Assembly (NCBI RefSeq): GCF_041956535.1 | Contig: NW_027192195.1 | Coordinates: forward strand, 474,150-538,149 | DNA length: 64,000 bases | Source: Calcarisporiella thermophila CBS 279.70 | Taxonomy: Eukaryota; Fungi; Calcarisporiellomycota | Direction of reading: 5' to 3' | Part shown: piece after piece, positions 1 to 64,000 of the stretch | Layout of the letters: every line of letters starts with the position of its first letter | How positions within the stretch are numbered: position 1 is the stretch's first letter | Program-made: the position numbers and the translations under genes | Notes under the pieces: generated by a model | Told to the model about the DNA's origin: nothing | Seen by the model: the letters and a program-made list of their open reading frames with translations, nothing else | Database searches by the model: none

Positions 1-2427
1 CCAAGGCAAGTCGCCAACGCAACCAGCCCGATAGCCTGCCCTCTCTGTCGCGGGAGCTCTCCAAGTTTTCCGACATGAAATCACCTCAGTACTCATATCG
101 TGATGCTCTCCCCATCTCGCCCCTATCTCCCCGCTCGGTGCTCGACGAGGAGCACACGACCTCCCCGCCCAGCACCCATCCCGGCGAGGCCAAAACATCG
201 CCCTACTCACTAGCAGAGAGTGCTTCGCTGAGCACCCCCCTCCCAGGCAGTCGTCGTGAACGTCGTCAATCGGCTCAACAGCAGCCGCTTGGACGATCCG
301 TTCCCTATGTGACCACCGTGGGGGAAAGCCAAAATCAGCCCTCGCAGCAAAAATCGCAGCAGACAAGCCCGCGCCAGGTGCTTGGCCAGCGTCGCCTTTC
401 GCACCGGAAACAACAGGTTCTCTCGTTGCAGAGACGCGAGTCTGCCCCCGAGGTCACCTCGTTGTTCAATACGCAGGCGCAATTGGACTGGCGAACCACA
501 ACACGCCCTGTTCTGCGCCGGGTGATCCCGGTGGAGGGCCCGCTTTTTGGAGGAATCGAGGTGTCTGTTTTGGGCACCGGCTTCTACGAGGGCCTTACGG
601 TCATGTTTGGGGACATCCCCACGCTCGCCACTCAATTCTGGTCGTCGAGCGCCCTTATTTGCGTGCTGCCTCCGTCGCCTACCCCCGGCCCGGTTCAGGT
701 GACCTTCAAGGAGTCGCCCGTGGACGAGCATGAGCAGGAGCCCGTGTACTTTGTGTATAAAGATGAGAAGATTGACTATCATCTAATGGAGCTCGCTCTC
801 CAGTGCTTGAACATGAAGTTGACGGGCGATGTGGAGAGTGCACGAGACATAGCGTTGCGAATCGTGAACAGTGCACAGGCGGCGAATCAAGACAACAGCT
901 CATCAGGCTTTCCTGCCTCTGGTGGCGACGCGGTGGGGCGTATCCAATTTTCAGAGAATGCGGTGCTGCGAGTGCTTGCCCATGCCGAGAGAGGCGGCCG
1001 GGGGGGTGTAGACATGTCGCTCCGGCATGCACAAACCCGACATACCATGCTGCACTTTGCAGCCCTGCTTGGGTACGCCCGCCTTACCCACCGGCTCGCC
1101 GAGCTTGGCTGCGACCTCAATGCTTGCGATCGCAGCGGCTTCACTGCGCTGCATTTTGCGGCTTGGATCGGAAACGTGGACGTGGTGAGGGCTCTGCTGG
1201 CCCATGGGGCCCGCACAGATTTGAGGGCATGCGGGCGAAGCGCAGTCGATCTCTCTCGCTCTCGTTACTTCCATGAAATTACCAGACTGTTGCGCGAGGG
1301 TTCCCTTCCCGCCCTCAACTGGTCCCTTCCAGAAAGGGAATACAGCCCGACGGAATTGCATGAAGAACAGGATGAGGATGGGGACGATTACCAGGACATG
1401 GGGGAGACCGAAGACGAGAGAATGCCAAGGGGCGAGGTGGTAGCGGAAGTAAACTCTATAGCGCCCGGCGCCGCCCGTGCCACCCCAATTCCTCCTGATG
1501 GAGAAGATTCTGCCACCGGCTATCTGCGCAAAAAAATCCAGCGTTTTCTGACAGCTGCGGCCTCCGTAGGCAACCATGACATCCCTTTTCTCAAAAGTTT
1601 GCCTTACCCTCACGTGCCACATGTCGCGATGCCTTCACTGGACGTCCACGAGTATATGCAATATCTACGGTATCTTGAAAATTTCATACCGCCCAAGTTT
1701 CGCCGTGTGACACCGCCCGCGCAAGACGATATCAAGTATGAATGGCAAGAGATGGGGTATCGAGATGCGGCCCCCGCTACTGCTGTCCCAGCTCCCACAG
1801 GCTCCATGACGGGCAAGGACCCATTGGCGAACATGTGGAATGAGGGAATGCCCGCCCAACCCGTGGCTTCAAAATTAGACTCTTCCTCCCCTGTGGCCCC
1901 CATTCAGCACTGGTATTGGTCCATGATAGGATACCCTGCTTGGCTTTCGGCGTCCCATCCTGTCGCCGAAGCCACGGCTGCTAAAGCGGCCGCCGCCACG
2001 ACTACCCTCCGGAAGCAAATGCCATCGCCGCTTCCCTCCTTCGTAGTGAAAGAGGACCCCCTCCCCACTCCCCCCTGCTCTAGTAACCAACGTCGACCCA
2101 ACTACGCTGCCCCGCCCATTTCGCACGCCCCCGCCATGCCAGGTGGCACGGAGATCGACGACCACGAGAGAGACAAGCTTGGGACGGCGAAGCGGGCCCC
2201 TGGTATTCTGAATGACAAGAAACTACTCTGGCTTTATGTCCCCGTGCTAATGGGTGAGTCTTTTGACATCGACTTTGATCGTATTTATCGGCAGGAGAAA
2301 AGTCCTAACCCCCACCTTTTAAATAGCGGTGTCGCTCTGGCTTTTGCTCCAGTTCCTGAAGGCGCACCCCAGAGTTAGCATGTGGCTCGTCTCTCTCATT
2401 CCCCAGGCCAATACAGGACTAGTCTAG
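1..2427 (+). CDS. Mga2/Spt23-like membrane-anchored transcription factor (IPT/TIG + ankyrin repeats + C-terminal TM), probably 5'-partial
   Basis: IPT motif RVIPVEGPLFGGIEVSVLGTGFY...FWSSSALICVLPP; ankyrin repeats HTMLHFAALLG and GFTALHFAAWIG. Intron 2254-2326 (GTGAGT..CTAAC..TAG) completes the TM DKKLLWLYVPVLMAVSLWLLLQFL; stop at 2425-2427. Confidence 0.88.
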
Positions 2428-3557
2428 TGCCTACAAAATGAAGGAAATGATAATCAATAACAAACGCAAATACTCTTCTCCTAGCCATAGCATATCCTCC
2501 CCCCCCCTACTCATATGGGCCTTTCATCCTGTTATTTGATAACCCCTAGCATACCTTATATTCATATTCCCCTATGCATAATATTTATACCCCCTATCCT
2601 TCCCCTCCCCCACGTACACTTTACTCTGAGACGCTTCATTCTATGTGCTAAGTTTTTTTCATTCATCTGGACTTGTCGAATTATTTATAAATTACAAAAG
2701 TATAGGACTCTCGTTTCATATTCTGTATGTTTTTATCCCTATATACATATACTTATACATACGCATATATGCTCTTTTTTTGGATACTTGAATCCACGAT
2801 ACTCTGGACTCTTTTTTTTTTACTTTCTGTAACTTCTTCCTATAGCATCAAGTTATATAAACAATGGACGTTATTTTTTTTTTTAGCACACCTCCTCTTT
2901 TGTTTAAACACAGTTATGGAATAAATGCTATGTATCAAAATTACTTTGGCTTATCAATGATAACATTATGGCCAACCGCCTCACCACTCTCTATGTTTTG
3001 TGTTTTCTCCTATCGTCCTCCCGACGCTGTGCGTCCCGTTTAATGAAAATTGGCACATTACATGGAAAAAGGGATTGCTTTATTCTCTTGCAAGAACTTA
3101 ATGAAACTTAAGAGGAAATGAAAATGGGGGGAGGGAGGAGAAAGAGGGCCCCCTTCCTCGACGTTGTAAACCATCCTCTTTCGATGTGTTAATTATTAGG
3201 AGCGCAATAAATTAGAGGTACAAAGTCAATAACTGCCCTGACCCGCCTGGAAATATGAAGAATAGTTTAAAGACATGGTACAGCAGTAGTGCAGAAAATG
3301 ATGTATAAAAAAAAAGTGATAGCAAAAATTGCGTACTAATTTCTATCTTTATTTTCTTTGCCAGGTCGAAAAAAGTCAGATCTCTCTAGCTGGTACTCCG
3401 ACTGAAACACCAAGAGGTTATATCCACCGTCCCTTGCTGTCTACCATGGCTAAACAAGAGAAGAATATTCAAAGTTAATGGGAAATATTTTCACGCTGAG
3501 CAAAGAGAAAATCTCTTTAATTTTTGTGCTTTATATATGAAAGGCAACGGAATTTTC

Positions 3558-3913
3558 TGTTACGGGAATATCGGTATTTCATATAGACAGTCATAACAGC
3601 GCCATAAAAAAAAGCTTTCTTTTTACCAATTTATGCACTATGTTAAACTTTAATGCTAGATATCCTAATTCCTTTGAAATTTCTTTTCTTTTCAAGGCTT
3701 TTAATTGAGATTTCTTTGCGTTATCTTGTTATAGTTTTATTGGTATGTAAGGGGAGGGCTTTATACTTCATGAAAAAGGGAGGCGGATTAGTGTTTTGAA
3801 TATCGAGTAATAGTTTGAAATTTATTGTCTTATTTTCTTTTTTTAATAAGAAAATCTTTGTTTTGTATCCTTTCGTACAAATCTTCACGGCATACCGCTA
3901 AATTCAGGTAACA
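3558..3913 (+). mobile_element. LTR (TGTTA...TAACA) of a Ty3/Gypsy-like retrotransposon, followed by a putative PBS (TGGTGGGGC, about 3916)
   Basis: Termini are TGTTAC/GTAACA, a TGG-starting PBS lies 2 nt downstream, and a gag-like fragment follows. Confidence 0.65.
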
Positions 3914-4015
3914 TTTGGTGGGGCATGAGAGACCATCAGTGACATAAAATCCTGATGAACTTCAACAATCAACCCAATACTGAGTTCAACTGCTTCGTGA
4001 GGGCCTGAGCACCGA

Positions 4016-4120
4016 GTGGCAACGCCGACACCATGGTATGGTACACCTAGAGAGGACCCTGTTGGATGGCTGCAATCGTTTGAGATTATGCGTAAAGCCA
4101 ATAATTGGTCCGACGAAACG
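4016..4120 (+). pseudogene. Truncated retrotransposon Gag N-terminal fragment
   Basis: PTPWYGTPREDPVGWLQSFEIMRKANNWSDE resembles the F/Y-x-G-xx-EDP-xx-WL-xx-FE...NNW Gag N-terminus of Ty3/Gypsy elements; similarity breaks off after about 35 aa. Confidence 0.6.
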
Positions 4121-4261
4121 TCCTGTCAGAGTGCTTGGAAATGTCGGATTATGTGTTCTTTGCTTCCTCGAAATCGAAGGCTACTTCTTGGCTGTCATTG
4201 ATCTGGATTAGCGAGCTCTTTCCCCAATTTTGCTTGAACCCTTCTTCGTCTTTTTTTCTCT

Positions 4262-4355
4262 GTGCATGTATCCATTGTCCTTTGAAAAGAAGTTTTTTTT
4301 TACTTAAGTGGCGCAGTTTTGACTGTCTGTAAGAAATACCGACATTCCCGTAACA
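4262..4355 (-). mobile_element. Inverted partial copy of the LTR 5' end at 3558
   Basis: Reverse complement TGTTACGGGAATGTCGGTATTTCTTACAGACAGTCAAAACTGCGCCAC aligns with 3558 TGTTACGGGAATATCGGTATTTCATATAGACAGTCATAACAGCGCCAT. Confidence 0.85.
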
Positions 4356-4565
4356 GAAATGTTACGGGCGTAAGGAGGTTTGTGTGGAGGGGTATCCGGA
4401 TCTTGATAAAAATAAGAGATTTATCTTAATAATTCAGGGAATTGGTGTTGAACATTAAAATAAACGAAGGGTTTAAATAGAATTGTGATCAAAGGAGAAT
4501 AATTCTCACTGGTGTTCAAAGATGAGATAGATAAGACAACAAAGTATCAATCAACATCAACAAGA

Positions 4566-4645
4566 TAGCCATGAGGGAGTATAAGAGTAGCCATGAGGGA
4601 GTATAAGAGTAACCATGAGGCCGGCGAGTAACCACGAGGGGTCGG
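4566..4645. repeat. About 22-bp tandem repeat (AGCCATGAGGGAGTATAAGAGT), 2 good and 2 degenerate copies, inside the LTR
   Basis: Directly visible in the sequence. Confidence 0.8.
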
Positions 4646-4703
4646 CAACGTAGCGGTAATCAATTCTATTGGCTGCTCTACTTGAAAGATATCGCGCTTT
4701 CTG

Positions 4704-5455
4704 TTTTTTTTTTGGGATTTATGGATCTTTATTGAAAAGTATCCTTTTAAGTTAGTATAGTGCCTTGTCAGGAGAAATACATGTAAGTAGTGGCTGATCG
4801 TATGAATACCATCTTATTTTTCAAGGACGGTATTATACAAGAGAGGAAAAGAATATGGACTAATATAGAAAGAAAAAAAAAGGAAAACTAGAATGCGGGT
4901 GGTAGAGTATTCGGCAAGGTCGTATTGGAGCTAAGTGTTTTGGTTGAAGGATATTTCGTCTCCTTGGACTTGTATCCAACTTCCCTTACACCAAAGCTCT
5001 TGGAAATCTTCTTTCTTATCCTTTATGGACGCTGACCACCATTTGGATCTCACGATTTTTTTGCATTTCGTGACCTAGTTGTTCAGCGAGCGCTATTTCA
5101 CTTGGTTGTGCGTTATCCATTATCATCGATAATCTTGATCGATAGATGATCCAAATTGCTGCATCATGGACCGTTGACACTACTTCCCATTGGTAGCCCA
5201 TGGTTTTGTAGTCTGTTCCAAATAGTCTGTCTTCCTTGGTTGACTCGTGGGCTCTCACTCCAAGAATGCGGCATACGAAGTTGTCTACCGTTTGCCATAA
5301 CCGATTTATGGCCGGGCATTCCAGGTAAGCATGGCTAATGGTTTCCACTGCGTTGGTTCTGCATCGCTTGCAAATATTAGGTTCTCCTGTCCACTTGCTA
5401 GTGATGATGTTTGTCACCAATCTGTGTTTCAAGAGTCTCCATCTTAGTGTCCTAT
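4704..5455 (-). mobile_element. 5'-truncated non-LTR retrotransposon (L1/Tx1-like ORF2 C-terminus) with poly(A) tail and 16-bp TSD
   Basis: Identical GATATCGCGCTTTCTG at 4688-4703 and 5456-5471; T10 at 4704-4713; minus-strand ORF with the CCHC zf-RVT motif CKRC...ETISHAYLECP and AIWIIYRSR. Confidence 0.9.
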
Positions 5456-5543
5456 GATATCGCGCTTTCTGAATGTCTATGTGACTGCCTCTGTGACTTC
5501 CCCGTACAAAAACCAATTATCTCGTAACATTTCGGTAAGGAAA

Positions 5544-5616
5544 GCCGGGTTAGCTCATCTGGGAGAGCGTAAGACTGAAGATCTTAAGGTACCCGGTTCG
5601 ATCCCGGGATCCGGCA
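5544..5616 (+). tRNA. tRNA-Phe (GAA), intronless
   Basis: Acceptor stem GCCGGGT/ATCCGGC-A, A box TAGCTCATCTGG, anticodon loop CTGAAGA, B box GGTTCGATCC, T-run terminator. Confidence 0.97.
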
Positions 5617-6141
5617 TTTTTTTAAATAGATTTTTTTATGTTGGAGTTAAACATGAAGACTGTTCATAGTCGTCGTATTTCCCTGCAATTTTGGTCAAGA
5701 GAAGTGCTGTATAAACATTGTTTTAGTGTGGATAGCTCTTATTAGTGGGTGCCCCAATAAGTTAAATCATCTGGATTCTCTGAATTTTGGCATGTGAAGG
5801 TAGAGATATCGAGAGTCCATTGTGGACCTCGGATAATTAGCGTGTAATAGTTTCTCAAGGCAGAGAGTAGAGGGCGGTTTTTCAATGTATATTTAAGGGT
5901 GCAATAGCATTTTATATAAATCAGACGTATGCACAGAGGCAGATTGTACGTCTATTTGCACTTTCCCGCTTATTTTTTAATCCCGATACTTATTCCCACG
6001 CTTGATTGTAAAGAAATACGCGGGGGAGCTGTTTTTCATCGACATCGATTCGGTCAATAGCTCGACTCTAGCCTTTGAGCACTACTCTCATCACTCATCC
6101 AAAATACATCGCAGCCCTTTTTCATAATTTCATCAAGGACG

Positions 6142-9100
6142 ATGCCTCAGTACACTGTTGAGAGGCTAGCTAGAAGTGGATTGGTGAAATACGCGTTACG
6201 ATGGGGTCAGTTGAGAGTAAGTATTTGTTATGAAAATGCCATCGCGCAGGAACCGACGGCAATCGAATTCATCATCACTCAATCTGATCCTAATCCACGG
6301 GAATTAATTCTATTGTTTCCTTCTGTATTATCTTTTTTTATTTTACAATCTTAGTTTGCCAGTACAGTCAAAGAGCCGAAGCTCCCCTTGAATGAGGAAT
6401 GGAGAAAGATGGCCCAAAAAGAGCTAAAAGGAAAGGATCCCGAGACGCTCATTTGGCACACGCCTGAGGGGATCAAAGTAAAACCAGTATACACTAAAGA
6501 TGACACCGCAGACATTGCACTTGAAATCCCGGGAAAATATCCGTTCACACGTGGACCATATGCCACTATGTAGGTTAATTTGAAAAAGTGCCTTTATTGC
6601 CGCTTATTCTCTTGTGCTTATTTGTATTACACTCCCTACCCCACTCCCCTCCTTTTTCGTTTAGGTATACTTCGAAACCTTGGACTATTCGACAGGTGAA
6701 TAGCGTGATATTTTCAAACTATCCAATATCTTCTATTGATTATTCTATTTCCATTAGTATGCCGGTTTCAGTACTGTGGAGGAATCAAACCGCTTTTATA
6801 GAAAAAATTTGGCGGCTGGTCAACAAGGGTTGTCTGTTGCTTTTGACTTGGCGACTCATAGAGGGTATGACTCGGATCATCCGCGTGTAGTAGGTGATGT
6901 AGGAATGGCGGGTGTAGCTATCGATTCGGTAGAGGATATGAAGGTAATTTTGAGGACGGGAAATGGATTGTTTTGGGCTGTGTGCTAGAACCTTCTATTG
7001 TGTAGATTCTTTTCGATGGGATTCCTCTAAACAAGATGTCCGTCTCCATGACCATGAACGGGGCAGTATTGCCAATTCTTGCCATGTACATTGTCGCTGG
7101 GCTGGAACAGGTTAGGTTTCGTCATTTCTCCATTTCCCTGCTCGTTTTTCAGTCCGTTTAGCTCATTCTTGCCTATGATTAGGGCTGTGAATACAAGGAC
7201 CTCTCAGGAACCATTCAAAACGATATTCTGAAGGAATTCATGGTTCGAAACACTTTCATATACCCGCCCGAACCGTCGATGAGAATTATCGCCGATATTT
7301 TCGCCTTTACTTCCAAGGTATTTTTTTTTTTGCCTTTTCTTATTTCTTGTTCCGCGCTTTTATTAAACAGAGTTGCAATAGCACATGCCCAGGTACAACA
7401 GTATTAGTATTAGTGGGTACCATATGCAAGAAGCTGGTGCAGACAACGTACTTGAACTGGCTTTTACTATTGCCGATGGTCTTGAGTATGTCCGGACAGG
7501 TATCCGGGCTGGGATGACGGTAGATGACTTTGCGCCGCGACTCTCCTTCTTTTGGGCAATTGGAATGAACTTTTATATGGTAGGGGCTCTCTAAACCATG
7601 TGTCCAGCCTTTTTACGTTGACCTATTTACAATCATTTTAGGAAATTGCAAAAATGCGTGCTGGACGTCGGTTGTGGGCGCATCTTATTCAGGAAAAATT
7701 CCAGCCCAAGAACCCTAAATCACTCCTTTTGCGCACGCACTGTCAAACTTCCGGATGGAGTCTTGTAAGTGTTTCTATGTCTTTTTTTTCTTGGATAAAT
7801 TTGGCTGACTCGACTTTTTTTTTATTTACCTCTCTTTTATTTAGACTGAGCAAGATCCATATGTAAGTGCTATTTATTTGGGGAAATAAATCCAGTCATT
7901 TGAATAATTACTAAATTTTGCGCCCATGTAGAACAATGTTATTCGGACGACCATTGAGGCCATGGCTGCCACTCTCGGTGGAACCCAGTCGTTGCACACG
8001 AATGCCCTTGACGAAGCCATTGGACTTCCCACTGAGTTCAGTGCGCGCATTGCACGCAATACTCAACTGATTCTTCAGGAAGAGGCGATGATTCCTCGCG
8101 TTGCAGATCCCTGGGGAGGCTCATACATGATGGAGTCTCTGACGAATCAAATGTATGAGGCTGCACGCGAACTGATCGAGGAAGTGGAGGCCATGGGTGG
8201 TATGGCCAAAGCCGTCGCAAGTGGCATGCCTAAGCTGAAGATTGAAGAGAGTGCGGCAAGGAGACAGGCGCGTATCGATAGTGGCCAAGAGACCATTGTG
8301 GGAGTCAACAAGTATCGATTGGAGAAGGAGGATGAGGTGGATGTGCTTGCTATCGATAACACTGCAGTGCGAAATTCACAAGTAAGAGCCTGTTTGTACC
8401 TCCCCCCCCTCTTCTCCTTCTTATGTTTCTTAATATGGGGTATTCCTGCACCTCTTTATGTTAGATTGCACGCATTCAAAAGATCCGCAAATCTCGAGAT
8501 GAGACAAAAGCACAAGCCGCCCTTGACGCTCTGACCGAGTCTGCTCGCACAGGAAAAGGCAATCTCCTAGAGTTGTCTATTGAGGCGACCAAGCTTCGGT
8601 GCACCGTGGGTGAGATCTCCTATGCCCTCGAAAAGGTATGGGGCCGACACATGCCTTCGAGCCGAGTGGTCAGCGGTGCCTACAAATCCGAGTATGGCTC
8701 ACGGGACGAGGTCACCAAGACAACGGAGCTGATTGACGCTTTCACTCGCGCACAGGGTCGTCGCCCCCGTATGCTTGTTGCGAAGATGGGCCAGGATGGA
8801 CACGACCGCGGGGCAAAGGTGATTGCGTCGGCGTTTGCGGATCTCGGGTTTGATGTGGATGTGGGTCCCCTTTTCCAGGTGAGACTTAGACGCCATCCTG
8901 CGACTCACTTTTGGAAAATGTCGGAGCTGACCTCTATTATTTTAAGACTCCTGCCGAGGTTGCTCGTCAGGCCATTGATGCGGATGTGCACGTTGTAGGA
9001 GTGTCCTCGCAAGCAGCCGGACACAAAACTCTGGTGCCACAGCTCATCGAAGAGCTGAAAAAGGTGGGAGCGGGCGATAAGTTGGTGGTGTGTGGTGGGG

Positions 9101-9270
9101 TGATTCCACAGCAGGACTATCAATTTCTCTATGATGCCGGAGCATCCGCCATCTTTGGGCCTGGCACCCGAATTCCGCTTGCCGCGCAGGAGGTGGTGCG
9201 CAAAATTGAGGAGGCTCTACAGACCAACGGCTCAAAGGTGAAGGAGAGCAAGAAGGTTGCCTCCGGTTAA
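6142..9270 (+). CDS. MMUT: Mitochondrial methylmalonyl-CoA mutase (adenosylcobalamin-dependent), multi-exon
   Basis: [68 protein letters not shown], and the B12-binding motif [14 protein letters not shown]-terminal presequence-like exon 6142-6216; includes an 18-nt exon at 7845-7862. Confidence 0.97.
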
Positions 9271-9733
9271 ACTCGTTCTTGGTCCATTAGTAGTTGGACT
9301 TCACTATTCGACTCGATAGATAGGTATTTAAATCTCGGTATATCATGGAGTCTTATTATCTTCTTAAAATGTAGCTACGAATATATTCGATTTCTTCCTC
9401 TGGTTTTCTAATACTTTTATTGAAAACCTATTAAGCGAGCCATACGATGTATTTTTTTTTTAATCTCACTTAGAAGGTTTGCCTATATTCCCTTAAAATC
9501 CATTCTTGGTGCAAATATGAAAATAACAGACACTTCAGTCCTCAAGATTTCAAAAAAGGCTTTTCCATTTGCAAGTCACAAGATTTCTGACCACCTTTTT
9601 TTTTCTATTTCTTTTTCTCACTTAAAGACATGACATTTGGAAAAAGCGAGGGCTACTCGCTGATCAGACAAGATTAATCTTTTGCATCTAAATTTTCCAA
9701 TCCCTTCCGATTTCTTTTTCTTTTTTTGTAAAA

Positions 9734-10751
9734 ATGCTCCACTCTCTCCTTTTCTCCCTCGTACGCACCCTCCTCCTCCAATGTTACCCTGCGTATGCAT
9801 CCTATAAAGCGGTTCAACACAATGACCTAGAAACCCTCTCACCTTGGCTGATGTACTGGATTGTGGTGGGCCTATTTGGGATCGCGGAATCCGTTGCTGA
9901 CCTATTCGTGTTTTGGTGAGTGTGATATATTAAGGTGAAGTGGATATCTGGATTGACACTGTGGCTATAGGATTCCGTTTTACTATGAAATCAAGCTATT
10001 ATTCATATTATGGCTCATCTTACCGCAGACGCAGGTAAGCTATCTTACTTCGTTCAATGTTAGATCTATCGCGCGCAACATTAAATGTTATTTTATTTTT
10101 GCTTATTTAGGGATCGGTGTTCCTCTATCGCAGAGTGGTAGAGCCTTATTTCACACAACACGAGCATGAAATAGACAAAACTCTAGCCGAGTATCAAGAG
10201 AGCGCCCGGCGCAAAGGGGCAGATTTAGGACGCAAGGGGCTAACGGCTCTGCAGCGCTTTGCGGTTGAGTCGCTAGTTAAAGCAAGTTTTCGCTCTTTTT
10301 GTTTTTGGCCAACCACTGGATTATATTAACACAATGACGTTGAATTGATATACCATAGGGGCAGCACTTGGTTGCGGACCAGATCGCCCACCAGACATTT
10401 GGCTCTAGTATCCCTCCTCCGTCGACTGAGGGACCACGCTTCACTGAACCACAGCGCTCGTCCAGAAAATACGATCCAGCCCCATCTGGCCCCTCCCAAA
10501 ATTCTAGCCTCGACACGGTCACCAGCTGGGCTGGATGGTTAGCTTCATCAGCAGTCACGGTCACCAGTGCAGCCGTCGTGGCCTCCTCGACCAGGGTGGC
10601 CGAGGCTGCACGTGCAGTTACCACGCCTCGCAAATCGGCTACTTCCTCTAAAGCTTCAGCAGAGGAAGCGCGCAAAATACGAGCGGAGAAGCGACGCGAG
10701 CTGGAAGCCATGTTACGGGAGCTTGAGGACGAAGAGAGCGAGGACCATTGA
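9734..10751 (+). CDS. TB2/DP1/HVA22 (REEP1-4-like) ER-shaping protein
   Basis: YPAYASYKAV...WLMYWIV...WIPFYYEIKLLFILWLILPQTQG; three introns, the third a GC-AG intron (10282-10358). Confidence 0.9.
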
Positions 10752-11208
10752 CGCCACGGCTCATTTTAGATATTGTGGTGTGTTGAGACCCTCTCTTCTA
10801 CAATCCTAAGTTATTTTTTGCTTGTTCTAACGTTTTTGCTGTCCTCTTTGCCTCATGTTATTTTTTTTTTTGTTTTATTACACTCACGATAACCATGCCC
10901 AAGTTTCTCATTGTTTCGTAAATGTTGGGATTTTGAATTTTATAAGTTACCTGTATCTGTAATATTATCGGGTATTGTAAAATACCATCAATATAATTCA
11001 TCCAATTTCTGGAGTTATTACGTGGAAGACATTTTGTTAATTTCCTCTTAATAGCGATTTTGAGAGGGGTTCCTTGAATGTATTTAATAGTATTAAAATG
11101 GAAACAAGTGATGAAATAGAGTCTGAGGCGCAGAAATTACCGACCTTTTACGCGTTTGATCGTGTTCACCATAGCACCCGTTTTCTATTCGCGTTTCTTC
11201 AGTGAGAG

Positions 11209-13156
11209 ATGGCCAGCATTAGAGCCAACACATCCATAATGAACTTTCAGCGCCCACCATCTTCTTCCGCCTCCCTTAACAGTCTGGAACAGTGCGTTGC
11301 TCGCCTAAATTCCACCACTGACATTGTAAGATATTTCAATGATATTCATTGGTGTGCATGCTAAATTTAATCTCTGTCATGATGTGATCTTCCCACATTC
11401 CTAGGCCCAGGCGTCAGTCCACCGTCTCGATGCGGAGATCCATGAATTACGATGCCTGAAAAATGTTATCCAATTCAAAAGGCACTGTGAGCTCGTGACA
11501 GAAAATGACATCAAAGACGCGCAGAATCTCCTCTCCGTCGAGCTTGAACCGCAGATCCAGCGCATTCTGGGCCAGGTTGAACAACACATTGGGTATTTGC
11601 AGTTTCGATTGGAGCGGCTTGAAGCCGAGGTGAATAATTTATTGTTTTAGCGCTCTATGAGACGGCAAGGTGGTTTCTACCTCTTATTTTATATCCACAG
11701 GCAGAGAAGAAGAGCAAAAGACTGAAGGAGCAGCAAGAGTCTCATGAGAGCGCAACCAAACCGATCATAGCTCAGAATAAGAAACTTAGAAGCCTACGGA
11801 TGAAGAAGAATCAGCTGAATCAATTCCTGAAGAATCGGTCGGATGACATCGAAGAAAAGGTTTCTTTTTTTTAACACAGATCACTTCCATGAGGATTGGA
11901 TGGGAGCTGACCTTCCCAATTGCCTTTTGACAGCAATTTCGGCTCCGTAATTTGCTGAACAGACAGCCCACCAAGACAGACATCAAGAAGACAACGGTAG
12001 GTACATCTTTTACTAGATTGCAGTTTTCTCGTTTAATTACCTATGCGCGGTTAATAAAATATAGCCAAAGAAGCGGCCAAACTCAGCCCAATCAGCCGCG
12101 TCGCAACGTCGACGAGAGGATCTAAAACGAGAGCTGGAGCATGTTCAGAAACAACTTGAAGAACAACAACATGAACTAGAACAGATGGATTCGTCAACGG
12201 CGTCGCACCAGCCCAAACCGGAAATCGAGGCTCCAGTACCGGATTCAGACGGCGTGGATGGTAAATGAACAATTCTACCTTGCACGTGGTGCTTTTGAGC
12301 AGATTGATCTCAAGATATCGATTACCCATAGCCAAACTCCGTCGCTATTCTGATCAGCTTCGCTATTTTGACGATATCATCGGAACCGAATTTGCAGATG
12401 GTGAGTGGGACTCGCATTTGGACCCTCCATTCAGAACCCTCCCTAACTAGCCCCTATCCCTCCCTATCATTCCTTCCCACACCAAGACACGATCATTGTA
12501 CGGGAGCTTGCGGAAGTGTGCACCCGCTTCTGCACAGAGCTCCGCAAAAGTCAGTCGCAGGTAGGTTTAGCACTAGCTCAATCCCATTGCGTTGCTTTTT
12601 CACCAGAGCCAAATCCTAACGTGCCGTATTTATTTGGGAAACAATTAATGTTGCAGGTCACTACCTCTGTCATCCCTAAGCTCCAGTCTTCCAGAGAGCA
12701 TGCTGTGCAGCAGATGAGCACACTTTGCAAACTGCTCTATCCCGATGGAAATGCAGGTTCCACCATGAGTCAAATCATACAGCGTATGCTAGACTCGAGT
12801 GAGAAATGGATATACACGAAGCAGCTCTCCGAGGTAGGCAAGCTGCTTTTCGGCATTTTTCATGTGTGATTTTTGGTCTCTCCTTTTACTGATTATCCTA
12901 CGGTCTGGTTTATTCCCATCCTTTACTCTTCCCCTCCCTCCCTTGTGCCCGCCATTAGGTTTTCCCGCCTGACGAGGAGAAGCGACATCATGCCGAGTCG
13001 GTAACCCAGTGGCTGCATCGCATCGGGGTGTTAGAAACGGCAATTGAGGTCGAACGCCGCCGATCGTTGCACATTCGCCAGAAGGCTGGCGAGGATAACC
13101 CAAAGGGCGAGCTGCTACTTCGTTTTAAGTTCCTCAACAGTTCCGAAAGCGAATGA
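11209..13156 (+). CDS. SPC19: DASH/Dam1 complex subunit Spc19-like N-terminus with a long coiled-coil and globular C-terminal extension (9 exons, about 425 aa)
   Basis: SLEQCVARL...LKNVIQFKRHCELVTENDIKDAQNLLSVELEPQIQRILGQVEQHI resembles the Spc19 family from memory; spliced frame stays open to TGA at 13154-13156. Confidence 0.68.
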
Positions 13157-14372
13157 TACCTTGGGAGGAGTGTGGGGCTGAGAATGAGTTCGCCGGGGTG
13201 TTTATTTTTTCTTTCCTCTCCATTTCTGTAAACTTTTTGTTGTGTATGTGAATTCATATAGATATATATACATAAACTGCTAATTCTCCGAAAGGCCAGT
13301 TTTTAATTGCTGCATTAACCTTAAATCTCCCGCGCGAAAGTCCCTACTTTCTCCCAGTAGCCGTCAAAACATCAGAGCTGTGGGGTCATGGGGTAACGCA
13401 ATGAGTAACCGAGTACGAAAAATTTATTAGCTCATTTCTCCTTGGTCGATTGGTGCTCTCGTAAGAGACACAAAATGAAGATACCTGAAAGTCACGGAGC
13501 TAATCTAAAATCATCCAAGGAGCGAGCTCCTTGCCTCGCCCAGCCGCTCACCCTCCCCCCTCCCCCTCCCTGCCCCCCTCCACATCCCGGCTGCAGGGTG
13601 GAGCGACATGCTCGGATGGCGCCCTCCCTTTTTTCGCCAGACGCCTGCCCGTCCCTGTCGCTGCCTCGCCTGCAGTTAGATGTGGGAAAGGGCCGCATCG
13701 GCAAAAGAAACTAGCACAACCAAGGTTGTAGGCTCCGCTGGCCTGAGCTTTTTGGGGTTGGTTTTTGGGCGGGCGGCTAACTCCGAAACTGACAAGATTG
13801 GGTATTTTTTTTTTTCGTCTCCTCTTGTCACTCTTTCCCCGCTATCTTTATCTTGGCCATCCCGCTCAACCTCTTGCCATCGTTTCATAAGAAAACGTGT
13901 TGCTGGGCCCTTGTCGGATCAACGACTTATATTCACCACAAAATTCACTTTAATAATCCTGTATTCATCCATGCGAAAACAAAAAAATCGCACTTAAGAA
14001 TAACCGCCTTGTTTTTCTCCTCAGAAATTTATTCAGTGAGCAGACACACCCCCCTTATCTTTCCCTCCCCCTCCCCTCCTTACCGCTCCCTTTTAGCCCC
14101 TTGAGCGACAAATGAACTGAGCGCTCCCCCCCCTTTATTACTAATTCAAAGGGTGCTCCATTATCTTGCGCTCTAGCCTTCATTCTCTATCTCTACCCCC
14201 TCCCCTCCCCCTCCATACTGAATGTGCCGGCGCTGAGAGGAGCACCGAGAACTCATTTTCTATTTCTCCCCTCAGAATATACTGTTGAAGCCGAGTTCCT
14301 CGGGGGTTCTTTTATTCTTCCACAGTTATCCTTGACGCTTTGCATATTTTCACCTCCCCTCCAGCTCACATA

Positions 14373-16363
14373 ATGCCCGTTCCAAAGTCCATGTCTCCTC
14401 TAGCTGCTGCCGGAGGGAGGCAGACTGTTTCTCCTCCCACCTCAGCTCATTATTCACAGCCACACTATCGGTCGACACACTCCCTCGAATACAATTATCC
14501 TCACACCGACCATCAGAGGCTACCGGTGAACACGGTTGGCCAGCCACGACCAGAGACCGACCCGCTCAACCACAACCACTATCAGCGCTGGCTGCAAGAT
14601 CCGAGCCAAGACTGGATTCCGGATGAGATGCTAGGCACGAACTTGGTGCAAGAATTCTACACTAGCACAAAGCGGCACAGCCTCACCAACGAGAGTTTTT
14701 CGCTATGGGGCGGAGAGTACGCATGCAATGGAGTACAGGTAATTAGATATCTTTCTTTCTCTACTCCTCTGCGATGAGACAGGAGCGCTTCATTGCAACA
14801 AACTCTATCTCCGTAGAACTCAATGGACCTTTGTTTACCGGCGGGATTAAGCATGGAAAGCCAGCTACCTCTCCATGCTGAGCCAAAAATCGACATTGAG
14901 CCGACACGCGCATGCCATGAACAACCACCTTCCTACCCGTCGAATGGACCACCGCCCCTCGATATGCAAATGACTGACTCGCTAGAGCGCACATGGCCGG
15001 ATTCAATGACGCTTGATGTATCACAGGAGAGTGCAAGGTTCAATGCGGAATGCGCAAGGGGTCCCGAGACATGGTCGGGTGCCAATCCAAAGCTAAAGCT
15101 GCAGATAACAACTGGAACAGCTCGCTCTACCCTCCATCCTGAGCGGATGCGTTGGGAGTCTCCCTCTCTAAGCGAGCGCCCCTCCTCTCCATCCCAACAT
15201 GTAGACTGTGCGGAAGCGTTCACCTCGATTAGCGCCCCCAACCTTTCCCCAATCGATCCCCCCACTCAGCCTATGTATATCCAAGAGCCCGCCCCATTTC
15301 TACCATCATCAGCCAGCGTTCCGATACCCATTACCCCTGGAATGCTCATGCAGATGGATGCGGAGGCCACCGAAATGGCCATGAAAATGTCAGCCCAAGA
15401 AATCGCGGCGTCGGTGCCTCCTCACCCGTACATATCCAGCGACGTCGCGAGTCAATCGAATCTGTTCCCCTCTCCCTCCCACTCTCCCCCCGAGCCATTT
15501 CCACCCACGCCCGCCAATATGGTATCCATAGCATACCCTGCATCATCCAATTCGAGCAGCGTCACCCCATTATATAGCACCCAATATGACCCCCCTCTGG
15601 CCACTACGATCCAGCACCCGGGAAACTTCTTTTCTCCTAAGACCCAGCTCACTCCCTTCAACGCTATATCGCCCTTATCTCGCGACATGCCTCCCCGAGT
15701 GCTTCCCAAGCCACTAATACTATCGCCCCAACCGTCTCCCATGCCTGACCCGATGTCGATGGCCAAGATGGGCGGGGCCTCAGGCTATCCAGGTATCTCA
15801 ATGAGGAATTCCAGAGGTAATACTCTCCGCAGTGAGCTACTCGATTCGTTGGTGTGGAAGCTGAAATGTATCTCTTTTGTTTTTTTTTTAAAAAAAAATA
15901 ACACAGATAGTGGATACGGTGCCCTCTTCCATGGCCAAAGCTTGCCCAACACCATGAGTAGAGAAATGAGCAAGAGTGGTGGGTCCACCTCCAATATGGA
16001 AAGTCGCCGATCCAACCACAAGGTGAACGAGCAACGTCGCCGCAATATCCTCCGGCAGAACTTTGAGAGCCTCCGTGAGGCCATTCCCGAATCGTATATA
16101 CCACGGGAGAATGGAGCCGTGGTGAGCAAGATCACCCTGGTTCGTAAAGGTACGTGGCTTGGTTCTAGGCCCTCGTTCATTTCACAGCCCAACCTCTCTC
16201 ACCGAATATGTGTAATATCATAGCTAAAGAGTACATCCTGCAGCTTCAAAAGGATACCTCAGAGCAAACCCAACAGATCAAAGAGCTCGAGATGAAGATG
16301 GAGGAGATGCGGCGGTTTGTATTGCTTCAAGAGGGAGGCGATTCAACTGAGGTCAACCCATAA
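14373..16363 (+). CDS. bHLH-leucine zipper transcription factor with a long Pro/Ser-rich N-terminus
   Basis: RRSNHKVNEQRRRNILRQNFESLREAIP...SKITLVRKAKEYILQLQ followed by a heptad zipper; introns about 14739-14816, 15816-15906 and 16150-16223. Confidence 0.88.
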
Positions 16364-17390
16364 TGGAGTGGACATTTTTTGTGGATGATAATACTGTTGT
16401 AGTACTTCATAATTGTTTTGTCTAGCCTTTATTTTCTATTATGTTCTTGTCCACTTTTTTTTATATTCTTCTTGTCAACTTTACTCCTGTCTATAACACG
16501 CTGATATCTAATAATATAATACGCACTGCACTCATATGCCATTACCGCAACGCAGACCGTTGTTTGGAAACCAAACAAAAAAAGTGAAGCCAGCAACGGA
16601 CGGTACCAAGCGGGTGAAATAAAATGTAGCACCTCACTATTTTCCAACTCCCTGCCACCTATGCATTTTGGTCTCTATTGGAAAAGAGGTCTCTTCTTTA
16701 GGGACCATCCGAAGCAGCCACTCTCCATTTTTTTACCAATACAATAGGTCGGCACCCCTTTTCTCCTAGACAATAGAGGCTTAGCGCGACCAGGACGGAG
16801 AGTGCGTCTTATTTTACAGAGGAGCGCGTTGCATATCAAGGTGGAACTTATGTTATTGGTGGGCGTGAAAAAGACAGTCTTCCCAACGGTAAAACCATCT
16901 ACGATAGATATGAATACAAACGCCCAAACCTGGCTATATCATCACCATGGGAGGCATCAGCCACAAGATATCAGATATTCTGAAATTTAATTTCAACAAC
17001 TCGACATAGATACTTCACACTGGTGATTTCTTTTTCCTCCCTCTCTTTTTCCGTACAGCATATTGCCCTCTGGAAATAACCTATTCTACGTAAGTATCCT
17101 AGATCCATCCATCCATCCATCCTCTTGAGCATGGGGTCAAGGGGAGTACCTACGGATGGAGTGTGTCTACGAGACGGAGCAGCTTTAGTAGAAACATTGG
17201 GCCAAGGAAGAATGGATCCCATGGAGTACTGTGCAATAGATTTGGCACACGCATCTTCATTCTTGCGAATGATGCGTGTTGTGATGCGAGAGACAATAGG
17301 CCGGAGCCCATGTTTCGATCCACTGCTGCCCCGATCTTTGTATCCAATTAGGCCGCGATCATACTAACCACCCTCTATCTCATTTATAGA

Positions 17391-17854
17391 ATGGCCAAGG
17401 ACAAGAAACCCTCCCAGAAGCGCTCGACCATTGCTGATGTCGTGACCCGCGAGTACACCATCCACTTGCACAAGCACCTTCACGGCAAGAGCTTCAAGAA
17501 GCGTGCCCCCGCCGCCGTCAAGGCCATCAAGACCTTCGCCTCTAAGGCCATGGGCACCGCCGATGTCCGTCTCGACCCCTCTCTGAACAAGGAGATCTGG
17601 TCCAAGGGCGTTCGCAATGTGCAGCACCGTATGCGCATCCGCGTCTCTCGCAAGCGTAATGATGAGGAGGATGCCAAGGAGAAGTTGTACTCTTATGTGT
17701 CCTATGTGCCGGTTACCTCATTCAAGGGTAAGTTATCGTAGTGCAGTTTGACTTGCAAATGAAGGAGTCTCATCCCTCCTCCCACCCCCTTATTGACGAT
17801 GTTTCCCTCCCTCCTCTCTTGCTAGGTCTCCAAACCGAGGTTGTTGAAGACTAG
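17391..17854 (+). CDS. RPL31: 60S ribosomal protein eL31
   Basis: [32 protein letters not shown]; intron 17728-17825; probable 5'UTR intron about 17089-17389. Confidence 0.97.
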
Positions 17855-18030
17855 ATGTGAAGTTTGTTGCCTACCCTCTACTCTTCAAAAAATAAACCCG
17901 TCTTATTCTTCCAATGATGGCTTTGTGATGGCTGCCTCCTCCTTGTGATGCAAAACATCTTTATTCGGCGAGAGCTTGCCTCCCCTTAGGAATATACAAA
18001 ATGATACAGTGCTAAAATATACCTATGTGG

Positions 18031-18031
<1 letters not shown>

Positions 18032-18058
<27 letters not shown>
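18032..18058. repeat. (AT)n microsatellite
   Basis: Directly visible between the convergent RPL31 and SLD2-like genes. Confidence 0.9.
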
Positions 18059-18066
<8 letters not shown>

Positions 18067-18093
18067 ATCTATTGAAATATAGAATACACCGGT

Positions 18094-19774
18094 CTAGAGT
18101 CGCCCCTTTCGCCGCCATCCTCTCCATGTCTTCTGCTTGTACTTGAGCGGCCTGAAGTTGTCGCGTATGGCTGCAGGCTGGAGCTGCTTCTGCCTCCCTT
18201 GCTTACTCCTTTCATCCTGGCCCTCCGCCTCTTTCTTTTGTTCCCCATGTTCCGCGTCTCCCATCTTCACGTCCTCCCCACTCGGGCTAGGCTCCGTTAA
18301 TTTGGGCGCGGGTTTCTCGGGGGCTATGTAAGGCACTAGGAGGAAGAGGAGGAGAAAATGTGAACAAGCCGGACGGTTAACCCCCTTCGCATCTCTATAC
18401 TTACAAATGCGAATACGAGCGGTGCGCTTCTGGGTTGGCTTCTTTTTACGAATCATGGCCGGCTCCTCCTCCTTCAATATGAACTCGATGAGAGATGAAA
18501 ATATCCTCAAAAGCCAAAAATAAAAAGGGCTACACTACCTCTTCATTCATCTCCTCCTCCTGCCACAGCCTCTCCAGCTCTTTCTCCACCTCCATTCGCT
18601 CCTGTTCGGTCAATTCCTCGTCGGCAAACCGCAGTCGCTTCTTGAAGTTGGTGACCGGGAACGACCCAACTCGCTTTGCGGTTGGGGACCGCATCAGGGC
18701 GTGGAAATTGGCCGGCACTACAAAATCATCCTCTTCGTTTTCCCCTCGGCCCTCCGTCTTTGCCACCCAGGCCCCTGGGGGATCATACCTGTCAACGGAG
18801 AAAATGCAACGTATAGAATCAGCCTCTACTACCAAACTGTGCAGATCCAGGACGAACCCTGTTTCGTCGGTAATGGTGAACCCGATATTCAAAAACTCGG
18901 TTTCCTCCACCCCAATCGCCATTGTGGATGCCGTGCGTTTAAGCATCGAATTGGTGGAGGTCGTGGGTTGGGGAGACTGTGACTCTGCAATCCGAGTGGT
19001 AGAGGGGGATGTGCTGGCTGAATTCGAAGCCGCGGACTTCTTCGCGACAGAAAAAGGAGAGGCAAATGGATCTCCACTCGACTCTGCATCCACCTGCCCC
19101 AAGTTTCGGTGCTGCCTAAAGGGCACCTTTTCGCTGGATGCGCTGATCAGCTTCTCAAATGAAAACGGCACCGGTGGCGGCCAATGCGGCTGTTTGGTTG
19201 GGCTTCCCACCCCGGCAAAGATTCCCCTTGCCCCTTTGCGCGGTGTGCTTTCCACCACCTCTTCTTCGCCCAGCCCACGCGACTTCACCGGGGACAGGAG
19301 CATTCGCTCGGCATTGAGAGCGGCCGGGGTTTGACGTTTTACGGGGCTCCGCGTCAGCATTGGATGCTTGTGAGGGGAAATGTATTCAATCACCTTGCGT
19401 GCGGTGGATTTCGAGGGTGTGGTCTGCAGAGGAGCGAGGTTGGGAAGATTAGATGCGGAGGGGGTCTTGCGTTCGGGGGTCGAGGGGTATCCATCCGAGA
19501 TTTCCTGAAGCTTTTTTTTTAGTCGGCTATACTTTTTATATTTGGTGGCTAAAGGAAAAAAATCACAAGTCCATTAGATCCGATGGCCCGCCGACATTCC
19601 CGACCTAATCTGTATTTTATTTTTTTCGTTACCCATTTCCGGCCGCGCGCTGATGTCGTCCTTGTTGGCATCTCTGCCAAAATGCTGGCGGAAAGATTTC
19701 TCCCACGCCTTGAGCTCCCGACGTAGCGAGATGAGATCATCGGCGATCTTCTTCCTGTCGCTGCTTGACCCCAT
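18094..19774 (-). CDS. SLD2: DNA replication regulator Sld2/Drc1-like
   Basis: N-terminal LRRELKAWEKSFRQHFGRDANKDDISARPEMATKYKKY (Sld2/RECQL4-N type), many S/T-P CDK sites, C-terminal KKKPTQKRTARIRI and DNFRPLK motifs. Confidence 0.8.
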
Positions 19775-21663
19775 TGCTTGGCTATGAGAATGTGAAAATG
19801 AAAACGCGAGCGCGAAAAAGTAATAAATAACGTCGCGACCACCGACCATCGTGGTGGGCTAAGCCACGGTGGAGAGGCCAGTGGCCAATCCGCCTCAGAC
19901 TGAGGTTGACTATTTGCCGAATTGGCCCTCGCCTAATTGACCGACAAGCCCCCGCCTCTCCTCCCCCCTCTCTGCCCTGCTCGCGGTGCGATGGCTTCGC
20001 TCTCTCCAAGCGCGGGCCAGCAGGCGTCTGAGCAAATTGCCAACCCGGATGGGCCTTTTGTTTACACCGTGTGGCCAGTTCCTACTTGTGCCCGTGGGAC
20101 ATATTCCATTCTTGGGCAATATCATGAGGCAAAGTGGGGTCGCATTCGAGAGCACAAAGGTCCCGTTGTATACCAACACAATGGGACAAATAGAATCGCC
20201 CCCCGACCCCTTCTCCTCGGCAAGCCCCTGCGCTTAAGCACTCCATCCCACATCGGCACCACCTGCTTTGCACTGAAATGCTCGACGAGTCTTGCATTAA
20301 TTTCCCATTCCGTTTCAAAGCCTGGATGCCCGTTTTAGCACATTCTAGATTTCCCCCGATAAACCTCGCCCAGTGCCAGCCGCATGATGTAATATGGGCT
20401 CGCGTGGAAGGCCGGCCTCAAGGCACCGGGCGAGTGGTGTACCCAGCCACACTCCCCTCCCCTCCCCATGCCGTCCCCCTCCGCCCTATCACGTGCTGGA
20501 CTGATAATCTCGTCGGCGGTCCGCGCTTGTTCCCGGTCCCTCCTAGGCTGCGACGCTCGGCGGCTTTGCCGTCCTCGAGGAGAGATGCGGAAAAGCGCTG
20601 GGATCACCGATTCTAGGCCGAGCATTTCAGGCTCCACTCTCCGTTTTGCTAAACAAGGCCGCCCCTCCCCCACTGGCCTGCCCCCAGCCGGGACATATAT
20701 GGCTAGCTCATGCACCGTTGCGTTGCTCAGTATCCCCCCCTCCCCCGCTTACTCAAAACGGCCAAACGGATTTCTCTGCACACCCGCATGCCTAATCCCC
20801 GGATGGCTTGGATGATTCCCCTCTAATCCCCTCCCCCCTGTCTTTTGCCTTTTCTCAGGCAATTTTGCTTGTGGGATCCGAGTGCTGGCGCCTAGATTCC
20901 CTCCCCAAACTTAAATTAATCGATATTCTCCGAACAGCTCTTCGTCTTATCGGGCTTTCCAAGCTTCTCATGGATAAGCGCTTGGAATCGAAAGAGTCCC
21001 GAGAATCCCCCAGAGTCCCTTGCTCGAGTGACGACGGTTTCGCATCCCACGGACAAGGGGGGAGGGGCCTCGCGCCTGGACCAGTCCGGGCCTTGGATTT
21101 TTTTTTTTTTGCACTGTTTCAGCAGAGTCATGGGACTGTGGCTTTGACAGGGTGCAAAGGGGGGGGTCAAACATAAACAACCGATCCTTCTCCTTATTCA
21201 CGCTAGGTTCAGATCGGGTTTTTCGTCGCACCGCCTTATTGGCACCCGCCGCCGCCGCCGCCGCCGCTCCCTCCCAGGCCTCGCCACGACACGGCCGGCC
21301 GCAAAGCTTCGCGGAAGGCTTCTGCCGGTGCCGGCCTCGCGCGCGCCGAGTCAAACGCACAGCTTGCACAAGGCGGTGCTTGCGCCGGCGAATAGGGCTC
21401 GCGAATCCGGTACAAGGGAGAGAAGCCGAAAAGCACCCGATGTGGAAATGAACTTGAATTGGAGGGCCGACTCACTTTTTCCTCGGATATTTTTTTTTGG
21501 TTGTATTTTTAAAACTCTCGGCTTGCCCTCTGTTCTTGCTGGATACTTTTTTCCTTTTGGACCCCTCCTGACCCTCTCCCGCCTGCGCTCCCCCCCCCTC
21601 GGAACCTGTGTTTTTCAGCTGCCCAGCTCTCCCCATCCGCCGAATCATCCCCCTTCCGAAGCC

Positions 21664-23311
21664 ATGACCGCCGACCGCCAAAAGAAAGCCCGCCATAATC
21701 CAGCCCCCTATGATCCGCCCGCGGGGTCATCCCCCCACTCTGATCACGCCTCGCAGCCATTGAGCGCCAGCACCCCCGCCAACCGCCGACTGTCCAGCGG
21801 AAGCGCCTGCGAAACGTAAGCCGACCCGTCTCCCTTGACTAATCATCCTGGCCCCCCCCCCCTGATCACCGTTTTGTCCCCCCCCTATAGATGCCGGCGC
21901 CGCAAGACAAAATGCGACGGGAACCAGCCATGCTCCTTCTGCGCCGCCAACAACATCGAGTGCATCAACCGGGCGGAGAAAAAGAGGGCCGCGCCCGCAC
22001 ACGCCGATGTCGAGTCGCTGGAGAAGCGGGTGAAGCAGCTGGAGGGCCTCGTGGCCATGCTCCTGCAGCCCGTCGTCGTCAACGCCCTCCGGGAGTGCCA
22101 GCCGCCCTCCATCTCGGAGCCCCTCCTCGCGACCGCGGTCAATCTGGTGAAAAGCGAATACCCCGCCGCCACCCTCCCCGCCTCCACCACCCCCCCCTCG
22201 CTGANNNNNNNNNNNNNNNNNNNNNNNNNNNNNNNNNNNNNNNNNNNNNNNNNNNNNNNNNNNNNNNNNNNNNNNNNNNNNNNNNNNNNNNNNNNNNNNN
22301 NNNNNNNNNNNNNNNNNNNNNNNNNNNNNNNNNNNNNNNNNNNNNNNNNNNNNNNNNNNNNNNNNNNNNNNNNNNNNNNNNNNNNNNNNNNNNNNNNNNN
22401 NNNNNNNNNNNNNNNNNNNNNNNNNNNNNNNNNNNNNNNNNNNNNNNNNNNNNNNNNNNNNNNNNNNNNNNNNNNNNNNNNNNNNNNNNNNNNNNNNNNN
22501 NNNNNNNNNNNNNNNNNNNNNNNNNNNNNNNNNNNNNNNNNNNNNNNNNNNNNNNNNNNNNNNNNNNNNNNNNNNNNNNNNNNNNNNNNNNNNNNNNNNN
22601 NNNNNNNNNNNNNNNNNNNNNNNNNNNNNNNNNNNNNNNNNNNNNNNNNNNNNNNNNNNNNNNNNNNNNNNNNNNNNNNNNNNNNNNNNNNNNNNNNNNN
22701 NNNNNNNNNNNNNNNNNNNNNNNNNNNNNNNNNNNNNNNNNNNNNNNNNNNNNNNNNNNNNNNNNNNNNNNNNNNNNNNNNNNNNNNNNNNNNNNNNNNN
22801 NNNNNNNNNNNNNNNNNNNNNNNNNNNNNNNNNNNNNNNNNNNNNNNNNNNNNNNNNNNNNNNNNNNNNNNNNNNNNNNNNNNNNNNNNNNNNNNNNNNN
22901 NNNNNNNNNNNNNNNNGCGGGGGCGTGCCCGCCGCCGCCAGCACGGGGCCCCCCTCCCTCTCGCAGATCGCCTATCCCTCGCCGCCCCAGTATCATTCCA
23001 CCGGCAATGCGGGCGCCGTCAGCAAGCCCGAGCGCAGCCTCCCTCCCCCCGCTACCATGCATTCCTCTGCCGCTCACCCGCCGCCACCGCCACCTCCCCT
23101 CTTGAGTCGCCAGAGCGCCCCCGCCCTAGACCCCCCCAATCCAAAACTGGCGGTGCCCGACGCCCCCATCCGGCTCCCCCCCCTCTGCGGGATCCTCAAC
23201 GAGACTGACCAGCTGTCGCGGATAGGCCCCCTCTGCGGGTATCGCGGCCATTCCGTGGTGACGACGGCAAAAGAGGAGCCGCCCTCTTTATTCGCCAAGG
23301 TGATGGAGTAG
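21664..23311 (+). CDS. Zn(II)2Cys6 transcription factor, interrupted by an assembly gap
   Basis: ACET|CRRRKTKCDGNQPCSFCAANNIEC across intron about 21816-21890, coiled coil VESLEKRVKQLEGLV, C-terminal IRLPPL. The end after the gap is inferred. Confidence 0.85.
22205..22916. other. Assembly gap (N run)
   Basis: Ns flanked by very GC/C-rich sequence. Confidence 1.
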
Positions 23312-23662
23312 TAGGGGTTGCTGGCACGGACCTTTTTTTTTTGTGTCTTGTTATTTTATGTTATTTTCGCCTCAGTGTATTTTTCTATGCTCCTTTTCTC
23401 CCTCTCTCTCTTTTTCTTCTCTTTATCTCTCACACACACACCCCTTTTCTCTTGCTCATATTACTATGTACAGTCTCCCCCTCTGTTATTTTTTTAGAGA
23501 ATAGCAACCAAACAAAGCCCTTTTTCTTGGAACATCGCCAGCAAGCAGTAAGCATGGGTGCATCAAGTAGTTTATTGAAAAGTGGAGGATAGGTCTCGTG
23601 AATACAATTTATAAGAATTAAATGATGAACGCGAAACAGAAAACAAAAACCTAGTCATGCAT

Positions 23663-24112
23663 CTAGTTGGCCTCTTCTTCATCGGCGGCGGACTCGGTCG
23701 GGGTGGGCTCAGCGTCCTCCTCGTCGGCCTTGGAGGGGGTCTCCTCGGCATCCTCGGCGGACTCGGTGGGGGTGGGGAACCCGGAGGAGCTCAGGGCGGA
23801 GGAGGAGGAGGAGGAGGCGAAGGAGGACTCGGTGGGGACGGCGGTCAGGATCGACGTGGGGGTCTCCTCGGCCGCGTCCTCAGTCGCGGAGGGCTCGTCG
23901 GCGGATTCCACGGGGCTGGAGCTGGGCTCCTCCTCCTCGCTCTTGCCCTCTTCCTTGGTGTAGAACTTGTCAATGCAGGACTGGTAGCAGTTCTCTGCGT
24001 CCTCAGCGCCGCAGTTGGCGATGCAGTCGTGGGTCTTGATGGCGTCGTCGTAGGTCTGGGCGGCGGCGACGGCGACGAGGGCGGCAAGGATGGCAACAAC
24101 GGAGAACTTCAT
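23663..24112 (-). CDS. Small secreted acidic Ser/Glu/Ala-rich protein with two CxxxC motifs
   Basis: Signal peptide MKFSVVAILAALVAVAAA; DCIANC...NCYQSC; repeated PTPTESA; strong GC3 bias; TATA-like TATATATAG upstream (about 24221-24230). Confidence 0.85.
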   Translation of the reverse strand: MKFSVVAILAALVAVAAAQTYDDAIKTHDCIANCGAEDAENCYQSCIDKFYTKEEGKSEEEEPSSSPVESADEPSATEDAAEETPTSILTAVPTESSFASSSSSSALSSSGFPTPTESAEDAEETPSKADEEDAEPTPTESAADEEEAN

Positions 24113-25071
24113 TTTCTAGCGATGATGGGAATAATGCAAACAACGGAGGAATAGCAGAGTAGAATGACTAAGAAACAGGAGAAACGACGGCGGGCTTGAG
24201 CGGAGGGAACGGCCTCTCCCTATATATAGGAGGTTCGGAGTCAATAAACTTATTTTTATTCTCGCAGGTCCCTATATGGCCGAGGGGGAACATGGTGGAC
24301 GAGATCTTATGTGCGGATGCTCAATCCTGGCTTCGTGCACCACCCGATATATTGTCGGCAGAGCTTATTGCTCCCAACCACCGTTTATCACGGCAGGGGA
24401 GAATGGGGCGCACACGACTGGGCAGGGGGGGGGGGCCGATGCTTAACCGTGAAAGGGTGCGATCGAGGCCGCTTTCCCCGTTTTCTCCTAGTGCTCGACG
24501 CCTGGCGTGATGAATAGGGTTAGGCGATAATCGATAAGCACGCGCGCATGGAACTGGGCCTGAAGAAGCTGCGTGGGGCACAATTGCCTAACTCAAGGCG
24601 TGGCCCGTCGCTTTGTCATATTTCCAACTCAAACTCACGATGAATCGCCTAGAGGAAAATTGCTTGGCAAGCGCACAAAAATAAAATAAAATTGGCCGGG
24701 CTCCTGATTTAGCCCCGGCCCTCCCCCTGGCCGTCAAATTAGGAAGGAGCCACCGGGCGCCGCTAGAGTCGATCTCCCCTTCACCCAATCCTGGAAAATC
24801 TAATTGCCAACCAGCTCTGTCCTCTGGTTCGCCCGCCTGGCTTCAGCCATCATCAGCCATGATCTATGGACGCAGAACAAATGAAAGATCCAGGGGGAAG
24901 GGGGCCCTGGCGTTATTTTTAGAAGACTTTCAGGTCAGAACAACGAACAGCATACAAAACGCTAGCTAAAAATATCACTTACAAAACCTCATGGAACAGA
25001 ACACCCAAGAAAAACATATTGGCCAATAAATACACTAATATACACACGGAGACAGAGTAAGGGGACGCAAT

Positions 25072-26804
25072 TCAGGTCCGGCGTGAACTTGGCCATCTCC
25101 GCACCAGGGCCCCGAACCTCCCGGTCCTTCTCTTTGGCAAACCCGTTTCGCCCTCCTCCCCATGGTTGCCCAGAAACTTGGCCCATTTCGCCCGAGGCGA
25201 GTTGGCCATGGAAGAAATGCGGTTTCTTAGAAAATCGCTGAAAGGATTAGCGCGGTCCGTCTGGGAGCGGAGTATGGAGTGGGATCGCACCGACGTGGGG
25301 CTAAGCCCACGCAGGGAATCTTCCAGAACCTTGGCCGATGAGAAGGAAAGGTCGATCGGGGGCTGAGGTTGGTCGACGGTAGAGAGCGCGGGCTCAATGG
25401 CGCAAGGATCTTGCCATGTTTGAACCTGCAAAAACGAGCGCACGATGTCTCTTCCCTCTTCCGGGTCCGGGGTGGTGAATGTTTGGGACTTTAATGAGAA
25501 CATGTAGGGCACCGATGCCACGCGTCGCCTAACCCTCAGCGCGGCCGAATCTAGGGAGGGGTCAAAGATGCTCTGTTGCCAGCTCTCAGCTAAATAGCAC
25601 GGCATTAATACCAGCCATGTAGGGTCTTTTGTTTACTTGCTATACTAACCACAGCGAATGTCATTCCCGCAGGAGGGAAGCGTCTGCATACTCCTGCTTT
25701 TGTAGGGGAGCCGCTTTAGCGGTGCCCGTTGGATCCCGCTGAGCTCGGCGGTCTTTCTCCTCCTCTTCTTATCATGTAGGGCCGATGGCACCGAGGAGCT
25801 GCTCGACTTCGCCAGCATTCGGAGTTCATCCACCCCGATTGCTTTCAGGCCGCACTTGGCTGTGAAGCACGCCTGGTGCTCTATCAGAAACTCGACGACC
25901 CGCTGCGAGGCCTTGTATTCGCTTGGCGAGAGCTGGTCGCTTGGGTGGGAGAGGATTCCCGGCTGAAACACCGATGCCAGATTCGCGCGATCCATGCGAG
26001 TCCGGCTTGCGTGGGCCGCGAAGAAGGCGAGCAGGTCGAGGAGATAGAGGAGGAGGAATTGGTGTGCGGCGGGAAGGCCGTGGATGAGAGCCTGGAACGC
26101 GGCCACGCGTCCACTCTCCGACACGCCCTCGTTCTCCAACACCTCGCGGAAAGCGCCGTAATAGGCGTGGGTAATAATGGGATCGGGCAGGTGGTTGCAG
26201 TATCTGCGGAGCAGGTTAGCCGCGTCGTGCACCGTGTAGCCCGCCCACTCAAGGTCCAGGCCATAGGTCGGCGGCGTGTCAAAGAGCTCTTGCAGTCTGG
26301 CCATCCGCTTGACGGAGCCCGAGACGCGGAACACGCCCTCAACGAACACCCCTAAAATACAGGAAAAAAAAAACGCGAGTAGCGAAAACGCGTGAGAGGG
26401 ATAGCGGATGCTCACACCACAGGGCTAGACTGCCCACCTTGATCCTTTAGATAGGCTCCACACTTGGCGACAATAATTGGGATGCTCCCATAGAACTGCT
26501 CACTGCCGTCCATATAACTGATGGGAACGCGTGCATACTTAATCGACTCTTCCAGTGCAATCCCGAAGATCCTTCCTGCTGCCATCCAAACATGAGAGAT
26601 AAACAACACGGTCAGGCTCTATTCCAGAAAAGACTCAAGAACCACAGCTAGCCACAGAAAAGACCTACGCTGCTCCTGGACCCCATGACTATAGCCTGAA
26701 TCACGCGAATGCTTGGGGGTCTGAGGGCGCGTGGGCGATTTCTTCAGGTGGCTGACCCAAACAAGCCATTTGGTTTTGGTGGAGATGGTCAGGGCCGGCA
26801 TCAT
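25072..26804 (-). CDS. RhoGAP domain protein (Sac7/Bag7-like)
   Basis: IFGIALEESIKYARVPISY...IPIIVAKCGAYLK, EGVFRVSGSVKRM (arginine finger), TVHDAANLLRRY, MDRANLASVFQPGIL; multi-exon. Confidence 0.9.
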
Positions 26805-27485
26805 TAGGGAGAGTGCCCGTGTGTCGAGTTAGGCAGTGGTGCGGGAAGAGCGGGTATCGCCAGGTGCAAGACGCTATGCAGGAGACAAGAGAGGGGAGTG
26901 AGGATTGCTGTAAAGCGCTTTTTTCCGACCCGTCAATGCCCACCAATCGCACAGAGGTGTCCAATCGAGATTTTTGCAGGCAGAACATTTGGGATTGCAG
27001 AGCTCTCTGCAACACCCCTCTCGAGTCCAGCGGGATCCAAACGTGACGAATTGCTGCAGGAGGGCGGGGCCATTTTGGCCCACGATTTTCCGGCTTTCGC
27101 GGCCTCCCTCCCTTTCGAATTGGACCCGTCTGTATCAGAAATGAAAATTCGCGCTCCATTTTGGATGGAGCAGCATGGGGACGCAGAGCCAGTTTTGCAA
27201 GCGAAACAGGGAATATGAAAGTGAGAGTCGAAAACAAAGCACTGCCTTGATTAGCCCTAGCGCCCTTGCCCATTAATTGTGCTGTAGGTTTCATTAGCCC
27301 AAAAAAGGCAGGGCCAATGAAAGCAAATTGCTTACAATAGGGTGGCCAAGTGTGGAATAAAAAACACCGTAATGGAATAGCACTCTTGAAAAAATAAAAG
27401 AGATTACGCTTTGATACCATCATCACCATCCTCTCCTTCCAGCGCTCCCCACGCTTCTCCCTCATTCCCCTGTTGATACCTTAAT

Positions 27486-28269
27486 ATGCAATCCCGCTTT
27501 CTCCTCTTTGCTCTCGCAGCCCTCGTCTCCTATGCACACGCGTACACCTGGCTCTTCACGAAGCCCGTCGCGAACACGGTCATGAAGGCGGGCACCACCG
27601 CCAAGCTGGAGTGGAAAATCGACCCCAAGGCTGGCCCTGACGGGCGCGCAACTGACAAGCTGCACATCCAGCTGCTGCATAATGGCGGATTTGTGATGAC
27701 ATGTGCGACGGGGGTGGACCCAAAAAAAGGGGGAATTGCATGGACCATCCCCGTGAATGTAGTTAGGTACGTGCTGTAAAATGGGTTGAATGAGAAGAGT
27801 CAAATGGATGAGATATCTGATTTGTGTATTTTTTGGATTATTTTCATGGCTATGTGTAGTTCCAAGGAATACCAGCTGCGAATGGTAAGATCGCCATGGG
27901 ATCTTTGTTTGTATGATATTCTTGACCCTTCTTTGACTCCACCTGGACTTTCTCTAGGGAGTCGACGACAACGACTGGTCCTATTCATCCCGCTTTGAAA
28001 TCAATGGCGTCGAAGGCGTCGTCGTCACCATGGCTCCGCCACCCCCCGGAATGGCTGCCACTGCTAGCGCTAGTATGCAGCATGCCAGTCCCTCTCTCCT
28101 ACCGAATGCCTCCAACCCTTTCTTACGGCCTACTGCGGCCTCGGGCTCCGCCCTTCCCGGCAATTCCACTTCTGGCCCATCCTCAGCAAAATCCTTGGCA
28201 GCAAGTCGGCTCCAGGCATCTCTGATCGCAACCCTGGTGAGCTGGGCATGCTTCTATGTGCTATTTTAA
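27486..28269 (+). CDS. Secreted, probably GPI-anchored Kre9/Knh1-like Ig-domain cell-surface protein
   Basis: Signal peptide; FTKPVANTVMKAG...LEW...WTIP...YQLRM...WSYSSRFEI; Ser/Ala/Pro-rich stalk; hydrophobic C-terminus; 3 exons. Confidence 0.8.
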
Positions 28270-29064
28270 GCCTTGCTCCTACTGTGCACCCCCTCCCCCC
28301 CCTTTTTTTTTCCTCTACCACAAGATGACATCCTCAATTTAGATCGATTCCACACTTTAATATCTACGCTAATTGGTCAGATTCCCCCCTCATCTTCCAT
28401 TTACCTTAATTCTATTTCAGTTATATATATAAAGGATATAGACCATCCTTGGTATCTTTCCCTTCCTCCCGCTTTTTTCATTGATTCTCTACTGAAGTCG
28501 ACCTTTCATTTGAGTTGGCAAATGGCCTTTTCCTCCTAAATCTGGCCGTATCTCTCCCATCCTTCCCTGGCGCCCGCTTCCAAGTCGCCGGCATCGAGCC
28601 TTGAAGCGGAGGGAGAGGCAGTGCTAGTCGAATGCAAACTGGCATGCACACCTATCCCGCTTCGATGCGCCATTTGTGTTGGAGTGGGGTCGGCCTGGCC
28701 CCCGTCAGCCATGCATCTGAAATGAGATCGCATCTGGAAGCCTTTTTTTTTTCACCCTCCCATGAATACAAGTGGCTCTCTTGGACAAGGGTGAAAACAC
28801 GCCCACCCCACTAGCTCCCATAGCTAAAGCCAACCCGCTCTCCATAGAACAAAATGTTTTCAATAGAGTTTGTGGACTGCATCCATATTGGTAGACTTTG
28901 CGTGTGGGAGCCAAGCTTTGTGCATCACCCCCTAAAACACTATCATGTTCAATGCATTCGCTATACATTATACAATGCAGAAAAAAAAAAATAAGATACA
29001 GACACCAGACCAGTCTAATGGATAAGATGGGAAAAATAAAACAAGGATCATTAGAGGTTATACT

Positions 29065-31583
29065 TTACAAGAGTCGCACCACCTTGCCCACCCCCTTCGT
29101 CCTCCCCTCACGAAACACCAGCTTGCTGCCGGGCTTCAAGAACTCGGGGTGTCGGATGAACCGGAACCGGACGGTCGCGCGGTCCCCCGTTCGCAACACT
29201 CCCCGGTCCCCCAGACTAACCATGGAGACCGTCTGACGCACTGTGCCGCAGTGGAGCATGGCCTGGTAGCGCTGGTTGATGGTGCTGGAGTGGTACAAGA
29301 CAAGGATCTCGGCCTCGAACTCGAAAACCGCTACAAACATTATATTAGTTAAATGGGAAAAGGGAGGGTGGGGGTGGAGTGATCTGGTCAATCATTCAAA
29401 CCTTTGGGAGGCGGCTCCGTCTTGCTAAGCATCACCATGCCCTTTCTGATCGCGGCCCTTCGGATCTTCTTGAGCCCGAAACTTGCACTCTGGCCGGCGC
29501 TTGCCATCGGCACGTTGACGCGCTTTCGCTGGATGCTCTTGATGGTGGTCGGCTGAAACTGGCCAGTGGAGTCGGGTCCCAGGAGCAGTTGGTCGCCAAC
29601 ATGGACTACCCCTATGAAGAAAACGTTAGCGTCAAACTACCGGCTTTAAACCGCCCGACCATCAGGGATTTTACCGTTCATGATGACGCCACTGACCACC
29701 GTCCCAACATGCGGCACAGAGAAGGTGTCTGTGATTTGGTACTCTACGGGCTGATTAATATCGTAGTGACCATTGACCGGGAGAATGTTGAGGAAATTCT
29801 TTAGCAGATCCAAACCCTATCAGAGGATTATAGGATTAGCACTGATTCCCAGGGAATAATAAATTAGCTCTCGAGAAGAGAGAGGGTAGTGCTCACCTCG
29901 CCCGACACGTTGGACACCTGGAATATGGGGCATAAGCGCTCCGACTTGAAATTTTGCTACGGGATATCAAATACATATTAGATTATATATATAGAAAGGG
30001 CGGGGGGCCGAAGTCAGTTATAAGCAGCAAAAATACTGGCATTTTACTTACCGCCGTCAACACCACGTCCTCTATGGATCTTACAAATATTGGAATTTTC
30101 CTACACCCTGGGCTCTTGAGGAGCTTGGTGAGTTGCTTGATGGTGCTCTCCAGGACGTTTGCGGGACACATGTCAATCTTGGTGATGACAACATAGACTG
30201 GTACCGATAGCGCTAGAGCAATGCCGAGATGCTCCTTCGTCATACCAATCACCCCTAAGAGGACGTGAGCTAGCTTAGCAATACATTTCATAGATTGGGA
30301 AGTGTGGAAGCAGTACCTGCGTTGGCCCCGATCATCAACATTACGAAGTCGGGAGCACAGCCGGTCATCCCGAACACCGTGGTCTGGATGGCAAAATAAA
30401 AATTCAATCAAAGGGCTAGCGTACTAACATTATATGAAAATACCTTCAGGTATTTCTCATGGCCCGCCAGATCGATGTAGGAGATGACTTTGGCCGCGCG
30501 AGAGCATATATCATCCCATGTCATCTTCCGAGGATCGCCCTGTATTAGCTTGGAGTCCGCCGTGAAACCCATGATCTCCAACCCTACTGACGAGGTTCTC
30601 CCACTCTCGATCTCATGCTTGTGGCTACCGAGGGGGATAATAAGTTAGAATCGCTATGAAAAGCAGGGGGGAAAAAAATCTCTGCGAGCTAAATACCGAA
30701 ACAGATTAACGCGTGCCTTTCCTCGCCCGTCGTCAAGAATGCCTTTGGTTAGAACTCCAAGAAGCGTCGACTAGACAGCAAAAATGTCATTGATAAGAGG
30801 TTAGAGTGCTTCATAGGGCTAGGTTGATGAAGCAATGGTAAGCTAACCTTTCCCGCATCCTGTCGAAAAGTCGCCCAAATAAAAGTGGGTTAAAATTTCC
30901 TCAAACCTAAAATCGTGGGTAAGCATACTCACCACATTCCCGACCACCGCCACTCGAATTTCCAACAATTCCTCCACTTTAGGGTAGGCACGGATATTCA
31001 CATAGGCTATTCTTGCCTCATCCTCAGGATTGTTCTGCAAAGGAATGGTCTTCTCGTACAGCAATGCTACCTCTGCATTGGCTTGCTTGGCAGCCGCTCG
31101 GACGGTACTTATTGCCGTCACGAGCTGGTCTTGACTAAAGCCCATAGGATTTCCCCCCTCTAAGGATGAAAAAAAAAAGGATCAGCTATTAATATTAAGG
31201 GATAGAAGAGAATTTGCGGGGCCAATTCACCATCCAAACCAATTTCGTAGATACACTCCCCCCTTCCCTCCTTTATCCGATGATCGAGAGTCTCCCTGAG
31301 AAACTTCAGGTCCTCCTCAGTGGCCGTTAGCAGACGTTCCTAGTGTAGTTTAAGAAATTAGGTTCATTCAACCAAATGGCGTCCATACCAAGGCCGCTTA
31401 GAGACGGGGTCTCAACTGTACCTTGAGAGAGCGCGACCTTGCCCCCACGCCATTCTCCTCCATGGAGAGTTGCGTGAGATCGTAGTCTGGATTAAACAGC
31501 GCCGCATTCTGATGCGCTTCGTCGTCCGTCACCTGGCAGGACGCCAGTTTAACATCGATGTCGTGTATTAATGTCTCGGACAT
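29065..31583 (-). CDS. GTP-binding protein 1/2 (GTPBP1/2 translational GTPase)
   Basis: [10 protein letters not shown]|DAGK|[60 protein letters not shown]; many introns. Confidence 0.93.
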
Positions 31584-32059
31584 TTTCAGCTGGTAATATG
31601 GTAAAAAAAAATCGTTAAATTAATGCGGCAAAAGACATTTTAATAAAGGGGAACGTGTGACGCATGATTGGAGCATAGATAGTCACAATTACGGCCACTC
31701 TGTCAGATGAGCTCTAGGGAAAGATATTTCTACTGCAAATGGCCAATTTCTTCTCCCCTCACCCCCAAGAATAAACATGAATTTCCTATGATTTCAAGTG
31801 TGTCATGGAAAAATGGTTAAAAATGGCCAACTTGAAGGGGCCGCTGGTAGGGCCACACCTAGCCTCTAAGAGACAGCCACAAGTGGCATTGGGGTTAGGT
31901 TAGGCTTTTTTCTGTTCCCAACCAACGGGATGCAAAATCGAGTGAGTAGGAGCGATGTTGTAAATGAAGATTCAAAGTTTATATAAAATAAAAAAGGAGA
32001 AAAAAAAAAATAAGCAAAAGCTCTACAAAGAAAGAGAATTCTAATCACCTGGGCTGCCT

Positions 32060-32876
32060 TTAGCACATGTTTCGCATAGGGAAGTAAGAATCTATAGTAT
32101 TTAGGATATAGAAAGTCAGTATCTTGTACTCAAAGGTTGTCGCTGCTTTGCAATGCATCAAACAAGCATCGTTACCTGGATCGATTTTGCTGGGATCGGT
32201 GCTGACTTTCCACTGATATGAAGGGTTCCAGTTGGGTAGCGGGGGGAGTTTCTGAGCATCATATAAAACCTCATTCTGGCTGATCTTGGCCAACGCCTCT
32301 GTCAGAGCTGCATTGCCCTCGGTGCGCGCAGTGACCGATGTTTCGCCACTGGCTTCAGATGGGGCAGGAAGGCTAAGGAGAGCGCAAGAGGAAGGATACA
32401 CATTGAGGAAAAGTGGGGACCGAGAACGAAAAACTGTCCAACCTACCTTCCAGCATGAGCAGCAAGGAGCAAACCAGCCACCTCTTGTTGCGAGTAAATA
32501 GCCTCGCGGGGGAAGGCCCGTCGCATATCACGTTTGAAATAGTAGTTATCCGCGACATCCGAATTCTTGGTTTTCAGCATCTCGTATTTATTAATGGGGG
32601 AACCGGGTGCCGGTCGGCGGAATTCCCGCACATAAACACCATCCGAAACTTCGGGGTTCTATTCGAGTAGAGAAGATAAAAAAAAATCAATGATCCCTCT
32701 CAATCTATTTTCGAGTCCATTTTAAGATGTTTTGGAAATCAAATATATCCTCATCGATGATAGAGGCTTTTCATTTCCACACCACATCAGCACTCAATGG
32801 TTGTTTCTCCCAACCAATAACCTACCACTGTAAAAAGTTTTTTGACTAGTCTCCAGAAGCCTCTTGTATTAGACAT
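32060..32876 (-). CDS. Mitochondrial complex I accessory subunit NUZM/NDUFA7-like (21.3 kDa)
   Basis: FWRLVKKLFTVNPEVSDG...FRRPAPGS...SDVADNYYFKRDMRRAFPR; 4 exons. Confidence 0.8.
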
Positions 32877-33104
32877 GTCGTCCCCGAATTCTTACAACCA
32901 AAGAAGATCAGAGAAGTTGACTTAAGCCGCCGGGGGGGGGGGGATGAAAACAAGTCTGAAGAAAATGTGAGGCTTAGCCAGAGTTGTTGAGGGTGGCCAG
33001 GATTGAGAAATAGTGAAATAGAATCAGAAATTTATTTTAACTCATTAAAAAAATATATCAAATTGTAAACATTTTAAACACTTGAAAGGGCAAGAAAAAA
33101 CAAT

Positions 33105-35232
<2,128 letters not shown>

Positions 35233-35565
35233 TTTGTGATGGATGCAGTTAAAAGAAATGAAAATCAAAAAAAAATAAAGAATAATCAGGGACAATGAAT
35301 AAAAGGAGGATGTTTTGTTTCCAAAGTTCTCACGGCCTTTGAAAACACACAAATTTTGCGGAGACCGAAACTGTATGACATAGGGGGGTGTCCCTGACCC
35401 ATTCTTGCAGAAATGTAGGATTAAGCATTTGCTTTGCATCTGGGGGGAGGAGAAAAACTCTATTGCGTTCGAGTCTATAGTAGTAGCAACAAGAGTAGTA
35501 GAGTACAAAAAAAACAACATCAAGCGATATAAAATAGATAGGTGTAAATAAGGGATGACGCGACT

Positions 35566-38500
35566 CTATCCGAACAGCACGATAGCTCTCCCGGAAAACC
35601 TAAGCCATTGCAAAATGTCTACTTACAACTCTGCCACCTCTCCATCCAATATGAGTCACTCACCTTTTCATTCCCCCGTGGGGAATGGTGATCACAAGCT
35701 CATCTATCCCGTCTCCGTCTAAATCGCCCAGGTTCGCAAGCTTCTTGCCAAATTGTGCCTAAAACAGCAGAGCCATGAGAAAAAGGATTCAAAGCAATGG
35801 GTGTTCGAGGTGTGCACAAGTGTGTACCTTGTCCTGGTCCGTGTACGACAAACAACCATCGCTGAATTCGTCTACGCTCAGCTGACGACCGTTTGTTTGT
35901 CGGAAAAAAGCCCCATTGTCGTCGCTTAGCGACCGCTGGTAAATGACTCCAGACTCTGAAGAGAACACAAACTAGTGAGGCCAAATGCATTTCTCCTTCC
36001 GTCATTCCATTTCTCGGCTTACCAATACTGGCATGTGGCTCCGAGATCCACAGCGATGCGACTCCGGACGGCTGTCGACGCATGGTCATCGACGACCCCA
36101 GTCGGCCGCCGCTCACCGACCCATCAAGTCGTGCAAGTAGGATCCCGTTGCCTTCGGTGAGCGTTGGAAAGGTTAAAGAGAGGGTGTCGTGCGTTTCCGA
36201 GAGGGTGAGGAGAGGAACAAGGTCGAAAATGCGCACCGATCCCGCACTCCACACGGCCCGCGTAAAGAACGGTGAGATAACGGGAGCATATCCATGCATG
36301 AGCGACATGGAAAAGAGACTCGGCAGATACGCGTCCCAAGTGAGCTCGTTTTCGTAGAAGGTCTAGGGCAGAGCCAGAGGTGGGGATCAGTGGAAGGGCA
36401 GAGAATCACAACAAGTGGATTCGACTAGGACTTACCTCCGTCTCCGATGAGATGGCCACGATTCCGCTAGAAACCTCCTCCATGGACTTGCCAAATTGCT
36501 GGAAGTCCTCCGAACCCACCACATCCAACAAAAGAGAGGGCGGCGCCTTCGAACCTGTTAAATTGTAAAAGTACACTCGCCCCACCGTCATCCCGAATCC
36601 ATTCTCTCCAAACGCGGGAGCACCCACCATCAGCAGCGCATGATCCATGCCTGGCACCTGAACTCGGCGCATCGCCATCCCAAACCATTCATACGGGATA
36701 CGAGAGGGGCTTTCTAGCACCCAATCGGCATCGAATGGAGACTTTTCGCCCACATGGCGAGAGCTGCTCAGAAATGTGAGGAGGGCGCCTGTGTGCTGAT
36801 TACGCCGCTCCCAGTTTCCGCTGGCATTGTAATGGCCGGAGAAGTTACGGAGAGTCACCAACGGCCACCCCACAAGCAGGTCGCGGCACCCGTCGTTGTC
36901 CACGTCCTCGCCCCGCAGCGTCATCCCAAGCCCAGTGATGTTCGAAGAGAAGTTGGAGAGCCCCTCGTTGAGCTCCAGTACCAGGTCGGGAATGGGTGAG
37001 AGCCCGGTGCTTGCATGCCCAAAATACACGGTCACCTCTCCCCTGGATGCCAGCATCGTGAAATTGCCATCGGAGCCCGTTGAGGTAGGCGCACTCACGG
37101 CCAGGTCATCGATCCCGTCGCAGTTTAGATCCACCACGGCCATGCTATAGCCGAACCGTCCCAGAGGCTTTTGCCCATAGAGGGTGCGCATCGCTCGCTG
37201 GGTGACATCCATGTGCGACGGCCGTCTGGTCAAATCCAAGGCAAGATCCCCCGCATTGAGGATATAAACGGCTCCTGCGTGTGGAGTAAGAGCCGTTTGA
37301 TTAGTGCTGACAAAAGGGGCCGACATGGCTATCTCTTTGATGCCATCCTTGTTGAAATCCCCCACCACCGTCGAGTAGCCAAGCCAGGCGTACGGGGATG
37401 GGATATCAAGCATGAGGAACGGCTTCTCCGGGCCCGTCACAGGGGTGCACTCCCGCTTGGCTGCAAGTTCGTCCTGCATCAGCGTCTCGATCTCGGTGCG
37501 CTTGAGCAATTTTCGCCATAGCATTCCTACGGACCAACTCTCCGCTTGCCGCTCGTCAAACACGGATATCAATCTGCGCTTCATCTTCTCCACAGTGTGC
37601 TCCACATCTGTAGAGGTCCTATTTTCATCCAGCGTCCCCTCACTCACTCTGAGCATATCACCTCTTTTCTCCAATTGCACGTGGTATCCAAGCCCATGGA
37701 GCACTCTCTCTGCTCCACCCTCACTAAGTTCAAATAGCTGTGCAGTAGAGTGCTGATGGGAATGTCGAATTGTGCTGGTAATGTTGGACAGGGTGGTATT
37801 TACAATATAGAAGTTGAGAATGTCGCATAAGGCAGTAGTATTTTCCGTGGAAGTACTCTCGAAACTCTTGGCAAGGCCGCCCCAGCAAAGGGCCGACTGG
37901 CCCGCCATGTCATAGAGGCCGCCACGATGATAGGTTTCGAGCTGATCAGACATGAATGGGGACTAAATCATCATCAATAAAAAAAACAAATGAGTGGCAT
38001 CTTCACAAATTTAGAGCAGAATGCTCAGACTTAAACGATGGCATACAATTCGGGTAAAATGCTCAGAGAACCAGTTGAAATTTCCTAGCCTCTATTCAAC
38101 AAAAGAGTCAAAAATCAGCATGATTGCTTGGAGTCTAACAAAGACAAGTGCTATACCTCGATAGCTTTAAAAAAGGTAAACATTTGCCATGTGCAGTATT
38201 CGATATCTTGCTGTGCGACAGTGTATCCAAGACGCTGATAAATATTGATGATATCATTGATAGGTATAAATAGCTCTTTCTGTATCGTTATCCGAGGGTT
38301 AATAGCTGGGACTCTTGGGCTGCTGAGAATGCAGGGCAACCTACCATTGTAAAATCGTAATCTACTATTCTTCCTAACAAGAACTCGCCACCCAGATCCG
38401 CAGCAAGGTGGGCCGAGGGGTAGTCTCCCAAAAAATTCAAATCGGCCATCACCCGTATTAAGCCGTCGCTTTGATCAATACTACATGGATCATGAAGTTA

Positions 38501-39190
38501 GTGGCCTAGGATACCGACATAGGCATAGCCCAAACTTAATTTCACCTATGCCAATTTGCATCGGCAACTTGGTGCGCCACTATTCCGAAGACAAAGGCAA
38601 CCAGGCCCTAGTAATGCCATACATGAAAAAATATTAAACTCGCTACCAATCAATTCCACTAGGACAATGGTATGAATTACTTTAGCGTAGTCATCATATG
38701 GCTGAGGATATTTCTCACGGATATAATCTACGGCGGCATGAGTAAAATTCGGCCAATGTGCTAGAGTGGAGATGCATGGGTCAAACTCCCACATCCAAGA
38801 ATTTTTGCCAATATTATTCAAACGTACCATACTCTGCAGATGCATCATTCCCGAAACACTGATAACCCCTATAATTCCCAAGCCATTAGAGTGAGAAGGT
38901 AGTCAAATTAAGAGGCTCAAAAGCGTGAAGGTGTAACAATCACTAGGTCATGCAACGTACCAGTCCGGAAAAAGCGCCCCCGAGTACATTTGATGCGAAT
39001 ATTCTCGCACTATCCCCGAGTACTTTGTGAGCAGGGGATTTTGCTGTACAACTTCGATTTCATGAAGCGCTCTTCTCGCCACCTCCCAGTGGACATGCAT
39101 ACCACAGCCATGGACGCCCACAATAAAAAGAAACAGTGGGAGTAACAGCAGCATTTGGAGTGGCCTTGCCGGTAATGTTAACAGGGTCAT
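35566..39190 (-). CDS. GPLD1: GPI-specific phospholipase D-like protein (Zn-dependent PLC-type N-terminus + FG-GAP beta-propeller repeats), secreted
   Basis: Signal peptide, then CGMHVHWEVARRAL...SGALFPDW, AHWPNF, GIVAHQVADANWH. FG-GAP repeats GDFNKDGIKEIAMSAP, VDLNCDGIDDLAVSAP, DVDNDGCRDLLVG and GDLDGDGIDELVI. Confidence 0.85.
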
Positions 39191-40438
39191 TTTCTATTCC
39201 GCCATAGAGTCCAACTAATAATTTTGCAGCTCACGACTAAACGGTCTCATGGACAGTCACATTGGTTTCGATAAGCCCCTCGATTCGTAAAATGAAGATT
39301 CTGGCTAAACCTTCCAACGGTCGCAAGGCTCTGATTGGACAAGCGTTGACATGAGGAGAGAGGCGAGGGGGAGGCTCGCTAATGCCACTCAATATGCGGG
39401 AAAAGCTAGCTCGAAAGAGAAGGAGGGCCCATTTTCTGCCCGTCTCTACAGAGACATGCTTCTTCACGATGACATTTGCCGACCAGACAATAGGCGAAGG
39501 CCACGGTTCTCCTCTGAAACCTGCCCTGAAATCTCCTAGTTTTAGGTTAATATCCCCTTAAATTCTTCAGCCCTATGACGCGGCTTGTATCTCCATCAAA
39601 CTCTATCGTCCTCCATCATCCCCATCGAATTCTCACATCTGCCCTTAATGAAAAATGGTAGGCTGCGTACTTGTTTCCCGTCACAGCTTGCATGGTCGAC
39701 ACGAGGCCTTTATGGCCAAGATGGAAAAGGTCATCGCAGGCCCTAGTAGATACGAGAAATTCCTCAAGCCGTTTAGGGACTGAGAATGACAGCTTGACGT
39801 CAACCCTATGCCACCACAGCCTTGGGTTTTTTCGCCACCCCCATGAAAAGCTTGCAAATTTCTAGGGCATTCACGCGGCGGTCTACAAGAGGTGACCATT
39901 CCTAACTCACTTTCTCCACCTCCGTCATGCTACACTGGTTTCTAAGATTTCTTTTTAGCCTCCCCATCAAAGGCCCTCTGCATGTGCAAAGATTTTTCCA
40001 TGGCTCAATGAGGGTGGCTTGTGCGGCCCCTTTCAAGGGTTAAAAATATCTTCTGCGCCTGTAATTAATTTATCAAATCTGGAGGAGGAGGCTTCCAGAT
40101 TTAGAGAAAACAAAACACGCAAGGATGGAGGCGACAAGGATGTATATATAAGAGGGGTGGACAGGCCGTCGCGGTCAAACGAGCGAGTCTCAGATCGCGA
40201 AACGGCTCTGCTACAGCCAGAGTTTAGTAAGTTGGGACAATTTCCAAGAAACATTTTGAGTCGTTCATGGGTCGGGAGCTCGATGAGTAATTTTGTTCTT
40301 TATTCAGCAATTTTGAGTTTCCCTGGAAAAACTTAAGCCAAAAAAAAAAAACCGGATAAATAAGGTCAACTAAGCAAGTTATGCTTGCCATTGTCACCCT
40401 TGCTCCAGCTGATCCTCCCGTAAACATATAACTCAACT

Positions 40439-42870
40439 ATGGTCCGCTCATTGAGATGGGGGCGATCGGTAGCGGCGTTGTTTCTTTGTCTTACATTGGT
40501 GGCGGGCGATGTCAACGGCCGGATTTGCAATGTGGACTCAGACTGCCTTGATCCTTCTAACAAACTGTCTACGAATTCAGTGCTTGGCCAGTACATTTGT
40601 AACAGTGGTCGTTGCAAATACGTCGTGACAGCTGGTGCGTCTGCCAATTAGATGCTAACATTCTCATTACTAATACTCTTGACATTGCACGCCATAGGCG
40701 AACTCTGCTCCGCCAACACGGATTGCGCGGCTTACTATTACCGTATCAACAATAACAATCTTACCACGCAAGCGTTGATCGACCTCTGCTCGCCGCAATT
40801 TTGCACACGAGAGTCTACCTGTGACGGTGCCTGGACCCTCCAGGGGGCACCTCCCGGTCCCGCGGGTTACTCATGCTGCGGCGGCTTAGAAATTGGCCAG
40901 ACATGTCAGCTAATGGCCGGGGTCGACCCGTGCGCGTACGGAGAAGTGTGCACCGACGGCACTTGCAAGGACAAGAAGGAGCGTACTCAAATCTGGATAG
41001 GAGTATTGCTGTGTATCGGAGCTGCAATTATTATTAATCTTGGCTTAAACACCCAAAAATATGCCTTCCGGAATCATCGGCAACAAACCGCTCTTCCGCC
41101 CCACAACAGCGACTTGAACGGGAGAGCAGAAGGGATCATCGCTGATGACGATAAAGCTCACTCGATCCGAGGCTCAGCTCACAAGACTTCAAACCTACGC
41201 CAACGACTCCGACCTCTTATGTTTTGGAAAGATGTTTGCATTAGTCCGGTAAACGTCGCCAGCCTCTACATCTAACTTTTTTGTTTGCAATCCTGATCCA
41301 AGGCTTTCTTTCCTCTTTATTAGATCTGGGTACTCGGTCTTGTTATTTTCATCGTGGGTAACTTGATCAACTTTGTTGCCCTACAATTCGCACCACAAAG
41401 TCTAACGGGTCCCCTTGGTTCGGTGGGGTTAATCACCAACATCGTGCTTGCCCCACTCATAAACAAGGAGCGACTGGGAAGATGGGATATCATCGGTGTC
41501 GTCACTATCATCGGTGGAAGTGTCATAGTTGTCGTCTTTTCTGGCATCGTACAAGAGGGTAAACCATATTTTAAGTTTCGATGAAATCGTGCAAAGCTAA
41601 GCTGTCATTGATTTATCTACTCATTGTTTAGATTATCGCCTCTGTGTACTTATTAGTTTGTTTAGGCGGACAGCTACCATAGTGTACCTCTGCATCATTG
41701 GATGCCTTCTTATACTACTTTTCTTGTTTGTCGTCATCGTTGAAAGACGACGCTTGAAGCCGGATGAAAGCTTAGCACATCGGGAGCACGTGGAGATTTC
41801 AGAGATCAAGTGCGAAGAATCCGCTGATATCCTGCACGACCCCATGGAGATGAGCCGAAGCAGTGATTTGTCTCCGAACCTGACGACGGACAGCTCGAGA
41901 GCCCGTGGGATGTCTGCGAGTTCAACGTCAACCGAGGTTTGGACCGGCTCTATTGATGCTACAACTAGTGGAGGGGGAAGCACGGTGGCCGGGAGCTATG
42001 CATCCTCGCTCAACGGGAGGCATGAAGGCAATGGGGTGACGCGTGCTCGTAGTGCCTCCACTCTCGTCAATCGTGACCATCATCCCACAGTTGAATCCTC
42101 CTCGCAGGCAAACGCCAGTACGGTCCCTCGCTTTTTTGGACTCCTACCACCCCGGAAACGAAGATCCAACAGCCTTCCACTGCAACGGTCTCCCCCGGCC
42201 GAGCACCCGCCTTCAGCTAATCCACCATTTGAAACTCAGTCCTCAAGAGAAAGCATTTCCTCCCTTCACCACCGCCATGAACTGTCTCCAACCTCCCCGC
42301 TCGTCCGCTACTGCCTCCCCCTTGCCTATGCCTCGCTAGGATCCCTCACCGCTTCTCTCACGGTATTGTTTGCCAAAGCCTTGGTGCATCTCCTCACCCT
42401 TTCTGTCATCCAGGGGCAAAATCAATTTGGAAATGGCATTAGTTGGGTTATATTGTTTGTCGCCGTCTTCACTGCGGTCAGTCAGGTGTATTGGATTAAT
42501 GTCGGGCTGAAGAGATATGATGCTTTGCTGCAGATTCCGGTGTTCTATTGTGTGTGGACCATCTTAGATGTAGTTGCCGGAGGAATCTATTTCGATGTAA
42601 GTAGCCAGGATTAGGTCCTGTTTAGTAGCCAAGCTTGGACTGCTTACCTCTCTTAATGAATGGCAGGGAATAGCCTAATTAACTCGTTTGCTCTTTTCTC
42701 TTGGTCAATAGGAATTTAGCGAATTCTCCGCCAAAAACTACGCACTCTTTGCGTTGGGCGTGGTCATCATTTTTGCTGGAGTAGGGATGCTGAGCCAGCG
42801 GCTTGCCAAACTCTCCAATGAGGAGGTGGCCATGCAGCAGCAGCAGCAGCAAAGACAACCTCAGTCATGA
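40439..42870 (+). CDS. NIPA-family Mg2+ transporter with N-terminal signal peptide and Cys-rich ectodomain
   Basis: IINLGLNTQKYA, WVLGLVIFIVGNLINFVALQFAPQSLTGPLGSVGLITN, SQVYWINVGLKRYDALLQIPVFY; Ser-rich internal loop; poly-Q tail. Confidence 0.88.
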
Positions 42871-43385
42871 CCCTGAAAGCATACCTAGAGTAGTGCGGAC
42901 CATGCGTGTACACTTGGCATATTTAGAGTGAGTCTCCATCATAATCATATTTCGTACCCTCTTATGTTTCTTTTCCCTCTTCAATTCGAGAAAACCTCTA
43001 TTATATCTTGGATATACTTTTTTTGCCTTTATTCTCGTTGAAAAAAAAAGGATTCATCCTATTTCTGCACTTTGATCGTTATTTCTTTTTTATCTACGTT
43101 ATTTTATAGGCATTTATTTAGGATATTTGCAAGTACTTTGTACATTAGCCTTCTTTTCTCTCTCTCCCTCTTCGTATTTCTTGTTTTTTTTTATCTTTCT
43201 GTATATGCTGCTCCATTTATCTTGTTGATATTTGTTCAATCGAACGTTTTTGAGGTGTTTCTATCATTCCTTTGTTTGAATAGAAACAAAACGAAAAAAA
43301 AAAACATAACACGTTGAAAGAGTGAAGCAAAAGTGTAACTTTACAAAAAACCCGGCTAGAATGCCCTTTTATTTTCAAAATAAAA

Positions 43386-44870
43386 TTAGTGGTGCACCCC
43401 CGCAAAGATCTCCGCTCCCTCCTGTTCGACAAATGAAGCTGTTTCCTTGACTCCCTCGTTCCATTCTTTAAGTCGTCGAGCCATACCCTCGATCTGAGGC
43501 CGGCTAAGTACTCTGGGTTGCACCCACGATACTCGCACCACACCCGCAACCTGGTCGATCTTCGCCCGCAGTAAGCCTAGGGATAGTGCTTTCATCACCA
43601 AGTGCTCCACCTCGTCGATGGGCAGACGTGTCTCCTGAGCAATCTGAGAAAAGGCCATGGAGCGGTTCTCTGAGCCACGTGTGAAGACCGCCTCAATCAA
43701 GGACATGAGACAGATTTTTTGACGTAGGAATGTAAGGTTGGCCTGGAGAAGGGGCTGGCAAAAGAAAAAGGAATAAACACTTGATAATGCGATACAATAG
43801 CCGAGAGCAAGTTTACCTGGTTTGTTGCAAACTGTGGTGCGATGGCCTCAAACTTGCCAATATCGCCCGAGTTGAATGCGAACAAGAGTTTCCTCAACCA
43901 ATCATGTGGGGTATCTTTGAGTGTGTCGAGAATGGGATGCATCAGCTAAAAGAAAATAAAAGACAGAACAGTGAATTAACACATCGGGCCATTTAGGGGT
44001 AAAAAGTGGCTATTTACCAGTTCGCCAAAATTGTAGATGGTGTCTGCCATCAACGCAGCAATAGAAATGTCATATGCACGCTCCACCTGCTCCGCAAGAG
44101 ATAGCTCTTCTACATTGACGCTTGCCAGGTACAACAACGCGTGTTTATAATATTGGGCGTATTCTGCCCGTGCCTTATAATAATCCGCACAAACACGGTA
44201 ATAACTTGCGTGAACGGCGGGATCCACCGAGTCGAAGCGATCCAGAATCTTGCCACATTCGTTCATAGCCAATTTTGTTCGGTCAAGATCGCCGAGCAAC
44301 AGCCGAAAATAGGCGGTCTCCATTGTAGCATGAACGTATGAGTCCTGGCTCTCGGGATCGTTGAGATCCTTGGTTAGAGATTCCAAAAACTGAATCGCCT
44401 CATTATAATCTTGAAGAAAAAGAAAAAAAGGTATAAGAAAATGATCAAGCAACAACGCTGATTCATCTAAGTTGGTCTGAAAAGATACCTTGGAATTGTC
44501 TTGCAGCAGAAAGCGCAATTGTGACGAGGTGCAATTTGTTCATTTTCTTCACCCAATCTGCGATGAAGCTCTTAAACATCTGAATTTGGAGCGGCTTCGA
44601 TGCAGGGAGAGTTATAAATTGAAGATACTTTAGGGTGAGTTGGTGCCATAGCCTGTAATTCAAAGGTGTTAGCAGAGAAAAAGGAAGATACAGTTTAATG
44701 GTCGAGTATTCTAGAGAGTTTCAAATCAAACGCGTCCGAGCTACTTACTTTCTCTCATACAAATCTACGAATTCGTCAAAATAAGGGTGGAGTTCGGCAG
44801 GGGATTTCTGTCGTTGTTCACGCAGAAATTTGGTTACATCGATGTCCAACTCCATAGTTTCTTGACCCAT
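43386..44870 (-). CDS. RPN9: 26S proteasome lid subunit Rpn9/PSMD13
   Basis: LYERKLWHQLT, YYKHALLYL, IYNFGELLMHPIL, VEHLVMKALSLGL...VSWVQPRVL (PCI domain). Confidence 0.95.
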
Positions 44871-45060
44871 ACTGAGCGTGTGTTAATTTCCACTTGAACT
44901 GATCTGCTAAAATAGTATTCTTTAAAAACGCATACGTAAGTAACACGTCTTCAATATAATCGTGGCGCAGTTTAATTTCTAATACCTCTGCAGTCTTATG
45001 CCAATAGACGAGAAGGTGTAACAAAACAAAGTCGATCGCGATTATATTAAATAGCAATTA

Positions 45061-45170
45061 CTAGCTAGAGTTCATGCTCTTAAGAGTTGGAGACACTGAT
45101 CTGAGTAAACTTTAAAGCGATATTGGTGGAAATAGCGTCTCCAATTCTTAAGCAAGTGAACTCTAGCTAG
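45061..45170. repeat. 110-bp foldback / MITE-like element with about 35-bp imperfect inverted arms
   Basis: CTAGCTAGAGTTCA..TTAAGAGTTGGAGAC pairs with GTCTCCAATTCTTAA..TGAACTCTAGCTAG. Confidence 0.75.
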
Positions 45171-45656
45171 AAGTTCTTATCCATGATATATCCGTTTGAC
45201 TTCTGTTTGTTACAGTAAGGATTAGTGGATTGTTGTATGTAATCAGTTTGAAATAATAATATCTCTTTATTAGAATAAAATAAAAGAAATGCAGAATAAA
45301 TGCGTTCAGAAATTTTTGGATATGACCCAAAGGGTGCATATCGACAATAAAAATGTTAATCTATTTCTCAAACTGCTTTATTTGGGAGTAAAATTATCTT
45401 TTTATTTGGAATAGCTAATACGGTTAAACCCAAGTAATGCATAGAGGGATATATTTGTAAATTTGTTACGAGAGAGTTCGTAACACCATTGACATTAACC
45501 AGGAAACTGATCAAATGGTATAGAGTGAAGTTGGTTAGGCGGTGGGCGAATATTCAATTGTGGATATTCTCGATTCATTAGTGTGATACATCCTCCTTGT
45601 TGAAGCTTCAAGGAAGAGGGAGGGGTGGGAGAAGCAGCGGATATTCGAGAGAGGTT

Positions 45657-46412
45657 CTATTCAGAGGCTATGCTCCCAGGGTAGGGAAATTTCACGTAGT
45701 TGTCCGAAAAGGGTGCATTAGTAGGGTCGCTTCGCCACTCGTATTCATTAATCTCAGCAACACGGCGTGCAACTTCTCCGCCATGTATTTTCGAGAGCAA
45801 GTAAAACGACCCGTCCAGTCCTGCTGCACCACCGCTCGTGGTGATGAACTTTCCATCTTCGATAAAACGCACGTCTTGCACCCATTTGACTTTTGGATAT
45901 GCACTTAGATACAAAGGCCAAGCGGCTTTGAGCCCAGTTGCTCGATGCCCGTCCAAGAGCCCCGAGTTGGCCAGGGTCATCGACCCAGCGCAGATGGTGA
46001 AAACGTACTTTTTCACAGTCGGAACAACTCGGTGGAGCCATGCATTCAAGGCAGGGCTAGACTTTACTCCAGCGACGATGCACAGCACATCGATGTCATC
46101 AAGGGTCTCATTGAAAGAGTGGTCGGGAGTGATGACCAGACCTTCGCCAGAACGGATAGGAGTCCTTGATTCTCCAACCGTTTTCACCACAGAATTTGGG
46201 ATGAAATCTGCCATAGTGGCAAGGCTGGTGAGGTCAAACAAATCAACACCGTCGGTGATCACGGTGTAGAACTTGAGAGGAGGGGTGTCCAAGGGGATGC
46301 CAACCCATTTTGACATCAACTTGTCTTTATTTCTTTTTTCCACCGACTCTTCTTGGGTTACCACCAAGGGGATCAAGGTCAAGTACAGAAGCAGGATAAG
46401 GCATTTGAACAT
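45657..46412 (-). CDS. DJ-1/PfpI superfamily protein (InhA/ThiJ-like), intronless, with predicted signal peptide
   Basis: GVDLFDL, LVITPDHSF, DVLCIVAG, nucleophile elbow FTICAGS, GLLDGHRAT, RFIEDGKFITTSGGAAGLD. Confidence 0.9.
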   Translation of the reverse strand: MFKCLILLLYLTLIPLVVTQEESVEKRNKDKLMSKWVGIPLDTPPLKFYTVITDGVDLFDLTSLATMADFIPNSVVKTVGESRTPIRSGEGLVITPDHSFNETLDDIDVLCIVAGVKSSPALNAWLHRVVPTVKKYVFTICAGSMTLANSGLLDGHRATGLKAAWPLYLSAYPKVKWVQDVRFIEDGKFITTSGGAAGLDGSFYLLSKIHGGEVARRVAEINEYEWRSDPTNAPFSDNYVKFPYPGSIASE

Positions 46413-47976
46413 AACGAAATAGACGGCGTTTGCTCAGAGAGTCGATGGATGATAGGAGGAAAAAAAGCGGCGAGGGGAAGGCAACAGAGGCCGAGGAAGT
46501 TGAATTGAAGTGTGGAGTATACTCCGCGGGCGTGCATCGGATTTTTATAAACTCCTGAGGATACCATATGAACCATATGTTCTTTCCATTGAACTGGGCG
46601 CATTAACATAACACTTAAACCTAGACAATGTTGATTCTCAATACAAATTAAATTGAAATCGATAATTAAAGCTGGGAAATGTGAGTTCGCTCGTTTCATC
46701 TCTCGGGTATTAAATTAGTGTCGAGCTTCGGTTAGTTTTCCTTTTTGGAGGAGGCCGCTCTACATCTTCATAAGATTAGATCGGGGAGGACCGAATGCCC
46801 CCTCCCTGATCTGATTATGTAATAATGCACATATATACAGTACGTTCAGTAGAAGAACTTCTACCAAAATACTGTCTTGTACACGAAATAGTCGGGGTAC
46901 TTTGATTATTCATCTCTGAGTAATTATTGGCAAAAAAACTTCTCCTTGCTTGCAATTCTATTGTGTAAATGATGGCCATGTGTGCAGAGTTATGGACCTC
47001 TGTAAAAGCACAGTTTTTCCTTTATCTGCAATTAGAATTGCAGAATTGATATAGGGGTCTAACATAAAAGAAAAAGCTTGCGAATAATTATCTGAGAGTG
47101 ATCACGATCTTGTCGTTGGATGGACATCGAATATGCCAATTGATCTCCTTGGAACTCGCCAAAGCTGTATCCTTGTATGCAGCGGCTCATGGTTGAATTT
47201 CGGTGTGAGCCAGCAGAAGCATATTCTGATAGAATCATGCAAGCTGGCAATAGCGGTAGACCGTTAGTAGTTGAAATGCACCCCGTGACATGATATCAAG
47301 TGGTGTGTAGATTGAAATTCTTTTTTTTTTGCAGCCTGAAAAGCAAGCCGAACTTAGAACTAAGGAAGTTGATCATCGACGCAATTTTGGTTCGAACTTC
47401 GAGTAGTTTGACTAAAGGGACCAATATACGGTATCTCTCTCTTCGAGACTATCCCTAGTTCATCGGTAATGAAACTTTTCTCTTCTCAAACACCCCACCC
47501 TAGATTGTGAGATATATGTGATATTTTGTATTTTATTTATCATTGCTTTGTTGAACATATTAATATCATTAATGGTCTTTCAAGCAGCTCAATCCATCGC
47601 TGTGGCCACTTGGGTATTTTGAAAGTCTACGATTTCAAATAGATCTACCCATCCTGTAATTTACTAGCCCGATTTACCACTGATGGCCGCGATTCCACAC
47701 TGAAAAACCGCTGAAATTTCTAGCCAATGGCCCTAGACATATTGGCTGGTAGATCTCTTTCCTAAATACACGCATTATTAAGGTATTCAACGACACAGAT
47801 TTGACAATATGGTCGCATTCCAAACTTTGGAAACAAAATAAATCTAAATCTTACCCCCTTCTCCTCTTTCTCTTTCTTATATCTCTAGTGTCTTTTTTTC
47901 TTGCTTGAACGTACCTTTATTTTTAGTCAACACCATGTTCTAACTGTATATCGTGTTATTTTTATTCCTTTATCCA

Positions 47977-49852
47977 ATGTGGCTAAACATAATTTACCAT
48001 ATATTTCTACTGCTATTCTTCTCAAGTCTTTGTTCCTCGTCCCCACTGTACTCGAGTTATAAACCACCCCATAAAGATGTATTTGCGGCAAAAGTGAAAA
48101 ACCGATACATTGTACGACTTAGAAATGGAGCTAGGATGCAGTCGTGTAAATATCATAGGCATCATTTTCTATCTTTCGGTCCTAAGTGCTTTTCTAACCC
48201 CTTTCCCTTTCCTAATATCCAGTTAATAATATGCTTTCTTTTCTCAACTACACCTATTATGAGCAGGCCAATGACCCATTTTGTACGGACGCGGTCCAGC
48301 GTGAAATCAAAATTGGGTCATTTCATGCGTTGATTATTAATAGCTGTCATCCGCAAATACTCTCTTCTTTGGGAACTCGTTCCGATGTTTTGAAGGTGGA
48401 GTCAGATCAAGCGGTGCACACGGCCCTGTATGTCCCACACATCAATAAGGTATCGAAAAGTAAATGTGACAAGAAAGGAGTCGGGCCAGGGGCCTGTGGC
48501 AAAGTTAGGGTGGTTACAGATGATCAAGTACTAGAAGAAGAAGTGGAAGAGAAGGTTGAGGAAATGATAGGGGAGGTGGAGGAGGAGGAGGAAGAAGAGA
48601 AGGAAGAAGGAGAGAGGTTAGAGCAACAGAAGGAGCAGGTGGACAATAAGAAGAAGAGTGCGAAGCCTATTAAAGAAAAGCCGTTGAAGGAGGAGGAATT
48701 AGAGGATATGTATGAGGCCTTGATTGCGGGTGCCAAAGAAGAGGAAGACGAAGAGGAAGAAGAAGGAAACGGCGAGGACGATGAAGATGAAGATGAAGGT
48801 GAAGAGGAGAGCAAATATGGTGATTTTGGGGAGAAGAAACACGGAAAAGGATATTTGCATTACATTGAGCAGCCTTCGCCGGATTCTTGGGGTCTGGTGC
48901 GCATCTCAGAAAGAGAACCAGACTATTCCAGGCCCTATCGTTATCCTTCTACTGCAGGGTAATATTCTTGTCTTGCTATCATATTCATTGAGCATCTACT
49001 GATAATCCGCTTTGGAAATGGCAGGGAAGGTGTTCACGTCTATATTCTCGACACCGGAATCTATGTGGATCATGAAGAATTTGAGGGGCGTGCCCATTTT
49101 AGTGCAAATTTTGTCGACGATGAGCCGGACGGTGATCTCGGAGGACATGGTAAAATAACTTAAATCATCGCCCTTGAAACTATCCCTCTCATCCATTCTG
49201 CGTCGCCCCTCTAGGCACCCACGTGGCCGGCACGATCGGGGGTTCGCAGTATGGTGTCGCGAAAAAAGTCCACCTCCATGATGTCAAGATTCTGAATCGC
49301 TATGGCGTCGGAGCTATCTCTGACTTTCTTGCCGCTCTCGAGCATGTTGCCAACCACGCAGGTTCCAAGAAAGCCATCATTAATCTCTCCCTCAGTGGTC
49401 CCAAATCCGAAATTATGGACGACGCGGTAAAAGCCTTGGTTAGAGAGGTTGGCGTTGCTATCTTTGCCGCCGCGGGTAACGCCGTAGAGGATGCATGTGA
49501 TTTCTCGCCTAGTGGGAGTCCGGACGTGTTTAGCATAGGTGCCACCGACATCGAAGATCAACTGGCGGATTTCTCCAGTTCAGGCGCTTGTGTTAGGCTA
49601 TATGCCCCTGGGGTGGGAATAAGAAGCGCGTACATTGGAGGAGAGGCCGAGACGGATGTCAAAGATGGGACGAGCATGAGTTCTCCACACGTGGCAGGCA
49701 TAGCTGCTCTTTTCCTATCTCAGAACGACTACGGGAGCCCATACGAGCTCTATGAAGAAATCGAAAGCGCTGCAACCAAGAATATCATTAGTAAGATGGA
49801 GGATGCCCTCTCGGATTCTCGGAACTTGTTGGCCTATAATTCTTTCAGATGA
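47977..49852 (+). CDS. Secreted S8 subtilisin (proteinase K-like) with I9 propeptide and acidic insertion
   Basis: Signal peptide, NRYIVRL propeptide, SWGLVRIS, and catalytic motifs YILDTGI, GHGTHVAG and [11 protein letters not shown]. Confidence 0.93.
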
Positions 49853-50232
49853 AGGAGATCTTCTCATTATTATTTGCTACACTATTTTTAGTATGAACAT
49901 ATGTACATATTTCGCTATTTTAAGCTGTCTCTCTCTATTTGTCTATAGCTTTTTTATATATATCAGCTTAAAATCCATGGTTGTTTATCAGGAGTATTCA
50001 GGGAGTTAGTGGTAATAAAATGGCAGATTTTTGATGGGCAACGAGAGAAACAAAAAGCTTGATACACAGGATATTGCACATTAGAATGCGTATGCAGCCG
50101 CAACCAAGCGAAGTGGCCTTTGTTAGCAAACTTTCGCATTTCATGATATTATTCTGACTCCCTCAGACAGGAAGGGGAGAGAGGGGAGAACTATGGGATT
50201 ATACAACTAGGTTTTATTTGGATAATAAAAAA

Positions 50233-50877
50233 TTACTTGAGCGGAATGAAACGAGAACTGTGAGTGGCACCAATACCAGGGCGACCGTGCTTAACGGGCT
50301 TGTAAGTGATGGAGAACTCAGCAAGATAGTGGCCTACCATCTCGGGCTTGATTTCGACCTGATTGAAGGTCTTTCCGTTATAAATACCCACTACGGAGCC
50401 AATCATCTCTGGCACAATGATCATGTTACGAAGATGGGTCTTCACGACGGCAGGCTTCTCGTTGGGAAGCGCCTCCTTCTTTGCCTTGCGCAGCTTCTTG
50501 ATCAGGCCCATGGGCTTGCGCTTAAGACCACGCTGGAAGCGACGGCGAGCACGAGCATGGACAAGATCCATGAGTTGCTCACTCGAGAGATCGAGGAGCT
50601 GATCGAGGTCAACACCACGGTAGGAGAACTTGCGGAACGTTCTCTTCTTCTTGAGTTCAGCAGCGTGCTGGGCGTCGTATTCGTCAGCCTAGCATAGATT
50701 AACAGACATGATCAGTCATCATGTATAGAAATAAAAGAAGGGGATAGGGGGGTGGGCGACAATCCATCCGTCAATTTGCCATCGCAAATGAAGGATAAGC
50801 GTGGAAATGCCCATCCATCCATCATTCTACTCCCACATCCCCAAGCTGTATCGCTTTCGGGATCGAACACTTACCAT
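50233..50877 (-). CDS. RPS15: 40S ribosomal protein uS19
   Basis: [19 protein letters not shown]...[17 protein letters not shown]...HSSRFIPLK. Exon 1 contributes only the ATG (50875-50877); exon 2 is 50233-50688. Confidence 0.97.
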
Positions 50878-51081
50878 GTTGATATAATATACGTGACAGA
50901 GAGAAGGAGCCTTTCTTGTCCATCAGCGAAGAATATCTTTCGCAATATTGAAATTCCTTGGCTGCGCCAACTTTTCGTTGTTTTACTCTCGAGAGGCGCG
51001 CGTTTTTTTATTTTTTTGACACGATCTCATCTCGCAAGAGGTACTCTCTTCGAATATCATTATTCAAATAAAATCATCATA

Positions 51082-52517
51082 ATGGAAAACTTGCCATTGG
51101 CGGAAAATGAGAATGGGACCGTAGAGTCAGCCAATGGAGCTTCTCAAACCGTTCCAGGAGACTCTACCGGCCAAACCGAGCCCATAACCAACGCGCTACC
51201 GCTTGAACCTCGAAGTGAACTACCGGTTAGTCTTGTAGTATGTCTTTAGTCGATGGCAGCTGGGATATCTTAGCTACCTTTGCTTCTTTGAATAGCAAAC
51301 GTCGGAGGGTACGGTCGTTAAGGAACAAGATGGTAACCATGTTGAAACTCCACAGCAGTCGAAATCTAAAAAGTCAGCTAAACGGTCATCAAATAAAAAG
51401 AGAAAGAAGAGTGCCCATGATGTAATGGAATTTTGGATGGTCTGTCGATTAGTTATTTAAATAATGATTTTTTAATAGGATGACTATGATGAAGATGAAG
51501 ATGAAGACGATGAAGCCGGCGGACTTCAAACTGTAACGAAATCTGGACGGAAAGTGCAGAAACCTTCGCAGTGGGCAATCGAGTCAGCCGCAAACTCCTC
51601 AGCAAATAAATCGCGTAAAACTGGGCGGCGCCCGGAAAACGCTATTGTATGTATGATGTGCAATCGTGGTCATTCTCCAAAGGGCAACCGGATTGTACTA
51701 TGTGATGACTGCGATCGGCCCTTCCATCAGCTTTGCCACAAACCACTTATCGACGATGAGGTAGTAAATTCTGAATTGGCTGCATGGAGTTGCTCGCAAT
51801 GCTTCGTATCAAAGGGGCTCAAGAAGCCGCTTGAAACTGGTCTCCAAGGGTCAAAGCTAACGCTCGAACAAGTAATTTATCTCATTTTTTTAGATGGTCT
51901 CCCCTTTTAATATCTAATATCTCTTTTGTACCCTTCCTTTTTTTCAGAGAAAAAAGTATCTCCTATCGCTCTCGACTTATCAGCTGGTAGATCTGATTTT
52001 GAAAGCAGAGGAGGATGCTCCATTCCTTGCACTTTATCCCCCGTCGCTTAAGAGCCCTTCAAAATACTCGCAGCGACAGACACAGGAGTCTTATCTTGGC
52101 GCCAATGGATCTAGCGCCATGGCCGGAGGCATGTTCAGCCACAATCGACTTGCACACGAATACCCAGGCTCGACCTATCTTCAGCCGTCCCTTCCTCCTC
52201 CTCCTCCCTCCAACCTGATCATGGATTTTCGAGAGGGTGCATCTCACAAGATATACGGGTCCCAGCCTACGGGCAACTTCATGACCCCTTTAGAGTCCCC
52301 TGTAAGAGGTTATGACAGCATTTCTGCGGTACCACAAATGCACCCGACCGCTTCCCCCGCCACGCCCCTCCGACCTTCTTATTACACACATTCTCTACCT
52401 GGACCCACACTTAACCAACCACCTACATACTATGCAGCGCCTCCACCGGCCTCTTTCCCTCCCCAGGGCTATACTCACCTACCTCCACAGAGGCCAACTG
52501 ACAACCCATTTCCCTGA
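51082..52517 (+). CDS. PHD finger protein (Phf1/Phf2-like, SWM/Lsd1 complex type)
   Basis: TKSGRKVQKP; PHD CMMC...NRIVLCDDCDRPFHQLCHKP...WSCSQC; following LTLEQ|RKKYLLSLSTYQLVDLI helix; Pro-rich tail. Confidence 0.82.
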
Positions 52518-54100
52518 TTCTAATTTACTGAAACCGATCTGCTTCGAATAGCAATCTAGCTTTCTTTTTTTATCATTCAATTTGTTTATAATATATATAA
52601 ACTTATATATATATATATATTTGACTTCATCGATCTTATTTTTATTTCTATTACTATTTCTACTTCTACCTCTACTACTATTATTTTTATTTCTCTCTCG
52701 TATTACTTTCGTCATATTATCTCTCTTTTTCGTTCTTATAGCTTTCATTTATTTTTCTTTTTTAAACACTTGTATTTTGATTTTTCGTTTTACTCTAAAG
52801 CCGAGGATTTTTCTGTAAATCTATATATATCACCTTCAAAATTTAATTTTTATGTCGGAGATTAAGTGATTGACTAGAATAGATGAACATCTGGTGAAAA
52901 TAAATCACGGGTGGAAGGGGATGAGATGGGTGCAACTATTGAGCATCAAAGGTGTTCTCGCCTGAAAATATACGTGTATTCTACGTAATCACTTCATACG
53001 GGAAGGTTCACATACCGAAGAGCAAACCAAACTCCTTTCGATTCTTGAATTTTTAGGCTGTATCACGCAAGACGATAGAGCGGAGTAGCCTCTCTAGGCA
53101 CGGGATGACTGGAGATAATCAATACCCCAATCATTCTTTGCCAAAGAGTTGGGGCATTTCTGCTATCTTTTAATTTTCTTGCTGTTTGTGTAGCTTTTCG
53201 CCCAAAAGACTGGTTTTTGGAGATACGCTCTTCGGCGAATAGAGGAAATTGGAGCCATAGATGATCGTGCTGTCTGAGCGATAGTCCAATATGAGCCAAG
53301 GCATTTTGCATGCTGATACTTTCTATCTGCTCCGTTCTAGATCCCAGCTCAAAATCTTGCTGTGACTTAATTAATTTGGGGTTTTGTCCCCATAGTATCA
53401 AAAAAAAAAAAACGCAGCATTCGTTAGCCAACAGATAAGAGAATATCGATTGCGCAAAGCTAGTTTTAGGGGATCCGCGCCAGCTAGCCAAACTATGCAA
53501 ACAGTGTTGAAGTAATAACCAAGATACCCAATCTGGCGTTATTTTACAAGATATTAGGGTGTGATAAAACGGCTCCAAACCATTATGAAATAAACGCGGC
53601 GAGATGTTGGAGTGGCATTGGTGGAGGTAATGAAATCAAAATGCGCATATGCTTGCATATATGTGCCTTCATTATTTTCATCCTATGCAACTAGATGACA
53701 CGAAAGCTCCCATATAGAGGTTGTTTTCGGCTATTTTATGATCCATGAGGTCGAAAAAGCATTTCGGGCATGGGCACTTTGGTTTCCTCGGTCCTGTAGT
53801 CGCTTCCGCTGGGCAAAACTCTGGGAAGTGCGGGGCTGTGACCCTGCTAGAACATTTTGGTTTGGGCCGATTTCGGAAGACCTTTTCAAGTTCATTAAGA
53901 AAAACCTGCCAAATTAATTGATGGCAAAATGCGGGCTTCGATTTTTTTTGGCTTCCCCACAGTCTGATCCATCATTTTCACGTGTGCGATAAAGTCTCGT
54001 GGGGTAGGAAAACCTTATCTCGCTAATTTCACAGTCTCGTTTTCCCCAGCTTTTTTTCACTTTTATTCTCCTCTCGCTCGCTCTTTTTTTTTGTACACTA

Positions 54101-55989
54101 ATGGCGACGGAATTCATCACAACATTCGGCGCGGCGGTTACTGTGCCTGCTGCCTTGCTCACGTATTTTTGGCCTAATCGAGCTATTGGGTCAGACTACC
54201 GCCCCGATATCCCACACCCTCCAGAGTTTCCCTTGGTTGGAAGCTTACCGGACCTTATAGCAATGCAAGGATGCATCCACGATTTTATATCTGCGTAAAT
54301 ATCCTCAAGATCCTATGGCTTAAGAAACTTTTCTAACTTGTTCTGTGTGCAGGGCCCATCAGATCTTAGGCCAGACTTGGTATTTTTTTTTGTTTTTTCT
54401 CGCTACCCTTTCCCCTTTACTCATAGTTCTACACTCTTGGCTTGTTCGTAGGTCCTTCACTGCGCTGCTGTTCCCCCGTCAAATTATGACGATTGATGCG
54501 CGAAATGTGGAGCATGTTCTTAAAAGTAACCCTTGTTGTTTGCCTCCTTCATAGAGTAACCCAAACTCCTACTAACCTTGTCATTTTTACAGATAAATTC
54601 GAAAACTACTCGAAGGGCGATGATTTCCATACCAAAATGTTTGATATGTTCGGTGATGGCATCTTTAATGCCAATGGAGAAAAGTGGCGGTATCAGCGCA
54701 AGACTGCAAGTCATATCTTTAACGTGAAGAATTTCCGTGATTGGTTTACGGGTGTCTTCCTCGACGAGGCGAAAATTGCCTTCAAGATTCTAGACGAGCG
54801 CGCTGCTAACCTCGAAGAAATCGACTTGAACAACTTGTTCTACCGATACACGTTGGAGTCGTTCTTGAAGTAATTATCTTTCTTTTTTTTTTTTGTTTGC
54901 CGCAACTGGCTTTGCTGTAACATCGGTGCTCACTATCTTATTCCCTTGTCTCCTTCCTCTTTTCGCTTGTGTTTCTTATACCAGGATTGGGTTTGGTACT
55001 GCAATTGATGCCATGGATATGTCCAAGGATGTACAATTTGCCAAGTCCTTTGATTTTGTGCAGGTGAGCTAAACTCCTCTGCTTGTCTATTCTGCTCATT
55101 GGAACTAACTTATTTCATTGCAATTTTTAAGAGTGAGATTGGAATTCGTCAAGTTCAGCCTCTTTGGCGTATTACAGAAACCTTCTCCTCGCTCTTCTTC
55201 CCAAGCCGACGATTAAAAAAACACGTTAAGGTGGTAGACGAGTTTGCGCACAAAATCATTCAGGAGCGACGCAATAACCCAGACACGACTAAGCAAGATT
55301 TGCTCTCGCGATTTATTTTCAATACCAAAAATGAAAATGGAGAGCCTCTCAGCGACAAAGAGTTGCGCGATATTGTGCTCAACTTTATTATTGCGGGACG
55401 CGACACCACGGCAGGCACCTTGGCTTGGACATTCTACTGTCTAATGAACCACCCAGAAGTCGAAGCGAAAGTCTACGAGGAGGTGTGTTCACAGATTGGT
55501 GACAGAGACGAGCTGGAGCCGCAGGAGACCTACGAGGTGGTGAAGCGTCTCACCTACACCACCGCAGTATGGAACGAGGTGCTTCGACTCTTCCCGAGCG
55601 TGCCCTTGAACCAGAAGATGGCCATGTCCGACGATTTCCTCCCAGATGGTACGTTTGTGAAGAAGGGTGATCATGTTGTGTGGAGCTCCTACTCAATGGG
55701 TCGCAACGAGGCTATCTGGGGCCCGGATGCCAGAGAATTCAAACCAGAGCGCTGGCTCAAGGAAAATGAGCGCAAGCCATCGGCTTTCGAATGGCCCGCA
55801 TTCAATGCTGGCCCGCGAACCTGCCTTGGGCAGATGCTTGCGACCATTGAGGGCGTGCTCGTGATTGCGCTCCTCGTCAAGCGCTACCGTTTCCGCCTAG
55901 TCCCTGACCAAACTATCATGTATGCTATGAGTCTCACGCTACCCATGAAGGAGGGGATGAAGGTTATCGTGGAGAAGAGAAAACCCTAA
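54101..55989 (+). CDS. Cytochrome P450 (fatty-acid omega-hydroxylase-like, CYP86/704/CYP52-type)
   Basis: FGDGIFNANGEKWRYQRKTASHIF, NFIIAGRDTT, EVLRL, FKPERW, heme motif FNAGPRTCLG. Confidence 0.95.
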
Positions 55990-56593
55990 TTAGGTGTTCT
56001 GCGGAGTGCATCTCGTTTCACTTCACTAGCTTGTTTCTTTCTTTACTATTCTCTATTATTCTTATCACTATCCATATTTTAAACGTTTGTAATTCCTCTT
56101 ATATATATCTCCCAACGCTTATCGATAGGCTGAAGACCTATATAGTATACAGTAGATTTTTTCTCAATTCTTGTTTCCCGAAATTGCAAGAACCCTTGTT
56201 CAATTTCTTGTAGCTTAAATAAAATTCTTGGTAGAGTCTTCTTGCCAAAGAAAACTCTTATCTTGTTTGACTGAATATTTGGAACTGGAGTTGAGAGTTA
56301 AAGTTATGTATTGTTATTTCACTCAGTCACGTTAAGGCACTAAAGCACAATTGATCTATTGATATTAAGACTGACAATCGTTATTATGTCCGTTGGCTAA
56401 CTTAAATTTCGATGACCCAAGTAAGGTGTTCTGGGTTGAAACCAGGTATTCTACTGGTTTGTCTTTTCGCAAATAAAGATATTTTTTGATTTTGTTACGG
56501 TCTCTGTTTCAAGCAGATACTTGTATTCGTACATTTACACTGTGCTGCATTAAGAATAGGAAGTGGATAATTTACAATATATGCAAAACATCT

Positions 56594-59500
56594 TCAACTC
56601 ATCGATCCATAGGTTCTATTCCATTCCTCATACATGTTTAGATCTTTGTCGGAAACAGACGCACGGACTATAGAAAAAAAATCACAAGTTAGCTTTTACA
56701 ATTATGAAGTGAGAACTAAGTGAGAGTTCTTTTTACTTTGTGTAAGTGCCTCAAGGAAATCCTGGTGCTGAATCGGCCTAACATCCTCCGCTACAACATT
56801 ATTGCAATTGAGATTTAAAAATTGAAATTCAAATCACGTTATGGTTTAATAACTTACCAGAGATGCTTGTAATATCTCTGATGGATCGGATAGGACCTAG
56901 CGCAGCCTCTCTGCAAAGCCCATCCATATCCGAACCAGAGTAACCCTCTGTCAATTTCCCAATGTCCATAATTTCCTCCTCTGTTAAGGAGTGTTTTTGC
57001 CCTTGAAGGAGATTCTTCACTATACTGCATCGAGCTTCGCATTCTGGCAAGGGGATATACAAACGCTTTCGAAACCTTCTTCTTGCCGCCTCATCCAATT
57101 CTTGGGGTCGATTGGTCGCACCTACCACGAGAATACGATCCTTATCTGAGTCAGTGGTAACGCCATCGAACTGAATAAGGAACTCCGTCTTCATGCGGCG
57201 GGTCGCATCAAATTCTCCGTCTGTGCGCTGAGTAAGGAGGGAGTCGATCTCGTCGATAAATACGACAGAAGGCTGGTATACACGCGCAACCGCAAATAGG
57301 GCTCGCACCATTTTCTCTCCATCGCCAACCCACTTAGATGTAAGCGAGGAGGAGCTGATGCTGAAAAAGGTTGCGCCGGACTGGCTCGCAATACATTTGC
57401 CAATCAATGTCTTGCCCGTGCCGGGGGGACCAAATAATAGTAGGCCCTTGGGAGGGCCGCGCAGACCGTAGAAAATATCGGGTCGCATCATTGGCCAAGT
57501 AACGACTTCTTTTATGGTTTTTTTCGCGTGTTCCAGTCCAGCAATATCGTCCCATGAGACAGGCTGCGATTTGTCCATAATTTCATTTTGAATCATCTCT
57601 ATCATCCTCGGCTCAATATTGCGCAGACGCTCATCGGTGGGCTCCATGTCCTGTTCAGAAGGTTTGGACTTAGAGAGAACAGGATTACGCCGGGTGCGAT
57701 TGGTGCTTTCTTGATTGTAAAACCAATAGTCCTTCTTGAGCTGTTCAATATCATCCTCTTCTTCACATTCAGATTGCTTTAGTGGAGGAATGAATTGAGC
57801 TCCTCGCTTATTTGGGTGGGCTGCGCGTTTCCGATCCGGAGTATCCACGTCTGAAGCACTATCTCCCTGAATGACAGCACGTTTACGGCTCTCACTCAAA
57901 ACCTTCTTCATCTCCTGTCTTTCTCCTTTTTCCAATATTGCCTATTGGGTGCATGTTATTTTTTTAGAGTTAAGGAATAGTGTATCCAGAATGCAAAATA
58001 CCAGTTGCTTTGCCGTCACGAAAGGGCTTGTTGTGCCTCCAAGAGGCGCTTCTTCAGTCGGAGAGTTTTCTAATCTGGTTTTCTGCTTCTAAATACTCAG
58101 TTAGATTCTGGCAATAGATTTTTTTTTTAAAAAATAAAAGTATGCATATTTACCGCTTCATTCTGATGAGTAGTAGATTGAGTAATTTCCTGATTTTCGC
58201 TTCCAAAAATTTCCTGTTTCTTGAGATTCATATGGTGACTACTCGGGTTCTGCAAAGACATAGATGCACCTTCCAATTCTCCACTGCCTCTTTGATTTTT
58301 CAGTTTTTCAGCGTTAGGTGTATTGCGAAGATCTTGCCTGAGAGGAGATTTCTTTAGAGCAATTTGGCTTACAACTCCCCCTCTTAAATCTTGATCTTCT
58401 TCAGGCTTGTAAACGGAGTGCGTTGGTCCTTGAGCCTTGTGCTTTCGATCCTGAGGAGATCCCGACACATCTGAGATCTTACTTTGCATTGACGGGAGAG
58501 TTTGTATAGGCTGGGAATTGGGTAGCTGTGAGGAACCTTGCATCCCGCCTTCTCTCTCTTCTTCCTCCTCTTCCTGATATATTGCCCAGATAGGCCGACG
58601 CTCTGATCTCTTTGTTCTACTTGTAATCCCAGTGGAAGTAGACTGCTCTTCGTTGAGGTCACTGGAATAGTCCTCATCGTATCCTGCCTCATCGGCATTC
58701 AATGGTTCATTAAAAGATTCTTTCTCTGCTGGCTGGCTACATAGCTCCTCTTCGCTTTCCATGCTTTCAATCGCGGATCGCTCTATTTGTTGCATCTCTT
58801 GCATCAGACCGCGCATAAGATGCTCCTCAATATATCCATTGGGGAAGCCTGGAAAATAAAATATGATTTGTTGGAATTTACAACAATAGAAAGGAGGAGG
58901 GGAGATACCTTTGCAGTAATCTATAATATTTTTCCACATTTTATTCGATCGCAAGAATTCCGCATTTCCAACCAAAATAAGATGCCGACGAGCACGCGAT
59001 AAAGCTACATTGATTCTCAATGGATTGTTGGCGAAGCCGATTTGCTCAGAGCGTACACATGACAGAATTATAATCTCTCTCTCTGCGCCCTATGCAAAAT
59101 GCTTCCAGTAACGGTCAATAGCTTAAAATTGCTAATATACATACTTGAAATGCATCCACTGTGCTAACTTGAGGAAGGCCTGATTTTTTGTTAGTGCTGG
59201 TATTGCGTTCATTCCCCCCCTGTAGAGCTTTCTCGATTTTGCTTGCCTGCATTTTGTCTTGTTGGAGTTATAGAGTTAGTTACACAAATAATTATCGATG
59301 AGAGCAGTAATGAGGTTTTACAAAGAGCAATGACACCAATCTCCGAGGCTCGCACTTGTAACTCTAGGAGCCGAGTGATGATTCGAATAATTACATCTAT
59401 TTCTCTTTGATTGTACAGAGATTTGGACCCTGGATCGAGTTTTTCCTAATAAAATGGTAGAGACCAAGTCATTTTCCTTAGGTGGGACTCAATATAAATA

Positions 59501-62500
59501 AAGACTAGCTTCTTACATTGCCGGGTATATTGAGAAAACATAAAGTTGGTAGCCCGTTCACAATCGGCGACCGATTTTCGTCACTGACGCCATTCAATAG
59601 ACGCGAAGAGTAAAAGAGTGAGTTGCATACTCCCGCAATCTGTGGGTGACAGCGGTACTGGGTTCGTAACAGTATAGGCTTATGGTTCAACTATCAGAAT
59701 ATCAATGCGTTACTCCATATACATCGAGACATTCGACTGCAAGATACTCACCTCCACCAACCGATTGAATAGTGACCGATCAAGCCCCGAATCAATATTT
59801 TTCAGGTCGCATTTGGTTTGAATCGTTGGGGGAAGCTAAAAATAAGCATAGAATGAAGTTTTGCGTCCGCTATACGATAAATTTTTGCAATTTACCTGAA
59901 GTGGATCTCCCACCATAATCAAACGTTCACATCCAAAACGGCACAAAGGCACAAGAGCCATGGGTTCAGTGATTTGTGATGCCTTTTACAATTAAAAGAG
60001 AAGGTTAGTTTAAATACGGAGCATAAGTGTGTGTTCAACTTGCCTCGTCCAATATTGCAATGCGAAACTTCATATCACCAAAAATATCTAACATGGACGC
60101 CATACAAGTCGTACCTATCCATGCATTTAGTCACTCCAGCTCTAGAGCCTATTAGAGAAAAATATATACACACCAACCACCAAAGCGCGTTTAAGGAGCT
60201 GCTGATTCTCACTCTGCTTGAATCGTCGTATGGTTTCCTGTACAAGGCGACGCTCACTTGACGATATCTGGTCATCATCGAGTATAGATTTAAGTTCTTT
60301 GAGTTCTATATCCGAAAATGAAAATAAAGTCATATGGTGAGACACAATAAGTAACGTAACAAATTCATATATGTACCTTCATCACTGGATTGTCTTCGTT
60401 GAGCGGTAAAGGGTAAAATTCGTTTCGCAATCTTTTTTATACTATTAAAGAAAAAACAAAAGTAAGCGCTGGAGTCTTTAGGCGCTATAGCGATTATACC
60501 TTCCAACGCGTGCAAACTCTTCAAATTCAAGATCCAGTAGTTGTAGTAATATTCGATCCACTGCTACGTTCTATCAGTAAATATTAAGAATACCAATTTT
60601 AGGCTTCACGTATAAAAAAACTACTATACCGTTATTGAAGTTATAAGTATTTGAAAAGGGTAAGCAAATTCTTCCACGGCATCGTCGGCATCATTGTCAT
60701 TAGACTTAGTAGAGCGATGTATAAGCTGAAAAACTCTTTGCACGAAAATGACTAGCACAGCTATTAAATAGCTGAAAGAAAATTTGTTGTTCCAATATTA
60801 TTCTTTTATGATAATAGGTCTCAACTAACCTCTTGCCAGCTCCAAAAACACCTTTTTGAGATATGATTGAGTGATCTATGCTATTTTGGATGAAGAATGC
60901 AATAGCTTACCGTGAACCAGGAATATGGGGGATGGAGGTGATTCACTGTTAATTGCGGCAATAATTCCCTCAGAAAAACGCCTCAAAACGCTATTCTCCG
61001 GTATAGAGTAAGGTATTATTTCTTTATAACATCACAAGAAGAAAAATTGACACACCTGGTTTGGTCCTCGTTCAAATGGTAATCCAAAATGGTTCTTTCA
61101 ATGACATCTTGCAATCCAATTTCCATTGCTTCTTCGGCACTCATCAAAGGTAAAGTGCGACTTTTAATAGGAATAATAAGAGGAGGCTTGAATCTTCCAG
61201 GTCCTACAGGTCCAGCTAAAATATTTTGTGCATCGTGAGAATGTTTGAGTATTAGAGGCAGCAGCGGAGAATTAGTAAGGCATTCTCGAAGATTGTCTTT
61301 TATATAGGGAAGTTAGATATCAATATAAATGCATGAATATTATATCCTATACCAAGCATCATCATCTCAGCATTCACGTTGATTAGTCTAAGCGCAAATA
61401 CACGCTGGGTATTTTTCGCGAGTGATCTAGCAATCTCAGAGTCTCGAGGAAATATACATTGAATCTATATATATATGTAAAATTTGGAATCGTAACAAAA
61501 ATGCTCACTAAAAGCAAACTGTGTATAGACAATCGACTCACTTCAAGGGTAGAATCGCTAAAAGGGCCATAAAATGTGCTGCGAGCCAAAAAAGTGGACG
61601 CAGGTTCGAAATCTACAGAAGAGGAGACGACCCACATATCATCTTATGGAATGGAGGTAAACGCATGATTTTGGAGCCCAAAATTACTATATAAAAATAT
61701 CAAGAATATATACCTTTCGAGTAACTATGAGGAAATGACAGATATCAGTGTTAATATAGGTAAGCACCATATCAACTCCTAATCAATTGAAATTTACACT
61801 GAGTGATGCTCTTTTTCAGAGAGCTGCAAAAGTACAATCTCTAGCTCTACGCACACATCAGAGAATAGTTCACTCGAGTTGGGATAGCTGCTACTATCCA
61901 TATTTCGTCCAAGGGTCGGGAATATATTCTGAGGTGATGCCAATCTGTTATGTTTGAGAAATCGCTCAAAATTAAGATCAAGTGAAAACTGCTTTTTAAG
62001 TTAGATTCACCTCAAGCCGCATCCCTTATAAAAGCCCATTCCATGTGATCGGAAATAGTATTCCACATTGTTAATATTTGGCATCTTCTGCTTGTTATAT
62101 TTGTCGAAGAGCATCCGGAATTGGATCGACAAGGTATTAAGAAGTATTTGCAAGTGTTCATAGATGGCATGGGTGAATATCTCTCTATATTGTAGAGCAG
62201 ACGACTAGAAAAATATCAAGAATGTGTCAGAGAGTATTTTAATAGTATCAAATCGATGCATCATTCTCACAAAAAGGGTAGGTATTCGTGCGCGACGTAT
62301 TAAATGCTCCTTGTTCCGTACTAGTAATTCGCAATGAGAAATACTCGGAAATTCCAAGCTTAATGGGGATGATCTAAATATTCGATATAGAATAAGTTCA
62401 CTGTAATACTCCACAAGAGACTCTATGCATACTTGAAAATATTCTTCAGTGGTACCGGTGTTGGCGTTTTAATGGTATCACTAGTGTTGGAGGGGACAAG

Positions 62501-63297
62501 AGAATTCAGTCACAATCACTATCATTTGTATACATTAAATAGAAATATGGACGATAAATCACCCCTCCTTAACTTCGCTGGTAATTTTTCCATTAGGTTT
62601 AAGTAACGCACGTGAGGAGACTATGTCAACTGTATTCTCAGCGGTTCTTTCGGTAGTATTGGTAGCGGACAATGGAGTGTTAAAGGAAGTGGGCCTATTA
62701 AGCCCAATTTTTCTTCGCTTTACTGACGGTATTACTCCTTCTACCGGCTTTACCAGGTTCTCGTTCGATGATTTGAGTGATTCAACTGTAACTAGGTGTC
62801 GATCAAACTCAAGTTCATCGCCAACGGAAATAGTGCGACCCTTTGCGAACAAGCTGAGTCCAAAAACATTATTTGATGATTATGAGGAGAAAATCATATA
62901 TATATGAATTGTACCTATCGATCTTAGTATTATTGTCATCATATAGAACGATCTGTTGGAGAAAAAATCGCGAGGTGAACAAAAGTATTGGTTATTTGGA
63001 ATGAGTTTATATTAATTAAACAAATGTTATGTGTGAATATAAAATATATATACCTTGGCATTAGAGCTGAAATATTTCAAGAAGCCTAAAGAGAGAAGAG
63101 CGCGGATAATGTTGGATTAGAAGATCATGCACGGAAATGGGAAATATGATTGTGAATGGGATATGAATTCGAAAATAAATTTCAAATGAAAAGTATCCCG
63201 TACCGTCTTGCCACACTTTTGTCTTCTTGTGTTTCTGAGAAGTGTACAGAACAACATAATGTTCAAAAGAATCGTCCGATTCGGAATTCGCTTTCAT
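56594..63297 (-). CDS. Putative fusion protein: DUF2439 + ZGRF1-type Upf1-like SF1 helicase + acidic linker + FIGNL1-type RAD51-binding region and AAA+ ATPase
   Basis: [19 protein letters not shown] (DUF2439); helicase motifs VHG|VFGAGK, NVAVDR, LDE|[50 protein letters not shown]; then [59 protein letters not shown]. Linking exon 58002-58088 is in frame. Confidence 0.8.
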
Positions 63298-63562
63298 GAC
63301 TCGTGGATTTTCGATCAATCTCAGTGCTGCATTGCTTTAGCACCGAAGCACAGGACAGAGGAGGTTGAAACTTCTCTATTGTATGAATGCATACGCGTAA
63401 AATCGAGTAATATACCAAACCAGTCACAAAATAATTTATTCTTTTTCAATTTACACGATCAATTCAAGATACAAGCTATATAACATATATGATGTAATAA
63501 TAAAAAATATAATGAAATAATATGTATGATACAAAATACACGCAACTATACAATTCACGCTG

Positions 63563-64000
63563 TTACTGCTTATGTACTGTTTGTTTTACCGTTTTCACGG
63601 TCTCTTTTATGTACTCGTTGATAGTGTTGGTGAATTGTTCATCGACAATTTCAGCCTCTTCCTCTTCAAATCTCTTGAGCGATTGAATGCTCTCACGCTG
63701 CAATTCATCGATAGATTTGTCAGGGTTCCTATCAGCCTTGACTACCGCTTCTGAGTGGGAAGCCAGAAGCTCATTCCAATCCTTTACTTTGCCTAAATAT
63801 GGGGGGCCACGTTAGGCTGCCAAATAGTGTGGGGTTAATCTCCTATATACATACTATTTAATAGTTTTCTCTTTTCTCTTTCCAACACCACGGGGTCATC
63901 GTCGCTCATGTGCGAACCAACCGAGTATTGCCTCAGTAATGCAGGTCTAGCAATCGAAAAACGAACAGTAAAATTGGTGGCGGAAACGCAACGGAATCGA
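63563..64000 (-). CDS. Small conserved uncharacterised fungal protein, probably mitochondrial (5'-partial)
   Basis: Spliced reading HMSDDDPVVLEREKRKLLN...KVKDWNELLASHSEAVVKADRNPDKSIDELQRESI; stop at 63563-63565. Confidence 0.65.

Follow-up and report, generated by a model that had tools for sequence, protein, structure and literature searches.

A candidate in-frame fusion of a ZGRF1-like helicase with a FIGNL1-like AAA+ ATPase in Calcarisporiella thermophila

How cells coordinate RAD51 removal with the action of helicases on recombination intermediates is still an open question, and it bears on a locus of the early-diverging fungus Calcarisporiella thermophila CBS 279.70 in which a ZGRF1-like helicase is followed on the same strand by a FIGNL1-like AAA+ ATPase. 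Are the two parts of a single gene? The locus was analysed within a stretch of 64,000 nucleotides, referred to here as the window, and all positions are those of the window. An open spliced chain runs along its minus strand from the ATG at 63297 to the TGA at 56594-56596. The simplest model, to which we assign a probability of roughly 0.65 from the sequence, is a single gene whose spliced frame would encode one ZGRF1-FIGNL1 protein of about 1,650 residues. The gene model was obtained by relaxed gene chaining, with junctions corrected or checked by hand, and its map within 62500-61300 is approximate only. Similarity searches were done exon by exon, and a Pfam profile search detected ZGRF1-like_N, AAA_11, AAA_12, AAA, and AAA_lid_3 at the locus. 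The proposed gene and the features of its helicase half are as follows.

56594-63297, minus strand: whole proposed gene (ZGRF1-like helicase, tail, and FIGNL1-like AAA+ ATPase), about 26-28 exons, about 1,650 aa
62780-63297, minus strand: ZGRF1-like_N (DUF2439) domain, PF10382 at 30.4 bits against a cut-off of 23, exon 1
58909-61312, minus strand: Upf1-like SF1B helicase core, from AAA_11 and AAA_12 pieces in profile order, motifs, and junctions
59983-60043, minus strand: GC-AG intron of 61 nt (GCAAGT .. CTAAC .. AAAAG) splitting motif II, ILDE/ASQ, by sequence reading

The ZGRF1-like_N domain is complete over four exons (63297-63204, 63085-63054, 62952-62915, and from 62853 onward), as read from the sequence and its splice sites, and a genome-wide profile search matches PF10382 exactly once, at this locus. 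The helicase core contains Walker A GVFGAGK/S, TNVAVD, motif II ILDE/ASQ, VGDPLQ/LPP, QYRCHP, and STVDAFQ/GAERE, where slashes mark splice junctions; Walker A is interrupted by the intron 60829-60772, and no GT donor that would restore the DEASQ motif was found at the motif II intron. Positions 222-249 of the AAA_11 profile match at 59839-59985, while positions 15-55, 82-117, and 149-194 of AAA_12 correspond, in order, to 59505-59690, 59212-59445, and 58901-59089. The closest solved structures to the core are UPF1, NAM7, and SEN1, and the helicase fold stops near 58910. This arrangement is that of animal ZGRF1, which has an N-terminal ZGRF1-like_N/DUF2439 domain and a C-terminal Upf1-like SF1B helicase with AAA_11 and AAA_12. 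Unlike ZGRF1, the C. thermophila gene is without the GRF zinc finger, as the four zf-GRF matches (PF06839) in the genome fall on contigs C24 and C31 only, and its helicase continues into FIGNL1 instead of ending the protein. The ZGRF1-like_N/DUF2439 domain is also shared with the Mte1/Dbl2 family of yeasts, whose members Mte1 and Dbl2 are without any helicase (PMC4909299). A 5'-3' DNA helicase activity and an interaction with RAD51 are predicted for the ZGRF1-like half.

The other half of the locus, reading towards the TGA, is made up of the following parts.

56858-57941, minus strand: main FIGNL1 exon, with PF00004 at 2e-38 and PF17862
56791-56857, minus strand: FIGNL1 intron upstream of the terminal exons, by sequence reading
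56594-56790, minus strand: two terminal FIGNL1 exons, 56737-56790 and 56594-56667, with a peptide matching the orthologue consensus
56668-56736, minus strand: FIGNL1 intron between the terminal exons, by sequence reading

The main exon encodes the AAA lid as well as the AAA domain (about 57048-57443), in which Walker A reads GPPGTGKT and Walker B FIDEID. Compared with human FIGNL1 (3d8b, 8r64) the AAA domain reaches 415 bits, and with spastin 322 bits, and the best named database matches of this half are fidgetin-like protein 1. The motif FIPP, the second of the RAD51-binding region, lies at 57783-57794 and aligns with the FxPP of orthologues. At the other end, the peptide of the terminal exons fits the orthologue consensus ..VRPI..DF..AL.QVRASVS.KDL..YLEWN...GS, and by this match they encode a C-terminal helix of the Vps4_C type; the orthologues carry PF09336. 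FIGNL1 is single copy, the next-best paralogue in the genome being 39% identical. With FIGNL1/FIGL1 of animals, plants, and early-diverging fungi the C. thermophila protein therefore has in common an AAA+ domain (about 75% identical to human FIGNL1) with conserved Walker A, Walker B, and pore-loop region, an FxxA and FxPP region upstream of it, a C-terminal ..VRASVS.KDL..YEEWN..YGS helix, and the single copy. It differs in that no separate start codon precedes the FxxA exon, the coding sequence instead extending upstream into the helicase ORF, and in that a recognisable N-terminal (FIRRM-binding) domain is not found in the tail. The original prediction had named the two halves as a ZGRF1-type helicase and a RAD51-remodelling ATPase of the FIGNL1 type, and this identification holds on the domain matches, the motifs, and the score of 415 bits, the second half being a true FIGNL1 orthologue. 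Each half is intact and has one copy in the genome. For the FIGNL1 half, an ATP-dependent activity that takes RAD51 or DMC1 off DNA is predicted.

Whether the halves belong together depends on the DNA between them, beginning with the junction at the FIGNL1 side.

58089-58153, minus strand: intron A, 65 nt, with GTAAAT donor, CTAAC branch, and TTTAG acceptor, by sequence reading
58002-58088, minus strand: 87-nt phase-0 exon with the RAD51-binding FxxA motif (FVTA, 58011-58022), from alignment to FIGNL1 orthologues
57942-58001, minus strand: intron B, 60 nt, GTATTT..AATAG, phase 0, followed by an exon in the frame of the AAA ORF

The 65 nt of intron A leave a remainder of 2 when divided by 3, so the frame survives only if the intron is spliced; its retention would bring the helicase frame to the stop at 58127-58129. 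For the acceptor at 58088, the donor at 58153 is the sole short phase-compatible partner. The 87-nt exon encodes FVTAKQL, which aligns to the F-x-[ST]-A-[KR]-x-Q motif of FIGNL1 orthologues, and SPFVTAKQL/ together with the following exon matches their FxxA...FxPP region. The position of intron B is common to FIGNL1 of Thamnocephalis (L010) and of two metagenome contigs (L011, L017), with the intron after the motif in each case: FMSAKQL/GT..AG/AAIQ in Thamnocephalis, and FISAKEQL/GT..AG/AIDE and FKSARVEL/GT in the metagenome contigs. Because of the FxxA motif and the conserved position of the intron that follows it, the 87-nt exon is authentic FIGNL1 coding sequence. Introns A and B (65 and 60 nt, with GTA-type donors) also resemble the 10 homology-supported introns of the locus, which span 51-118 nt.

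The 87-nt exon contains no ATG. In-phase donors that lead into it from ATG-containing open frames are limited to 58153 and 58372, both in the helicase frame, plus one that would use an atypical 394-nt intron, and it follows that translation of FIGNL1 must start inside the helicase ORF. The AAA ORF itself had been described as starting only at a TTG, and this is correct for the mechanical start (TTG 57935); its first ATG, at 57911 (MKKVL), was considered as the FIGNL1 start and rejected, as it would drop the conserved FxxA exon. The coordinates, lengths, and splice signals first given for intron A, the 87-nt phase-0 exon, and intron B agree with the sequence, and the remaining coordinates and sequence details of the original prediction are likewise all present in the window.

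Upstream of intron A lies the stretch that connects the exon to the helicase fold.

58849-58908, minus strand: candidate intron, 60 nt, T-rich, GTATCT..TTCCAG, phase 1, directly 3' of the helicase fold and stop-free
58154-58848, minus strand: tail or linker, 231 codons, rich in Glu, Ser, and Gln, a stop-free frame with exon-like GC

The minus-strand frame that carries the last helicase motif stays open from 59089 until it meets its first stop, at 58127-58129, as had been claimed from the first reading of the locus. The candidate intron is stop-free, so that the frame is kept whether it is spliced or retained. Within 58154-58846 there are 0 stops in 231 codons of the helicase frame versus 8 and 15 in the other two frames, and the probability of no stop, calculated from the base composition of the tail, is about 9e-7. 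In the GC profile of the window, the tail lies at 0.41-0.48, in the manner of exons, versus 0.31-0.34 for intergenic DNA, and no AT-rich intergenic stretch is present between the halves. The lack of stops and the exon-like GC indicate that the tail is coding in the helicase frame. No recognisable domain was found in it, and comparison with FIGNL1 N-termini gave no similarity (E above 0.8). From the end of the helicase fold to FxxA there are about 250 residues, as many as FIGNL1 proteins encoded by stand-alone fungal genes have in their N-terminal region. The tail may thus be either a linker or a diverged FIGNL1 N-terminal region, and the proposal that the helicase replaces the N-terminal targeting region of FIGNL1 is not supported in that form, as these 250 or so residues may simply be that region.

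The frame is therefore continuous from helicase to ATPase, and the claim of one spliced frame without intergenic DNA is upheld by the frame itself, the splice signals, and the exon-like GC. A single fused gene is the simplest model because the tail is open and coding, intron A is in phase, the 87-nt exon is authentic and has no ATG, and no intergenic DNA separates the halves. A full-length transcript, a fused protein, and any activity of it are predictions from this arrangement.

The same DNA could be read as two overlapping units on one strand, which we consider unlikely. FIGNL1 would be translated from its own mRNA, begun within the 3' part of the helicase, and the helicase would end at 58127 through retention of intron A or polyadenylation within it, with read-through into the fusion minor or absent. 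The tail does offer starts for such a product, with eight in-frame ATGs (58816, 58804, 58795, 58762, 58543, 58489, 58261, and 58231). The context of ATG 58762 is good (GAAAGCATGG), and initiation at 58762 or 58816 would give about 635-653 aa, within the usual FIGNL1 length of 600-700 aa, while ATG 58231 would give about 458 aa. As the distance from tail ATG to FxxA is that of an ordinary FIGNL1 N-terminal region, an internal promoter could give rise to an mRNA for FIGNL1 alone. Intron A has a T-run followed by an A-run, which could serve as a polyadenylation region, and FIGNL1 is a stand-alone gene everywhere else examined. Against two units, no AT-rich or non-coding DNA is left in which a terminator and promoter could lie, and the helicase protein would still bear the whole 240-residue FIGNL1 N-terminal stretch. 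Moreover, any helicase transcript that extends to 58089 includes strong splice signals, through which it would enter the fusion frame. Nor does this AAA domain occur in any gene model of 202-644 aa in a protein collection that includes the genome's own models (P0377), which rules out an annotated stand-alone FIGNL1 starting at 57911, 58231, 58261, 58489, 58543, or 58762.

Counterparts of the fused gene were sought in other organisms. A ZGRF1-like helicase upstream of FIGNL1 is absent from 20 FIGNL1 loci of other organisms, and the relatives available reach no more than about 80% identity in the AAA domain, which limits what the absence says about fusions elsewhere. A search of 1.8 billion proteins of any length returned no fused homologue among the best 150 representatives, and no 100% identical long protein was among the representatives returned. 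Matches of 900-2,100 aa among the best 150 were examined as possible helicase fusions and rejected, all being tandem-AAA proteins of Cdc48, FtsH, katanin, or TPR type. The Atlas clusters contained no fused homologue either, only ordinary FIGNL1, katanin, and fidgetin clusters, and no description of a ZGRF1-FIGNL1 fusion was found in the literature. With the fusion absent from the 20 foreign loci, the architecture rests on one genome, and, if real, it is a lineage-specific new domain architecture.

That the fusion is known from one genome only would also be expected if its continuity came from an error of assembly or base calling near 58850-58910 that removed a stop or short spacer, or from a recent, functionless, strain-specific deletion. 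Stops do lie close by in the other two frames (TAA at about 58880 and TGA at about 58806), so a 1-nt error would end the helicase there. An accident of this kind is nevertheless very improbable: a whole intergenic region would have to vanish, which is more than one base, both halves are fully intact, and 231 further open codons meet FIGNL1 exactly in phase via two canonical introns. Least credible of all is a separate FIGNL1 first exon in another frame of the tail, from ATG 58698 to the donor GTAAGA at 58482 (72 codons, within a 104-codon alternative-frame ORF at 58384-58698), such that the two proteins share DNA but not sequence; although this is the sole phase-compatible alternative with its own ATG, its 394-nt intron to the 87-nt exon would be three to eight times longer than the others of the locus, and the stop-free helicase frame at 58482-58154 would be left unexplained.

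If the single fused gene is taken as the model, its protein would consist, in order, of ZGRF1-like_N, a Upf1-type 5'-3' SF1B helicase without GRF zinc finger, about 250 acidic and disordered residues, the FxxA/FxPP region, and an AAA+ unfoldase with C-terminal helix. It may have originated in this fungal lineage by loss of the helicase stop codon and of intergenic DNA, so that ZGRF1 came to read into a FIGNL1 gene that already adjoined it downstream. Human FIGNL1 is a hexamer that holds RAD51 through FxxA and removes it from DNA. The AAA+ part of the fungal protein would similarly form a hexamer, grip RAD51 via FxxA, and strip it from DNA, while the attached helicase would translocate on, or unwind, the same recombination intermediate. 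Processing of D-loops or branches could thereby be coupled to RAD51 removal without the FIRRM adaptor. We lean slightly towards the full form of this proposal, in which one polypeptide joins the ZGRF1 helicase to the FIGNL1 motor as a hexameric ring with up to six helicase arms, the coupling is covalent and FIRRM-free, and the fusion is Rosetta-stone evidence for one functional module in eukaryotic recombination.

The adaptor itself was sought with the DUF4487/FIRRM profile (PF14868), which gave no match in the C. thermophila genome and likewise none in control genomes. FLIP/FIRRM has been reported absent from fungi generally (PMC5897033), so its absence in C. thermophila is not specific to the fusion, and loss of FIRRM as a specific correlate of the fusion was rejected. 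In vertebrates, an October 2026 preprint links Zgrf1 to Firrm-Fignl1 through pull-downs and structure prediction, with Zgrf1 enriched in Firrm-Fignl1 pull-downs from Xenopus egg extract and on Rad51-coated DNA (bioRxiv 10.64898/2026.10.19.760033). The suggestion that ZGRF1 and FIGNL1 act together fits this co-purification. Like the vertebrate Firrm-Fignl1-Zgrf1 complex, the fungal protein would combine three activities, namely RAD51 binding, unloading by the AAA+ part, and the ZGRF1 helicase. Unlike that complex, which is non-covalent and predicted to form via the adaptor Firrm, the link in C. thermophila would be covalent and without detectable Firrm.

Even if the fusion is not expressed, the locus still contains two recombination genes without a spacer and is a warning for gene prediction. 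If the fusion is true, it would add an independent line of evolutionary evidence for simultaneous action of ZGRF1 and FIGNL1 on one substrate. Biochemistry and cryo-EM would also gain a FIRRM-free model protein in a single chain, and a question of stoichiometry would arise, with six helicases per AAA+ ring.

A minor observation concerns the annotation of FIGNL1 in other fungi, where many models are shortened and are without the RAD51-binding exon.

On the minus strand, the frame that carries helicase motif VI (10 residues) stays open from 59089 to a stop at 58127-58129. Three features connect it to the FIGNL1-type ATPase and are listed here together with one intron of the helicase core (slashes mark splice junctions throughout).

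58089-58153, minus strand: intron A, 65 nt, with a GTAAAT donor at 58153 just before the stop, a CTAAC branch and a TTTAG acceptor
58002-58088, minus strand: FxxA exon, 87 nt, phase 0, encoding 29 residues
57942-58001, minus strand: intron B, 60 nt, GTATTT..AATAG
59983-60043, minus strand: GC-AG intron inside helicase motif II (ILDE/ASQ), with a GCAAGT donor and a CTAAC branch

Intron A contains in-frame stops, and since its length is not divisible by three, only its removal preserves the frame. The exon after intron B opens with 15 residues in the same frame as the AAA ORF, and together with the 87-nt exon it rebuilds the RAD51-binding region of FIGNL1, in which F-V-T-A-K-Q-L is followed about 45 residues on by F-I-P-P-L. 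Stand-alone orthologues have the same arrangement (FVTAKQ..FNPPL, FISARQ..FNPPL and FLTARQ..FVPPF). The intron after ..KQL shares its position and phase with Thamnocephalis FIGNL1 (FMSAKQL/GTACGC..TAG/AAIQDARR) and with two metagenome contigs (FISAKEQL/GTAAAG..TAG/AIDERLQ and FKSARVEL/GTAATA), a match that marks intron B as an old intron of the FIGNL1 gene rather than a GT-AG pair arisen by chance. The 87-nt exon has no ATG of its own. Phase-compatible donors for its acceptor at 58088 that leave an ATG-containing open frame lie at 58153 (65-nt intron) and 58372 (284-nt intron), both in the helicase frame, and one more in another frame would require a 394-nt intron. From the missing ATG, the stops in intron A and these donors it follows that FIGNL1 translation must, as predicted from sequence, start within the helicase reading frame. 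With phase 0 at either end, the FxxA exon is symmetrical; a transcript that skips it would stay in frame and code for an isoform lacking the main RAD51-binding motif.

The identities of the two halves hold as originally proposed. Exon 1, from the ATG at 63297, matches Pfam ZGRF1-like_N above the curated cut-off and is the only such match across the 28-Mb genome; the domain is spread across four small exons and is whole once splice sites are applied. AAA_11 and AAA_12 match the helicase core in profile order, and with junctions resolved all SF1B motifs are intact (GVFGAGK/S, TNVAVD, ILDE/ASQ, VGDPLQ/LPP, QYRCHP, STVDAFQ/GAERE and motif VI). Motif II is restored by no GT donor. The closest solved proteins are UPF1, NAM7 and SEN1, whose fold stops at about 58910. 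These features mark the upstream half as a ZGRF1-type gene. A genome search found no GRF zinc finger within it; the only ones in the genome, three in tandem (contig C24, 261341-261974) and one alone (contig C31, 83426-83563), are unlinked to it.

The downstream AAA ORF (368 codons, with only a TTG as mechanical start and its first ATG at 57911) scores 415 bits against human FIGNL1 versus 322 bits against spastin, and its AAA domain is about 75% identical to that of human FIGNL1. Among named proteins, the best matches are to fidgetin-like 1 of chytrids, Zoopagomycota, Mortierellomycota, Glomeromycota and animals. The last two exons restore the conserved FIGNL1 C-terminus, and the half is single copy, with the next paralogue in the genome 39% identical. 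By these comparisons it is classed as a true FIGNL1 orthologue. A cytochrome P450-like gene converges on its 3' end: the stretch for the C-terminal part of that gene (..FNAGPRTCLGQ.., 55099-55989, plus strand) is separated from it by an AT-rich spacer of about 600 nt.

The original claim that no intergenic space separates the halves is borne out by the tail between them (58846-58154), whose 231 codons, rich in Glu, Ser and Gln, contain no stop versus 8 and 15 in the other frames (chance about 9e-7 given composition). Its GC content of 0.41-0.48 is exon-like, against 0.31-0.34 for intergenic DNA of the window, and the tail leaves no room for a terminator and promoter. Sequence comparison detected no similarity to FIGNL1 N-termini in the tail. 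Because the stretch up to FxxA (about 250 residues) equals the length preceding FxxA in stand-alone fungal FIGNL1, we read it as the N-terminal region of FIGNL1, diverged and by now in one frame with the helicase. The observation behind the original prediction is confirmed in all its details (the open frame past motif VI, intron A, the 87-nt exon, intron B and the TTG start). Its interpretation is partly supported: the continuous frame and the identity of the halves stand, but the idea that the helicase replaces the FIGNL1 N-terminal region does not fit this reading of the tail. Directly 3' of the helicase fold, a 60-nt T-rich, stop-free intron candidate (58849-58908, minus strand) may mark the old gene boundary; if retained, it would add 20 hydrophobic residues with the frame unbroken.

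One fused gene accounts best for the locus, with a probability of about 0.65. A functional helicase product must, from the predicted frame, reach at least 58127 and hence include the FIGNL1 N-terminal stretch. Intron A has splice signals on a par with the best at the locus, and if it is spliced the predicted product runs on to the FIGNL1 stop at 56594 (1,671 residues in a crude chained model). A less probable but serious arrangement is one of overlapping separate units, in which an internal promoter also or mainly gives a FIGNL1-only protein and some helicase transcripts end in intron A; eight in-frame ATGs could serve as starts, and intron A is T/A-rich. Among proteins of 202-644 aa in the collection, which includes C. 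thermophila's own gene models, a search found nothing 100% identical to the AAA ORF, so no annotated stand-alone FIGNL1 begins at 57911, 58231, 58261, 58489, 58543 or 58762. This is a weak hint, because a 646-653-aa model or the fused model would escape that length limit and the representatives search without one showed no identical long protein either. An error or a recent accident is improbable. Least credible is an alternative-frame first exon for FIGNL1, whose sole source, a 104-codon ATG ORF encoding a basic peptide in another frame of the tail (58384-58698, minus strand) and probably arising incidentally from purine-rich coding sequence, would need the 394-nt intron, against 51-118 nt for introns confirmed at the locus.

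The same architecture was also sought elsewhere, as the original prediction had proposed, and was not found. A search of 1.8 billion representative proteins, with no length limit, gave 91,205 matches; the best 150 were FIGNL1 proteins of the ordinary kind (320-810 aa) and, for the rest, tandem-AAA proteins. Flanks of 20 FIGNL1 loci (Bifiguratus, Entophlyctis, Thamnocephalis, Basidiobolus, Dimargaris, Rhizophagus, Amphiamblys, one Logan contig and 12 metagenome contigs), searched with each helicase exon singly, held an upstream ZGRF1-like helicase in 0 of 20. Because of these absences, and since no relative closer than about 80% AAA-domain identity occurs in the collections searched, the architecture, known from one genome, appears specific to the C. 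thermophila lineage. An ORF with a TIG/IPT domain and ankyrin repeats (75-2378, plus strand), part of the 1,152-aa annotated protein P0377, is matched by no other protein in the collection at E < 1e-70, which underlines the isolation of this lineage.

No description of the fusion was found in the literature searched. Dikarya are known to have lost FIGL1, and in no fungus was FLIP/FIRRM detected (PMC5897033). In an October 2026 preprint, Zgrf1 ranks among the most enriched proteins both on Rad51-coated DNA and in pull-downs of Firrm-Fignl1, and it is predicted to dock on Firrm (bioRxiv 10.64898/2026.10.19.760033). Whereas that vertebrate link would run through Firrm, here it would be covalent, in a FIRRM-less fungus, and the protein would be a Rosetta-stone counterpart of the Zgrf1/Firrm-Fignl1 complex. 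The AAA+ part would assemble as the usual hexamer, grip RAD51 through FxxA and FxPP and extract it from DNA, and the same joint molecule would be the substrate of the tethered 5'-3' helicase.

Fungal FIGNL1 annotations of 282-370 aa seem to lack part of their N-terminus. In Thamnocephalis sphaerospora (KZ992527.1; 9600-10110 of fetched locus L010), coding sequence for FxxA (FMSAKQL) and FxPP (FVPPLL) precedes the annotated start of the gene, and in the Basidiobolus, Dimargaris and Rhizophagus loci (L023, L024 and L025, just upstream of 10001) similarity to the query starts 125-205 nt ahead of it.
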